From Dimorphilus gyrociliatus (lineage: Eukaryota > Animalia > Annelida): a stretch of 64,000 bases of DNA. The number at the start of each line of letters is the position of its first letter. Within the stretch, counting starts at the first letter, position 1. Below are positions 1 to 64,000 of this stretch, piece after piece. The position numbers and the translations under genes were made by a program. Location: contig CAJFCJ010000057.1 of assembly GCA_904063045.1 (NCBI GenBank), positions 30,439 through 94,438 of the forward strand. The letters run 5' to 3'. The notes under the pieces were generated by a model. That model did no database searches. It had not been told where the DNA came from and saw nothing but the letters and a program-made list of their open reading frames with translations.

Positions 1-45
1 TCTAAAGTTCTATAATATCTAAAGTCTGAATATCATTATGCTAAT
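1..45 (-). repeat. Terminus of a foldback-type repeat family (other copies at 37121-37665 and 41523-41830)
   Basis: Reverse complement gcataatgatattcagactttagatattatagaactttaga resembles ataatatttagacttagatattatagaactttaga near 41551 and the left arm near 37131. Confidence 0.6.
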
Positions 46-400
46 ATCTCTAATTTCACAGTTTGAATTCTTGAACAATTTTTCAACATATTTCCTATCT
101 GTTCAAAATGTTTGTTATGTAGATAACAACTTGAAAAGTTGATATGCTTCAAAGTATTTGTTGAAAGGAGAAGTCCTTTACAAATATTTTTTATCCCATT
201 TTCAATATTTTCATTTCCTCCTAAATGAATTGTTTCTAATTTTGAACAAGTTTTCAGTAATTTTTCATACATTGTTTAAAATACTGCTAACCTTGTGCTG
301 AAGAGAGAATTTAAAATATTTTATGCATTGACAAAAAATCTATCAACTTAATGGTTGTCAATAAGTATACAATCATACAACATATTACCTTTCTAAAACT
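36..400 (-). pseudogene. RNI-like LRR gene fragment, paralog of the 983-2750 LRR region, truncated by the repeat at 1-45
   Basis: ORF 36-272 (LETIHLGGNENIENGIKNICKGL..TLKHINFSSC) matches the 57-aa LRR unit of 1281-2750; upstream frames are broken. Confidence 0.65.
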
Positions 401-982
401 ATCAACATTAAGCAAAACTAATGTCAACACATCTATATATTTTTGGGTATGCCTGTAAACCTGTTTTTCTTTTTTTTTGTCAGATACCCACCATCTTACT
501 CACTAAAAATGCAAAAATCATTCATTGATCAGAATGTTTAATTCATAACACTCTCCCAAAGATTTTCATCAATGTGTGGGAAATCTTGTGGCCATCCAAT
601 GTTGTTTTCTAAAGTAGAATATTGTCTGTTGTTGAATACAAATATTTAAAATCTTTAAGAAATAGAAACAAGTGTAAATCATTTCTGTTTTGCCCAAAAT
701 ATTAATTTCCAAACAGATATGAATTGCTATAAAATTAATTGTAATTCTTCCAACAGAGATGTTTGAAAGGTTTTGCATAATGTACTAAATGATTAAAATA
801 TCCCTACGAATGATTTATATATTAGTTAACATATGCATGATATGTACTATGAGTACACAACTCAGTTTTGAATATCTATTCAAAGTTCATTACATATGTC
901 AATTCAGTCCATGTTTTAGTAATACATACTGTTCTAAAAATAGAAAACAAAAGTAAAACGAAATATAAACTGTGGTTTTTAA

Positions 983-2750
983 ATGGCGGCAAAACAATAT
1001 GTCATCAGTGAAAATGATCTTAAATGTGCAATTTGCTTAGATTCAGTGGTGGGAAAGGATCCAAGAATACTACTTTGTCAACATACGTATTGTTTTGGAT
1101 GTATTCAACAATTGGAAATGAAAAATCATGAAATCTGCTGTCCAGAATGCAGACAGACTATCAAAGTACCAAAAGGGGATATTAATCAACTTGAAAAAAA
1201 TCGAATTGTATACTTAAGAATATACTTAAGATTTAATAAAGAGCAAAAGCCTTTGCAAATATCATGGGGAAGCAACAGATATGTATTGCCAAACACATGG
1301 TATTGAAAGTTTATGTGTTTCTTGTTTGGATGACAAACATGAGACTTGTAGTATTATTTCAATGAAAAAATTTAAACAAATGAAAGAAAAATTTGATAGA
1401 TTTTTGGAAAAAGACAAAAAAAATACAACTGAGATTTTGAATAAAATTAATGAATATGAAAGAAAAGCAATAATAAAAATACAAAGAGAATATGATACTC
1501 TGAGGTTAAAGTTTTATGCACTAAATAGATTAAAGAGAGAATTTTTCCAGACATTTTCAAATCAACAAGAAACACTTGAAAAACTTTCACAAAGATCAAA
1601 TGAAAAAGAATTAGAAATTCACACAGATATTCGAGTTCGCTATAAATTTAACAATTATTTTGATACTGTTACTAGAGGTGAAGTAAATAAGTTTAATGAT
1701 TATCAATTGAAAACGTATTCAAATCTGAAAAGAGAATTAGAAAATGATAAAACTCAAATGTCTGAAACATCTATAGTTTTTCGTAAAGTTGAAGAGATGG
1801 AATATTTTTTATCAAAATATCCAAAAATATTTGTCAATTTTAAGGATTGTAAACTCAACATGAAACAATGTGAAATTATAGGAAGTTTACTACGGAAATT
1901 TTCTACGATAGAATCTATATGTCTATCCTCTAATTTGGATATGGATAATGGATTTTTGGATATTTGTAGTGGGCTTCGATTATCATCAAACAGTTTAAAG
2001 ATTCTACAGTTAAGTAATTGTTCTTTTAATGTTATACATACTAGAGAGATTGGAACTTTGCTACAGCGTTGTACCTCAATAGAAACCATACATCTATCTG
2101 GGAATACAATGATGGACAATGGAATAGTGGAGATTTCTCTCGGACTTGTACATTTAAAACACACTCTGAAGGATATTGATTTATCATTCTGTAAATTAAG
2201 TAATGATCAATGCACAGAAATTGCAAAAGGGATAAAATCCTGTTCCACACTAGAAACAATAAATTTGAATGGGAATAGAAATATGGGAAATGGAATCAAA
2301 AATATATTTGAAGGACTTCAAACTTCATCAAAAACCTTAAAGAATCTTCAAATTGAACTGTGTGATTTGAATGAGCTACAAAGCAAAGACATTGGAAATT
2401 TGCTAAAACATTGTTCTACAATAGAAACAATAAATCTATGTGGGAATACTGAAATGAAAAAGGAAGTAATAAATATTTGTAATGCTCTTCAAATGTCATA
2501 TAACACTTTGAAAAATTTAGATTTATCTCGTTGCAAATTGACTAAAGGAAAAAGATCACTGATTGAAAATTTGTTAAAGAGTTGGGGTGCGAACGTACCT
2601 GGGTGTGAACGTACCCGGGTGCGAACGTACCCTGGGCGGGTGCGAACGTACCCAGGTACGTTCGCACCCTATTTTTATATTTATTTTATTTTTGAATTTT
2701 TGAATAAAAGATTTAGCTATAAATCTAAAAGTATGTATTTAAAAGACTAA
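983..2750 (+). CDS. TRIM-like E3 ligase: RING + B-box2 + coiled coil + RNI-like LRRs; C-terminus replaced by read-through into a MULE TIR
   Basis: C3HC4 RING (CAIC..CQH..CFGC..CPEC); B-box CKYH..YCQTH..CVSC..H in the next frame, joinable by a 34-nt GT-AG intron at 1208-1241; four ~57-aa LRR pairs. Confidence 0.8.
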
Positions 2751-5260
2751 ATATTATACTAAAAAACAATAAAGCTTGACAAATGATATTTATGCTGGAG
2801 AGTAGATATGGGATGTCTGCATTAATAGATCAATTGATGTCAATTTGTTCAACTTGAAATCATCCCATAAATCAAAAATTTTCTTTTGGATGTCAATATA
2901 CTTTTTCTTTTGATGTTTGTAAATCCTTTTTTCTGACAGTAATTTCTCATAAACTGCAATCAACTCAGACTCTTTTTTTAGCTCATCAACCAGCATGTAA
3001 AAAGAACCTTTAGCAGGCAGCTTACTATTCATTCTTTGATGCCATCCTTCACAATCATTATTGGTCCTAATAGACAAACCAAAAACTGACCAGTTATTTG
3101 GTTTCCATAATTTATTTTTGATCCAGTTTGTTTGGAAGTATTGCAGCAGGTCCAAAAATCTATTTTTTTCACAAAGTTCTGCATTTATGCTGTCAAATGT
3201 TGGTTGAATAATATGTGCTGGCAAGAATGGCAGAGCCATCAATTTTCTGAAATCTTTCCAATCATTTCCTTTTTCTTTGTATTTCTTTACATAGCCAAGA
3301 GCCTATTCAATAATATAAGTTATTTAATAGATAATGTTATATATATTTGAATGTAACTGACTTGTATTTTCCTGTATACTGCTTGTGTGAAATGAAATAC
3401 ACAACCTTGAAATTCAGTGAGGGGATATACTTTTGATAATGCTTTCCATAGTCCTTTTTCAAAATCCATTGTAATTCTTTTTGGATGAAAATCATTGATA
3501 AGATTGTTGATATGCTACAAAAAAGCAACTTTATTTATCATCACTTTTGAAGAGATAATATGAAATATTTACTTGAAATGCTTGTAAGTATGCTTTGGTA
3601 TGCTTTGAAGTCAGAAAAATAAAAACAAGAGGAACTTGCTTCATATCACCACTCTTCTTAACAAATGAGTGAATAGTGACAAGTTGATAAAATGGTTCTT
3701 TTACAATCTTGAAAGTACCATCAATGTACCAACAGTTGGATTTTGATAATAAATTCAGCTGATGGTTTGTTGCAAAGATTAAAATTCTTTCTCCATTTTC
3801 ACAAATATCTTTCTGCAAAAATTCATCAGGCAAAAATGTTTCATCTAAATTAAAGTTGTACACTTTAGGTTCCACTGGCCTAAACTTTTGTCTATTTGAG
3901 TTTGCCATTCTCTTCAAATAGTTGATATCAGGAAGACAAGTTGCATTGGGTTCATAGGATAGAAGAACTTTTTCAGCAATGCTTCTTCCAGATGTTTGAT
4001 TATCACTTCTGCAAACAATTTTCAAATCTGTTTTCACTTTAATATCCACTTCTAAATTCTTTTTTCTGTTGTGATTATGTTCCAAATTGCCTTTGAGAAA
4101 TAAATTTCCATTTTGTCTTATTCTGGCCACACATCTTTTCTTCTTACTTCTCACACTGCACACCCAAATAGTACTTGATGGTGTTTTATGTTTAACAACA
4201 AAAGAATATCCATCATTCAGTAAAATGTCATGTCCCTTTCTACTTCCTCCTTTTACAATCTCAAAATCACTTTTTGTGGATGATTCACAATATTCTTCAG
4301 CATTCTCTTCAACTTCCTCCAAAGAGTCTAGGTCCATTGATTGTCATTCTGAAAGAACATGATTTTCATCCTCCAATATTGATTCCTCAACTGCAGCAAT
4401 CTTATTTCTTTCATCAATAAAGCTTTCTTCAGAATTTACTTTGAATTGATGAATTTCCAGATTAGTTAACTTCTTGAGCATGACAGTACATTTTCTTTTG
4501 TTACAAGGTTTGCAAATTGGTATGTTATGTGTTTCTATAAGAATATGTTAAAAAATATAATTACATGAAAGCTGATTAAAGAGTTACATACCTGTGCATT
4601 TCCTATGAATAAGATTCTTACAAAGGCTGCATTTCAAATATTTTTGCCTTCCATAAATTGTTGAATGACAATTGTGACATTTGAAAGCCATTTTTTAATC
4701 TTCAATCAAATGTAGATGGTTATCTAAAAATATTTCCAGTTATCAATAAATTTCCTTTCCAAATATTCAAAATGGCTGAAATTTTATTTATGAAAAATAT
4801 TCAGCTTTTTCACAATTGAATATAGTATATTACATCAAAATATCATGAATCAACAATCTCAATGATTAGATATAAATACTCACTTCTGTTGAAGCTTCCA
4901 AGAAGAACTTTGTCCAAATTTATTCAGTAAATATAGCTTTACTTTTGCAAGGATAAATATTCCAAGTGAAAGTTTATTTAATAAAACTATCACTATTAAA
5001 ATGGCTGCTATTTCACTTTCAACAACATTTTCTTTTAAAGTAGTAATAATATTGTTGGGATATGTATTCTATTTAATATCTGCATTCTATCTAATCAATA
5101 TATTAACAATTATATTATGAAGGAAAAGAAGGAAAACAGGGTGTCAATGTACATGTTTATTCAAAAATTCAAAAATATAAAAATTGGGTGCGAACATACC
5201 CAGGTACATTTGCACCCACCCAGGGTACGTTCACACTCAGGTACATTCGCACCCAACCCC
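2578..5260 (-). mobile_element. Mutator/MULE DNA transposon with ~120-bp terminal inverted repeats
   Basis: Left gagttggggtgcgaacgtacc..ttttgaatttttgaataaa matches the reverse complement of the right end; imperfect TSD aattt-gttaa / aatttagttaa; internal transposase. Confidence 0.9.
2790..4691 (-). pseudogene. MULE transposase (PHD finger, FLYWCH-like, MULE DDE domain), 4 exons, in-frame TGA at 4346-4344
   Basis: Exons about 4691-4592, 4534-3573, 3513-3364, 3302-2790; motifs WYIDGTFK, ITMDFEKG, GCVFHFTQAV, RTNNDCEGWH. Confidence 0.85.
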
Positions 5261-6576
5261 AATTTAGTTAATTTCAACAAAATTATAGCAAGATGAATAA
5301 TTCAATACATAGTTAATCAATCTCACTTGCTTTCTCTCTCTCTCTTCTCTCCTATAAATAAGTTTCCATTCAACCTCAAAGATGGATAAGGATTTACATA
5401 GGCCTAAAATGTTTATAAGTGTGGATTTTTTTATAAGAAAAAAAAAGGGATTTTTTACAAACATCTCTCCATTTTCTGTCAAATTATCTATCTGAAATAT
5501 TAAATGTCCCAACTGGACAGAAATTATCTCTAGTTATTTCCATTTGCCCAACTAATCATACTACCTGCAACTCTTAACTGACCATTTATTTCACTATGTA
5601 TTCTATTGCCCAAATCGACTAAAGCAGTGAACCTTAAGATATCATCATAATCATTGCTACTGTATGAAGCATATACAGTAGTAGGAATTGTTAAAAATAA
5701 TCTAAGCCAATAGTACATGTATGTTTAAAAACTGGTAGATATGACCCTACAGAGGTATGTATGTATCGATACATATACTACCAGTTAATTTATTTCCTCC
5801 CTCCACAACTATTTCAAACATTACAAAGTAGGTGTTATTACTTAATGCCCTTTGCTTCTATTACAACTTCTATTTACAACACTGGCGCTGGATTTCAAAA
5901 ATGGCCTTCTTTTGTGAAATACTCTAAATTGATCTAATAATATTGAAATGTGGACTTTTCGCTTATGCCCCTCCTCTTCAAGTACTTTTTCCTCCTGGGA
6001 TAGTTCATTGGCCTTATAGTTTGGAACAACATGTCTGCTCACAATAAGGCTCCATTCACCATTGAATTTGATGCAGCCAAACACCATAGTGCTCCCTGCC
6101 CCAAAATTGTATGATGTTCAAGGTAAATGTTGGATTTTTCCTTACAAATCCTCTCCTCATGTAGCGTCCTTTGGATTCACCTGAAAAATTCACATTTTCC
6201 ACCTTTCTGTTTCCCACTTACTGTTCTCTGTTTAGAACTCTATTTTGTGTGGGTGATACTCTTTAACTAATGCGGCATCTCCAAACAAATTCTAAACTAA
6301 CCCTGCTATTAATTTTCGCATTCCGCCTAGTGTTACCTGAATTCCTCAGATGTTTACATTCAATGCTGAAATACACATAAATATATATATATATTTGTGT
6401 AATATCGCTATGCACTGGATAGTGGAGAATAGAACCTATTTGTGTTGTCCAGGCTTCAAAATTTCATTGCTTAATTGAAAATACATGTTTAATAGGATAG
6501 TAAGTTAGAGATTAAAAGAAAATAGAATAATGAAAGATGCATTGACTCTTTTCATATTGGAATAAATCCCAAGGCA

Positions 6577-6700
6577 GAAGCTGCCCAGAAATTGATTGAA
6601 GCCGCCCAGAGCTGTGATAGAAGTCACCCACAACTATGATAGAAGTTGCCCAGAGCTATAAAAGAAGTTGGCCACACCTGTAACAGAAGTGAACCTGTGT
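6577..6700 (+). repeat. Degenerate ~22-bp minisatellite, about 6 units
   Basis: Units gaagctgcccagaaattgatt, gaagccgcccagagctgtgata, gaagtcacccacaactatgata, gaagttgcccagagctataaaa etc. Confidence 0.8.
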
Positions 6701-6717
6701 CAAATTTTCAAACTGCT

Positions 6718-6792
6718 CCGATTTACTTGAAATTTTGTACAGAGTAAGGTATAGAACACACCAATTACTGTACAAAATTTGAGCCAAATCGG
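6718..6792. repeat. Palindrome with 25-bp arms, probably internal to a non-autonomous transposon
   Basis: ccgatttacttgaaattttgtacag ... ctgtacaaaatttgagccaaatcgg. Confidence 0.75.
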
Positions 6793-6927
6793 CCCAGGCG
6801 TTTAGGAGCTACGGCCGTTTGAAATAAACGTAGGTCACAACAAGTTGTCATGTGTGTGTGACTGCCACCAACTTTTTCTGATATTCGTCCTCACCTTCTA
6901 CACCAATTAGAGGGTAACCTATCAAGT

Positions 6928-7390
6928 TTATTCAAGTAGTAAGCAAGTTTCAATAAGATTTATATTGTATATCTTTATTGGATTGCTGCCAATTTTAATT
7001 TCAATCTTTTTTAGCAAAGCAGAAGATTCAACTACTCTTTGAACAACACACACTTGAATAACATCATAAGCTTTTTTAAAAGTGATCTTTATCCATGATG
7101 ATTTACAGTCTAGATTTGATGAACATGTTGCTGCCCAGTCATTATGATTAATCCAGAAAGGCTCTTGTGCAAATTCACATTTCTGATCAATTGGTGTAGT
7201 ATGTACACTTGAGGCTGTACAAGCTGCTCCATTACTTTTGCTAGCAATATTTATTAGTTTTCCATCTATGGGCAAAGAATAAAGCTTATTATACTTTAAA
7301 TTTATTCATATAATATAATTTACCAGTTATCATTACACTATTTTCAACTAGCAGAAGAAATAGAGCGAAAATGATGAACATTTTCAACAT
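6928..7390 (-). CDS. Small secreted discoidin/F5-8 type C (galactose-binding-like) domain protein
   Basis: Signal-peptide exon MLKMFIIFALFLLLVENS; main exon with TASS..W..SWIKITFKKAYDVIQVCVVQR pattern; splice sites and 3' end uncertain. Confidence 0.55.
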
Positions 7391-7691
7391 ATCTTTCAAT
7401 ATTTATAAATATAAATGTCGTTGGAATTAGATTTCTATATATATTTATAAGATATAGAGATATTGAATTATTGAATATATTTCCTCTTTATTTACCAATT
7501 TCTATCTTATGCTGACAAAAAAAGCAAAGTTTAGCTATTCTTAATTCTTTCTAGAAAATTGAAGTCTAAAGATTCATTTGGTTGGTGTAATCAATACATT
7601 TCTCCTCTGTATTAGGCTTAAAGATTGATTGATTAATATGAGACTTTTTTCTAGACCTCTTGTCAATCATGCTCCAGTAGATGGAAATTTA

Positions 7692-7898
7692 GGGGTTGGG
7701 TGCGGACGTACCCATTTGCAAGTATAGCCTACCCTGATAACATTTTAGGGGAGGGTTAGTTTGTTAATTTAGATGGATTTATATTTAGAGGGGTTCCAAT
7801 TTACGATTAGGCAATATACATAACACAGATATTACGCTCAACTTCTGATATATTAGGGTATGCTTCTATCCTCCATGGGTACGTTCGCACCCCCACCC
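7692..7898. mobile_element. 207-bp MITE of the same MULE TIR family as 2578-5260
   Basis: ggggttgggtgcggacgtaccc ... gggtacgttcgcacccccaccc; 9-bp TSD ggaaattta / gaaaattta. Confidence 0.9.
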
Positions 7899-8412
7899 GA
7901 AAATTTAGAGGCTATGGAATGGGAAGAACAAAAATGAATTACACAAAGTTACAAAGGGTTTCACGGTAGCACTAACTCATTTTTATGCATTTTGAAATTG
8001 CTGTTCTAAAATCATCATTTCTTATAAATTGCAAGAACAAAGATATTTTTATACATGAAAATAGATATAAATCAATGCTTATATTCCTATAAATTGATAT
8101 GCCTATATTCTTTCTTTATGAATATATGATGTTTGTCTGGTAAAAAATGTAATTTTTGTGATATTGTTCTACAAGAATTATTGAGGTTTATCAATCAATT
8201 TTTCAACAAATAGGAAAAGTTTGCTAGATAGTTTCTCTGTAGCAGAATGATCAGAACATGTATTCATTAATATTAATAACATAAAATGTAAATAGGTCGT
8301 TGATACACATAAATAGGTTCCGATGGGTGCAATTTCAAATAAGTTTGGCTACATCAAGTTACGATTTTCCCCTTTCCTTTAAAACTGTCGTTTGCCTATG
8401 TGCTTTTATTAA

Positions 8413-9006
8413 TTGTTCGCAGTTCAATACAAAATGAAGGCCTATAACTTCAATATTGACAATGAATTGAATTTTTTAGAAAAAGCAGAAGTTAACATGG
8501 CAGGCAAGGGAATGGACTATTGGATTTCTCATTTAAATTTAAAACCACATCCGGAAGGTGGATATTATACTGAAAGTTTTAGGAGTAAAGATTTCATACC
8601 AAGTAAATGTACGGAAGGAAAATTTGATGGAAAAAGAAGTTATTTAACTTCAATTTATTTCCTGTTATCGGATGGTAATTTTTCTGCTTTTCATCGTTTA
8701 AAACAAGACGAAATTTGGAGTTATCATACTGGTTCAACAATTTTCGTTCATATTATTAACGATGATGGATCCTACGAGAAACATAAAGTTGGTTTGAATA
8801 TTGAAGACGGTGAAACTCCCCAATTTGTTATCAAAGCAGGACAATGGTTTTCCTATCACGTTGAAGAGGAAAATGGTTTTACTCTTGTTGGGTGTGTCGT
8901 TGTTCCTGGATTTGAATTTGCCGATTTTGAACTTGGTAAGAGGCAAGATTTAATTGCCAAATATCCTCAACATAAGGATATTATAACAAAATATACAAGA
9001 AACTGA
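8413..9006 (+). CDS. DUF985 (Cupin_5, YML079W-like) cupin, intronless; true start probably the ATG at about 8437 or 8497
   Basis: LNLKPHPEGGYY, TSIYFLL, SAFHRLKQDEIWSYH, PQFVIKAGQWF, LVGCVVVPGFEFADFEL. Confidence 0.9.
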   Translation: MFAVQYKMKAYNFNIDNELNFLEKAEVNMAGKGMDYWISHLNLKPHPEGGYYTESFRSKDFIPSKCTEGKFDGKRSYLTSIYFLLSDGNFSAFHRLKQDEIWSYHTGSTIFVHIINDDGSYEKHKVGLNIEDGETPQFVIKAGQWFSYHVEEENGFTLVGCVVVPGFEFADFELGKRQDLIAKYPQHKDIITKYTRN

Positions 9007-9476
9007 CATAAAGCTTTGAAAATAGAGAAGATATCCATACTACACCAAGAACATCAGTATTTATGAACACAATGAGAACACTTTGAACAAAAATTCAAAA
9101 TGCAAAATTTAATATCTCAACCATTACATTTTGACAGTAAATTTACAAAATAATCGTTTGAATTTTGTGAATTTCAACTATAATTCTTCATGAAAACTGT
9201 TACAATTTTTACTATAACTAAAAATATAAATATAGAATCAGTTTTTCATGTATTCAATTTTTTGAAAGTATGTCATTCTATTCAAAAAAAAGTAACATCT
9301 GTCGTTCAAACAAGTTAACTATTATTTACCATAATACTATTCCAACATAACCCAGTGTCCATGATATTTCTGGACACTGCCCTATAATTGAAACTACTTT
9401 TGATATGTTATGCAGATAATAAAAAATTTGTTTCTTTAGATAAAAAAAAATAGATATTTAACCCTAAAAGAAGATA

Positions 9477-10706
9477 ATGGCTGAGAATTGTCTGACCCTG
9501 ATTTGTTTAAAAGAAATTGGAAAGAATTTAATAGCATTAGGTGAATATTGCTCAAGTCAAAAACTATTTTTACCTGATAGAATATCTCATCTTATTATTA
9601 ATTATGTTTTTACAAATAACAAATTATTAACAACAAAAGAATTAAAATTCTTTTTATCAAATATTTTAAATATTTCAAACTTCAATTTAATTTATGAACA
9701 ATACGAAAAAGATGAAACATTTGAATTTCTACAAAATCAACCAATAACTGTTTTACAATTAAAAAATATTAATTGTTTTAATGAGTATTTCTTTTCAAAT
9801 AATCTACAAGAATTATCTCTTTATAATTGTCAAATTAAGGATTTTAATGAAAACTTATTACATCAGTTTAAAGGCAATTTAAACATGTCCCATTTAAAAA
9901 TTATCTTACCGGAAATGGATTTTCTCTTTCCAGCCAAATCTCCTAATTTTTATCATAAACTATTTTCAATTATGCAATCATCATCATTAATAAGTTTTGA
10001 ATTTGAAACTGCTTGCGTTTACGCTTCTATTATCAATTTTTTTGAAAACTGGTTAGAACAGTGTATAAATCTGGAGAGATTGATTCTAATAGGAACGTTT
10101 AATTTTGCAAATTTTCGCCATATTTCTTCTGCATTTAAAGCAATGGGACATTCGCTAAAAGAATTAACATTACAAGTTTTAAATCTTGAATTTGATGAAA
10201 TTCATATGTTTGAAAATTCACTTCAGTATCTTACAAATCTTGAAAAATTCAATCTAACAATAAAAATATACTCTGCTAGCTCATTTACATATAATTTAAA
10301 TGAACTAAAATCATGTGGACATTCATTAAGAATATTTAAATTACATGTAAATAGAGTTAGTATTTTATATTTGTGTAAAGCTTTGGAATGTTGTACAAGT
10401 CTTGAAATCATTGAAATTCTGTCAAGAATTCCAATCGATACTCAAGTCATTACTACTGCATTAAAATCATCAATAAATACTGTAAAACAGTTAAATATTG
10501 GAGTTGTACCTAAAGAAGAACATTGGTTTTCTTCAATCGTTGATTTCTTGGAAGAGTGTTCCTCTGCTCGAAAATGTTCAATATTTATAAAATATTTTCA
10601 CAAACAAAGAGCAAAAAATATCTTGAAAAGATTGATATCGCTATCGTCATCGCCTGATCATTTAAATAATATAATGATATCAATTAAACGATTTCGGGAT
10701 GAGTAG
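9477..10706 (+). CDS. Intronless LRR protein with N-terminal BC-box/Cullin-box-like motif (ZER1/ZYG11/PRAME-type layout)
   Basis: CLTLICLKEI fits LxxxCxxxI, followed by LPDRISHLI; LxxLxL repeats (LQELSL, LERLIL, LKELTL, LEKFNL, LRIFKL). Confidence 0.7.
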   Translation: MAENCLTLICLKEIGKNLIALGEYCSSQKLFLPDRISHLIINYVFTNNKLLTTKELKFFLSNILNISNFNLIYEQYEKDETFEFLQNQPITVLQLKNINCFNEYFFSNNLQELSLYNCQIKDFNENLLHQFKGNLNMSHLKIILPEMDFLFPAKSPNFYHKLFSIMQSSSLISFEFETACVYASIINFFENWLEQCINLERLILIGTFNFANFRHISSAFKAMGHSLKELTLQVLNLEFDEIHMFENSLQYLTNLEKFNLTIKIYSASSFTYNLNELKSCGHSLRIFKLHVNRVSILYLCKALECCTSLEIIEILSRIPIDTQVITTALKSSINTVKQLNIGVVPKEEHWFSSIVDFLEECSSARKCSIFIKYFHKQRAKNILKRLISLSSSPDHLNNIMISIKRFRDE

Positions 10707-10825
10707 CGTACTCTGTGAACCTTAACCAACTTAGCATCTTTATCAACAAAAGCACACTAAACTTGATACAATGATATTTTAGATAAGAGAAAAAAAGGGG
10801 CGAGGTTGTCAATGTCATTTTTAAA

Positions 10826-11386
10826 ATGGCTACTGCAATATCTAATAAGGAATATTTAAAATATGATGTTGAGCATTGTAAATCATCAGTTACAATTCTA
10901 ATATATCACGTAGAAGGTAGATGTGCTGGATATGCCATTTTTATTGATGAACAATGGAAATATACAGTAAATTATAGACCAACAAAATATGAAAAGGCAG
11001 TCGTTAGTCTTAATTTTGTTAGTAACACAGGAAATATGACAACCAAAGAAATTCAATGGAAATTTACTTCCAATGAAAAAACTTGGAGGAAAAAAGCTTG
11101 GAAAGTTGTAAAACAACTTTTAAAACCCACACCAAAAGCTTATGATATACTCTCTCTTAATGGAGCATTCAATATTGAAAATGGTAGAAATATACAAGAA
11201 TCAGGTGGACATACTACTGAAGATAGAGAAACGAAAAATGGTAGGCAACGCTCCAAAAGTTTTTGTAATAGATTTGTTTCAATTTTAACGTCAATATGTC
11301 GCTGTTCCTGTACTTTTCGTCTAATTCAGTGTTGTAGGAGAAGACTTGATCAAAAAAGACTGGTTGAAGAATATAGAATGCATTAG
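10826..11386 (+). CDS. Orphan 186-aa protein with a Cys-rich basic C-terminus
   Basis: 561-nt ATG-started ORF in very AT-rich DNA; no recognisable domain. Confidence 0.5.
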   Translation: MATAISNKEYLKYDVEHCKSSVTILIYHVEGRCAGYAIFIDEQWKYTVNYRPTKYEKAVVSLNFVSNTGNMTTKEIQWKFTSNEKTWRKKAWKVVKQLLKPTPKAYDILSLNGAFNIENGRNIQESGGHTTEDRETKNGRQRSKSFCNRFVSILTSICRCSCTFRLIQCCRRRLDQKRLVEEYRMH

Positions 11387-11584
11387 ATTTCTATTCTCTA
11401 AACATCTATCATTCAATATATATTGTGTAGCAGCAAGAATTTAATTGTTTGTAAACAAAACTATGGACACTAAATCTTTCATTTGGAATGGCTTTTGTTT
11501 GGTCACGTATAATCTATTGGCTTGCTTAAAAACGAATAACTGTAAAAAACTATTGAATGCCAGAAAACGAATTTTATTGAACAT

Positions 11585-11644
11585 GAGAGAGAGAGAGAGC
11601 GAGAGAGAGAGAGAGAGCGAGAGAGAGAGAGAGGAAGAGAGAGA
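11585..11644 (+). repeat. (GA)n microsatellite
   Basis: Direct reading. Confidence 0.95.
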
Positions 11645-11999
11645 ATGCTCTTGTTTTTCTCATTCGAATCTATTCAAATGACATATGTTCATGTTTGTAA
11701 TGTGTACATCCATAGTTTTAAAGGAATATTTACAATAAAACTGATAAAAACGTTTAGAATTTTCTAAAGAGTATACTGTTTTCAGCTAAGTTATCGTACA
11801 ATTATCCCTTTGCCCATAGCTTGGGTAAGCATAAACTGAGGTACAGTAGTGATTTTTTGAATCTTTGACAAACAACTACTTTACAGTAAAACCATAACCA
11901 AATAAACATTAAAACATTCAATATTTATCTTTACCCTCCTTATTTTGAAAACTTACCTGGAAGGAATTGAAGGTTGTAAAGATATAAACTAAAGTCATC

Positions 12000-13060
12000 T
12001 ATAAGAATTTTGCAGAATGGCTCAATCTTTGGAAGTGTAATTTCTTTAAAAGTTTGACAAAATGTATAAGGTACACTCGCGATATTGTAGACATTTTGCT
12101 GTAATTTTAAAATGGTCTAACTAATACTATTGATACTTTCCAAATATATAACTTAATCTATAAACTTTCACTGTGAAAACTTTCATTCGGTTCTGTGGGT
12201 TATCAACATAAAAAGGAAGAAAAAATTTTGAAGATTTGCCAAGATGTGGTTGTCAAAAGATATCTCTAACAGATCAAAATAAGGAAACTATCTTTAGATC
12301 ATACCAAAGACTTGAGTTTCAGTAATATATATGATAATAATTATCAAATTGTTGAAAAATGAAACATAAAAGGAAAAGATACTTTATTGCATAAGAATTT
12401 TTCATATTCAATTAAAAACATTGCCAGTACCTCAACAACATGAAGATGAACACAAAGGTCAAAGAAAAAATTTTTCCCAGCAGATGTTCCCAAAAGGGTT
12501 CAAAGTTTCTTACAAAAAAAGAACTTACCCACTCAAATGAAGGAAGGACTCTTAAATACCAAATTTTCTATCCATGATTTCATTAAGAAAAATGGTGAAT
12601 ATCAGTAAATTCCCTTAGTGTTTGTTTTAATGAGTGGCACAGAAAGAAAATAGCACTTTGAATGTTCTACTGGTATGTTGCCAATAATAGTTTATATTTT
12701 ATTAAAAGTAACAAAATCAATATTTAAAAAGGAAGTTATATGGTTATATAAAAGACTTTAAAGATTATGAAGAGAGAGCCTTCCATATCTTCCAAAAGAA
12801 TTCATTACTTCACCAAATTTAATATAGCAGTGGATATTGATGAAAATTTCTACAATCTTATCAAAGAAGTAGAAAGAGAAGCTGACCTAATAGAAATTTA
12901 TGAGAAGTTGTTATCAGAGGGAAAATTGAAAAAACTATAGAAAAGAAAATATGAAAATCTACAAGGTAATATTTCTGAATATATATTAGTTGTTTGAATG
13001 GAGCTTATTAGTTATTAAGAGTTGTATATGACATCATTGGAGACGATTGACAATAAAAAG
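12000..13060 (+). mobile_element. Heavily degraded MULE transposase relic
   Basis: Remnants such as IHDFIKKNGEYQ*IPLVF and FYNLIKEVEREADLIEIYEKLLSEGKL match the 2790-4691 transposase. Confidence 0.75.
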
Positions 13061-13297
13061 AATTAATACTGAAAATCTCTTTATTCAATAAAATTGAATA
13101 TAATAAAAATATTAAGGATCCATCTCTTTGTTGATACATATGGTTTTGATCTATAAATCATATTTTTGTTATTTTACCTTGAGATTTGATCCATAGAAAT
13201 CAATGTATAGAACAGAGTTTACAATGAACTATGATAAAATTAAGTGTTAAATTCACCACAGTGTTATAGCTTTTGCTGAATTGTTAAATAATACACA

Positions 13298-13937
13298 TTA
13301 CATTCTTTTACAAAGGTAGTAACACAGAAAAAAACAACAAACACCACAAGCAATACAAAATATTATTGGGATTATGATGATTACAGCTAATGCAGCTGGT
13401 AAATATTTAAAAAACAGATTATTTTCATAAGGATCTGCTTCATTTATTAATCCAGCTATAAATTCAATTCCACTACCAGTAATTTCGTCATCATTAGCTA
13501 CCAAAGCCAGAAGAACTGGGTTATTTGTTAATTTAAGTATTGAAGTTTCATTTCCGCATAAAGGTCTATGAATCTCTTCAGTTCTATTGTCATTCAACCA
13601 GTACACACCTACGAAATCTTTGTCGCAGTTTTTTGATTTTTGAATATCCATTTTAATGTAAATCCTAATATGCTTTTCGGGTTCTCCAATAAGTTTCCAA
13701 CAAGTTGTTGTCTTTGGAGAATATCCGCCATTTTTATAGTTATCACTATAGTATTCAGTTGAAAGTGTAGTAGTTAGTTCAAGATCTTTAGTTTTGTTGC
13801 AAATTAGCTGACAGTTCATCAGTGGAAGTAGTACGACAAATTCTAAGATAAAAGAATGTAATCTTATAAGATATTCTAAAAAAGTTAGTTTTAATGAAAT
13901 TATTTAACTTACCAAAGTAGATAGTTAGTCTTGCCAT
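13298..13937 (-). CDS. Single CUB domain type I membrane protein, 2 exons
   Basis: Exon 1 13937-13913 (MARLTIYF), 70-nt phase-1 intron, exon 2 13842-13298; CUB features SDNY..Y..TTCWKL, C.KDFV, LCG; TM followed by a Cys-rich tail. Confidence 0.8.
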
Positions 13938-14221
13938 ATTTCTCGTATGAAGCAATGCCGTTCAGAAAAAGGCTTACCTTTCCAGGAACTTCTTTGAAAT
14001 TTTCTATAAAGACTACTAAAAGAAGGATTAATGACTCAATTATGCTCGTGTTTTCAGTTTACACAAATTTTCAGTCATTTTTCTTTCTTGTTATTCAGTT
14101 TCTCTCTCAATACACGACTCAAATGCACCGACAATACAGAAAAGCGCATTCGATGCTTTCATTTATTCGTTTCACAAATTTTTTTGTTTTTTTCCTCATG
14201 TTTAATTTAGACACATTCCGC

Positions 14222-14237
14222 TAGCGCCATCTGACGA
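14222..14237 (+). promoter_or_regulatory. CTCF-like motif in the divergent intergenic region between the CUB and Roco genes
   Basis: TAGCGCCATCTGACGA resembles the CTCF core TAGCGCC(A/C)(T/C)CT(A/G)GTGG; GC-rich word in AT-rich DNA. Confidence 0.45.
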
Positions 14238-15106
14238 GAAAAAAGACGAGGAGAGAGAATCATTGCCTAATCTTTATATCATTAATTGTTTTACTATCTG
14301 TAAATGTTTGTTGACATTTAAGTTAAAGTATGTGGTTAAATTAACCACAAAACTATTAAAACACTCATTCAAGAATCGTGAAAATAGCTATTTGAAATAA
14401 TAAGTACTAATCTCTGATTTATTTCCATTTCTTTCTGCGAGATTTTTGAAAGAAACTAAAATAAATGAAATCCAAAGTTTATCAAATACTACTATACCAG
14501 CATAGTAAATATTTTAGAAGTTGAGAAAAAATTGATTTTGGGATTTTTTTGGGTCAGGAAACTTTTAATTTGAATATTTTTCAGATAATATACGGCTGAA
14601 CTGAGGTTTAGGACGCATAAAGTGGAAAGGATCTTGTTAACTGTTAGGTTAGGGTTGGGGTAGAACACTAAAAACTTCTCTCTTTCGTAATTTTTGTTAA
14701 TTTATATATTTGAACTCTAAGATGATAAACAATAGAAAATGCATATTTTTGTCAGTAAAATAAAGGCATAGAGACTGATAACTTATCTCTGCTTTATCTT
14801 TAAATGTTTACTTTTTTTATCATTTTTTTGTCAATTCTCTATCTATTTTCTATTATTATTTTTGTAAAATTTCTTTAATGTCATGGTATAAAGTTCACGA
14901 AACTCAGAAAAGATAACCATTTTCAAGGTATAGACATAACTTAATCCTTTTTAAAATTGTTTTAATACAACTTTTTACCGATAGGGGTTTTTTCGTTGCT
15001 CATGATTGTTTACATAGTTGTCAATGGAAACAGGATGTTGTACTTTGCACATGTGCAGAACAAACCTTCCGGTAGCAGAAAATATAATTTATAGAATATT
15101 GTAATA

Positions 15107-18100
15107 ATGTCTGATAAACAAAGAGAAGATATTCAACTTGCTTTAGCTAATATAATAAAATCTCCCGTTCTAAATGATCAACTATTAAGGAATTTGCCAT
15201 ATCAATATGTTAAAGATATATTAATTTCGGTAAATATTTTTTTGAATATTCAACCAAATATTGTATTTTTTTTTTCCAATTTAGGTTTTGAAGGCAACTG
15301 ACCTGAAAGATATTCTAACAGATGATGATTTAAAGTTTAAAATTGATGTATGACTGTAGTTTAGGGCCAACAGAAAACGTCGCCAAGCGAGATAATTGAA
15401 AACTAATTTTGGATTGAAGAATGATTAGGAGGACCAAAGTAGCTTTTGATTTGTAGTTAGGGAGGAGGGGATTTTCATCTAAAAATTAGGATGAAACAAT
15501 GCATTTGGAGACGTTTTCTGTCGCATCCTCATAGTTGTTATTCCTAAAAAAAATAAATGATTCTAATAATGTTAATTATGACTATTTAGACTTTCGATCA
15601 GAAAATTCAACTTTTAGAAAAGATAATTAAAGCAGTTGGTAAGTTTTTTTATTTATGCTTCTTCTTTTCATGAAAAGGAAACATTTTCTCTTTAAAGGCA
15701 AAGAATTACACGAATCAAATTTTGTTGATGCAAATGATATCGTTTCTGGGAAAAATGTCAATAAAACTCTGCAGTTTTTACTTATGTTAACTAGACTTAA
15801 CAGGATTACAGAAGATGGTAAAATGTTTTATTATTTAAATTGTTATATATTGTAGGAATAGTTGATTTTTCTACTTTTGAAGAGTGGATGCAATAGTCAA
15901 TTATCCCTATGTCTATCTATCCTCAAAACTTATATTTTTCTTGTTTCTTTCAAATAGAAAAGAGTGAACTAAAATTAGGTTCTGAACAACCTATAGAAGT
16001 TGAAATTGGCTCTAACATAGAAAATAAACATATAGTACAAAGAAACAATATGCCATTAAAATTATTGTTCAGTAAAAGTTTAGAGGTTAAAAAAACAATT
16101 TTGAATAATTTTTGAATAAAGAAAAACAATTATATTTCATTTATTGTAACTTATAGAATCCCGTATATAAAGTCACTGAAAACAAGAAAACTTTTCAAAT
16201 TAATTCAATAACATTGGAAGATGTAGACTTCTTAAATGATTACTTTTTTTGTTTAATCTTTCAAATTAAAGGAATAATTAAAGAATTTGATGAAGTAACT
16301 ATAATTTTTTAAAGAATGGCAGTATTTTAAATGAAATCAATTATATTTTGTCTTTCACAGTTACCATGGATACCCCATTCATCTAAAATTACAAATTGCA
16401 AAAATATTACTGATTGGGCAGTATTTTGGACAAGCAAATCAGAAAAACAAACATTTTTGAACAAATCAAAAACATTGAGAGCGGTAGACTTAAAAGAAAA
16501 AAAATACAAATATATTCATTTTTCTTCATTTTGTTTTTAGGTTAATACTTTTGCTGGATGTAATTCTTTGAGCACTTGGAATAATGAAAACTCTGCAAAA
16601 AGTAGGTTTAAGACACTTAAGAATTCGACTCGGATAGAGTAGTCATATATTTATAATCTCACTTTGTCTCTTTCTCCAGCTCAAATTGCTTCTGACGGAT
16701 CATATTGGAATGATAAAAAGGCTGTTATAATTCATTTTCACAGCTTATATAAAGATAAAGAACAAAAAGGATCTTATGATAGAATATTCCAGAGAATTAA
16801 TTTTGAATCTTTAATGATAAATCAAAAAATTGAATATTGTACAAATGTTTTAAATTATTGGAAAGTAAAAAATTGGACATTTTATGATTGTTACGAAGTA
16901 AGATACAAGTTTCGTTTATCTTTTCTTCTCTCTCTCTCTGTTATATCAATTTTTATTCACAAATTTAGGATTATGTTCACCTTTTATCTCCGAAACAATC
17001 ACTTTTTATCATTCCATTCAATTTAACATGCAATGAAGAAAATCTTTCAAAATATTTCATGGATGTAATTATTGGACTTTTGCAAATGGTAAAAACTCGT
17101 TTCTTCCTTTACTATGACTATTAAATCCAAATATTTATCTGTTATAGAATTTGTGTCCAAACACTCTACCAGTTGTCATTTTTATTGGATTTGGAACTAA
17201 GATAAACGAAATAGCAGCTAAATATGCTCTAATTACAATGATTGAATCATTAATAGAGGATTTTCACGATGCTATAAGAAAAAGATCAAGGTAATTCAAT
17301 AGATTTAAAAAGGATTATTAAAGCGATAATATAGATTGTTCTAAAAATAGTATTGAAGAACTCTCCAAAATTAAATTCAATGATCAAAATAACATTCACA
17401 ACTTAGTGGCTTTAACTGAATTGTTAAAAGAATTGAAAGAAAATCTGGAGGATAATAATTCTCATATCATTTCTTTCCTTAATTATGACAATCAAAAGGA
17501 TCTTAAAGTAAAACTATTTAAATTCCTTTTTTTTTTAAAGATAGAGTTGTATTGTGATCTTTAGGACTTGGTGGAAAATATGAAAATATCATTTCAAAAT
17601 GTTACTCATAGGAAACAAAAGTTTAAAGTAGTTTTTTTTCTATTCAATTATCTTTTCCTACTTCAAAGATAGTGAAATTTGATTTTTGTTTTCTATAGTA
17701 TTCTGATGATATCATTGATAAATCTATTGCTAAAATTGAGAAAATACTTGACGAAAAGGAAGACTTTTTAACGGTAACTCAACTTATGAAGGAAATTAAT
17801 ATTGAAGGTAAGTTTTTTTTATATAGTTATTAAAATCTCTCATCTTCTCTTCACAGATCTACTTGCCCTGGACATAGATGATAAAAAAGAAAAATGCTAT
17901 GCTGAAAAGATATGTCAATTTCCATTTTTCGATGTTTTCCAACTATGTTATACTTTAGTTTGTAGTTTTATTTTTTATATTATTTATCAACGTTTGCTCC
18001 ATTTTTAAAATCCAGGGACATATAGTACTTTTGAGAAGTTTTGCTTGTGAAGAATGGTTTGTTGCCAATCCAAAATGGTTTACAAACTTGATACAAAAAT

Positions 18101-21100
18101 TGCATAACATCTCTGAAGAGTGTAATGATCGTGTAGAAGATGATTTATTCTTTTTTCGCAAGAAAACAAAAGTGTGTCAGATAGCTGAATGGTATTGTTC
18201 AACTTTTAAATTTCAATCAGTAAGTTATAAAGCTTAGAGGTGTAAAAAAAATAAAAAAGCCTCTATTAAAAAATGTATTCATTTAGGACATTTTTGAAGT
18301 ATTTTTTGGGGCAGAATTGTCATTGACCTTATCATCTACAACATTATTTTTTCCCATTCAATTATCAACTTGTGAAAAAGATATGATGAAATTAATGAAG
18401 GTAATTCTTTTTAAAAGTAAAAAGAAGTGATGATCTTTTTTTCTGTAAAAAGGATGATAAATACACTGCTAAAGTTTCGTTAATCTATAATTTGAAAACA
18501 ACACTTAATGAATGGGTTCATTGGCGAATTATCTATTATTTTCATTTCATTTTCCAGAAAGAAAATATGGATACGACTATCAGTGATCTTTATCACAATT
18601 GGATAACACTTCAATATGGACCTGTAGAAGCTTTTATTTGCTTTGATGATGCTGAATGTAAAACCATTAAAGTTTGCTGTAGGGTTTTTGAAAATGATAA
18701 TTCTCCTATTCTACTTGCAAACATTGCAAAAGAAATTGAAACTATTATTGATTATTCATTGAAAATCTCATCTGTTTATTTCTCAGTAAGCAAGATCTAT
18801 TATTATAGGCACAATATTAAATCTCTTGGTTCTTTTCTTCTTTTTTGTCTTTTATTAGAAAACTATGAAAACTCCGTGGGGAGATGAACTTGATAAAATG
18901 AAAAAAGATGACGACGACAGATACTCGACTTTAAATTTAAAATTTTGTAAGAAAACATATTCCTCTTTAAATTAACCCAATCAATTTTTTCTTGTTATTT
19001 TTTTTACAGTTAATAATTTTTATTTAAGCTTTGATCATGAGATACAAAGACATTTTTCGGTTTCATGCTCAAATAAATGTATTCTAAGAAGAGAACATTT
19101 TCTATGGAAAATGCATAAAGAGATATATCCAACTTTCAAACGTGAAATGATAGTTAAAGATGACAAAAATGAATTTACTACAATTAAAGAAAGAGATCTT
19201 TCAGATAATTCTGCTTTTGACTTTATCATGGATTTAATAAACTTCTATTCAATTACATTAATCAATTGTCAAAATTTAAAATTTGAATTAATGTAAGTAA
19301 AAAAAATCTTTAGTTTTTCATAGTTTTTCAAATGTTAGTAATCATAAGCTTTTCTTTTGGTAAAAATAGTGATAGTTTTCGAGGATATTCAATTATGTTC
19401 AATTCACAAGAAAACACAGTTAAAAGGATAAGAAAAGATAAGGAGGATAAACTGGTAGACTTTTCTCTAAATGAATATTCCATTGTAACTGTGAAACTAT
19501 TACCACAACATGGAGAATATAAGTCTTATAATATGGCTTTTTCAGTGAGTTCTGATATATTTCTTTTTTATATTTTTTGAAATATTTTTTGTTTTTTTTT
19601 GTTTCAGAGAAAAGAAATTTGTTTAAATATTTATTTAAATGATATTTCAATACTAATGTTGCCACTGGAATCTCAATCAAAAGTTATTTTTAAATTTCAT
19701 GAAGCAGATAGCAATTTGATATTTGACTTTACATATGCTCCAGTAAATATTTGTAATTATTCTCTTTATCTATTTCGTTATCTCTTTTTCTCTCCTAACC
19801 TATCAGAGACAAGAATTCAATTTTTCACATGACTCTATTGATATTGGTCAGAAGTTATTTCATAGTTTTTCTGGAGATATTGCAACTGTTGGTATGTTAA
19901 AAATTTAATTTTGGCTAGTGAAGTTGTTTTCTAATTGAAGAATTTGTATCCCTATGCCAGAGGCCATTTTACCAACAGAAAAGTTAATTTTGGTTTCTCG
20001 AATCAATAAATCATTATCACAAGATGTTAAATCAATCGAATACATCAAATTGTCATTGAAGAATGTTGAAGAAGTGAAACGCTTTTTTGCACAATACTCT
20101 AATGATGATGATAATGATCAACATAAGATATCAGGTAGGGTTCTCTTATCAAGTCTAATAGTTTACTCTACTAATAGTTGTATTTTTCTTAGAAGAGTTT
20201 CTTGGTTATTTAAATGCTTACAATTGCCAATCAGTTCCTAATCACTGGATAAAAAGTTTAATGAGTGCAAATAATGAAGATGACATACCTTTACCTGATA
20301 GAAAAGGCGTTTGTCTATTTTCCAATCTAAAATTATCCAGTAAAATATTTATTTTACTTTTTTCCTTTCGTATTTATCTGTATGTGTGTGTGTTTTTAAG
20401 CCTTTGTTAGGAAAAGCTACGGAATAACACTTTTCGAATCATCGTATCGTGGTTGGCAAAATGGGATTTTTTTCCCTCAAGAGTTGAGAAATGAGTCATT
20501 CATTTATTTAAATGAACTCATTCACTTTGATAAAATGACAGCCTATTTAATCTGTACACCTGCATCTACTACACATGATGGTCATAACAACACTCATATA
20601 ATGAAAAAATCAGCTAAAACTATTTCAAGAGTTACTTTTATGAAGGATCTTGAATTTTATATGATTTTAAAGTTGTCATTATGGTTATATTTCAATAGAA
20701 GTGATATAGTTAGTATAAAACATTAAATAAAACAAACTATTTATTGTTCATTCTACACCTAAAAGCTTGTAGACAATATTGAATCAAGTCAGCTTCAATT
20801 CTATTTTTCATTTTTGATAAATAAATATCCAGATATTGATATACTGACAACTGACCTCCAAAGTGGAAATATACAAGTTCCATTAAGTGTTCAAACAGTA
20901 TGAATATTTAATGTCCTTTTTGTTTCTTTTTAATTTACTCTATTAATAAAATATTTTTCACCAGCTTCTTAAAGAATGTGTACAAACTAAATTGGGTACA
21001 GTTTCTAATCCAGATTCTGGGCGCTTTTTGTGCTATTTTCACAACAAGAACTTGAAAACTACTAACAAAGAAAGGGATAAGTTTCTAGATTTAATATCAG

Positions 21101-24100
21101 AAGACAAGATACAAACTGTGGAAAATGATATTCTAAAATTTGATTATTGCCAACAGTAAATTAATTGTTTTTTAAATCCAGATAATAAAAGATTGTTTTT
21201 CAGTTTCAAACTTTTAACAAAATGGTATATTACTAATGACGAATATAATATAGACGGAAGAGAAGGAGGAGAAGATGAACTATTTGGAAGAGTAAAAAAA
21301 CTAAACAGATTAAAGTCTATAGCCCTCAAAAATTGCAATATTTCTACATTTGCGACAAATATTGACAGGCTATCATCCAGTCTCGAAAATTTGCATATAA
21401 TGAACAGTCCAATTACGACAATCTCTCCTTCAATTGGAAAATGTTCCTTAGTAACAAATTTACATTTAAACGATCTTTTATTGACTGATTTACCAATGGA
21501 AATGTCTAATTTATTCCATTTAAAGTTTTTAAACCTGGGTGGAAATTTATTTAAAAGCGTTCCAAGAGTGATTAATCAACTGAATTGTTTGAAATTTTTG
21601 CTTTTACCTGCTATTAATTTCAAACCATTTCATTTAAATATCAATCAATCTTCCATAGTAACAATTGATGAATGGAAAAATGTATATACTACACAATATT
21701 CCCGACTGAGCCATATCGGATTTGATGAAACAAATATGCTAAAGATTTTTAAAGATGCTGCTACTGCAACCAGTAGTGATACTTTAACAACTACAGATCA
21801 AATTGAAGATCTTCACGCAACACTTTATAAGACACTACCAAGAATCTCATCATGGAGTGTTTTAAATAATATTAGTAAACAATCTTACAAGACTCTTACC
21901 TTTTTGGATTTAAAATATCAGAGTTTTAAGATTTTGGATGACAGTATTGGGTATTTGGAAAAATTAGAAAGTTTACATTTATCTTTCAATTTACTTCTTG
22001 AAGAGATAAGCCCTAAAATTGCTGATCTTCCTTTAAATCAAATACTTTTTTATAATTGTCCATCATTGAGAACACCTCCTAAGGTAATGGCTAGGTCAAG
22101 TGCAAAATACATTAAAAACTATATGAGAGCCCTAAGTAAGGGATTTGTGTCATGTAAAAGAACAAAGTTGATGCTAGTTGGCCTTGGCGGCGCTGGAAAA
22201 ACAAGCCTAGTAAATGCACTAACAGAAAGTAATCAAGAGAAAAGCGAAAAAATAGTGAAAAATACTCAAATTACAGATGGAATTTGCATTAAAAAATGGT
22301 TTATTAACTCTATTGAATATTCAATATGGGATTTTGCAGGACAAACAGTCTATTACAACACTCATCAGTTTTTTTTGTCAAATAGAGCTGTTTATTTTTT
22401 AGTTTGGAATGTGAGATCTGGAGAAGAGCACGCTGGTCTAGAATTCTGGTTAAATTCTATAAAATGTCATGCTCCTAAAGCTCCAATTTTCATTGTAGGA
22501 ACTCATATTGACCAGGTGCTCTTAATACAATTACAATAGGCCTATTAATTAAATATGGTTAATATCCAATCTTAGGTTGAAAAAAGTGAACTACCAGTAA
22601 AGAAATATCAAAAGAGATATGCACAAATAAAAGGATTTTACTATGTTTCTTCTCTTACTAAATTGGTTGCAAATTTATTTTTTTTACTTTTTCATTTTAT
22701 AGTTTGACATTTATAAACAAAAAACAAACTTTTAAACTGTACAAACAGGGTTTCAAAGAATTAGTTGATGCTTTATTAGAAATAACTTCAAAAGAAAAAT
22801 ATATGAACGAAAAAATACCAAGTCTTTGGTTAGACTTCGAAGAAGCTCTGTTTAAGTAAGTAAATATAAAAAATAATTAATATACACTTTAACCTTTGAC
22901 CCTAAAACAGAGAAAGTAAAACTTTAAATATAATTTCAATTGATAAAGCTATGGATAAAGCTTTCCACTGTGGTATAGTTGAAAAAGCTGAGGTTGATAT
23001 TAAATGTTTTTGCTTTACTTATCTCGTTCATTCATGTTCCTTGTACAGTTTTACCAAGCTGTTGAATTTCTTCATCAGTTGGGATCTGTTCTGTACTTTC
23101 AAAATGAATATTTAAGGAAAAAAATTATTATAAATCCTCAATGGATTGTTGATGTAATGGCTTGCATTGTTTCAGTTCATATAAATCCAATTAAAGTTTG
23201 TAACTTTTTAAAATTTTTCATATGTAGAAAGGATTTTTTGTTATTTTTTAATAATGTAGAATGGAAAGTTGTTACATGATGACTTGAGTAAAATTTGGCC
23301 AGAAGAAACGTACTCTAAAGATCTTCATCAATGGCTTTTACGTTTAACTGAAGAGTTTGATTTGACATTTTGCTTAAAAAATGAAATGGCTAGTTTAGTT
23401 CCCTGTCTTCTTCCTGATGTTGAACCAGACGTAATAATTTAATAAAATATTAATTAATAATTGATATATTTTCATTCTGTCATAAAAAATATTACTCAGG
23501 ATTTTTGGGAAGAAGAACCTTTAAAGGAAAATGAAGTGCAATCTAAGATGATGCTCAATTTTGATTATCTGCCATTTGGTCTTTTTAACAGAGCTCAAGT
23601 TAGACTTTATCAGTTTGGCGATGAATCTCTAATCTGGAAATCTGGCTCTTTTTTGAGAAAAAATGGTCACAGGGGTATTTTGAAGAAAACCAGGTAGGGC
23701 TTTTTGTTTAATATTATCATTTCTATCATTTACCAATATATATATATATATATAATTGTTAAGCTTATCAAGCATTCTTATGGAAGTTAGAGGATTAAAA
23801 CCTGAAAATGTACTTTTTCTTGTCCATGAAGTATTTGAAACATTAATTGCAGAGTCATTTGAAGGAGTTCAATTTGATTTTAAAGTACCTTGCCCTGAAT
23901 GCATTTATCAAAATTTGCCAGATCCTAGTATGGTCAAAGCAGTGAGAATAAGAAGGGCACTACAGTTAAAAATTCCTTTTATGCAATGCACTCGCAATTT
24001 CCATACTGTGTCAATAACTCAACTTCAAAGTAAATTTGCCTATACAAAGCTTTTTATAGTAAAATAATGACGTTATCTGTTCACAATTAGATATGTTACC

Positions 24101-26290
24101 TCCTGAGAGCAGTGAAGAATTAGACATGCATCTACAAAGTGCTGTTACAGAGTTAAAGAAGATACAACCAGGCCCATTAACAAATGTAGTAATGTTATAT
24201 TGTTTATCTGACGATCCTCCCAGTGAATTAGACAATAACAGCTATGTTTCTGCAACAAAAATAAAAAACGAATTAGAAAAATCAAACTTTTCAATGTAAG
24301 GTTTTTCTTTCTATTTATAAAAGTTTAATTTTTAAATTCTTTTTTAGAAAAATGTATAATGATTCTTGTGAAAGTTATTTTGAAGAGGCAATAGCTTCAT
24401 TAAAATCTACACAAGTGGTACTCACACTAATGACAGATGATTTTGTTAAGAATACTACTTGTAGAAATTTATTCATTTACGTGAAAAAGAATTTAGTAAA
24501 GCAAAATCAATTAATTTTAATTAAGAAGAGTGATAAATGGAAAAAGCATACAGATGTTGGAATGTTATGCTCGGATGATGTAAGTAAACAATTTTTTTGG
24601 TCCAAAAGAGGTTTAAAGATGGTTGACAATCTTTTTCTTAAAGATCTTTTTTGATATTTTTGATTAATGATTTCAGTTAAAAGTTAGTATATCTTATAAA
24701 GTGATTTTTTAAAACCTAAAATATCATTCGATTGGGAAGGTCAACTGTCATTTTAACCTATTTAGAAAATGACTATTATTTCAAAACTTCCTACCTATTT
24801 AGTTATACATCAACATGCAAAACATTGAGAACTTCAACTCAAAAATGAATGATTTGAAAAATTCATTAAATATCAATTCGAAATCATCTACTGAATGGCA
24901 GCCATGTTTTATAAGTTATTGTTGGAGTAATTCTCAAATGGCTATAAATAGAGGGACAAAATTAAATGAAAAGGCACTTGGTAAAACAGATCCAAGACTA
25001 TTGAAAGAAAAGCTTGAAGAAGCTGGAATTAAATGTTGGATGGATATTGAACAAGTAAATAGAGGTGGTTTATTTCAAGATATTGCTGAAGGTTTAAAAA
25101 AAGCTAAAATTGTTGTGGCCTGTGTATCAGATGAATATGTTTCATCTAAAAATTGCCAGATGGAATTCCGCTTTGCAGCTATTACATTGAGATTACCAAT
25201 TATTCTTGCTATTGTTGGAACTGGTAAGAATTGGATCAAATCTGAAATTGGAATGATATCTCTACAATATCCAAGAGTTGACCTTCAAGAGAGAGATACT
25301 AATGTTGTAGAAATTGTTGACTTTGTCAAAGAAAGGCTTTCTACAGAAAAATTAGACGAAACTATAAAAAGTAACAAGGATACAAATCATGAAGAATTTG
25401 CTGAACTTTTAGAATTAGCAGAACGGAAGCTACTAAGACAATTAACTATTTTACAAAACTTATCCAGAGGATCAAATTTTCCACATATTCCAATATTAGA
25501 TTTCTCTCCAAATTCAGATGAAAATTCCATAATGGAATATTATTTTCTCTTCCTTTGTGAACACGATCAGGTAAGGGTCAGTAAATATTAATTTCAAATA
25601 TATTATTAAGATTATGCTCAGGGTTGGCATCTGCCCGATAATCACCAAGTTATTAAATGGAATGTTCCATTTAAAAGCGAAGAAGCTGAAAAGCATTTAA
25701 GAGAATGGTCTGCTTATTTGGTTAGAATTTATGCCATTCTCCAGTACAGTCACATTCAACTACATGTACTGAGGAGTAAAGAAGGACAAAGTTTTCTTGA
25801 GCAGTTGCAAACGACCCTTTCAAAGAAAAGCTTCAGAGATAGCTATGTATCTCTGTTGGAATCAATAGCAAATAAAATGGATCATCAATATAACACTAGT
25901 CTGCCAACTAGTTTAGCCAAGTGTCAGATATACAATGGAAAAATTCTATGGTTGTGCAACTATCACCAAAAACAACCAAGAGTAACAATCCTTCAGTCAG
26001 ATGAAACAAATTTTACTAAGGATTCTAAGACAAATAAGGAAGAAGTACTACTTGAAAAAATTAAAGGACAGAATGAGCATGGAATTGTAAAGGAAGAAAC
26101 TTCTCAATATTTAGAAAATAAAGTTTTAAATAAAGAGGAAAAGAAAGAAGAAAAATTGATTAAAGATGATACAGACAATTCAAATAAAACGGCAGCAAAA
26201 AGTCAAGAAGAAAAGGAAAAAAAGAAAGTTATCAATGACCTAATTAGTAATGGAGGTAGAGCTAAGAGTATAGCTTGTGTAATCTGTTAA
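15107..26290 (+). CDS. Large multi-exon Roco-family protein: CH-like N-terminus, degenerate Roc-COR, LRRs, Roc GTPase, COR, two TIR domains, C-terminal CVIC
   Basis: P-loop GLGGAGKTS, WDFAGQ, VGTHID; COR INPQWIVD and YLPFGLF; TIR CFISYCWS..CWMDI..NCQMEF. The 21193-26290 part is secure. Continuity of the short exons from 15107 was traced by eye with a few unresolved junctions. Confidence 0.75.
15364..15528. mobile_element. MITE in an intron of the Roco gene
   Basis: gggccaacagaaaacgtcgccaa versus the reverse complement of ttggagacgttttctgtcgcatcc; related words at 52780 and 53190-53270. Confidence 0.7.
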
Positions 26291-27149
26291 AACATAGCAA
26301 ACTATATCAGATGTATACCATTTAATACATATGTTATTATTATAGAAAATGTAATTAAAAGTGAATGAAAAAAAGAGCCAAATACAATAAATATATTTAA
26401 AAGGGAGTCAATATAAGTGAAAATAAGGAAGTAGTGTGTTCCTCGTACTTAAATTCAAATCACGTGACATACAATCAAAATGTTTATATTTTGCAATTAA
26501 GATGGCAGGAGACTGTTTAAAAAATTTCCAGCTTTCCATATGATTTCTGGTTGTTTGATGCCTTCAATATCAAATAACAAATTTTCTCTTGGGAGGTTTA
26601 GGCCTATCCTCTCTTTCCCATTACCTTGATCCTAAATTGGAGGAAACAATTCATGTAATTCTTAAATAAACTGAAAAATACAGACGTAATAAAGAAAGGA
26701 ATGTGTGCTTATATCTATTAATGATAAATTCAAATCTTGCATAATATCAAGACCTCTAAAAATGGTTAAGCTTGTCCTAAACAACTCAAGATTGTTTTCT
26801 GGACAGAATTTTTTAGCTTTTATATAATTTTGAAAATAGATAACAAAAATATCAAACATTAAACCAAATTCATAACATTTTTTATAAAGTTGAACAACTG
26901 AAATTGAAGAAAGTGTGGAATAAAAATTGTAATAACAGGTTAAAAAAGATGGACAAAATGGGACATGAACTTTAACCTTTCATGTACATTTTCCATAAAT
27001 AGAGACATTATCAAATAATACATACTTTTAAATTTATAATTTTTCATTACATCATCTTTAATTGCTTTACTGAAAGGAAGAATGAGGTAAATTTTAAATT
27101 AAAAAAAAAATTGGAAGAAGAGATTCTCTTCTGACATGGCACTTAATAT

Positions 27150-30100
27150 TTACTTGTATTTTGTCTTATTTGTTATCCATATGTAATTAATGTTAATTTG
27201 AGAATAAACAAAAGGATTTACAACAGAGTTTATTGACAAAGATAAAATGAATGCCCAAATGTAGGTGCTGTGTGTTAAAATACTCTTTTCAAAACATGCC
27301 ATAAAACCTAGAAGTAATTTTTTTAAATCCTTAAAAATCATGAAAAAACAAATTTCATTTTTTAATAAACTAACTGAAATAGGATAATGGCATCCATGTG
27401 AAAATATTTGACAAGACAATAATTGTTCCCATCTTGAAAACTCTTCGGAATCTTTTACTCTTTTCAATTGGTGACAGTATAAAGCTCTGCTTCATAATGA
27501 AATAAAGAATTCGACAGTATAAAATTAATATTGTTACGCAATTTATCGAAGTGAAAATCGTAAAAACGAAAACTGAATATAGCCATCCTTCCGGTTTTTC
27601 ATTTGTTAAATGCAATGAAAAGCATACTTGATATCTTGAATAGTAGGCCTGAAAAGGGAAGAGAGATCGATTAAACAGCAAGTTAACTAGCATTCATTTA
27701 TATAAAAAAAACAATGCATTTTCAAAATACATACATTAAACAGCCAATATGGCAAAAACGATATAAATAAAGATGATAATGTAAAGATAGATATGATTAT
27801 TAATGATTTTGAAAGTGTTGTATCAACAAATTTTAAGCCATTTTTAACCATAGAAAACTTTTGGCATGTTATTAATAAAATACTAAATTGTGATAGAATT
27901 GATGAGAAACTAGCCAATAGTCCAGCAGTTGTGCATAATCTACCAGTTTGCCAATTCTCTGCCTCTTCAATGTATCTACTAGAAACCAGTCTATCTTGAA
28001 CTCCTATTATCAGAAAATAGATACTAAACAGCAACTCCGAGAAGTAGAGTAGTATTTGATATCTATGAATGCTTTTCTTTATCTTATTCAGTGATGTTGC
28101 CAAGCAAAAACTATTCAAAATGAAACTGATTAATGAAAAACTGTTGGCAAAAACTGAAAAAATTGCAACACTTTGAAATATGTTAAAGGTTATAATTTTT
28201 TTAACCAAACTTTTGACCTACTTTTCAAAAAATTTGAATTAATCATCTCTCCGCATGAATGCGTATCCATTATCTTTGGTATGCATTCTTCTATATGGAA
28301 ATTCTTAATAAAACAACAATACTTGTACTTGTCACTTATTAGTCTTTTTATTGATTTTAAATTTTTAAACACTTTTTCAACAGGTTCCCTAAATTTGAAT
28401 TTTACATTTTTCATATGCATTTCTTGTAAATTCTTCAAATTATCAAAACATTGCTCGCATATTTCAAATATATTTGAATTTGAAATATTTAAATACTTCA
28501 ATTTGATTGAATTTTTAAACAAATCAGAAGAGATTTTTTGAAAATGATAAAATTTTAATGTCAATCTTAAAAGTGATTTTTTAAAGACATTAATACCAAT
28601 TTCTGTTAATCTACTCTCAATTAGAACAATATTTTGAATTAAATTTAAAAATTTAAAAGTATCCGAATGTATAAAGGAAATAGAATTTTTTGTAAAATTT
28701 AAAGCAACAATGTTATAAAAATTTCTGACAAACTTGATATTTTTTAAATTTCCATTAAAAACAACTAATTTTATTAATTCAAAATTATTGATATTTGTTA
28801 ATAAATTAACAGTTGGAAATGCTTGAAAATTTGAAAATTCAATTATTTTCCATGTATTTGTTAGATTGCTTGAAATATTCATTGCTTTCCAACAAGAGAT
28901 TTTTATAAATTGATTGCACAAACAATTCATTGGGCAATCAACGTTATCAAGATTTTTATCTTCATTATCATGAAGTGGACAAGTTTTTTCGTTGTTTGTC
29001 AGAAATACATTATGGAATCTACATTTGAATAAATCTTTTGCAATTATAATTTCTATTTTTAAAAATTCAAAAGATATCTTTATTAAATAAAATTTCAAAA
29101 GAAAAGTATTTTTTATAAACTTTTATCACAATTCTCTTCATCTTCGCCAAAAATACATTGCGCAATACCATCACATACTAATTCTTTTAAAATACAATAT
29201 CCTAGTTCGCTTAAATGCTGTGGAGTATAGAAATGTATTGAATTCTATTCAAAGACTTATCATTTACATTTGTTCTACAAAGGAAGTCTTTGATTGAGTT
29301 ACATTCTTGTTGGCATAAAGAAATCATATGCCCGTAAAGTGAATTACCTTCTTTCAGATTGAAGAATGTATAGGAAATAGAACATACTGGTAGAAAGGAA
29401 AATGAATTTATAGGCTTAATTCACAATAGAATACTCTATTCATTTACAATTATTTTCCTCAATTGATGAGATCATTGAATCTGTACAATGTTTAAAATTA
29501 AGTAATGATGATAATATAGATTATAAATAATGATAAAATTGGATATTTAAAACTTGTTACAGCTTTCTCTGTTAAACAAAATTCTAAAATTGTTTTGGTA
29601 TGAAAACATTTCAATTTTTAAAATTTTTCAAATAATTTCAATTCGCAACAAATGATATTATCATCAATAAAAATTTTCATTAAATCTAACATTTCATTAT
29701 CTATCAGAAATCCTTTCCAATTTGCATTTGCAATAAACGCTTGGCGAAAGTCTATATCTTTTAATAGGCCTAGATAGATAGATATTTCAAATGATCAATT
29801 TCTCTAATCCTATTAAAACTTATAGTTAACAATATCAAATTATTCATATTTCGAAATTGGTTGAAATTGATATAAGATAAGGAATTCTCCGATAAATGAA
29901 GATATCTTAAATCTTTTAGATACTTTAAAGAATTTTCTTTGATTTCTCTTAGAAAATTTCTTCTTAAATCTAAACTTTGTAAATTAATTGGAAATAAGAA
30001 ATCTAATGAAAATCTCTTATCAAATTTGTCATATTCAAAATTGTTATCATTCATTTTCAATTCAATTAGATTAACAAACAATTCTAGATATACATTTTGA

Positions 30101-33100
30101 AATTTACTATCAATTTTTCCACTTTGAACAATTAGACTGGTTACAGAATAGAATTTCTGTTCACATTTTGAAATTGTCAACTCAGTTAAGTGTAATAAAA
30201 ACACGGATTTAAAAACTTTTAGTTTCATTAACTCATCGGATGAAAAAGTAGATTTTTGACAATGAATTTTGTGGGAGAAGAGACAATTACAGTTTTGTAT
30301 ACAGCTGGTATTTTCACAATATAATTCATCTATTCCGTTTCGACAATCATAAATACCATTGCAAACTTTCAGCAGGCTGATAAATGATATCCTTGATTTG
30401 CAAGAAAAGAATCCTTTAGGTTTAAATTTATCTGTTGGTGAATTCAAATAGGAGTTATTTTTAGTATAAGTAATTCATATTTTCTTCATATAGGACTTTT
30501 CACAGGTCATAAGGAGGAAGGGAAAAGAAAGGAAAGTAATAGGAAACGGTGTTAATATATTTAAATTTAACAAATAATCATTCCCTTCCGTCCCTATGTC
30601 TGTTTCTTACAGCAATTCACTTCATCATCGCCCAATGGACAATGTTTTACTTCATCGCAAATCAGCTTGATATCAACGCAATATTGATATCTTTTACAAC
30701 TGTATTGTCCCAATGTACACTTCTTTCTAATGTTACAATTGATATATTCTTCGCCACTCTTTAAAGGATAAAATACCAATGTTTCAACACTGTCATATTT
30801 TATCTCACATGTTTCGCTGTAAAATTGTTTGTCTAAATATGATTTATAGACAGGAAAGGATTAAACCTATATTTCTGGCTAAAATCTCCAATGTTCATAT
30901 CAATCTGAAAAAGCTTATAATCGCTAAAAGTTTCATTTCTGCAAACTTCTCTACTCTCATCACTGAAATCGATGCAATTTCTCTCACTATTGCAATATTT
31001 ATCTGCCATGATGCATTGATGATTTTTGCATTGTCTACAAGCAATATATTATATTCGCTGCTCAATTTCCAATGTTTAAACTCTTTAATTTCCAAGTCAA
31101 CTTTTACCTTTGACCTTTACTTTCAATACAATTTTCAAAGTCTACAAAAATAATTTGGATTACAATTTATTTGGTCTCGAAATAATTTATTCGAAAAGTA
31201 GAGGATGTTGATAAATTACAGCAAAATTGTTCATCGGAGTAATCATTGCAGTCATTCACAAAATCACAAACAAATGTGGAAGAGATGATTAGGGAATTCT
31301 TACAGGTGAAATAATTGATATTCGAACAATTCGTTTCATCTGAATTATCTTCGCAATCATCAATTCCGTTACACAAATATCTGCTATTGATACAGATTGA
31401 TAGAAATCTACAAAAGAAACCATTCCGACTGTTATATTCCATTTCAATATCTAAATTGGCATTGGGTTCAATTATTCGAAAACTGTCTCCTAAGAAGAGA
31501 TTTTAAAGTAAAAAATGTAGTTTATAGAATGTTTTTCTTCTATTGTTAAACACGAACTGGCATGTAAAACTTTTTCACAGATAATACCGCTCTTACCCAA
31601 AAGATGTGTGCAAATGTTGAACTTATAATAAAGCTCTGAGTTATCATTCCTTGTAACCTCCATACAAATGTATCCGTCATTCGTTGAATAAAAAAATTTC
31701 CTTTTTCATATGAAGCATATAAAGTTTCTTATTTAATTAAAAGTCATATCAATTAGCTTACATATTTTGAAAATTCATAAGTACAATAAGAAAATTATTG
31801 ACTGATAAAATTTGGAATTTTTGGGCTATATTCTTTTCCAGTTTATAAACTATACAACAAAAAAATCAATATATAAATATTTTCGTTTTTTAGTCATTAA
31901 AATGTAATTTTGCAAAAAGATGCCTGAATTGTGAATCTGTTCATTTTTAAAATAGAATATAGGATCGAAATTGAAGACAATATTGATATCATTAATGGTT
32001 TTAAGAGCAAAAATTTCCAAATTTCTTTGCCGACAAAATTCTATTGTTTTATTCAAGTTGTATAAAAATTGAAATGAAAAGGAATAATAGCAAATTGAAT
32101 TGAATGATATTTCTTTTGCTGAATCTTGAACTTGAGGGCAATCTGTTTGAGGGAAAGAGTATGATTGGAATCGGTAGGGAAGTGAGAAAATATTATCTAC
32201 CTAACGTCTCTTCACTCAGACATATTAAATTAACACTTATGACGTAAGGACTAAATAAGTTAAAATCACTCGTCTTTTTTGGAGAACAATCTGCGAGCGT
32301 TTTTATTCCAGCACCAAGACAATTAACTAATAATAGAACTTTCCTAATTTTTTCAACTTTTTCAAATTCATTCAAAATCTCTCCGTTTCCGTAACCGAAT
32401 TGTTTACAAAAAAGCTAATGTTTTTCTTTGCATTAGAACAACAAAAAATCCCATTAATTAATTAGTTTAATTACATTGGCATTCAATTTTGAAAACTTTT
32501 CACTAGAAACTAACCACCATTGATTTTGTTGAAAAATTTCCAAAACGCCACAAATAGTATCAAAATCATTAGAATTTTCAGATGTTTTATCAGAATTTCG
32601 TATTCTAAATTGAAAAGCTAAAAAGTGTTTTTAAAGAGACAAACAATTTGAAAAGATTGATTCAAAATTATTAAATACAATTTGTTTTGAATTCTTTATA
32701 TAATTCACCAAATTTATCAGCGAAATTCACTTTTATTAACCGTTTTTTATCAATATTCACAATTTCATCTCTACATTTAATGAAATAAATCAACGATCTC
32801 TTATCATGTCTTTTATAGCATTTTCTTTTATCTATCCTTTCCGGATATCTTTCAATTTGAAAGAGTTTACTATTCTCATAAAAACTATAATCGTATTCGT
32901 TATCTGGAATTTTATTGAATCGTTCACAAGTTGAAATGTAGAAGGAATTAAAACTTCGTCCTAGATTTTATTGAATATTTGAATAAGAAAGAAAAGTACT
33001 GTCTTTCAATTCTTTCTTTTTATAAGGTAAAAACATATTTCCAAATTTAAAACAAAGAATTTCCTTATCATTGAATTTTTCCAGAGAATTAAAGAAAAAA

Positions 33101-34004
33101 TATGATAATGGTAATAATCTCTTTTCATTAATTTCAATTATGCTATAACAATCAATTAGACAATTCATCCACAACTCTTTTCTTCTTATCTCAATATCTA
33201 TATCTTTTGATAGGAATGCAATATAGTCTTTATTGCTAGGTAGAGGGTTTTCGTAATGTTTCTTATTTAAAGAATAGACATTTCGACATAGAAATATCAT
33301 TTTCTCATTGTAATTTTTGCTTTTATTTACGCAAACTCTGTAAGATTTTTGAAAAATTCTTGCATAAACTTCACGCTTTTCTATAGTCTGAGAGTAGAAA
33401 TCTAAATGAGATAACCTTCCATTATTTTCTTAATTTAACATTAATTTATTATCTATTTTTTCATGTTTTTTTTTTTACATGTTTGATTTATTTTCATGCA
33501 TAAGACGGTCATTGGTGAATCTCCATCTATTGAATAAACGTATTGACAATCATCCTTTTTACATTTAAATGACAAATGACAATTGGTATTAATGGACATT
33601 TTGGCTTAAATTGATCAATTTTTATTTCTTTGTTATAGTTTTCCACGAATATGTTGACACTACTCACGTAGTAGAAAAACGCTAAACAACGAATCGTAAC
33701 CCATTCGATTGCATAAGTGTTTACCGTGAAAATATGTTTGTATTTTGCTTTGTGTATCGAAACAAATGTTCTTTTCCAATATTTGAATAAATCCATAACA
33801 AAATTCACGATTGCATTTATGCTTTTCAGGGTGGAAATTCATTATCCAACTTTTCTGAGGATTTAATATTATCCTTCCTTTCTCTGTATATTTATTGAAT
33901 ATTTTCTTTCTCTTTGAACATCCTCTCCTTCTATAAAAGGCTGTAGCACTTTCATTTAATATTAGTAGAAGAAAAATTCCAAAAAAACACTTATGATGGA
34001 TCAT
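27150..34004 (-). CDS. GRL101-like LGR GPCR: signal peptide, SRCR-like domains, LDLa repeats, two LRR blocks, 7TM; contains frameshifts, so possibly a pseudogene
   Basis: Signal MIHHKCFFGIFLLL; SRCR-like LCNRMGY and FCKQFGYG..VNCLG..TLADC; LDLa CNGIDDCEDNSDE and CDEVKHCPLGDDE; LRRs; CCF hinge; TMs with AEEWQ-like AENWQTG.LC, SNIFTWMP, LSINSVVNPFVY. Confidence 0.75.
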
Positions 34005-34147
34005 TTTAACGATATCTAAAAATTTAATGAAGAATTTATGTTTTCTTTTTTATGTTTTTTAATTTTAAATATTTAATTAAATTCCATCGTTCTATTCAAT
34101 TCCATTGTTCAAAAACTACATAATTAGATTTTGTATAGAATAACTCC

Positions 34148-34171
34148 TCTCTCTCTCTCTCTCTCTCTTTC
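34148..34171 (+). repeat. (TC)n microsatellite
   Basis: Direct reading. Confidence 0.9.
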
Positions 34172-35240
34172 TATTATTAAAGATAATTCAATTAGGCCTA
34201 GATTCATTATTCCTTTTTTTTCCCAAGAAAATCAATACCTTTTAATTATGTTAAAAAATTTAAACAAGATTTATGAACACCGTAACACAATCGCAACATA
34301 TAAAGATAATTTTACTGCTTATATTTGTCTTTTAAATCGCCCGCAAAATTATGTAACTAATTCGACGAAATGCATTGAGAAACACTAAATTTATAGACAA
34401 ATCAAAGTTAGTTAATTAGAGTAAAATATAGGTTATCAGCTATTATTTAAAGCAATCGATTAACCCATTCTACTACACAGTTGGTCAAGTTAATGTTGAA
34501 TAGTCATGCCAAAAGGTTCAGTGCTTCTGCCTGACAGAATTGTTCTTTCAGTTGGTTTCTTATAAAAGATGGGTGTCTTTAAAAAAAAAAATCAAGTTCA
34601 ATACTCAAAAATGAATCATTCACCTTTATTGATTGAAAATTTTGGCCATTATTATTTTATAGGCGTGGTATTGATTCTTCTCAATGCTTTAGAAATTTAT
34701 CGATGACTCATTAATGTAGGAAAAAGTTATATACTTTTTACCATATTTTAGGGTGACTTCAATATTTCGTTTTACTAATGATGAACCCATCTTTATTCCC
34801 CGAAAGTTTTTACAAAGTAATCTAAAAGTTTCAAAATTTTAACCGAATATTGAAAATCGACACATTTCGTGAAAATCTGTTACATTGAAAATCAAATAGC
34901 TTAGTATTAATTCTTTTTCGATGAACAAACAAGTCAATCGTCGCCTTTCAAAAGATTTTGTCTGTTGGACAGCTGACAGATGGTAGACTTTTTATCTGTT
35001 TTAAAGAAATTATAGAATATTTTTAGAGAATATTTAGTTAAAGTATGCCAAGGTCTGAACTTTCGGATAGGCTTACATACGAGCAATACCGAATGACGTC
35101 ACATTACTTTAATGGTAAGTAGCCATAAACTTGTAGTCAATACTAATTCTACGTAATATGGCCTAAACATGCGTTTCATGCGACAGACTGCTTATATTTG
35201 AAGCAGCCATAAATCTTGCCGCATTTCTGCTTTGTACTGA

Positions 35241-36574
<1,334 letters not shown>

Positions 36575-37120
36575 AGCCTAGTTCAACTTTACTATTTCTT
36601 CTAAACAATCTTTATACAATTTACAAAATTCTTCTATAAATTATTTCCACTTGGAACAGAATATACATACGATTGTCTATGTATATTGCTTATCCTCAAC
36701 ATTTAGGCGTCTACTCTAGGCTTTAGTTTTTTGTCAATAGTGTGTACTCTTCAGTTTGTACTCTTTCAGATTAAAATTTATCGATTCAATACAAATTGTT
36801 TTTATGAAATTCTGGGGTTTATAAGCAAAAGCAATTCTTTCGAAAAGGAAGTAGCGGAATGAGATAAATTTCTCAGCAAACCACTATTTCCCCTGGAAAA
36901 CACGGCCCGGTAGGTTTAACTTAAGAGTAAGAGTTTTTGGAAAATTTTCATTTTAATCTTTTTCATTTGGTGTAGGGCTGAACAGAGGGTTAGCAAGAAA
37001 GAAGCAGGATAACTGAAGGGTTTGGGTTAGGGTTAAACAGCAAGAACTGGACCATTTTCTCCTAGACTCTGTAAATGATACCAAAGCAAACACAAAATTA
37101 CTGTTCAAATGTCGCCATCT

Positions 37121-37665
37121 GTACACTTACATATAATGATATATCAATATTTAGACTTTATATATATAGGTACATTAGAAAGACTTCTATTTCGTAGGAA
37201 TTACAATGACGGAACTTTAGAAAGACTTTTATTTCGTAGAGTTAGCTTTTAGCACTTTAGAAAGAACTCTATTTCGTAGGAAAAAGACTCTTTGACCATA
37301 ACAGATAGTGACTATTGGGGAATTTGTTAATTCAAATTCAGGAACAGAGAACATAGAAAAGATACATGTCANNNNNNNNNNAACAGGCCTGTCTCATCAG
37401 CATCTGGTGTTTGACCTGCATCTTTTCCATGTTCTTTGTTCCTTTGTTAATTCCCCAAGTAGCCACCATCTGTTACAGTCAAAGAGTCTATTTCTTACAA
37501 AATAGAGTTCTTTCTAAAGTACTAAAAGCTAACTCTACGAAATAAAAGTCTTTCTAAAGTTCCACCACTATAATTCCTACGAAATATAAGTATTTCTATA
37601 GTTGCACCAGTCTAATTCCTATAAAATAGAAGTCTTTTCTAATGTACCCTTATATCTAAGTGCAC
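37121..37665. mobile_element. Foldback element with ~250-bp inverted arms built of tandem sub-repeats, spanning the assembly gap
   Basis: Left ctttagaaagacttttatttcgtagagttagcttttagc is mirrored by right gctaactctacgaaataaaagtctttctaaag; Ns at 37352-37361. Confidence 0.85.
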
Positions 37666-37929
37666 AATTACAATTACCACCATTACCATTTTCAACACTG
37701 ACAATTGGAAACTTGGTTATGTTACATATTTTAAGCTAAAAATTCTAGAGAGTAGCTATTGATCAATTATTTAAAAAAGTATAATATAAAAAATTGTCTT
37801 TGTTGTAAAATATAAAAATCATTTATATTTGGCAAAGAATAATTAACTGAAAATATGTTCAAATATTATGAATTGTTCATAAATCTCAAAATGAATTGTC
37901 TGCCCCACCAATTAACGGAATACTTTGTA

Positions 37930-38330
37930 CTTTGTTGTATTGTAATTGTAGGGATTTCTGGCTCTTCACAACAGTAATTGCTCTTTCCAATCATTTACTA
38001 ATTTGCCAAAGTGCTCAAACAAATAGAACCTTTCAAGTTTGTCCACAAAATACTAACCTATTAGAATAAATTTAATTTTAAATTAATACCAATTTATAAA
38101 AAAATAGTCGAGAGTTTTGCCACTAGAATATGTATTCAGTAATTGAGTTTCCAATCTAATAGTATAGTTTAGTATACTTTTAAAGATTAGAGACTGACAA
38201 GCTTTGGATATGCAATTCCTTATATACATTTACCAAAGCTTGGGTTCAAATGGTCAAAGGAATACAAGGGTGAAATGATGCCTCAGCTCCCCTAGAGCTG
38301 CTTGCTTGTGAAAGTCAAAGTAAGAATTGA
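37930..38330 (+). mobile_element. Gypsy relic (integrase C-terminal region and downstream), inverted relative to 41940-42280
   Basis: tactttgttgtattgtaattgtagg, caaatagaacctttcaa and catttaccaaagcttgg match the reverse complement of 41950-42280. Confidence 0.6.
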
Positions 38331-39112
38331 ATAACACCTTGGAATTGTTTGATTCCCTTTTTTTATCTAGTAATTTTTAAATCTTTAATATGGTGTCATT
38401 TAATTGAGAAACTCCCAAAGCACTGTTTATTTGATTTCATTTCAAGCTAAAATTCTAGTTCATACTGTCACCAATTCATTTTGCACAAATAATTTCCAGA
38501 ATGTTATTTACTCAAAAAGTATTTTAATGAAACAATAATGTAATTGGTAGTAGTTACATAAAGGAGCCAACTCTTGTACTCCTAACACCAAGTGAAAAAA
38601 TATGGTGTATTTTTAGTGTCATATCAGCTAATCCTGATTTAATACAGACCTCTTTTGCTGATTTTTAGAGAAATAGTTAGATCTGTTTGGGATTGTTAGG
38701 GTTGGACAACTTAGTCATCATGGATTTGATTAATATAAGAAACTTGAGGAAAACAATAACAGGTTATTTGTAAATTGTTCACTATTTGATATAGTAAATT
38801 AGGAACTTTTCAAAATGGTAAACAACATTTTATAAATTAATTGGCAATTAAGAAATAATTAGACAAACAATTAATTAATTAATTAACAACTTGTTAGTTT
38901 ACAATGAGGCCATGGACTAATGTCTTTGTTTTGTATGTTTAGCATTATCTTTGAAAATGCAGCTAACAATTATGGAATGTTTATAAATGCAAATCTACCT
39001 GCAAAGTACACAAATAAGTTCTGATTAATTAAGTTTTCTCTAGAACAAATAGTATCAATTTTCTTTCCTCTTTTCTTTTATTAAAGTCAATTAACACTCT
39101 GTTCAAGGTTAT

Positions 39113-40132
39113 TTGATGATGGAAAAGATGACATCAATAGAAGTTATATATAAAGATGGGGGCTGTTGTTATTTTACAGTTGGCTACAAAATGGAAAATA
39201 TAACATTTTCAACAGACACAATCGATCTAGACTTTTTTAACCCATTTTTTGTTTATATTTCTCTAACTTTTGTTATTGGTGTATCTTCAAATTTTCTAAT
39301 TTTATGTTTTTATAATTTCAAAAAACAAAGTTTTAATGCTAATGATATATTTATAAAAGCTATGGCAATAGTTGATATATCAATATGTGGAATTTGTGGT
39401 CCTTACGCTACTATCCTGGAAATGGGTTTTATTAGAAATGATACAATTTGTAAGATAACTATATTTTTCAAAAATTTTATTCTGGTGACATCATCATTTA
39501 TCTTTGTATTTATTGCTATTGAAAGATGGTTTGCTATTTGCAGACCACTAAGAAAATTGAGTGAAAAACATATAAGAATTATGTTTATGCTAATTGGCTC
39601 ATTTGCATTAGTATCTGGTTCATTTAATGCTATAATTCATAAAATCAGAATTGGCAAAAGATATGATGGTCGAATATTAGAAAATTGCTTTTACAAAAGT
39701 GGCATTATTCACGAAGTTCATAAATATGTTATTTGTTTCCTATATATAGGAACTGTGATAGTATTGTACTTAATTTATGGTCTAATCTATAAAGTTATCA
39801 TTAAGAGAAGTTTCAAATTTAAAAAAATGATTAGACCTAATGACGAAAGAAATATTTCAAAAGAGTTTAAAGCGTTTAGTAAAAATATTAGAACAGTATC
39901 AATGTTGTTTGGTGTTACAACAATTTATCTACTCAGTTGGTTTCCACATTCATTTGAAACTGCTGGTCTATTACCATCCAACATCTTCTTGTATAATATA
40001 TATTTGGTTAATAATTCTTCAAATTTCTTTATTTATATTATATTTCAAGTTTCATTTAGGAAAAAACTAATTCAATTTTTCTTTCCTAAATATCAAATAT
40101 CTAGAAAAGATTCCCAATCAGCTTCTAATTGA
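39113..40132 (+). CDS. Intronless rhodopsin-family (peptide receptor-like) GPCR
   Basis: Seven hydrophobic segments; SN in TM1, AIVD in TM2, IAIERWFAICRP, SWFP in TM6, NNSSNFFIY in TM7. Confidence 0.9.
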   Translation: MMMEKMTSIEVIYKDGGCCYFTVGYKMENITFSTDTIDLDFFNPFFVYISLTFVIGVSSNFLILCFYNFKKQSFNANDIFIKAMAIVDISICGICGPYATILEMGFIRNDTICKITIFFKNFILVTSSFIFVFIAIERWFAICRPLRKLSEKHIRIMFMLIGSFALVSGSFNAIIHKIRIGKRYDGRILENCFYKSGIIHEVHKYVICFLYIGTVIVLYLIYGLIYKVIIKRSFKFKKMIRPNDERNISKEFKAFSKNIRTVSMLFGVTTIYLLSWFPHSFETAGLLPSNIFLYNIYLVNNSSNFFIYIIFQVSFRKKLIQFFFPKYQISRKDSQSASN

Positions 40133-40299
40133 AAAGTATCTTCTGCTTCTAGATATTCATCATCAGTATCTATTTATATAATAATTGTAGTAATGAAAAA
40201 CATGTATGACATTAATGTATTACATTAATAAAAGAAAAAAATTCAATTTTAAATATGAAAACTAGTAGATTTGAATACTTCAATATATTTCATTTCAAA

Positions 40300-40560
40300 T
40301 GGAATTTTTGATTTGATATTTAAACTTAATACAAGATCAAAACTATTTTTTATCAATATCTTTGTTCCATTCAAAAGATTGTACTCAAACGATACTGCTT
40401 AAAAATAAAATTTTATTATTTAATGAGCATTTGCATTCAGTTGGACATTTAAAGTATGACTCACAATTTAGTTCAGCATTTCCTCTCCTTCAATTAACAA
40501 AAATTGCAATGGAATTATTTAGAGTAGAAACATTGATGGCAGACAGATGTATACATGATA
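40300..40560 (-). pseudogene. LGR relic (end of an LDLa repeat and LRRNT)
   Basis: Translates to ..AELNCESYFKCPTECKCS.. with stops. Confidence 0.4.
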
Positions 40561-40714
40561 AATTTGCTGAACATTTTTGCAAAAAGCACAAATATTACCA
40601 TTTTCATATTCATCCCAAAATTCATAAATTTTCTTCTACATGTTGGCATAGATTTTTTTTAAACTATTGTTTTTTCAACATAAAAACATTCAAAGTTCTA
40701 ATTAAAATCACTAC

Positions 40715-40900
40715 CTTGATTTTTCTAAATACAGCTTGAGAAAAATGAAATAAACATCCACTTTATTTCTGCATTTTTCCAAACAGTCAAAATTTCTTTC
40801 CAAATTGCCCTTTCAAAATCAATTACAAATCTTCCTGGCTGATGATTATCTATTAAATCACAAACTGTCTGAAAAATTTACAAAGAGTAATTAATTAAAG
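40715..40900 (-). mobile_element. MULE transposase relic
   Basis: FVIDFERAIWKEIL and GCLFHFSQAVFRKIK, separated by a frameshift. Confidence 0.75.
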
Positions 40901-41522
40901 AATTACTTTAGAAAGACTTATAGAAAAACTTTGATCTTACTTGAAACAATAGTTCATATGCTTTTTTTCTTTTTTGAAGATATAAACACAGTTAATAGTG
41001 GCACTTGTTTTAATGCATCATTTTCTTTCAGCAACCCATGGATGGAGAATATTTGTACAAAAGGATTATGATCATTGTACTTTCCTGCTGAGGTTGTAGG
41101 TAAGTACTGGTCCAAATAGAACTGAACCAGGAGTAAGCCACTTAGAAGAGAGATGTAGAATTGATGAAGGATGAATATAGAACCAAACTGTAAGAATAAT
41201 ATAACTGTATTCTAAAGTAATACTAGACCTGTTCACTAAGGGAGTTGATTCAGGACTGAATGCCTGTTACTGCCTACGCCCTGCTTTTATACAATTCCTT
41301 ATCAGTTGTTTATGCCTTGGCTGTCAACAACAAGGGTCTAACCCCAGATAAGGATTGTTCACAACAAACAGGGTCAAGGGTTATCATATTATGCAATAGT
41401 GATGTAAACAACAACAACTTTGTGTAGGTTACCCCTCAAGGGTCAATTCTTACATCATATTTATGTAAATAAACACTTGGTGTTGTTGTCAACATGTTTG
41501 TTATGTAACATCTTGTCTGTAC

Positions 41523-41830
41523 CAATTGTGCACTTAGAAACATCAACATAATAATATTTAGACTTAGATATTATAGAACTTTAGAAAGGCTTTTATTTCG
41601 TAGCAATTATAATGGTGGAAGTTTAGAAAAAGTCTTATTTCATAGAAATTATAATGGTGGAAGTTTAGAAAGACATTTATTTAGTAGAAATAGAGCCTAG
41701 AACTTTAAAAAGGCTTTTATTTCGTAGTAAACATATTCTTTGACCAAAACAGATGTTGCATTATAGAATTAACAATGGAACAAACAATATAGAAAAAATG
41801 CATGTCAAAATTATTACATCTTATTCAAAA
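41523..41830 (+). repeat. One arm of the foldback family
   Basis: aattgtgcacttag terminus; tandem tttagaaag..ttttatttcgtag units; acagatg..ggaacaaacaatatagaaaa shared with 37260-37350. Confidence 0.75.
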
Positions 41831-41899
41831 ACAGATGCCAAAGAGGTAGGCTTGTTTTTGCAGTGCCACATGTTAGCCAGCAGTGATGCAATAGTTTTT

Positions 41900-43300
41900 C
41901 ATGTCTTTGTTATATGTGCATTGTGAGACTGTTACATTTCAACTTCATAATCTTTTGACCAAGTGAATCCAAGCTTTGGTAAATGTATAAAAGGAAATAC
42001 ATTTCCCCAGTTTGGCAGTTCAGTTCTTAACGGTTAACTGGTTGTTTAAACTTGCTAATTTAGAACTAGAAACTCATTTACTCAATACATATCCTTTAAA
42101 TGAAATACTGGCATTTTGTTGATTAATTTCTACTGAAATTACATTTGTTAAGACTACTTGTGGACGAATTTGAAAGGTTCTATTTGGACCAGTACTTTGG
42201 CTTATTGGTAAATGATTGGTGAGGACGAATTAAATCATAACGAACTCGAAATTCCTACAATTACAATACAACAAAGTACAGTTTTATTAACTCTATCTCT
42301 GTATTCCTTCTTTTTCAAAGCAGATTTACAAAGTGCAGCAGTTCTGATTTCTTCCATTTCATGCTTTCTATCAAGTAGGAAATTTGTTGTTGGTTCTAAT
42401 CTTGGGATTTCCATTAATAGATCTAAAATGTTACTATTTTTTAATCCAAATAATATTTCATGTGGGGTTTTGCCAGTGCTTCCAACTGGAATTTGGTTTA
42501 AGCATGTTTGAATTATTGGTAATTGTCTTGTTCAATCTGTCAATTGTTCCATAACTACATGTTTATGTAGTGCTTTGCAAATTTGCAAATTCTTTCTGTC
42601 TACCATTCCATTGCTTTGGCTATGAAATGCTATTGTTTTAATTTTTCTTATTCCCATTGATGATACCATTTCTGTTCCCCAAGAAAATTCCTTCCTTGAT
42701 CTGTAAGAACTTCTGGAATACCAAATATTGGAAAATAGTTGAAAAACAAATGTTTGAAAATTTCTTATGCTGTTTGTGTTTTTAGAGGGAATAGATTAGC
42801 AAATCTTGACATGTGATCTATAATGACAAGTATATATTTGTAAGAATCATGTCCAGTCAAAGGTCCCATTATGTCCATAGCCATTCTTTTGCATTGGTAG
42901 AGTTGGATGAGGTGTTTCAACCAACAAGTGTTCCCTGGTGCTCTTAATTGCTCATAAAATTCACAATTCTTTATGTGGTCTTTAATTTTCCTCTTTAATT
43001 TTCGATGCCAAAAGGCTTGTTCTAATGTATGAATTGTTATATCAACACCATAATGCTCAAATAGCTGATGTTGATAAATTTGTCCAAGTAGGACCAAAAA
43101 GGGGTGAGGGTGAGTCATTGCACTGAACAATTTCAATAGTACATAGCAGAAAAGGAAGAGATCATTGTGCCCTCATCCATCATAAAGGCCTGATTTGGCA
43201 TCTGTTATAATCAAAAGGTTTTATCTCCAAAGATATTGATGGATTGTTCTTCCCCTAACTCTTGCATATGAATTTTTAACTATGGAGAAAAATTATGACC
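41900..43300 (-). mobile_element. Degenerate Ty3/Gypsy integrase relic related to the element at 56938-64000
   Basis: MAMDIMGPL..YKYILVIIDHMSRF, HSQSNGMV, QIPVGSTG and AALCKSALKKKEYRDR parallel the intact element. Confidence 0.85.
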
Positions 43301-43592
43301 ATTTTATCTCAGAAAATTTCTTTTTTAAAGATTGTTAACAAGATGCAGAAAATTGAATTTTGATTAAAACTATATAATTTGTAAAAGAATTTCATTTCGT
43401 AGTTGAGTACTAAACAGTAACAGCTGGTTGACTAAATGTAAAAATTTTTCTGAATATTTATTCAAATTTTGTAAAGTCTGTAATAAATCAATAAATTAAC
43501 AAAGATTCTGGTGGAAGTTGATTGATTGCTTGAGTAAAAAAGATATTGCTGCACTCTGAGATAATATTATATTATATATTTTGCAATAAGAT

Positions 43593-44516
43593 ATGTGTTC
43601 TCTTTTAAACATTCTCTTTGTTACATTCATTCTTGTTTATAATTTGAATGGCAGCTGCCAACTAACAACACTAGTAACATCAGAAACTGAAATAAATTTA
43701 TATATGGATTCTTCTGGATCAATTCAAAAGGAATATTATGTAAGGTAGATAATTTTTTTATTATTTTAAATTCTATGTTATCCACTTAAAACAGAGAAGT
43801 GAAAAATCCATTATCACATCTAATATCTCAGGTGAGATAAATAAGAATACATTTGAAAAATGATAAATCTTTACAAAAAGAATTTTTTTTTAAAGAAAAA
43901 TATGTGAAAAACTTTGTAAAAACTGGGAGAGCAACTCCTACAACAGAATTAATTTTCATGATAGACTCTTCTACTTCAATAGGACAATTAAATTTTTTAA
44001 TGATGAAATCTTTTTTGGTTAATCTTGTAAATTTATTAAAAATTAACAAGAATAGCATAAGCCTATCTCTCATCAGATATGGTAAAACAACCGACCTTGT
44101 ATTCCATTCACTGTTTGAAACATCATCAATAGTGACAAAGCTAATGGGTATTGAATATATAGGAGGAGGAGGAGGAGTTTGTAATGTTCATAAAGCTCTT
44201 CGTCTCGCCCAAACTAAGGTCTTGGATAAGGCAGCAAAGTCAAGTAAAAAAGTAGTTCTAATTTTAACAAATGATATATGTGATCAGGCAATTGATGAAG
44301 CTAAGGTTAAAAGACATTTACATAATCTTTCATTCTAATCACATTTTTTTTATTTGCTTATAACAGAAATTTAAAAGTTTTGCTCAAATAATTCCAATTG
44401 CCTCTAGCAGCTCTTTTAGTTGTGATCTATTCAAATTTGTATCAACAACTGGCAAATACTATCAGATGTCAGATATCACAACAATAATTCAATTGATTGA
44501 CAAGATGATCAGTTAG
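43593..44516 (+). CDS. Secreted vWA-domain protein (truncated first vWA start plus one full vWA); may be a pseudogene
   Basis: Signal MCSLLNILFVTFILVY; MIDAS-like YMDSSGS and FMIDSSTS; KVVLILTN; last exon ends DKMIS*; one junction near 43830-43890 unresolved. Confidence 0.6.
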
Positions 44517-44982
44517 ATTTCAGAGCTAGGATTAGGTTTTTGGTGCTATGGTTGTTCATGGGTATGGCAAATCTCTGATTTAGAAATAGAAAAATTGTTG
44601 AACAATAAACAACTAACAGAATACCATTGAATTTTTTGTCAATTAAGCAAAATTTTATGGTAGCGCCTTCTAGCGATTATAGTAGTGTTGCCTGACAGCC
44701 TACAAAAAATGATTTTAAGCTATTTTTAATGTTTATGTTGTTATAGTTTTCAATTTATTGATATATAGGCTTGAAAAGAGAGAAAAATTCTTTTCCTACA
44801 ATTACAATACAACAAAGTACAGGTTAGGATGGGGTGCAGATTTAGAAACAAGAATGTATGTGTGTACCAGTTATTTCACAATTCTGAATTTGTTTCCAGA
44901 CAATCTTCTTAGATTTCCTGAGGTTTGCATCTAGCATCCAATCATCACTATGTAGTTAGTAAACTGTCAACTAAGATTGTCC

Positions 44983-46488
44983 CTATTGATTTTTACATAT
45001 TTGTTGATTGGTAATCCAGAAAACTGAAGAATGCAAACCTGGTGACATAGCTGCATCAATTCCTATATTTTTAAAAATAGCATTTAATCTTCCAGTAAAT
45101 GATGTTAATTTTAAATTTGAATGAATATATTTAAAAATTGTTTCATTTTTTCCAATTAAACTAAATTGAATTTTTAATTTATTTGCAGTTTGATTCTTGA
45201 GCATTACGTAATGATGACAATTTATTGCAAAAATTTTAGTGTCATAATAGCTATATTTTCTTTTGAATTTTTGACAATCACTCCATTCCTGACTGTTATT
45301 TGAGCATCTGTAAACATTTGTTTCATATTCTGTGTAGAAAATATCCCAATATCTAAAACTTTGAAAAACAAATGAATTATTTCCAGTTATCTTCCATTCA
45401 AACATTGTTTGAAAACTGTTACAGATTGATTTAAATGTTTGAATTTTATCGTCCAATGAATGAAATTCAAATAGTAATGGAATAAATATATTTTGATAGT
45501 ACTCTCCAATAAAAAATAAATCTTTGGCAACATTTAAATTGTATTTCAAATATTTTGAATTTCTAAATACAATTCCATTGTTTTTCTCTTCTTCTAAACA
45601 AGTATCATTTGAACAGAATTTCATGGAATCTTTGGAAAAATTTCCAAATGTAATGGCATTGTTTTCAAAATTAAATTTCAAAATGTTTGAACAAGATTTT
45701 TGATTTTGTTTCAATAGACATTTATATCTATTTCTATTATCTTTCCTTTGGTAGACAATTCCCATATTTTTTGGATTGTTGGACCAAAAATCTGAATAAA
45801 ATGAAAGATTATTTCCATATATATATTTTGTTACAAATACAAACACAACGATTTGGATTTAAAACATTTTATCCCTGAATTCTTATAGGATGAAATATGT
45901 TTTACTTTGAGAAGAGTGCATATATCATTTGTACAAGTCATACTATATATAGTTTCTTTTTTTGGAAAGTTTTGTTTATGAACATCAACCCTCAGTTTGT
46001 CAAATATAAATTTAGATTTAACTCTAGAGCAGAGAGCTCTTATCTCAAATAATCCATTGGGTATCACAAAAAAATATTTTCTATACTTGTGAATATAACA
46101 TTTTACCAATCCTGTACAAAAATCATTAGTGCATACTTTTTCAGAAAATCTACATTTTAATTTTGAGAATTCTTCTTCCTTAACAAGTTTTAATTATAAT
46201 TTGAATAATAAAAAATTGGAAAAATAAAATTATCCATTTAAATATTTAAATATTATTGATGTGGGTTTGTGTGGTTGTTTTTTTTTTTCCAATTTTTACA
46301 ATAAAAGAAGAGTAGGATGGTAAAACCCATGAATAATTTCTTTTATAATATAAAAGTGCCAATAAAATGTATAAAAGATATTTGACATTCATATGTTCTA
46401 TATTGTTTAATGATTTTTCTTCATCTATCCTGAACAGTATGTTTATAGGCCTATCTTTTATGGAATTATAAAAATGAACAATAAACAC
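44983..46488 (-). CDS. Multi-exon coding segment of unknown function, possibly an LGR-family ectodomain remnant
   Basis: ORFs of 287, 92 and 80 aa on the same strand separated by short introns; Cys/Trp/Asn-rich. Confidence 0.4.
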
Positions 46489-47906
46489 AATATATTTTAA
46501 TTAAATCACGAAATTGTTGATGTTTATTAATTAATATCTATATTTAGATTTTTAATTTAATGATACATGAGAAAAATGTGTAGATTTTGATGTAGTGACA
46601 TTTTGATTTTTGGTTAAATTTGGGTATTTTATTAATTTAGTGTTACAACATTATTTGCTTCAATCATTGGTTTTGATTTTAGATATTAGTGTTAAAAACA
46701 TCTTTCCTTATCAAATCATTCAATGTAGAATCTTGGATGTGCACAGTAATTTTTTGTATAAAAGAAACTTTTGTGGTGAGTATTTGAAAAGAAGTTTGGG
46801 GATAATAGATATGTAAAATTTAAAAAATGTTTTTGTTAATGATATTCTTACCTTGAAGTGATGAAAATTTGAGAAGTCTATCCAGAGGTATTCAACTCTC
46901 CTAATTTTTTTTTGGTCTTGCTTGTAATGAAACTTGATAAATATCTTTTGCAGGTAATATTTTAAACAAGCAATGCTTTGTATGAAATCAAAACAGGAAA
47001 TAGTTCCTCAACAAAATGGAGTACCTGTTATTGCATAATTTGTTTTATTACAATAATTAAGAAAACTTATGGTATCTCAGAAATTGCTCAAAAATTGATA
47101 CAGCAAAGGGGCAACTCAATGATCTTTGGAATTTGAACAAAGATATGGGTTCTATCAAATCAATGTTCAAAGAGGCATGGCAAAAAGACAATGAGAAGAT
47201 TGAAATTGAGAAGCAAGAGTTTGAAGGTATGAAACCATGCAATGGTAGGAGATGCCTAGTGTATTTAATTGGTGATATTGTTATAGTATTGTAATACAGG
47301 TTCTCTTAAGACCTAACACTTGCAACCTAACCCGTAATTTTTTCCTGTCATTTCACAGTTATGTTGCAAATAGATATAATGGGGTCAGGTGCCAACATTG
47401 TTGAAAAATATCCTAACTGTTTGTTAAAAAAGATGGAATATTTTCAAATTTCAACAGATTAACAAAACGGATTATCAGTAATCTTTATATAATCATTAGA
47501 AATTTTAGGCTGCTGGATACTAATGGTACATTTCTTTGTTGTTGAATTCAATAAATTTCCATCTTCTCTTCTGTTTGCATTTATAAAAATATTTCCAACA
47601 ATTATAACATGCAAATTACTATTAATTCCATTCACTGAAATGATGGCGCTATTTTAATCATATATATCATTACCAATTAGAAGGAAAAGATTGAATTCTT
47701 AGGAATATGATTTTTGTGATCTTGAAAGCTGTCAACAACTCTTATGAAAGACGGAATCTTTTATTAGAAGATTACCATAATGCTGCATTTGAGTTTATAA
47801 TATTCAATATGGATACTTTTTTCAAGTTTTTTTTATAATTATGCCATTATTTAAGCCATGATTCTCTATATGAAGGGAAAGAGTAGGGAAGAACTCTATT
47901 AGTAAA

Positions 47907-48760
47907 TCAGTTGATTTTTGTCACTAGGCCAAAATATTTTGGATGTTGTAAATTTTTTATTTTCCTCATTCTATTAAAACTTATATTGAATTGTATTAAA
48001 TTGCTCATATTTTTAAAAATGTTAAAATCTATATAAGATAGTAAATTCTGGGAAAAGTTAATATATCTTAAATCTTTTAGAGTAATTAGAGATTCTTTAT
48101 TCATTGATATCAAAGAGGAAGGGAAATGAACTTAGGCTATGATATTATAACATAATGAATGCACAACTGATCCTTTTAAAGATATTTGATAGAGGGATAG
48201 AGACTGTAGAAAATATTGAGGTCATCTGTGCTTGTAAGGGCAAAATTACTTAGATTTCTTTGCCAACAAAAATCTATTGTCTTGTTTAAAGTGTATAAGA
48301 ATTTCAAATGAAAGCCATAATAACATATGATGTTTGTACAATTGAATTTTCAACAAGAGGACAAACTGTTGAGTGAAAGAGTATGGTTGAAAAAGAGAGT
48401 GTGAGATTGAAGGGAAGGGTAACCACCTACCTAACATCTGTTCATTCACACACATTAAATGAACACTTATCATATAAAAAGTGTCTGGCACCTGGGAAGA
48501 TTTTAATGGTCTTGTTGAATGGCAGTCTGACAGTGTTTTTGTACTTGAACCCTGACAATCAATTTGCCAATAAAGCATATCTAATTTGTTCAACTCTTCC
48601 AAATTCTTTGCTAATATTTTGTTTTGAATTTTTCTTATCTTTGTCAATTTTCTCCTATAACAATTATAATAGCATTTCATCCACAACTCAAATCCCATCT
48701 TCTTATCTCAAAACTCTTATCTTTTGTGTCAAAGAAACATCTGATTTTCTGGAATGATTG
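47907..48760 (-). pseudogene. Internally deleted paralog of the 27150-34004 LGR gene
   Basis: IDCQGSSTKTLSDC..MISVHLMCVNEQMLGR matches 32193-32375; LRYINFSQNLLSYIDFNIFKNMSNL matches 29770-29900. Confidence 0.75.
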
Positions 48761-49059
48761 CTCCGTTTGGTGTGAATCAATAAGCTAAAGAGTAAGAGCA
48801 TCAGCCATTCTGTTTTAATAACTAATGATACTGACAATGATAGACATAGAGCTCTGATAGCAAGTGATTATGATTTAGCCTTGAACATTGATCATCCTCA
48901 ATAATAATTTTTATTCTTTTTTCAGATACACAAATGGTAGAGAAGAGAATGGATGATTTGGCTTTTAAAGTCTCAGATTGTGAGATGAGAAAGAGTTCAA
49001 CAATCTTAACCCTGTATGTATGGAATGATAAATATTAATGAAATATCAATTTTGTTTAT

Positions 49060-51466
49060 TTAATGGTTTACATGAAACACTTTCATCATAATACTCATGG
49101 CATTTGTATGGATAAACTGAATTAAAAGATTATGAAATTCTTTAAATACAGGTATTATTTTTCTCCAATTATTCTTGACAAGAGTTTCAACAATTTCAAA
49201 TATCATTTTGCTTGATTCTCTTGTTGCTTGGTAACTAAAGTTCATTTTATCATTAAACTCTTCTATACTGTGAGTCTCTACAATGGCTCTGGTGACTTTT
49301 CTATAAGAGTAATGACCTGAAAAGCTGTAATAGAGGTCATATCTCCCATCAACATTTGGATTTAATTTCGCTGTCCAATAAGGTCCAAATAATTTCGTCA
49401 TATTCCTCAATCGATTTTCAACAAAAGACATAATGTCTTCCGTCCTTTCTCCATTGGCTCTCATTTTATGAAACTTTTCATATCCCTCTAAAACTGTAAT
49501 CCAAACTTCCATAGATTCACTGAAATCATTAGTCAGCTTTCCTGTATCAATTTTAATAATAGTATTAATGAAACCTCCATAATAATAATAATGAAAAGAA
49601 CCAATATAGCCAAAAAAATTTGATTGAAAATTTTCTTCCGAAGATTCTAACAAGATGCACAAAAATTTTGAAATCCATATAGGTAAATTGTAATGAGATA
49701 TCCTAGTATGCATATTCTTTTCCAAAATTGGATATAAGGTTTTGGAAAGTATATATTTATTCTTATTAAAAAATTTCAATACATTTCCAATAATTTCGTG
49801 TTTACTCGCATCGCACTTCTTGTCAGGGGCTTTTATTAGTTCAATTATACCAATTTCTTCAAGATCTTTATAGATATTCCAGATATTTTTACTTAGTTTT
49901 ATAATATTGTCAAGATTCACTGATGCTCTTTCATGAAGCACAAAATGTCGAAATTCTTCAATGAAATATCTCAATTTAGAATTCTCCGACAAGCCTAAAC
50001 TGATGAGTAACTGATGATCATTGTCAATTTTTACAAAATTTTTAGCCAATTCATCATTCCTTGATTTAGTCATTTTAAAATCATTAGAAACCAATTGATT
50101 GAAAACATCAACATATTTTAACCAGTTTTCACCATAACTATTTAATAAATCGTCTAGAAATTGTTTAATTTCAAAAATTTGAATTTTGATTGGCCATTCT
50201 AAAATTATGTTTGTTTTCTTTATGAATGAAAATAATTTTTCACAAATTTCTATAGTATTTAAAAAGAAACTAGCTGAATGAAGAAATGGCGAAATTAATC
50301 TTTCATCACTTTCAACATACAATCTTGGAATTCCCAAATACATTGCCAAATTATTATTAAAGTCAATTTTATCTTTTGAATAAAGTATAGAGCACATGTT
50401 ATTCTTGAAAATTTCAATTTCTGATATAGCATTCACAAAAAATGAATAACTATACAGTGGAATTAGTGTCTTTATTAATTCTTTGTGTTTAATGAAAGTG
50501 GTTACAAATTTATCAATAGTTTTATCATAAGAGCACACTGGAAGAGTAAATACATTGTTTAAATAGAAGAATTTAATAATTTCAAAACCAGTTTTGTATG
50601 ATTGTAATATTTTGTTAATTTCATCTTCTGATTTTGTTCTTAATAAATTAAGAGAGTCAATTAGGAGATATTTGTATGAGTTGTAGTTATAAGTGTCAGT
50701 GACATTAAAATATTTTGCTGAATGAAATGGAATGAATGAGAAGACAAAAATTGAATAAATTACTAATATATACCTATAACTTGTGAAACAGCTCCTTTAG
50801 AATTGTCATCTGACATCCATAAATTTAATGATCTAAACAAATGATTTATTAAACGCAAAGATTCTCTATCATTCCACCATTTTCGACCATATTTTAAAGA
50901 CATGTCATTTATTATTTCAGTAAATTTCTCTATAAATTCCGATTTTTTTGACACATTTTCATTGATGATATTTTCACGAATATATTTCAATAATTCATTC
51001 AAATATTTAAATGCTAACTGAAATTTACCATCTTCCAGATAAGGTTTCAAATATTTATACTTTCTTCTAATTAAATAGGAAATTTCACTGGCAGATATAA
51101 TATCTTTAAAAATAGTTTCAGACAATTTTTTGCTCAATTCTCTCATTGATTTTGCATTTAAAATCATACAAACAGTCTTTGTAAGTTTATCACGATCTTT
51201 TAATACTTCGAATGAAGGATTATTGGAAATTTTGTCAAATGTTCTTTCATATAATCTTTTAGACATAACATTAGACATATCATGCTCAATCCAGTTAATA
51301 ATTGAAGTTGCCACTTCGGAACATGTTGTTGCTGATATAGCTGTAATGATAAAATTGAAATTTAGCATTAGAATTCTGTATTAAAAATGTAATATTAATA
51401 CTTACATTTCAAATTTACTTGAATAGGGAGAAGAGAAAGAAAAGCGAAATAAATGATCCACTTCAT
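49060..51466 (-). CDS. Orphan protein of about 750 aa, predicted helical, possible signal peptide
   Basis: 201-aa and 492-aa ORFs joined by a phase-1 intron at about 50775-50721; upstream exon MKWIIYFAFLSLLP does not join cleanly. Confidence 0.6.
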
Positions 51467-51805
51467 TTTTTTTGTCTGTATACTTGTCAATGTTAAAAAG
51501 AAACTTGAATAGTTATCGATAAATAACACAGCCTGAAGGATGATTACATTTAATGTAATGATTGCTCAATTTAAAAGAATGATTTAATTGTTTTAATGTA
51601 TTTTTAGATCAATTTTCCTAAAAGTTAAATAAGATAGAAAATACTGCTTTATAATAGATTATCTATTATTCAATGTAGTTTTTTTTCATACTTAAATCTA
51701 TATAATCTGTAATGTTTTCAAAAATAGAAAAGAATTAGAACAATGCTGTCATACTAAAGAAAAACCTAGTGTATAAAGTTTCCAGCAAAACTGTGACTAT
51801 ACTCC

Positions 51806-52284
51806 ATGATGACATGGAAGAATCACATCTTTTTCCTTTCAATCTCTTGCTTATATTGTTTGATAGGATTATCTTCAAACCTATTAACTGTATTTCTGTA
51901 TCCCATCCAGGGAAAAACATCAACTTTATCCAATTACTTTATTAAGGTTTACATTGATATATTTATAGGTTCAGTGCTGGTTCCATGTATTACTGTGGTT
52001 GAAAAATTTTCTCTAAAGAATCTTCTTTTTTGCAAACTAACATTGGGTATAGCAATGGTTTTGTACATTAGCATAAATTTCAAATAGTTTTAAGAAGAAT
52101 GAGAGCACCTTTAGGTGATCAATCTCTAAAGAAAATCTCTGATGCTAAAATTAAATTTAAATCAACATCTATGCTATTTGGTGTAACATTAATATTCATT
52201 ATTTGTTGGATACCAATATTTCTTTCATTTTATAATTTTAATTCTTTTCAAGAATATTTCTTTTGGGCAAAGGAAGCTCTATAA
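51806..52284 (+). pseudogene. Internally deleted rhodopsin GPCR, paralog of 39113-40132
   Basis: TM1-3 (IGLSSNLL, DIFIG, LFCK) followed directly by TM6 (STSMLFGVTLIFIICWIP versus TVSMLFGVTTIYLLSWFP). Confidence 0.75.
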
Positions 52285-52819
52285 AATCACCTGTATCTGC
52301 AAAAGAAAATGTAACAGATATTGTTAGTGCAAATGTGAAAAAATCTATATATTCTTTATAAAGGATGGATTAAATGAAAATGCCAATATAGATTAGTCAA
52401 TGAGATGAATAGATGATTTACTCAAGAAGTATTTTTATATTTATTACAATTACTTGTGATATTTGAATTATTATCTAGAAATTTTTTATTCATATTATTA
52501 TGAAAGAGTAGGCTTATCTGACATTAAAATTGTCAAATATATAATTCATATATTGAAGGTTTAAGAGATGGAACATCTTTTCATGTCCAGTAAGATCATC
52601 CATCTTGCTCCAATTATCCAGTTTACAGTAGTTTTTCTAATTCCATTTAAAATAATGGCTTAGGCAGAAGAAAACAGCAACTGATTTCTACTTAGGAGGG
52701 CCTCCTCTAAGGGTTAGGGCTAATGGAAAAGGTTAGGTCCAGGTAAGGGCTGGGTTAGGGTTAGGGTAAAAGCACTGATTTGTGGACATTTTCTGTCATA
52801 TCCTGTCAATTCATTCAAG

Positions 52820-52950
52820 CTAGGAGATGATGAAAACGATTGCGTTTATAATTACTTTACGTGTTTTAATGGAAAATTAAAAATTTCACTAAATAATGTC
52901 TGTGATTTACGTAACGATTGTGATGACAAATCCGATGAAATGTTTTGCGG
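52820..52950 (+). pseudogene. Isolated LDLa exon fragment
   Basis: [34 protein letters not shown] then a GT donor. Confidence 0.65.
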
Positions 52951-53189
52951 TAGTTTAAATTTAAAGAAAATTAATAAACTTAAAAAAATTCTCTCTCTTC
53001 TTCCTTGATCTTCTCCATAGAAAATGAGTCAAATGAGAAGAATGAGTACTGAATACTTTCTATCATCAGTTATTGTATTTTAAATATTTAATAAACAATC
53101 ATAGAAGAAGCTATCTTATTTGCAAATACAATAAATGTCAGCAAGTTTTGAATTTGAAACATTTGCCAATTGACTGTTCAATATTTTTA

Positions 53190-53272
53190 AATGGGTGCAG
53201 GAGAAAACGTCCACAAGAGAAAATGTCCACAGGAGAAAACGTCCACAACTGAGGAGAAAATGTCCATAGTGA
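53190..53272 (+). repeat. Tandem ~18-bp ggagaaaa(c/t)gtccaca units, probably a MITE end
   Basis: Four copies; reverse-complement relatives at 52780 and 15505. Confidence 0.7.
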
Positions 53273-53322
53273 AAGAGAATTTTTCTTTTTTCTCCATAAA
53301 CCAAGCAACATATCTTTTTAAA

Positions 53323-54912
53323 GGTGCAGTGACATTTCGGCCCAGGACATTTCGGCCCATTTTATGACTTTTTGAGTTAATTATGAATTAAATACAATAA
53401 ATAATAAAAAGCAATCAATTTTAAAATTGATAAAAAATATAATAAGTAATATAATATAGTAATTCCAGATATGTAAAATAATTATTATAAAATTCAAAAT
53501 ATTTTCAGAGTAATGGATACCAGTTTTCCTTATTTCTGAAGTATATTTTACATTGTTTTACAATTTCCTTTTCCTGTTTTGACAAATAGTAGAAGGTATA
53601 TTTCTGTTCTTCATTTATCATAGAAGCTTTAATAGAAATTACAACATAAATTTGAAAAACTGTTGGAAGTGTGGCTTAAGATTTCATTGGACACAAAGAA
53701 AATTCAGATGAAAGTTGTACAGACATTTTTATCATGTAAAGTGTTCAAAATGTAAGTAAACTCTCTAACTTTCTCAGGTATAATGCTATATCACCTATAT
53801 ATTAAGATGCAGATTATTGTCCTGATTGTCATGATGTCAGCAAACAGAAATTATTTATTAAATTAAAGAAAATAGATCATTATCATCAGAGTAAATTCAT
53901 CCAGAATATGATGAAACTGCTGTTATTATGGAATCATCAATGAATAATACAAGTGAAATAAATACCAATCAGGTAATTTCATTTGTTAAAAAATATTATT
54001 ATTTCACCATAAATTTTAACAGTTAAGACTTTCCTTTGACTTCAATTCACCTGAATCACCAAACAATGAAAAAAAGTTGAAAAGAGAGTTGATATAAGTG
54101 ATGAAACTTCATTTGAGATGGATAAGCATCATAGAAACAGAAAGAGATGATTTCAAAATAGTTGTAAGTGGAAGTACAAAAAATAAAGACTTACTTCTAC
54201 ACAAAAACTGTTCATATTCTGTAAAAAATTTTCTTTAAATTCTTTAAATTTAAGGACAATATCTTCTGCTATTCTTTTACCAGTTTTTCCATTATCACCA
54301 GTTGCCATTTCCTTTACATCCATTCTTGATTTAAGAACATTTTCTATGTTTTTATGCAATTTCATTAAAAGCAGTACTTGGCCTCCTCAATTCTGGTCTG
54401 TTTATCAATTAATTGTGAGAACAAACAATCATGTTGAGGCATGGCATTCCAGACTCAACAAAAATTTGAAAATGGATGAGAACTTTTATTCTGTAATAAA
54501 AGAATTGAGAAGAGAAGCCAAATTAGTAGAGATCTTTGAAAAGTTATTGTCTGAAAAAAAGTTGAGAAAAATACAGAAGAAGAAGTATAAAGATTTAGAA
54601 TTTAAAATATTCCAGTTGTGGAGTAAATTTGAAAAAAGAGAATTGAGTTTGGATGAATTATTGAATAGACTTGTTGATTTAAATATCTGTTAAAATTTGT
54701 TATTTCTTGGTCTGTATTTTAGTTATTAAACTTAACACTCCTTACTATTTGTAAATTGCTTTTTTTTATATTAAAAAAATAAACATAATTGTTCACAAAA
54801 TAAAAATTATATTTGTCATATTTATCAATTAATAAGTACTAAACCTATCTTCAAGTGAGACATAATGCCTTTAGTATGACTGCCTTAGAATGGACTGAAA
54901 TGTCCTGACCCC
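53323..54912 (+). mobile_element. Non-autonomous, rearranged MULE
   Basis: Termini ggtgcagtgacatttcgg / reverse complement ggggtcaggacatttcag; 9-bp TSD ctttttaaa / gtttttaaa; PHD remnant at 53660-53830; C-terminal RTNNHVEAWH at 54346-54693. Confidence 0.8.
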
Positions 54913-55209
54913 GTTTTTAAAAACAGAACTTGTGTTGTATTCATTTTTTTGCTGAGATGTAAAAAAACAAATGGGATGTACTTTGTTAATTGTTGGGTTA
55001 GGGATAGGGCAAACACCACAAAACTAGATATTTAGGGTAATTATGGGAATACTTAACCTGATCCCAGTTGATTCAATGTCCTATGATTCATACTTGGCCA
55101 GGAAAAGTTCTAAAGTTGGAACGACGCCAAAAACTTGGTAACCATTCTCTAAATTGATTACAAACTAATACAAAATTTAAAATTTAAAAACTTCTTTCCA
55201 TTATTGCAT

Positions 55210-55461
55210 TTAAAAATAATGAATATTTAAATTCAAGCAAGATTTTTCATCAGATTTGCCAAGATGAATGGAACTTCCATCACATAAATAGATATTTGAT
55301 ATGCAATATTCATTCATTTCACATTTGAAAAAACCTTCTGAACATTCACTTCTACTTATCTTAATAATCTGTTTGATTTCAATGAAGTTTTTCTTTTGAA
55401 TTACCAATTGATCATCTTTTCTATGTTCTTTGTTCCAATATTCACTCCATAGTGGCTCCAT
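55210..55461 (-). pseudogene. LDLa-containing exon fragment of the LGR family
   Basis: CSEGFFKCEMNEYCISNIYLCDG..SDEKSC. Confidence 0.6.
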
Positions 55462-55860
55462 CTAGTATGGGTAAAGAATCTATTTCTCACAAAACAGAAT
55501 TCTTCATAAAGTTCTAGAATCTAATATCATTTTTGGGCAATTTAACAAACTGAACCTGACATGTTCTTGTTTTTATATCTTTGCATATATCACAACAGTC
55601 TTGTCCTTTACTTTTTAAATTGAAATTGCAAAAGTTTATGATTTCAATAACACTGACCTTTCAAACAATCCTGATGAAAAACATGTTTGCATAAAGAGCA
55701 TAACTCCATTGTCATTGTGGGCAAATCATTTGATGGCAGTATAAGCAGTTGGCAGACATTTGTTTGATCTTTAGTTATAAGATTTATGAACAACATTAGT
55801 TACACCAAAAATATCAAGAATTAAACTACAGGGCTAGACAAGAGAGGTTAATATAAAAAG

Positions 55861-56937
55861 TTATGATACATATATATTTGATACTTTTTCCAATAGATCC
55901 ATTGCTGTTATTAATCCTAAATCATAATTGAATATTTTAACCTGTAATTTCAAATATTCTTTCTTTTGGTGTTTCTTCAACTTTCTCTCAGATAAAAGTT
56001 TTTTATAAACATCAATAAGAGAAGCTTCCTTATTTAGTTCATCTACTAATTGGTAAAAAGAGCCTTTGGCTAAGACTTTACTGTTCAATCTTCTGTGCCA
56101 AGCTTCAACTTCATTATTTGTTCTGACACTATAACCAAACACAGACCATTGTTGAGGTTGCCAAATTGAATTTTCAATCCATTGAGATCTAACATAATCT
56201 AACAAATCAGCATATTTGTTTCTTGCTCCCATATCATTCTCAATTAAATTGAAGATTGTTGGTATTGTAGTAGAAGGAAGAAATGGCAATGCTAATATCT
56301 TTTTTAATGTTGACCTTCCATTATTCATATTTGATTGATAATCTTTACTGTATCCCAAATTCTAAAAATATAGATAATAAAAGCTAAACTGTAACAAAAT
56401 TAACATATTCATCTTACCTGAATCTTTCTATACACAGCTTGGCTCCAATGAAATGCACACCCTCTTATGGATACTGCTGGATAAATAGATTTCAGAGCTT
56501 TCCAGAGTCCTTTGTCAAAATCAACAACTACCTCCTCTGGCATTGAATCATTAGTCATTTTTTTAATTTCCTGCAGACAAAAAATCAAGGAATAGAAAAT
56601 GAGTTATGCAATATTTTTTATAGACAAATTATACCTTTAATACATATTTGTAAGCTCTTGACTTTGCTGATGATATAAACACAAACATAAGTGGTACTTG
56701 TTTCACTTCACCATGTTTTTTAATGAATGAATGTATTGAAAATAGTTGGTAAAAAGGTTGTTTTACCACTTTGAAAGTTCCATCCATATATCATACCTTG
56801 CTCTTTGCTAGCAATTCCAATTGCTTCATTGATGCAAACATTACTATTCTTTCCTTTTCATTGTACTGCTCTTGCTGGCAAAATCTATGCGTTTGCAAGT
56901 TATAACAATACTGGTTCTACTCGAACCTTTAAACAAA
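55861..56937 (-). pseudogene. MULE transposase, 3' part, cut by the Gypsy LTR
   Basis: V*YMDGTFKVVKQPFYQ (Trp codon now TGA), GVHFIGAK-type middle exon, ALPFLP, RTNNEVEAWH; intron positions as in the 2790-4691 copy. Confidence 0.85.
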
Positions 56938-57496
56938 TGTTTAAATTAAAATGGTTTATTCGCAATAATAATACTTAAGCAAGTAACAATATGAGAGTTC
57001 AATAGCAGAGTAGATAGTTTGTAATAGCAGGTTGCCAAATTACCAAACTGTCTTCCAATGTTGAGGAGTAGATGGATGGTTCCAGTGGAGGTTGTTTCCA
57101 GATGATTTTCCCAGGTCCTTGGGTCCAGATGGAAGCTGCATGCCAAATGAGAATAATGAGGATTTATATACTTTGAGGTTTGTCTCTGACATCCAATCAT
57201 CACTTTACAGTTGCCAAAATGTGTAGTTCATATTTATCTTTAGTAACAGGATGTTACAAGGTTCAACATTTAGGAAGGTTAATTGAATTATAACTTGGCC
57301 ACACCCTAGGCAAGTTAATTAAATTATAACTTGGCCAAACCTTTATTGGTAATTAAAGATGAGCCTTCAAGCTGACTAATCAGACTTATGTTTGGCCAAT
57401 GTTATAGCATTTTCTTGCGTAGGTTTTAAGATGTACATGTATATGTTGCATAAAATAATAGAGTTCAAGCATGTAAAATATAACCAAAGTTGTACA
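56938..57496 (-). repeat. 3' LTR, 559 bp
   Basis: Minus strand starts TGTACAAC directly after the PPT and ends ..AATAAACCATTTTAATTTAAACA; MULE sequence resumes immediately beyond. Confidence 0.85.
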
Positions 57497-57511
57497 ACTT
57501 CCCCCTTCTTT
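57497..57511 (-). other. Polypurine tract
   Basis: aagaagggggaagt immediately before the LTR TG. Confidence 0.85.
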
Positions 57512-57527
57512 GTGAAGATGAGTCCCT

Positions 57528-60500
57528 TCATCTTGATTTAATGAGAATTACAGGTGGTTGTTCTTCTTCATTAGTTTGATGTTGACTAAAGCTACAACTT
57601 TGTTTCATTAGTTTTGGGTTTTCAGGAGAGTTATCTGTGCTCTCACTTGGGGTAGCAATTTCTTCTCTTTGTTTTCTTCTTCCAATAATATAGTTGAAAA
57701 TGATGATACATACCATTGACACTACAATACTCAAACAAATATTTCGTATGATAACATAAAGTGTTTTCCCAGGTTTATAGTACCAACTATGGAAAAACTG
57801 TTTAATTCCAGATAAATTGGGTACAATGCCATTTTTCTCTGCAACAGTGACCATGTTATCATACCTTGCCTGCTTCTGTTCCAGTGAACTGATAACTTGC
57901 TTAATTTTTGAGTGCTGGTATGCAATATCCTTCTTTACCCCATGGTGGAGTAGATCAGCTAATCTGGCAATTTCAATTTTTGGTTCAGAAAGGTGATTGT
58001 GGATATGTAACTGCATGGATTTTGCAGACACAGTGTGAAATCTGCATCCTCTTTCTGAATAATACACATATGTTTTGTCTTTCATTGGTTGGTTTCTTAT
58101 AGGATTTAATGGGTTGTGAGTTGTTTTGTAGAATAACTTGTTAGACTTACACTCATTATAGGTAATCTCTTCAGGATTGACTTGCTGTAAAACATGAGTA
58201 ACTGGTTCTACTTGGAAAAGCAGGTTGTTCATGGTGACAAGTAAAAATTGAGAACATTTGTTATTCTTTTTTATCATGCTTAAGTCACAAACTACTTCTG
58301 TTGAGGCTATTGGTGAACATTGTTTAATTATAGCTAATTCTCCCATCTGACTACTGTGCATTCCCAACTCATTTGTTAACACTGTGGTCAATTGAGGATC
58401 CAAATTTGCTAGTAATGCCATCATTCTGCTTCTTTGAACAAATTGATTGCAGAGAAGACTTGACAGCTGTTGGGTAAACCTTTTTAAATTCTTAAAATTT
58501 GAATCAATACCATGTAGTAAGGTAGATGTTTGGGCAGCTTCTCTCATTTCCAATGGGAATTTGTGGTATGGGTTTTTACTTATCTTATGTTTCAGTTTTG
58601 CTTCCTTCTTCATCTGCTTTTTAGCCATTCTCATGTGTAGAGTAAAATAAATTCCTTCATAGGTAATCTTAAATTCTCTGGCTGGTGGTCCTTTATACCA
58701 TATGCCCAATGTTGGTAATACCTTCTTTTTGATTCTTTTCTCACTGTATACATATTTTGAAATCGTGACAGATTGTCTTGTTGCCCTTGTCCAATTGACT
58801 GCTTGCAGCATTTCTTGGATATAATAGTTATCCAGCTCCCAGTAAGATGGACTAATGGGTTGTTGTAGATGATATATCACAACTTCCTTGAGTGTGCCTT
58901 TATTTCTCATTAGTTTATACTTTGTGTTTGTTTCTCTGTACCATTGGTTAAGACTTGGTAAGGGGTTGTTTCGCTTGTATAGTATAATTTGTTCTTTAAC
59001 TTTATTGGGATAGTTTAATAGTCGTTTTTCTTCATTTTTGCCAATCTTCTGATATTGTAGCAAATTGTATAGGTGTTCCTTGCTTGTTTCCTGTATTAAA
59101 CTCTGTTCCTCCAGTGGTACTAGTACTTTTGTTCCAGGACCACCAATTCCATCAATAAACTTATCTTGATAAGGGATGTCCAGAATAGAATACCCTGGAC
59201 AAGAATAGTGACCAGCAAATTTGATACAACTAATTCTGTTGCTAATTTTTATCCATGGTGATTGTTGCCCAAGTGTGTAATTATTCTTGAGGTTCCTAAA
59301 GACAATAATTGCCTCTTCTGTTTCACAATAGGACTGCCCTGGTAAACAATCTTCCAGGTAGTCCAGATTAGTTGTAATTTTCATATTAGGAGGTTGCCAA
59401 TATGCTTTGCCAAACTGGATAATTGTGGTGTATTCCAGCACCTTGGTCGTTGTTGGCCATGTGTAGGCAGCAGGAAACTGATCTTGGTGGATCCAAGTGT
59501 TTCTTTTCACCATTAAAGGTTTTCCTTGAAAAGATCGTTTGTCTTTTATCATCTGTCTGCATTGATCATGAGTTACTTTGATAACTGAGTTAACAATCCT
59601 CCTCTTCTTTGCTCCAAAGAAATAGTAAGTGTAAAAATTAGTTCTTAGATACACTTGACATTTTACTGCTCTTGTTTCAATTTCTTCCAAGTTCAATTCA
59701 TAGATATCAGCTGTAATTGTCTTGGTTTCTTGTGATTCTATATTACAAGTTGGCTCATCTGCTAGATCAAATGCCTGGCTTGGTAGTTGGTTAGAACAAA
59801 AGTATAACGGTGGTTTAAATGTTAAGGTAATGTTTGCACTTGTAACATGGGCACCTTGGTAGGATGGTTTTGGGACTGTTATTGAGTGGATGCAGCCACA
59901 GATCACCATTACAGTCATCACTAGTGGAAGCCACAACATCTGTTTCATGTTAGCTCTTCCTGTGTTGGCTATAGTTGAATGGTTGAAAATTTTGTGTTGT
60001 TGTTCCACTCTGATAGTTATTCCATCTTCTAACTCTATATATTGTGGTTCCACTTCTTGTTGGGAATCTAATTGTTCAGAGATGATTTTAGTCTCATCTA
60101 AAAATATGACTGACTCATTGTCTGTATCACTTGTATTTTCTTTCTCATCTTGGGATGAATCTACCACTATGAGGGACTCATTATCTGAATGGGTTATGTC
60201 AATAATTTCACCTTCAATAATTATTGACTCATTATCCGAATGGGTTATATCAATAATTTCGCTTTCAATAATTATTGACTCATCGTCTGAACTAGATATT
60301 TCATCTTCTCTATCAGAGATAATGTTTGCCTCTGAATCTGTATTTTGATCCAGTTCATTATTTGTTTCTGTGTCATCACTTTCAGATGAGCTTGAAGGTT
60401 CATTGAGACTGTAATTACTGTCTGTTTTGAAAGTATTGCTTGTGTCATAACCAGTATCAGAATTAGTAACTTCCATCTCTGAGTCATCACTATCTGAACT

Positions 60501-61385
60501 TTCTGATGAAGAGTCATGCTGTCCCATCATGGCTATAGTGACTTTGTTTAGTTGAGGTTGCCTTATTCTTTCAGCCAGGTTCCCTTTCCTTCTATCAAAT
60601 TTGAGAGAACACTGTTTAGCTTCAAAATTGAGGTTTGCTCCCACAGTTTGTAGGAAATCACAACCAAGTATTATTGCTATGTCTAGATTTTCCATAACTA
60701 TAAATTCTTGTTCCATACTTTCTCCAGCAAATTGGATATTCAGCTTTACGCTTCCTTTTTGCTTTAAAGCTTTCCCATCAGCTGAAGTTATAATTGGTAA
60801 GCCAATTGTTTCTTTATCCATAATTGTAACATCCATTAACTTGATTTCTTTTTCAGTAATAAAGGATCTCAATGCTCCTGTGTCACACAAGGCAATGACT
60901 TCTTGGCCTTTTTGATTCTTCAAACGGAATTGGAAGTCATTTCTTCCTTCTACCTGAGAAAGATATTGGAGGTGTGTTATTTCCTTCTCCACAAGGTGAA
61001 AGATTGTTGTTGCTTCTTTCCCTGTTTCCAACTTATTAGATTCATTGGCTAGTCTTAATCTGCTACCATGTACCAACTTGCATGTATTATCATCCATTTG
61101 TATTTCATATATCCACTTTTGATGATTGACTTTTGTTATTCGGTATGGGCCTAACCATTTTAAAGAAGGGATTTTTGTTATTGCAATTCTTGCAGCATCA
61201 TTTCTTAAGAATACTTCATCATCAACCTCAAAATATTTTGGAAGATTGAGATTTCTATTCTTTCTTTCCCTATATTGTTCTTTTGCCATGATGGATTTAC
61301 AGAAGGCTGTAGCTCTTAACTGTACTAATTGCTGCTGGTGATTGAATACAAATAGTACATTTGTTTCAGGAGAGGTAGTATGCAT
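57528..61385 (-). CDS. Integrase C-terminal GPY/F domain + retropepsin + acidic linker + signal/TM + class III-like envelope + TM (1285 aa)
   Basis: KWLGPYRI; ALCDTGALRSFI..IILGCDFL; WLPLVMTVMVICGCIHS; Cys-patterned ectodomain; TM ICLSIVVSMVCIIIFNYII. Confidence 0.9.
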   Translation of the reverse strand: MHTTSPETNVLFVFNHQQQLVQLRATAFCKSIMAKEQYRERKNRNLNLPKYFEVDDEVFLRNDAARIAITKIPSLKWLGPYRITKVNHQKWIYEIQMDDNTCKLVHGSRLRLANESNKLETGKEATTIFHLVEKEITHLQYLSQVEGRNDFQFRLKNQKGQEVIALCDTGALRSFITEKEIKLMDVTIMDKETIGLPIITSADGKALKQKGSVKLNIQFAGESMEQEFIVMENLDIAIILGCDFLQTVGANLNFEAKQCSLKFDRRKGNLAERIRQPQLNKVTIAMMGQHDSSSESSDSDDSEMEVTNSDTGYDTSNTFKTDSNYSLNEPSSSSESDDTETNNELDQNTDSEANIISDREDEISSSDDESIIIESEIIDITHSDNESIIIEGEIIDITHSDNESLIVVDSSQDEKENTSDTDNESVIFLDETKIISEQLDSQQEVEPQYIELEDGITIRVEQQHKIFNHSTIANTGRANMKQMLWLPLVMTVMVICGCIHSITVPKPSYQGAHVTSANITLTFKPPLYFCSNQLPSQAFDLADEPTCNIESQETKTITADIYELNLEEIETRAVKCQVYLRTNFYTYYFFGAKKRRIVNSVIKVTHDQCRQMIKDKRSFQGKPLMVKRNTWIHQDQFPAAYTWPTTTKVLEYTTIIQFGKAYWQPPNMKITTNLDYLEDCLPGQSYCETEEAIIVFRNLKNNYTLGQQSPWIKISNRISCIKFAGHYSCPGYSILDIPYQDKFIDGIGGPGTKVLVPLEEQSLIQETSKEHLYNLLQYQKIGKNEEKRLLNYPNKVKEQIILYKRNNPLPSLNQWYRETNTKYKLMRNKGTLKEVVIYHLQQPISPSYWELDNYYIQEMLQAVNWTRATRQSVTISKYVYSEKRIKKKVLPTLGIWYKGPPAREFKITYEGIYFTLHMRMAKKQMKKEAKLKHKISKNPYHKFPLEMREAAQTSTLLHGIDSNFKNLKRFTQQLSSLLCNQFVQRSRMMALLANLDPQLTTVLTNELGMHSSQMGELAIIKQCSPIASTEVVCDLSMIKKNNKCSQFLLVTMNNLLFQVEPVTHVLQQVNPEEITYNECKSNKLFYKTTHNPLNPIRNQPMKDKTYVYYSERGCRFHTVSAKSMQLHIHNHLSEPKIEIARLADLLHHGVKKDIAYQHSKIKQVISSLEQKQARYDNMVTVAEKNGIVPNLSGIKQFFHSWYYKPGKTLYVIIRNICLSIVVSMVCIIIFNYIIGRRKQREEIATPSESTDNSPENPKLMKQSCSFSQHQTNEEEQPPVILIKSR

Positions 61386-61396
61386 TGTTACATCAA

Positions 61397-63304
61397 TCAG
61401 TGTTCTTGTGCTGGTGCCAAAAAGAAGTTCCTGGGTGGTAGTCTTGTACTTCCTACAGGTGATTGATTCAAAAATGCTTGAATCAAGGGTAGGTTTGCAA
61501 CCCAGTTATGCTGATTTTCTTCCACCACTAATTTATTGATTTCCTTCCTCACTTCTCTATTTCTTCGTTCAACTAGTCCATTGCTCTGGCTTCTATAAGC
61601 TGTTGTTTGGATTTTCTCAATACCTAATACCTTCATAAACTCTTTAAAAGCTTTACCAACAAAGTTTCTTCCTTGATCTGTCAACATTTGTTTTGGAATT
61701 CCAAAAATGGGAAAAAATCTGTTGAAAAGAAGGTTTGCAATTTCTTTACTGGTTTGCTGTTTGAGTGCATATAAAACTGTGTATCTACTGAAATGATCCA
61801 CTATCACAAGTATGAATCTGTATGACTTAACCATGGGTAAGGGTCCCATTATATCCATGGCTACCAACTCCATTGGTGATGCAGGGTGAAAGGTTTCTAC
61901 CAAAGGGTATACTCTACTCCTACCATTCATTTGTTCACACAAAGTGCAATCCTTTATTGAATTCTCAATCATAATCTTTAATTTTGGGTGCCAAAAGGTC
62001 TTTGTAATTATTTGTAATGTCATTCTGGGTCCATGGTGATTGTGAATTTTATTTTTATGGAATTTAGGGAGCAGAGTTAGCATCAAATGGTCAGGTAAAA
62101 CCAGAATGTTTCTTTCTTCAAGGATAATCCAGATCATTTCCTTGTGAACAAACATCTCCATTATGAAAGGTGTAAAAGTTCCAAAATAAGGAATAGGTAG
62201 CTGACCATCCAATGTTAAATATTCTTTAATTGATTTTAAATTCACATCTTTTTCTTGCTCTGACTGTAAGTCAACAGAAGACAAATCAATTTTCTCTTCA
62301 CTGTTATCACTGGTAGCTACAAAAGTTAACTCTGGTGTATGTTCATACTGTTCCATTTTAACTGAAATAGAGGGAGAATTCTCCTTTTTGATCTTTCCAT
62401 GAATTAGCTCTTCAAATGTTACTTTCCTTGGGGGTGTATATTCTTCTAATCTTGTTAATGCATCTGCTCTATTTTTTCGTCCTGTCACATAGTTAATTGT
62501 AAATTTTAAATCCATTAAAGCCATGACCCATTTTGCTGTGCTGACATTCAATTTGTTTTGCTTAAATGTTTGTACTAGACTCTGATGGTCAGTATATAAA
62601 AAGAATGGCTTGTCTTGAAGGTAATGTAAAAATTTCTTTACAACCCAGTAAACCCCAAATGCTTCCTTTTGATAGGCTGCATATTTCATTTGATTATTGT
62701 TGAATTGTTTTGAAGCGTAGGCAATGGGTTTCATTGTTTTCTTCCCATTCTCATCTACATAAACTTGTTCAAGAACTCCTCCTACAGCTACATTCGATGC
62801 ATCTGTTGTTAAGTGAAAATCTTTAGCAAAATCAGGTAGTTGTAATACAGGAGGGTTAACTACTGCATCTCTCAACTTGAAAAATGATTGCTTGGCTTCC
62901 TCAGTCCATTGCAATTTATCCTTTTTCCCATGTAGTTTCATTAACATATACAGAGGTTTAGCTACTCTTGCAAAATCTTGTATAAATTTTCTGTAATAGC
63001 CACAAAATGCAACAAAGCTTAGTAGTGAATTTGCAAACACTGGTGGCTGTAAATTATATAATTTATCTGTCTTGGACTTATCTGTTTCAATCCCCTTTTC
63101 TGATACAATGTGTCCCAAGAATTGAACTTGTTCTTTCAAAAACACACATTTACTTAGTTTAATCTTAAAATTGTACTTTTGAATCTGTTGAAGAATGGTC
63201 TCCAATGCTTCCCAATGTTGGTCCAGCGACTTGGTAAATATTATTATGTCATCAAGGTAGTTTAGGCACAAATGCTTTACATCCTTTAGCACAAATGAAT
63301 TCAT
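61397..63304 (-). CDS. pol: pol: RT C-terminal half, RNase H, integrase zinc finger and core
   Basis: NYLDDII, FLGHIVS, LTTDAS, YTDHQSL, HNHHG..CTLC, AMDIMGP, TDQGRNF, QSNGLVER. Confidence 0.95.
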   Translation of the reverse strand: MNSFVLKDVKHLCLNYLDDIIIFTKSLDQHWEALETILQQIQKYNFKIKLSKCVFLKEQVQFLGHIVSEKGIETDKSKTDKLYNLQPPVFANSLLSFVAFCGYYRKFIQDFARVAKPLYMLMKLHGKKDKLQWTEEAKQSFFKLRDAVVNPPVLQLPDFAKDFHLTTDASNVAVGGVLEQVYVDENGKKTMKPIAYASKQFNNNQMKYAAYQKEAFGVYWVVKKFLHYLQDKPFFLYTDHQSLVQTFKQNKLNVSTAKWVMALMDLKFTINYVTGRKNRADALTRLEEYTPPRKVTFEELIHGKIKKENSPSISVKMEQYEHTPELTFVATSDNSEEKIDLSSVDLQSEQEKDVNLKSIKEYLTLDGQLPIPYFGTFTPFIMEMFVHKEMIWIILEERNILVLPDHLMLTLLPKFHKNKIHNHHGPRMTLQIITKTFWHPKLKIMIENSIKDCTLCEQMNGRSRVYPLVETFHPASPMELVAMDIMGPLPMVKSYRFILVIVDHFSRYTVLYALKQQTSKEIANLLFNRFFPIFGIPKQMLTDQGRNFVGKAFKEFMKVLGIEKIQTTAYRSQSNGLVERRNREVRKEINKLVVEENQHNWVANLPLIQAFLNQSPVGSTRLPPRNFFLAPAQEH

Positions 63305-64000
63305 TACATAACTAAAATGAGGAGGGCATTGGTTAATCCAAAAGGCATCTTAATAAATTCAAACAAGCCAAAAGGTGTAATAAATGCTGTTTTAGACCTA
63401 TCTTCTTTCTTGATGTTAATGTGGTGGTATGCACTTGTCAAATCCATTGTAGAAAAGAATTTATTTCCTCCTCCCAAATGGTCAAAAAGATCATCTTGAT
63501 TTGGCAGTGGATACTTGTTTTTAACTGTCATTTTGTTTAGTTTTCTATAATCTACACACATTCGTAGACTACCTTCCTTCTTTCTTACGAAAACAATTGG
63601 TGAAGCCCAATTGCTCTTGCTTGGTTGAATAACTTTGCTTTTTACCAATTCAGCTATCTGTTGCTTACATTCTTCTTGTTTTTGAGGAGGCATTCTATAT
63701 GGCCTTTGTCTATATGGTGTTGAACCTGGTTCAAGAGTTATTTCCAAGGGTGGTACCTCTGGATTGCCAATATCAAATCTGTCTTCTGCAATAGTTTCTT
63801 TTATTTGCCAGAATTTGGGTAACTTTGTTCTTCATCTCGGATTTCTTGTTCAATTGTTGTCTGAAGGTATGTATTTGACTCTCATTCTTTTTCATAATAA
63901 GAGGAACTGGGTTAAAACCCTTTGAAAGATAAGTGTTGTGTTCCAACAGGGTAATTCTTTTCTGTACCTGGCTGGAGTATAATCTGTCTCTTGCCAAAGT
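63304..64000 (-). CDS. pol: pol: pre-RT linker and RT N-terminal half, one frameshift near 63800
   Basis: RQRPYRMP, WASPIVFVRKKEGSLRMCVDYRKLN, YPLP, DLTSAYHHI, KTAFITPFG, MPFGLTNA. Confidence 0.9.

What the first reader, a model, noticed from the sequence alone, without database searches (positions are those of the whole stretch)
16680..18790. Hidden second, degenerate Roc-COR module in the N-terminal half of the Roco gene
Seen in my spliced translation: NWTFYDCYEDYVHLLSPKQSLFIIPFNL..PNTLPVVIFIG aligns with the true Roc YSIWDFAGQ..THQFFLSNRAVYFLVWNV..PKAPIFIVG. GHIVLLRSFACEEWFVANPKWFTNLI aligns with COR GSVLYFQNEYLRKKIIINPQWIVDVM. FGAELSLTLSSTTLFFPIQL and KVCCRVF..LLANIAKEIETII follow in COR order. 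No P-loop or DxxG is present, so this would be a pseudo-GTPase. Established: Roco proteins are regulated through COR-mediated dimerisation. Inference: an intramolecular pseudo-dimer of inactive plus active Roc-COR, an arrangement I have not seen described.
Basis: partly seen in the sequence, partly recalled or inferred. Interest (0 to 1): 0.72.

Follow-up and report, generated by a model that had tools for sequence, protein, structure and literature searches.

The report
Dead second Roc-COR module in Roco
A giant annelid Roco-TIR protein carries, upstream of its working GTPase switch, a second full copy of that switch (Roc-COR) that has lost every GTP-binding motif. The same hidden copy is present in relatives from molluscs, brachiopods, nemerteans and amphioxus, so it is an old, conserved and apparently undescribed feature of this family.

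Summary
The window is from Dimorphilus gyrociliatus, and the gene is DgyrCDS14632 (P0151, 2553 aa). One spliced transcript contig joins the exons at 16680-18785 to the LRR-Roc exon at 21204 onwards.

Residues 279-765 of the protein form a Roc-like G domain followed by COR-A and COR-B:
- **Sequence evidence.** A 17-sequence profile of this N-terminal module aligns end to end with a 37-sequence profile of true Roc-COR (hhalign E 4.3e-18, 428 columns; reversed control 0.43).
- **Structure evidence.** An AlphaFold2 model built from N-module sequences only (pLDDT 71.5) has only Roco structures as its top 21 Foldseek hits. It matches LRRK2 Roc at Z 10.6 and C. tepidum COR at Z 10.9.

By sequence alone the Roc half is only marginal (E 0.003; for Dimorphilus alone 0.26, no better than its control). 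That half rests mainly on the fold and on collinearity with the COR part.

No copy has a P-loop or DxxG, so it is a presumed pseudo-GTPase. Pfam sees nothing there in this protein.

The module is also present in at least eight paralogous loci of this genome, and in amphioxus, Lingula, Haliotis, scallops, Bulinus, Sinanodonta and Tubulanus.

The proposed intramolecular pseudo-dimer remains untested. An overlapping window of this scan noted the same gene (s1-172110).

The parts
16709..17609 (+). Pseudo-Roc: a G-domain-like fold without G1/G3 motifs. It covers P0151 residues 279-496 and is encoded by exons 16680-16897, 16969-17088, 17148-17290, 17351-17507 and 17565-17627. It includes a helical insert between beta5 and beta6 (about residues 402-462).
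   Evidence: The AF2 model has the order b1-a1-b2-b3-a2-b4-a3-b5-a4-(insert)-b6-a5. VIA-align gives LRRK2 Roc 7lhw Z 10.6, rmsd 3.1, 147 aligned, and SR-beta, Arf, Ras and Rho at Z 9.7-10.9. hhalign of the Roc part alone gives E 0.0031 against a reversed control of 0.46. No GxxxxGK[ST] or DxxG is present.
17699..18370 (+). COR-A-like domain. It covers P0151 residues about 503-668 and is encoded by exons 17699-17807, 17857-17957, 18016-18219 and the first part of 18287-18400. It carries the hallmark G-hIvLl....W-v-NPkWf motif.
   Evidence: hhalign of the Dimorphilus N-module against true Roc-COR gives E 4.8e-7 over 223 columns, covering Roc alpha5, COR-A and the start of COR-B. The core motif alone gives E 8e-5 against a reversed control of 0.87. 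C. tepidum COR 3dpt matches at Z 10.9 over model residues 238-491.
18371..18891 (+). COR-B-like domain. It covers P0151 residues about 669-765 and is encoded by the end of exon 18287-18400, exon 18558-18785 and the start of exon 18859-18946. It carries the W..G.v.Q.GPVE motif shared with the N-modules of other phyla.
   Evidence: hhalign A3 vs A5 gives E 3e-12, A5 vs A2 gives E 1.1e-13 through to the PCP.C end of COR-B, and A7 vs A2 gives E 4.3e-18. The model has a strands-plus-helix arrangement at residues 417-479.
18453..18557 (+). In-frame 35-aa segment (DDKYTAKVSLIYNLKTTLNEWVHWRIIYYFHFIFQ) that lies inside the intron of the observed transcript and of the annotation. It is probably an alternative 3' splice site. 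It would encode the first strand and helix of the COR-B-like domain.
   Evidence: The transcript contig skips 18401-18557. A tblastn HSP of paralog P0001 runs through this stretch. The translation has no stop. Hand alignment with an AG acceptor at 18451-52 gives 18 of 35 residues identical to P0001 638-672. The corresponding part of true COR-B is shown.
21204..22515 (+). Context: the exon encoding the LRR and the active Roc of the same transcript, with P-loop GLGGAGKT, WDFAGQ and THID.
   Evidence: Pfam Roc PF08477 E 6.5e-23. The motifs are listed. The exon lies in the same contig as the pseudo-module exons.
22746..24031 (+). Context: the exons for true COR-A and COR-B.
   Evidence: Pfam COR-A and COR-B hits. 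tblastn of P0151 against the window.

Best explanation
Exons 16680-18891 encode a complete but catalytically dead copy of the Roc-COR supradomain: pseudo-Roc, COR-A-like and COR-B-like. It lies N-terminal to the LRR-Roc-COR-TIR part of the same polypeptide, DgyrCDS14632 of the annelid Dimorphilus gyrociliatus. The inferred architecture is MIP-T3-type CH domain, Cys-containing LRR, pseudo-Roc-COR, beta-sandwich, LRR, Roc-COR, TIR.

Shown here:
- the module is transcribed in one mRNA with the active module;
- it is homologous along its whole length to Roc-COR;
- it is predicted to adopt the Roc-COR fold;
- it lacks the P-loop and DxxG;
- it is conserved in paralogs and in orthologous proteins of molluscs, a brachiopod, a nemertean and amphioxus. 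It therefore predates the protostome-deuterostome split and has been kept under selection.

Inferred:
- the pseudo-Roc does not bind or hydrolyse GTP in the canonical way, so it is a pseudo-GTPase;
- the retained COR part works as a protein-protein interface, because COR-B is the dimerisation element of Roco proteins (established for C. tepidum Roco and LRRK2);
- the module either pairs in cis with the active Roc-COR or supplies a second COR interface for higher-order assembly, coupling the GTP state of the active Roc to clustering of the C-terminal TIR effector domains.
For: - **One transcript.** A single spliced contig links 16680-18785 to 21204-22338 with GT..AG joints throughout. The translation has no stop and equals P0151.
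- **Sequence homology.** Profile-profile comparisons give:
  - the Dimorphilus N-module against true Roc-COR, E 4.8e-7;
  - the N-modules of other phyla against true Roc-COR, E 1.1e-13;
  - Dimorphilus against the other phyla, E 3e-12 over 423 columns, including pseudo-Roc from beta3 onward;
  - the combined 17-sequence profile against Roc-COR, E 4.3e-18 over 428 collinear columns, from beta1 to the end of COR-B. The reversed control gives 0.43.
- **Structure.** The AF2 model was built without templates and without true Roc-COR rows, and has pLDDT 71.5.
  - Foldseek ranks 1-21 are all Roco structures: LRRK1 8e05 at 1.4e-7, CtRoco 6hlu at 2.7e-7 and LRRK2 8fo9 at 7.4e-7.
  - VIA-align gives LRRK2 Roc Z 10.6, CtRoco COR Z 10.9, and whole LRRK2 residues 1330-1815 Z 11.
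- **Pfam.** COR-B passes its gathering score in the amphioxus N-module (27.9 against 27).
- **Motif loss.** No P-loop or DxxG is present in any copy.
- **Distribution.** The module is found in at least eight loci of the own genome, and in Branchiostoma, Lingula, Haliotis, Pecten, Ylistrum, Bulinus, Tubulanus, Sinanodonta and Magallana.
Against: - Pfam finds no domain in P0151 262-1110.
- For Dimorphilus sequences alone the Roc half scores E 0.26-0.3, no better than a reversed control at 0.17. Even the combined Roc-only comparison is marginal (E 0.0031).
- The first AF2 run, with 6 paralogs, was unusable (pLDDT 41.7). The second is of moderate confidence and weak around the P-loop/alpha1 region (pLDDT below 50 at model residues 22-35).
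- Generic G domains (SR-beta, Arf, Ras) match the pseudo-Roc about as well as LRRK2 Roc does. The assignment to Roc specifically therefore rests on its position before COR and on collinear homology.
- The observed isoform lacks 35 aa of the COR-B-like domain.
- Nothing here tests nucleotide binding or any interaction.
Confidence: 0.85

Rival explanations
1. The COR-like part is real, but the region before it (residues 279-496) is not a Roc derivative. It would be some other Rossmann-like or flavodoxin-like alpha/beta domain, for example a TIR-like domain, that AlphaFold renders as a G domain.
For: Sequence evidence for the Roc half is marginal (E 0.0031 combined; 0.26 for Dimorphilus alone against a reversed control of 0.17). 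The beta1 motif VIIHFHSLY superficially recalls TIR box 1. Model confidence is low around the P-loop equivalent. The language-model atlas search gave no usable hit.
Against: The model has the antiparallel beta2-beta3 hairpin and the b1-a1-b2-b3-a2-b4-a3-b5-a4-b6-a5 order typical of G domains, not the strictly alternating order of TIR. G domains match at Z 9.7-10.9 with rmsd about 3 A over 140-170 residues. The significant alignments include Roc alpha5 and, with the deeper profile, run collinearly from beta1. The amphioxus copy keeps Roc-like strings such as RVVIVGD...AQLLVSLL and KVPRAP.
Confidence: 0.08
2. The architecture is an artefact. Two adjacent genes, a decayed Roco pseudogene upstream and an active Roco downstream, would be merged by read-through transcription or by assembly of the transcript contig.
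For: The only expression evidence is one assembled contig from one run of unrecorded library type. A contig is not a single molecule. One paralogous locus (C49) carries in-frame stops.
Against: The reading frame is open and uninterrupted across 15 or more GT..AG junctions between the two modules. An independent annotation gives the same fusion (P0151). The same N-module-plus-Roc-COR order is found in single proteins of at least five phyla. Conservation of motifs such as W..G.v.Q.GPVE indicates selection on the protein.
Confidence: 0.04
3. The module is a Roc-COR relic that survives only as an inert structural spacer. It would have no role in regulating the active Roc-COR or the TIR domains.
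For: All G motifs are lost. Sequence divergence between phyla is extreme (11-16% identity to P0151). The observed isoform even drops part of COR-B. The complex prediction gave no support for COR-COR pairing, which is not evidence either way.
Against: The module has been retained for more than 500 My in several phyla and in every Dimorphilus paralog examined. Family-specific conserved motifs occur in both COR-A and COR-B.
Confidence: 0.2

Closest known systems
Roco proteins with a single Roc-COR tandem: human MFHAS1/MASL1, LRRK1, LRRK2 and DAPK1, and C. tepidum Roco (PDB 3dpu, 6hlu)
   Same: The C-terminal half of this protein is a standard LRR-Roc-COR (Pfam Roc, COR-A and COR-B). The N-terminal module has the same domain order and predicted fold. 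Its best structural matches are these very proteins.
   Different: The reviews and searches used here describe Roco proteins as having one central Roc-COR tandem (PMC6337361). Wherever 'two Roc' or 'two COR' domains are mentioned, the two protomers of a dimer are meant. Here two modules sit in one chain, and the first lacks G1 and G3.
PseudoGTPases (G-domain folds that have lost nucleotide binding or hydrolysis, for example the pG1/pG2 domains of p190RhoGAP, or CENP-M). This comparison rests on my own knowledge of the class.
   Same: A G-domain-like fold with degenerate or absent G motifs, embedded in a multidomain signalling protein.
   Different: This one is a paralogous copy of the active GTPase in the same chain and keeps its COR partner domain. 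Nucleotide binding was not measured. No paper in the searched library uses the term together with Roco.
Animal LRR-Roc-COR-TIR proteins with catalytic TIR domains (bioRxiv 10.64898/2026.04.20.719644)
   Same: The same effector logic: a Roco switch fused to TIR. That paper's Figure 3 legend defines Roc, COR and LRR among the domain abbreviations of the TIR proteins it draws. The species with cADPR-producing TIRs include a mollusc and a lancelet.
   Different: The text read here does not mention a second, degenerate Roc-COR module. The figures themselves could not be inspected.
Pseudoenzyme-enzyme tandems in one chain, such as JAK JH2 pseudokinase with JH1 kinase (own knowledge; analogy only)
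   Same: A dead duplicate of a catalytic module is retained N-terminal to the live one and could regulate it in cis.
   Different: A different fold and chemistry. Cis regulation is established for JAKs but is purely hypothetical here.

Membership tests
Roco family (whole gene) | Roc G domain followed directly by COR | tested here: met
   In P0151, Pfam gives Roc E 4.8e-22, COR-A E 7e-31 and COR-B E 2.7e-22. GLGGAGKT, WDFAGQ and THID are present.
Roc-COR module (the N-terminal copy, residues 279-765) | COR-A and COR-B homology | tested here: met
   hhalign E 4.8e-7, 1.1e-13 for orthologous N-modules and 4.3e-18 combined. CtRoco COR 3dpt matches at Z 10.9, rmsd 4.3, 208 aligned.
Roc-COR module (the N-terminal copy) | G-domain fold immediately N-terminal to COR-A | tested here: met
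   The AF2 model has G-domain topology. LRRK2 Roc matches at Z 10.6, rmsd 3.1. This rests on a predicted model of moderate confidence, not on an experiment.
Roc-COR module (the N-terminal copy) | Significant sequence similarity of the Roc part to Roc | tested here: inconclusive
   E 0.0031 against a reversed control of 0.46 for the combined profile. E 0.26-0.3 against 0.17 for Dimorphilus alone.
Roc-COR module (the N-terminal copy) | Functional G motifs: G1 GxxxxGK[ST], G3 DxxG, G4 [NT]KxD | tested here: not met
   G1 and G3 are absent from all copies. Only a G4-like TKIN is present (TKID in one paralog). It is therefore filed as a degenerate derivative, not as an active Roc.
Roc-COR module (the N-terminal copy) | Passes Pfam gathering thresholds for Roc, COR-A or COR-B | tested here: not met
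   P0151 262-1110 matches no family at E up to 1. The amphioxus ortholog's N-module passes COR-B (27.9 against 27 bits).
PseudoGTPase class | No nucleotide binding or hydrolysis | not testable with these tools
   Inferred only from motif loss. It needs binding assays.
COR-mediated dimer (cis pseudo-dimer hypothesis) | Contact between the pseudo-COR and the true COR | tested here: inconclusive
   The complex prediction returned no verdict and did not use the alignments. It is not evidence either way.

The most novel reading that the evidence does not exclude
The dead Roc-COR pairs in cis with the live Roc-COR through the COR-B surfaces. This would mimic the nucleotide-free or GDP-state homodimer of canonical Roco proteins and hold the protein in an auto-inhibited monomer. 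GTP loading of the live Roc would break the pseudo-dimer, free both COR-B surfaces for assembly in trans, and so drive clustering and activation of the C-terminal TIR domains. Alternative splicing of the 35-aa COR-B segment (18453-18557) would tune this lock.
Probability: 0.2. Interest if true: 0.82.

Novelty: new variant of a known kind. Interest (0 to 1): 0.62.

Why it matters
How COR-mediated dimerisation couples to the GTP cycle of Roco proteins, LRRK2 included, is still debated (PMC6337361). A natural protein family that hard-wires a dead Roc-COR next to a live one offers a built-in heterodimer-like system for studying that coupling.

The finding also defines a conserved bilaterian Roco-TIR subfamily whose N-terminal half is currently unannotated. 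Pfam sees nothing there. It adds a candidate pseudo-GTPase to a family where I found none described.

On the practical side, a profile built from alignment A7 can annotate this module in other genomes.

Tried and rejected
- **Pfam on exon pieces and on P0151 262-1110:** no hit.
- **Profile of the Dimorphilus N-module against PDB sequences:** only coiled-coil noise.
- **ESM Atlas feature search with P0151 275-500:** no usable hit.
- **First AF2 run, with six Dimorphilus paralogs:** pLDDT 41.7, unusable for the module.
- **An MSA built from single-exon rows of paralogous loci:** MAFFT misaligned it, so it was dropped.
- **Word-index protein searches with the N-module regions of P0001, P0004 and P0010:** only close relatives were found. 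The wider distribution came from scanning proteins already fetched.
- **One protein, P0166:**
- **Complex prediction of true COR against pseudo-COR:** no verdict, score 0.00, the alignments were not used and the partner's fold was uncertain. This is neither support nor evidence against binding.
- **Intron positions:** by inspection of the exon boundaries they do not coincide between the pseudo-module and the true COR exons. This gives no support for a recent internal duplication and was not pursued.
- **The conserved DFxGQ-like string (IKFNDQ, MDFNGQ):** considered as a possible displaced G3 motif. Rejected, because it lies in the helical insert between beta5 and beta6.
- **Joined spliced model:** assembled only inside scripts to check the frame. 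It was never typed or sent to a search tool. All searches used exon references or the database protein P0151, which is identical over the finding.


Full report
**What the locus is.** The window is AT-rich eukaryotic DNA with short introns. A search with the LRR-Roc exon, followed by alignment, showed that database protein P0151 (DgyrCDS14632, Dimorphilus gyrociliatus, 2553 aa) is the product of this locus. Its residues 270-754 are identical to my spliced translation of 16680-18785. tblastn places its exons between 15107 and 26287. The window is contig C57:30439-94438 of the own genome. Pfam finds the following in P0151:
- a MIP-T3-type CH domain at residues 10-111;
- LRR at 1197-1430;
- Roc at 1491-1606;
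- COR-A at 1631-1770;
- COR-B at 1793-1929;
- TIR_2 at 2142-2214;
- nothing between residues 112 and 1196.

**Checking the observation.** The run found for this stretch holds spliced contigs. One 5161-nt contig carries every exon junction of the finding, all GT..AG. It continues without a break into 21204-22338, the exon that encodes the LRR and the active Roc. The evidence is an assembled contig from one run, not single molecules. The frame is open across all junctions. The quoted peptides are present, and no P-loop or DxxG occurs upstream of residue 1496.

**Handling of the spliced model.** It was assembled only inside scripts to check the frame. Searches used exon references or P0151 by reference.

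**Is it a Roc-COR? Sequence evidence.**
- With the six annotated Dimorphilus paralogs (A3) against 37 true Roc-COR segments (A2), hhalign gave E 4.8e-7 over 223 columns.
- The COR-A core alone gave E 8e-5 against 0.87 for a reversed control.
- The Roc half was not significant with Dimorphilus sequences alone: E 0.26-0.3 against 0.17 reversed.
- The decisive step was scanning the large Roco proteins already fetched with a Roc-COR HMM. Many of them carry a second, weak Roc-COR hit in their N-terminal halves.
- These proteins come from Branchiostoma, Lingula, Haliotis, Pecten, Ylistrum, Bulinus, Tubulanus and Sinanodonta, and Magallana.
- Their N-modules (A5) match true Roc-COR at E 1.1e-13, through COR-A and COR-B to the PCP.C end.
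- They match the Dimorphilus N-module at E 3e-12 over 423 columns, from pseudo-Roc beta3 onward.
- Pfam's own COR-B model passes its gathering score in the amphioxus N-module.
- The combined 17-sequence profile, with P0151 270-760 as first row (A7), aligns with true Roc-COR at E 4.3e-18 over 428 collinear columns. The alignment runs from beta1 (KKAVIIHF with TKLMLVGLGG) to the end of COR-B. The reversed control gives 0.43.
- The Roc part taken alone remains marginal: E 0.0031 against 0.46.

**Structure evidence.**
- AF2 with only the six paralogs failed (pLDDT 41.7).
- With A7, which has no templates and no true Roc-COR rows, the model of residues 270-760 reached pLDDT 71.5. It shows the G-domain order b1-a1-b2-b3-a2-b4-a3-b5-a4-(helical insert)-b6-a5, followed by a helical/winged-helix part and a strand-rich part.
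- Foldseek ranks 1-21 against the PDB are all Roco structures: LRRK1 at 1.4e-7, C. tepidum LRR-Roc-COR at 2.7e-7, LRRK2 at 7.4e-7, and RocCOR 3dpu and M. barkeri Roco2. Rag and small GTPases follow.
- VIA-align gives LRRK2 Roc Z 10.6 (rmsd 3.1, model residues 11-230), C. tepidum COR Z 10.9 (rmsd 4.3, model residues 238-491), and LRRK2 1330-1815 Z about 11 over the whole model.
- Generic G domains score about as well as Roc on the first domain. 'Roc' rather than 'some G domain' therefore rests on position and collinear homology.

**Degeneracy.** None of the N-modules, in any paralog or phylum, has GxxxxGK[ST] or DxxG. The positions are occupied by conserved but different strings: HF.S.Y after beta1 in Dimorphilus, and an acidic residue without the glycine at G3. 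A G4-like TKIN remains, and is TKID in one paralog. Calling the module a pseudo-GTPase is an inference from motif loss. It was not measured.

**Distribution.** The own genome holds the module at eight or more loci: C57, C63, C13 (three places), C49, C138, C61 and C40. With the other phyla, this makes the module an ancient, conserved part of a bilaterian LRR-Roc-COR(-TIR) subfamily, not a peculiarity of this gene.

**Mechanism.**
- Established: COR-B is the dimer interface of Roco proteins, and the C. tepidum protein cycles between dimer and monomer with the nucleotide state (PMC6337361; PMC5714945, abstract).
- Inferred: a retained COR without a working Roc most likely serves as an interaction surface. 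Relatives of these TIR domains in animals are catalytic (bioRxiv 10.64898/2026.04.20.719644).
- I could not test this. The single complex prediction gave no verdict. I put the cis pseudo-dimer at about 0.2.

**Literature.** Searches for pseudoGTPase with Roco, for two, second or duplicated Roc or COR domains, and for Roco with Dimorphilus found no description of two Roc-COR modules in one chain. The 'two Roc' or 'two COR' hits whose context I read refer to the two protomers of a dimer. This library is incomplete, so absence is not proof.

**Verdict.** The finding is real, and its central interpretation holds. It is a new variant of a known kind: a Roco subfamily with a cryptic dead Roc-COR module. 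The scan had noted the same gene from an overlapping window (s1-172110).

Noticed in passing
window 22576-22665: A 90-nt in-frame exon (VEKSELPVKKYQKRYAQIKGFYYVSSLTKL) encodes beta6 and G5 of the true Roc. It is conserved in paralog P0001 but missing from the annotated model P0151, which joins HIDQ directly to GFKEL. The transcript contig ends before this point, so usage is unknown.
   Followed up: partly
window 20401-20708 and 20766-20897: Two exons are present in the spliced transcript contig but absent from the annotated protein P0151, which jumps from about 20311 to 20965. The transcript form keeps the frame open.
   Followed up: partly
window 18453-18557: A 35-aa in-frame stretch lies inside an intron of the observed transcript. 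It is 18/35 identical to paralog P0001, where it is annotated as coding. It is probably an alternative 3' splice site affecting the COR-B-like domain.
   Followed up: partly
window about 19240-19742 (P0151 861-980): An all-beta domain lies between the pseudo-COR and the LRR. In a low-confidence model it resembles galectin/SPRY-type jelly rolls (LEC-6 Z 8.0, rmsd 3.3). That is too weak to name a fold.
   Followed up: partly
L019:1988-2368 (G000 C63, locus of P0001/DgyrCDS14676): The genome carries the pseudo-Roc exons (KKALIIHFHSLY..., DYVHLVSPKRAIFLIPFN...). The annotated model P0001 replaces them with unrelated sequence, so this looks like a gene-model error.
   Followed up: partly
L016 (G000 C49:129500-134000): A paralogous N-module has in-frame stop codons inside otherwise well-conserved exons (INF*FLI, DVIN*SIE). 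It may be a pseudogene.
   Followed up: no
L013 and L014 (G000 C13:1014500-1019500 and 990500-995500): Two copies of a paralog about 24 kb apart give identical N-module exon translations. This points to a recent tandem duplication.
   Followed up: no
P0156 residues 763-862 (Branchiostoma lanceolatum): The amphioxus N-terminal COR-B carries a TIR_2-like insert (25.8 bits, below the gathering score of 28) between its strands and its C-terminal helix.
   Followed up: no
window 15107-15822 (P0151 10-111): The N-terminus of the same protein is a MIP-T3/IFT54-type CH-like domain (PF10243, E 9.3e-14). It is followed by Cys-containing LRR-like repeats before the pseudo-Roc.
   Followed up: partly

Follow-up and report, generated by a model that had tools for sequence, protein, structure and literature searches.

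Can the aspartic protease of an LTR retroelement stand behind the integrase, in one frame with an envelope, and would it then be the only protease of the element? The question is raised by a 64,000-nucleotide stretch of Dimorphilus gyrociliatus DNA (hereafter the window), which carries on its minus strand an envelope-bearing Ty3/gypsy copy with the order RT-RNase H (RH)-integrase (IN)-protease (PR)-linker-Env. The features of this locus are as follows, in the direction of the element:

63913..64000, minus strand: end of the beta-rich spacer domain normally found between protease and RT, read from an edge motif of the type N-x-S-x-x-x-V-x-I-x-x-G-T
63304..63831, minus strand: N-terminal half of RT, a frame piece (Pfam RVT_1, E=3.7e-14)
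61397..63349, minus strand: C-terminal half of RT (YLDD at 63259), RNase H, integrase zinc finger and DDE core, a frame piece (Pfam RVT_1, RT_RNaseH, Integrase_H2C2 and rve)
57528..61505, minus strand: long ORF of 1325 codons with integrase C-terminus, retropepsin, acidic linker, signal, Env, transmembrane helix and tail
61053..61160, minus strand: GPY/F (SH3-like) C-terminal module of integrase (GPY at 61151; BLAST to control tails)
60600..60911, minus strand: retropepsin (DTG 60884-60876, flap, IILGCDFL 60674-60651)
59949..60580, minus strand: linker of about 210 aa, acidic and rich in Ser, Asp and Glu; 51 nt of it are duplicated in tandem (60175-60276)
59995..60056, minus strand: 62-nt block directly ahead of the Env signal, conserved in a sister family with 7 differences
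59883..59948, minus strand: Env Met and predicted signal sequence, internal in the long frame (hydropathy)
57765..59882, minus strand: predicted class III fusion protein ectodomain, gB / VSV-G / thogoto Gp-like (model, Foldseek, VIA)
57687..57764, minus strand: Env transmembrane helix (hydropathy up to 2.69)
57498..57511, minus strand: polypurine tract (PPT), from the sequence
56862..57496, minus strand: 3' LTR, 635 bp, TGT...ACA, AATAAA at 56960
55861..56861, minus strand: transposase gene, presumably of MULE type, into which the element is inserted (tblastn)

The RT-RH-IN order is of gypsy type by Pfam, and 120 relatives were listed with gypsy-type RT/RH/IN domain sets. The GPY/F module scored under the cut-off with Pfam Integrase_p58_C (E=0.047). 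The interrupted gene is about 50% identical to another copy in the window (tblastn); its MULE label comes from motif recognition. Contigs join the LTR end to the primer-binding site (PBS), a loose end there, and to the 5' region; the 5' LTR of the window copy lies outside the window, as do about 1540 bases between PBS and window edge. The assembled pol is split into several frames, with breaks near 63.9-63.8 kb, 63.32 kb and 61.43 kb, so that only the last third of integrase is in frame with the protease. An earlier reading of this DNA from its sequence alone gave the domain order correctly and overlooked these breaks. At the break sites, contigs from all four runs compared differ from the window by one-letter indels and lack the breaks, which are therefore assembly errors or private to the window copy.

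The sequence-only reading placed a complete retropepsin in the same frame after the GPY/F module, and motifs and profiles confirm it: D[TS]G, flap and hydrophobic-G-x-D-hydrophobic helix are present within about 100 aa, DTG and IILGCDFL lying where they had been reported. The failure of retropepsin HMMs that would have spoken against this was not seen, as both RVP_2 (E=6e-6, 26.5 bits, cut-off 20.3) and RVP (E=6e-5, 23.6, cut-off 20.7) scored above their Pfam cut-offs. RVT_1 and rve, also proposed as a check, matched as well; gag-asp_proteas and Asp_protease_2 matched the same protease stretch slightly below cut-off. A profile of 70 control gypsy proteases gave a single match to this stretch (E=2e-16), which was also its sole match at E<1 in six frames of the whole window. 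A single-sequence fold of integrase tail plus protease was a low-confidence model (pLDDT 32), and a PDB sequence search with the protease region returned only a weak match, ASPRV1 (E=0.14).

The stop-free run from the protease through an acidic linker and a signal-like stretch into an envelope was borne out, 57528-61505 containing no stop. Judged by base composition, a stop-free run over the 210-codon linker would arise by chance with a probability of about 6e-8; stops number 16 and 35 in the two alternative frames of the linker. No Pfam family matched the linker. Among its six changes of known size, five are frame-neutral: length changes of 147 and 102 nt, a 3-nt insertion, a compensating pair and the 51-nt duplication; the frame-breaking one is a 107-nt change in run X5 (1/6). 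Env begins at 59948 with a Met and a hydrophobic stretch (hydropathy up to 2.07 over 19 aa), a predicted internal signal sequence. The Env model had a pLDDT of 52 overall, mostly 66-92 over residues 81-280, so that only the fusion-domain half was modelled with confidence. It matched HSV gB (E=2e-7) and VSV G (6.5e-7) in Foldseek and aligned with HSV gB in VIA (Z 9.6, rmsd 8.1, 208 aligned); one Env relative, P0124, matches Pfam Rhabdo_glycop_FD above cut-off. As modelled, Env conforms to the HSV/gB-type class III proteins, with putative signal, class III ectodomain and C-terminal transmembrane helix. None of the 12 matches of a HMMER protein search with Env extended back to a protease, and six of them begin with a Met followed by a hydrophobic leader.

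We favour, with a probability of about 0.55, the reading that in this IN-PR-linker-class III Env element the protease likely cuts the replication proteins from the membrane anchor formed by the Env signal. Translation would yield a single Pol-PR-linker-Env polyprotein, probably Gag-Pol-PR-Env, whose internal signal would thread Env into the ER, where host signal peptidase would release it at the lumen side. The signal remnant may then tether the cytosolic part and concentrate protease monomers for dimerisation, upon which the protease would free integrase, RT and capsid. Direct release of Env by the protease seems less likely than this division of labour, in which signal peptidase would cut Env and the protease free Pol from the anchor. 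In alphavirus and flavivirus polyproteins, a viral protease detaches a cytosolic protein from the signal anchor of an envelope protein; the enzymes there are serine proteases, unrelated to retropepsin. The polyprotein view is favoured by the mostly frame-keeping linker changes and by the protease-linker-Env order in the family and its sister, and single Gag-Pol-Env frames exist elsewhere (P0139, Atlas). Against it, Env has its own Met and signal, six of the 12 Env relatives have a comparable start, and Env could be produced separately. The Gag-Pol-Env polyproteins P0139 and P0151 manage with an N-terminal protease alone; a protease at the post-integrase place is therefore not required.

The post-integrase protease has about an even chance of being the only one, relocated, and a chance a little under even of being a second one; the remainder falls to a decayed first protease. 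That this is an active multi-copy lineage with Gag-RT-RH-IN-PR-Env, in which tethering of a sole protease beside the Env anchor would trigger maturation of the whole polyprotein, we hold tentatively. The best-surviving alternative, nearly an even bet, is that the ordinary protease between Gag and RT was kept and that the post-integrase one came as an envelope-borne module, a second specialised or passenger enzyme, for example from an internally deleted donor element. It concerns origin and overlaps with the explanation favoured above. The sequence-only reading had found no D(T/S)G in about 110 codons upstream of RT; the absence holds, over the only 78 or so codons present in the window. At the window edge there remains what appears to be the last part of the spacer domain, which in relatives comes after the protease; this speaks for a second protease. 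This edge motif was the best of 196 positions, with a null frequency of 37 of 70680 in a post hoc test; the partial codon ahead of it is compatible with the Asn present in 65 of 68 controls, and it lies 78 codons from RT (control median 81). An ordinary catalytic Asp would be expected 146-229 codons (median 173) past the edge, leaving about 280-360 for leader and Gag. The roughly 1540 bases beyond the edge have room for Gag alone or for a short Gag plus an ordinary protease. In single-element controls with Gag, the Asp stood at 300-324 in three of ten; in the other seven it stood at 347 or more, which does not easily fit, whereas Gag alone fits well. Divergence of the protease tracked that of the window RT no better than in mismatched controls, which would suit a module of separate origin; the rho of 0.26 lies between the medians of matched (0.51) and mismatched (0.00) controls and does not separate the two. 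An internally deleted, diverged copy in run X5, in which the start of RT is fused to the linker (63535 to 60518), indicates that such derivatives exist. On the other side, a conserved second enzyme might make the first dispensable.

Other candidate traces of a first protease were not borne out. Read as a protease tail, the window edge scored no better than shuffles in an HMM (514/1000); its 8-mer ranked within the top 0.3%, yet it was outscored by two neighbouring 8-mers, and the tail of the real protease had a negative score. The spacer reading of the edge is therefore preferred, post hoc. The first 101 aa of DgyrCDS14789 were equalled in score by 79 of 1000 shuffles.

A less probable alternative, which we consider unlikely, is that Pol ends in IN-PR-linker and that Env, as in Drosophila gypsy, is translated from its own ATG (59948) on an RNA that is spliced or has an internal start; the missing stop would be secondary and the protease would carry out ordinary Gag-Pol processing from an unusual place. 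The classical-looking signal behind the Env Met, the same kind of start in 6/12 relatives and the DNA-level conservation of the 62-nt block agree with it, and the eLife survey lists the element as GAG-POL with ENV_HSV (PMC13524379). A pyrimidine-rich AG stands at 59969, 21 nt ahead of the ATG, but three further AG sites within 400 nt score equally. No env splice joint was present among the joints shown, which come from contigs only, and the run from linker to signal has no stop and mostly frame-keeping length changes. The two routes, separate Env and polyprotein, can coexist.

Contigs of four DNA-type runs span integrase, protease and envelope: 58523-64000 in X1, 58588-61816 in X2 and 58268-62653 in X3, with single contigs over 59700-61400 in X1 and X4. 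Run X6, which probably stems from base-converted DNA, was excluded: C>T and G>A changes abound in it. A diverged sister family (X4 record 5) matches the C-terminal half of the protease (60637-60747, 17 differences), the DTG codons not being among the rows shown; the flap and tail of a protease can be read in its loose ends. In the few rows shown, four of five codon differences are at third positions and only two are silent. The sister's pre-Env block lies 727 letters past the protease match, versus 580 in the window; the rest of the linker has no alignment, only this 62-nt block being conserved. A nested insertion, a chimeric assembly or a chance motif is thus very improbable: the pol frame breaks would suit an error-prone assembly or a decayed copy, but the frame is continuous here, the junctions are bridged in four runs, the sister family keeps the order, no internal LTR or long repeat besides the 51-nt tandem is present, and the internal length equals that of a published intact copy. 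The origin of PR-Env from a separate nested element, which would have overturned the initial description, is not what these copies display. In the main X5 contig, 60 nt of the protease are missing in the manner of a GT..AG intron on the plus strand, which suggests antisense RNA; a sense polyprotein message finds no support in it.

How unusual is this order? Among 118 control Pols, the protease preceded RT in 102, was not detected in 16 and followed integrase in none. Reshuffled Pols have a precedent in Gmr1-type gypsy and Ty1/copia elements (PR-IN-RT-RH); there the integrase moved, not the protease. Gypsy elements P0139 and P0150 also have Env in frame behind integrase, class III in P0139, but their sole detected protease lies between Gag and RT. 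Metaviridae share LTR, PBS, PPT, the RT-RH-IN order and an env downstream of integrase with the window element, whereas their standard Pol has the protease first (ICTV, PMC7879559). Pol domain order is described as conserved in LTR retroelements (PMC12440569, PMC7879559). Atlas virus (Belpaoviridae) is described as having Env in frame behind integrase, of class II and not class III as here (10.64898/2026.03.22.711591).

The element family is already catalogued. The window element matches Annelida_Polychaeta_Dgyr_errantivirus_1 in its 12-nt PBS, 635-bp LTR, internal length (8049-8050 versus 8049) and HSV/gB-type Env, an identity that rests on landmarks and not on sequence alignment; the survey reports seven copies at at least 98% identity, and its published copy lies on CAJFCJ010000063.1, with the 5' region at about 2300-4100 (Chary and Hayashi, eLife 2026, PMC13524379). 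It also reports a chromodomain after integrase (HHpred, AlphaFold), whereas the window element gave no Pfam Chromo at E up to 10, a domain detected in 4/4 controls. The family is probably Dingle, a D. gyrociliatus Ty3/gypsy family in which integrase is followed by a gB-like envelope (Martin-Duran et al., 2021, PMC7854359). Two D. gyrociliatus proteins carry related pieces, DgyrCDS14789 of this family and DgyrCDS14603 of a related Env.

What is new here, as far as the searched paper text goes, is the protease behind integrase, in frame with Env. Fusion of Env to Pol, present as first described, is not in itself unusual: the eLife survey names GAG-POL-ENV and POL-ENV arrangements, and its main text mentions "protease" a single time, for the standard order, and does not use "aspartic" at all (PMC13524379). 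The text, legends and supplements searched for Dingle do not give the protease position; the domain boxes of Extended Data Fig. 3d, outside that scope, may already show the order (PMC7854359). With these bounds, and with none in the 118 controls, the initial statement that no standard LTR lineage is known to have PR between IN and Env stands; a prior catalogue entry exists for the family and was not found for the order. Word-index protein searches with the integrase-tail/protease region and Env gave no matches among proteins of 728-2319 aa, the ESM Atlas no usable match for integrase tail plus protease, and the viral and metagenome contigs scanned no related locus.

Pol domain order is used to define LTR retroelement families (PMC7879559, PMC12440569). 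Presence of a retropepsin after integrase in a living family would mean either that the enzyme can act at the distal end of Pol or that an element can keep two. The family provides a natural test case for the link between protease position, membrane tethering and maturation timing, as well as for envelope capture. Such rearrangements can escape surveys limited to extracting RT, IN and Env, and the 1512 errantiviruses of the eLife catalogue (PMC13524379) therefore merit a scan for protease position. A second gypsy fragment in the window, at 42.2-43.2 kb, ends ahead of where a protease would stand.

The minus strand of the window carries, from 64000 to 56862, the 3' two thirds of a Ty3/gypsy LTR retroelement, inserted inside a MULE-type transposase gene and laid out as follows.

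63831-63304, minus strand: N-half of reverse transcriptase (RT), long frame piece
63349-61397, minus strand: C-half of RT, RNase H (RH) and integrase (IN) core, long frame piece
61505-57528, minus strand: 1325-aa frame from integrase tail to TM helix
61151, minus strand, within the 1325-aa frame: GPY of integrase tail
60884, minus strand, within the 1325-aa frame: retropepsin (PR) DTG
Between retropepsin and Env signal, minus strand: acidic, low-complexity linker of about 210 residues
59948, minus strand, within the 1325-aa frame: Met with signal-like stretch, start of Env part
C-terminal part of the 1325-aa frame, minus strand: Env ectodomain, then TM helix
3' of the 1325-aa frame, minus strand: PPT, then 635-bp LTR with TGT...ACA ends

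The sequence-only reading had placed a retropepsin directly behind the integrase GPY/F domain and had read the same frame as open through the acidic linker and signal-like stretch into Env; the single 1325-aa frame bears out both points. The pol frame is broken in the window copy. Contigs of all four sequencing runs compared differ there by one-letter indels, and the breaks therefore either stem from the assembly or occur in this copy only.

In the HMM scan called for by that reading, the DTG segment scored above the cut-offs of Pfam RVP_2 and RVP and slightly below those of two further Pfam retropepsin models. A profile built on the proteases of 70 control Pols (long Pol relatives compared for protease position), with the window excluded, matched the element protease at E=2e-16 over almost the full profile length; it had no other match at E<1 in the six frames of the whole window. 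The best control matched at 34% over 82 aa (BLAST). At the sequence level, the post-integrase protease is genuine.

The search for Pol relatives gave 4700 candidates, 589 of which passed. Among the best 120 of these 589 long relatives, 118 had an integrase match; the protease lay ahead of RT in 102 of the 118, was not detected in 16 and lay behind the integrase in none, these controls being distant from the element (30-54% in the RT N-half). The post-integrase position is unusual. Three control gypsy Pols (P0097, P0019 and P0119) carry extra domains, PF02902, PF00443 and dUTPase (precomputed Pfam), the first two of which we take to be cysteine protease families. Pol-Env fusion is ordinary for env-carrying elements: some control Pols have Env in frame behind the integrase, as the element does (the 2337 aa of P0139 combine Gag, protease, RT, RH and IN with a class III Env), the eLife tables name GAG-POL-ENV and POL-ENV frames (PMC13524379), and Atlas virus is described as one Gag-Pol-Env polyprotein (10.64898/2026.03.22.711591).

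The proposed order RT-RH-IN-PR-Env stands; whether its protease was relocated or is a second one is a near-even choice. The window edge fits the end of the spacer domain found behind the protease of relatives, with RT at the expected distance (a post hoc fit), and the catalytic Asp of controls lies a median of 173 codons ahead of the spacer motif. With an ordinary first protease, about 280-360 codons would remain for leader plus Gag, a length that suits 3 of the 10 single-element controls that have Gag; the space 5' of the window edge suits Gag alone equally well. Direct tests for a first protease, and a comparison of protease and RT congruence, did not separate the two readings.

Searched with HMMER against 1.84 billion representatives, Env yielded 12 matches. 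The structure model (14-row alignment) was confident in the fusion-domain half only; Foldseek ranked herpesvirus gB, VSV G and thogotovirus glycoproteins at the top, and VIA-align returned class III proteins in its first eight rows (HSV gB: Z 9.6, rmsd 8.1, 208 aligned). The Env is class III.

From the order, frame, motifs and Env class found here, and their conservation in two families, we infer a long polyprotein whose internal signal would put Env into the ER, where signal peptidase would free it. The cytosolic part would remain membrane-anchored until the protease, concentrated there, cuts and matures it, and the acidic linker may be a spacer keeping the enzymes off the membrane. Alphavirus and flavivirus polyproteins offer a possible analogy.

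The main rival to such a polyprotein is a separate env message starting at Met 59948. A comparable Met begins Env in 6 of the 12 relatives and a weak splice acceptor lies shortly upstream, but no env junction was seen among the contig joints listed. In run X5, whose type is unrecorded, contigs pass over an intron of the adjoining MULE gene and, within the element, over three GT..AG stretches (59-66 nt each) on the plus strand, antisense to it (60796-60856, 58116-58174 and 57176-57241). One falls inside the protease, where most of the depth (678) is in the contig with the skip; this skip was absent in X1 and X4. X5 is probably RNA that includes spliced antisense transcripts, perhaps a silencing precursor, and its splicing does not support a sense message. 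Another X5 contig, diverged and of depth 27, runs from 63535 at the RT start directly to 60518 in the linker, skipping 3016 nt; it represents a derivative with an internal deletion, without most of RT, RH, IN and protease but with the linker and Env start.

Five of six linker length changes of known size are frame-neutral and one is frame-breaking, which suggests that the linker is translated. The window stretch was present in five runs from two studies, and single contigs of X1, X2, X3 and X4 join integrase, protease and Env start; the best-matching runs may be the window's own source and are therefore not independent support for the domain order. A diverged sister family, seen in one X4 contig, provides independent support for the protease-linker-Env order: the protease C-half is followed 727 letters on (580 in the element) by a 62-nt pre-Env-signal block, and the flanks translate as protease flap and tail. 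The RT-RH-IN-PR-Env order is a property of the family. Derivation of PR-Env from a separate nested element is very unlikely, as run contigs bridge the junctions and the sister family keeps protease and pre-Env block in succession. The DNA block kept between the sister families (59995-60056), the one alignable part of the linker, may serve as a cleavage site, as a splice signal or as an env promoter inside the element.

In X2 and X3 contigs, 1539 letters lead from 64000 to the LTR end, where a loose end shows the PBS. The PBS and the lengths of the LTR and of the internal region (the latter 8049-8050, compared with 8049) match Dgyr_errantivirus_1, a published D. gyrociliatus element; the family is already catalogued. 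That element is listed as having an HSV-type Env and 7 nearly identical copies, and is reported to carry a chromodomain, whereas Pfam finds none in ours (PMC13524379). Dingle is likewise described as a gypsy family of D. gyrociliatus with a gB-like Env (PMC7854359). A protease behind the integrase is absent from the running texts of PMC13524379 and PMC7854359 (the Dingle domain-box figure being outside this scope), and a search over the text of papers, rather than over Repbase, GyDB or eLife's sequence files, found none with this order. This is a known family whose protease position is apparently undescribed so far. Two matches are named Dimorphilus gyrociliatus proteins, one of them a public gene model with pieces of the family. 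In this model, P0130 (DgyrCDS14789), the pre-RT part, the end of Env and the LTR of the element are joined to domains of the TSP1 and C1q types; most probably a deleted copy was wrongly annotated there, though a chimeric gene driven by the LTR is possible.

Elsewhere in the window, a related gypsy element is represented by a decayed piece of integrase (42230-43172, minus strand; 31-43% identity) that ends before the GPY/F module. MULE-type transposase copies lie at 2600-5255, 54187-54693 and 55861-56910, one of them between 83-nt inverted repeats (2600-2682, 5173-5255). Two intronless minus-strand ORFs of 578 and 205 aa (49060-50796, 50763-51380) match no Pfam family above cut-off. Two inverted-arm pairs (37926-38277 and 41935-42280; 77-80% complementary), with 42-nt repeats outside both ends, surround an intronless 345-aa GPCR-like ORF (39095-40132) and may represent a DNA transposon with a host gene.
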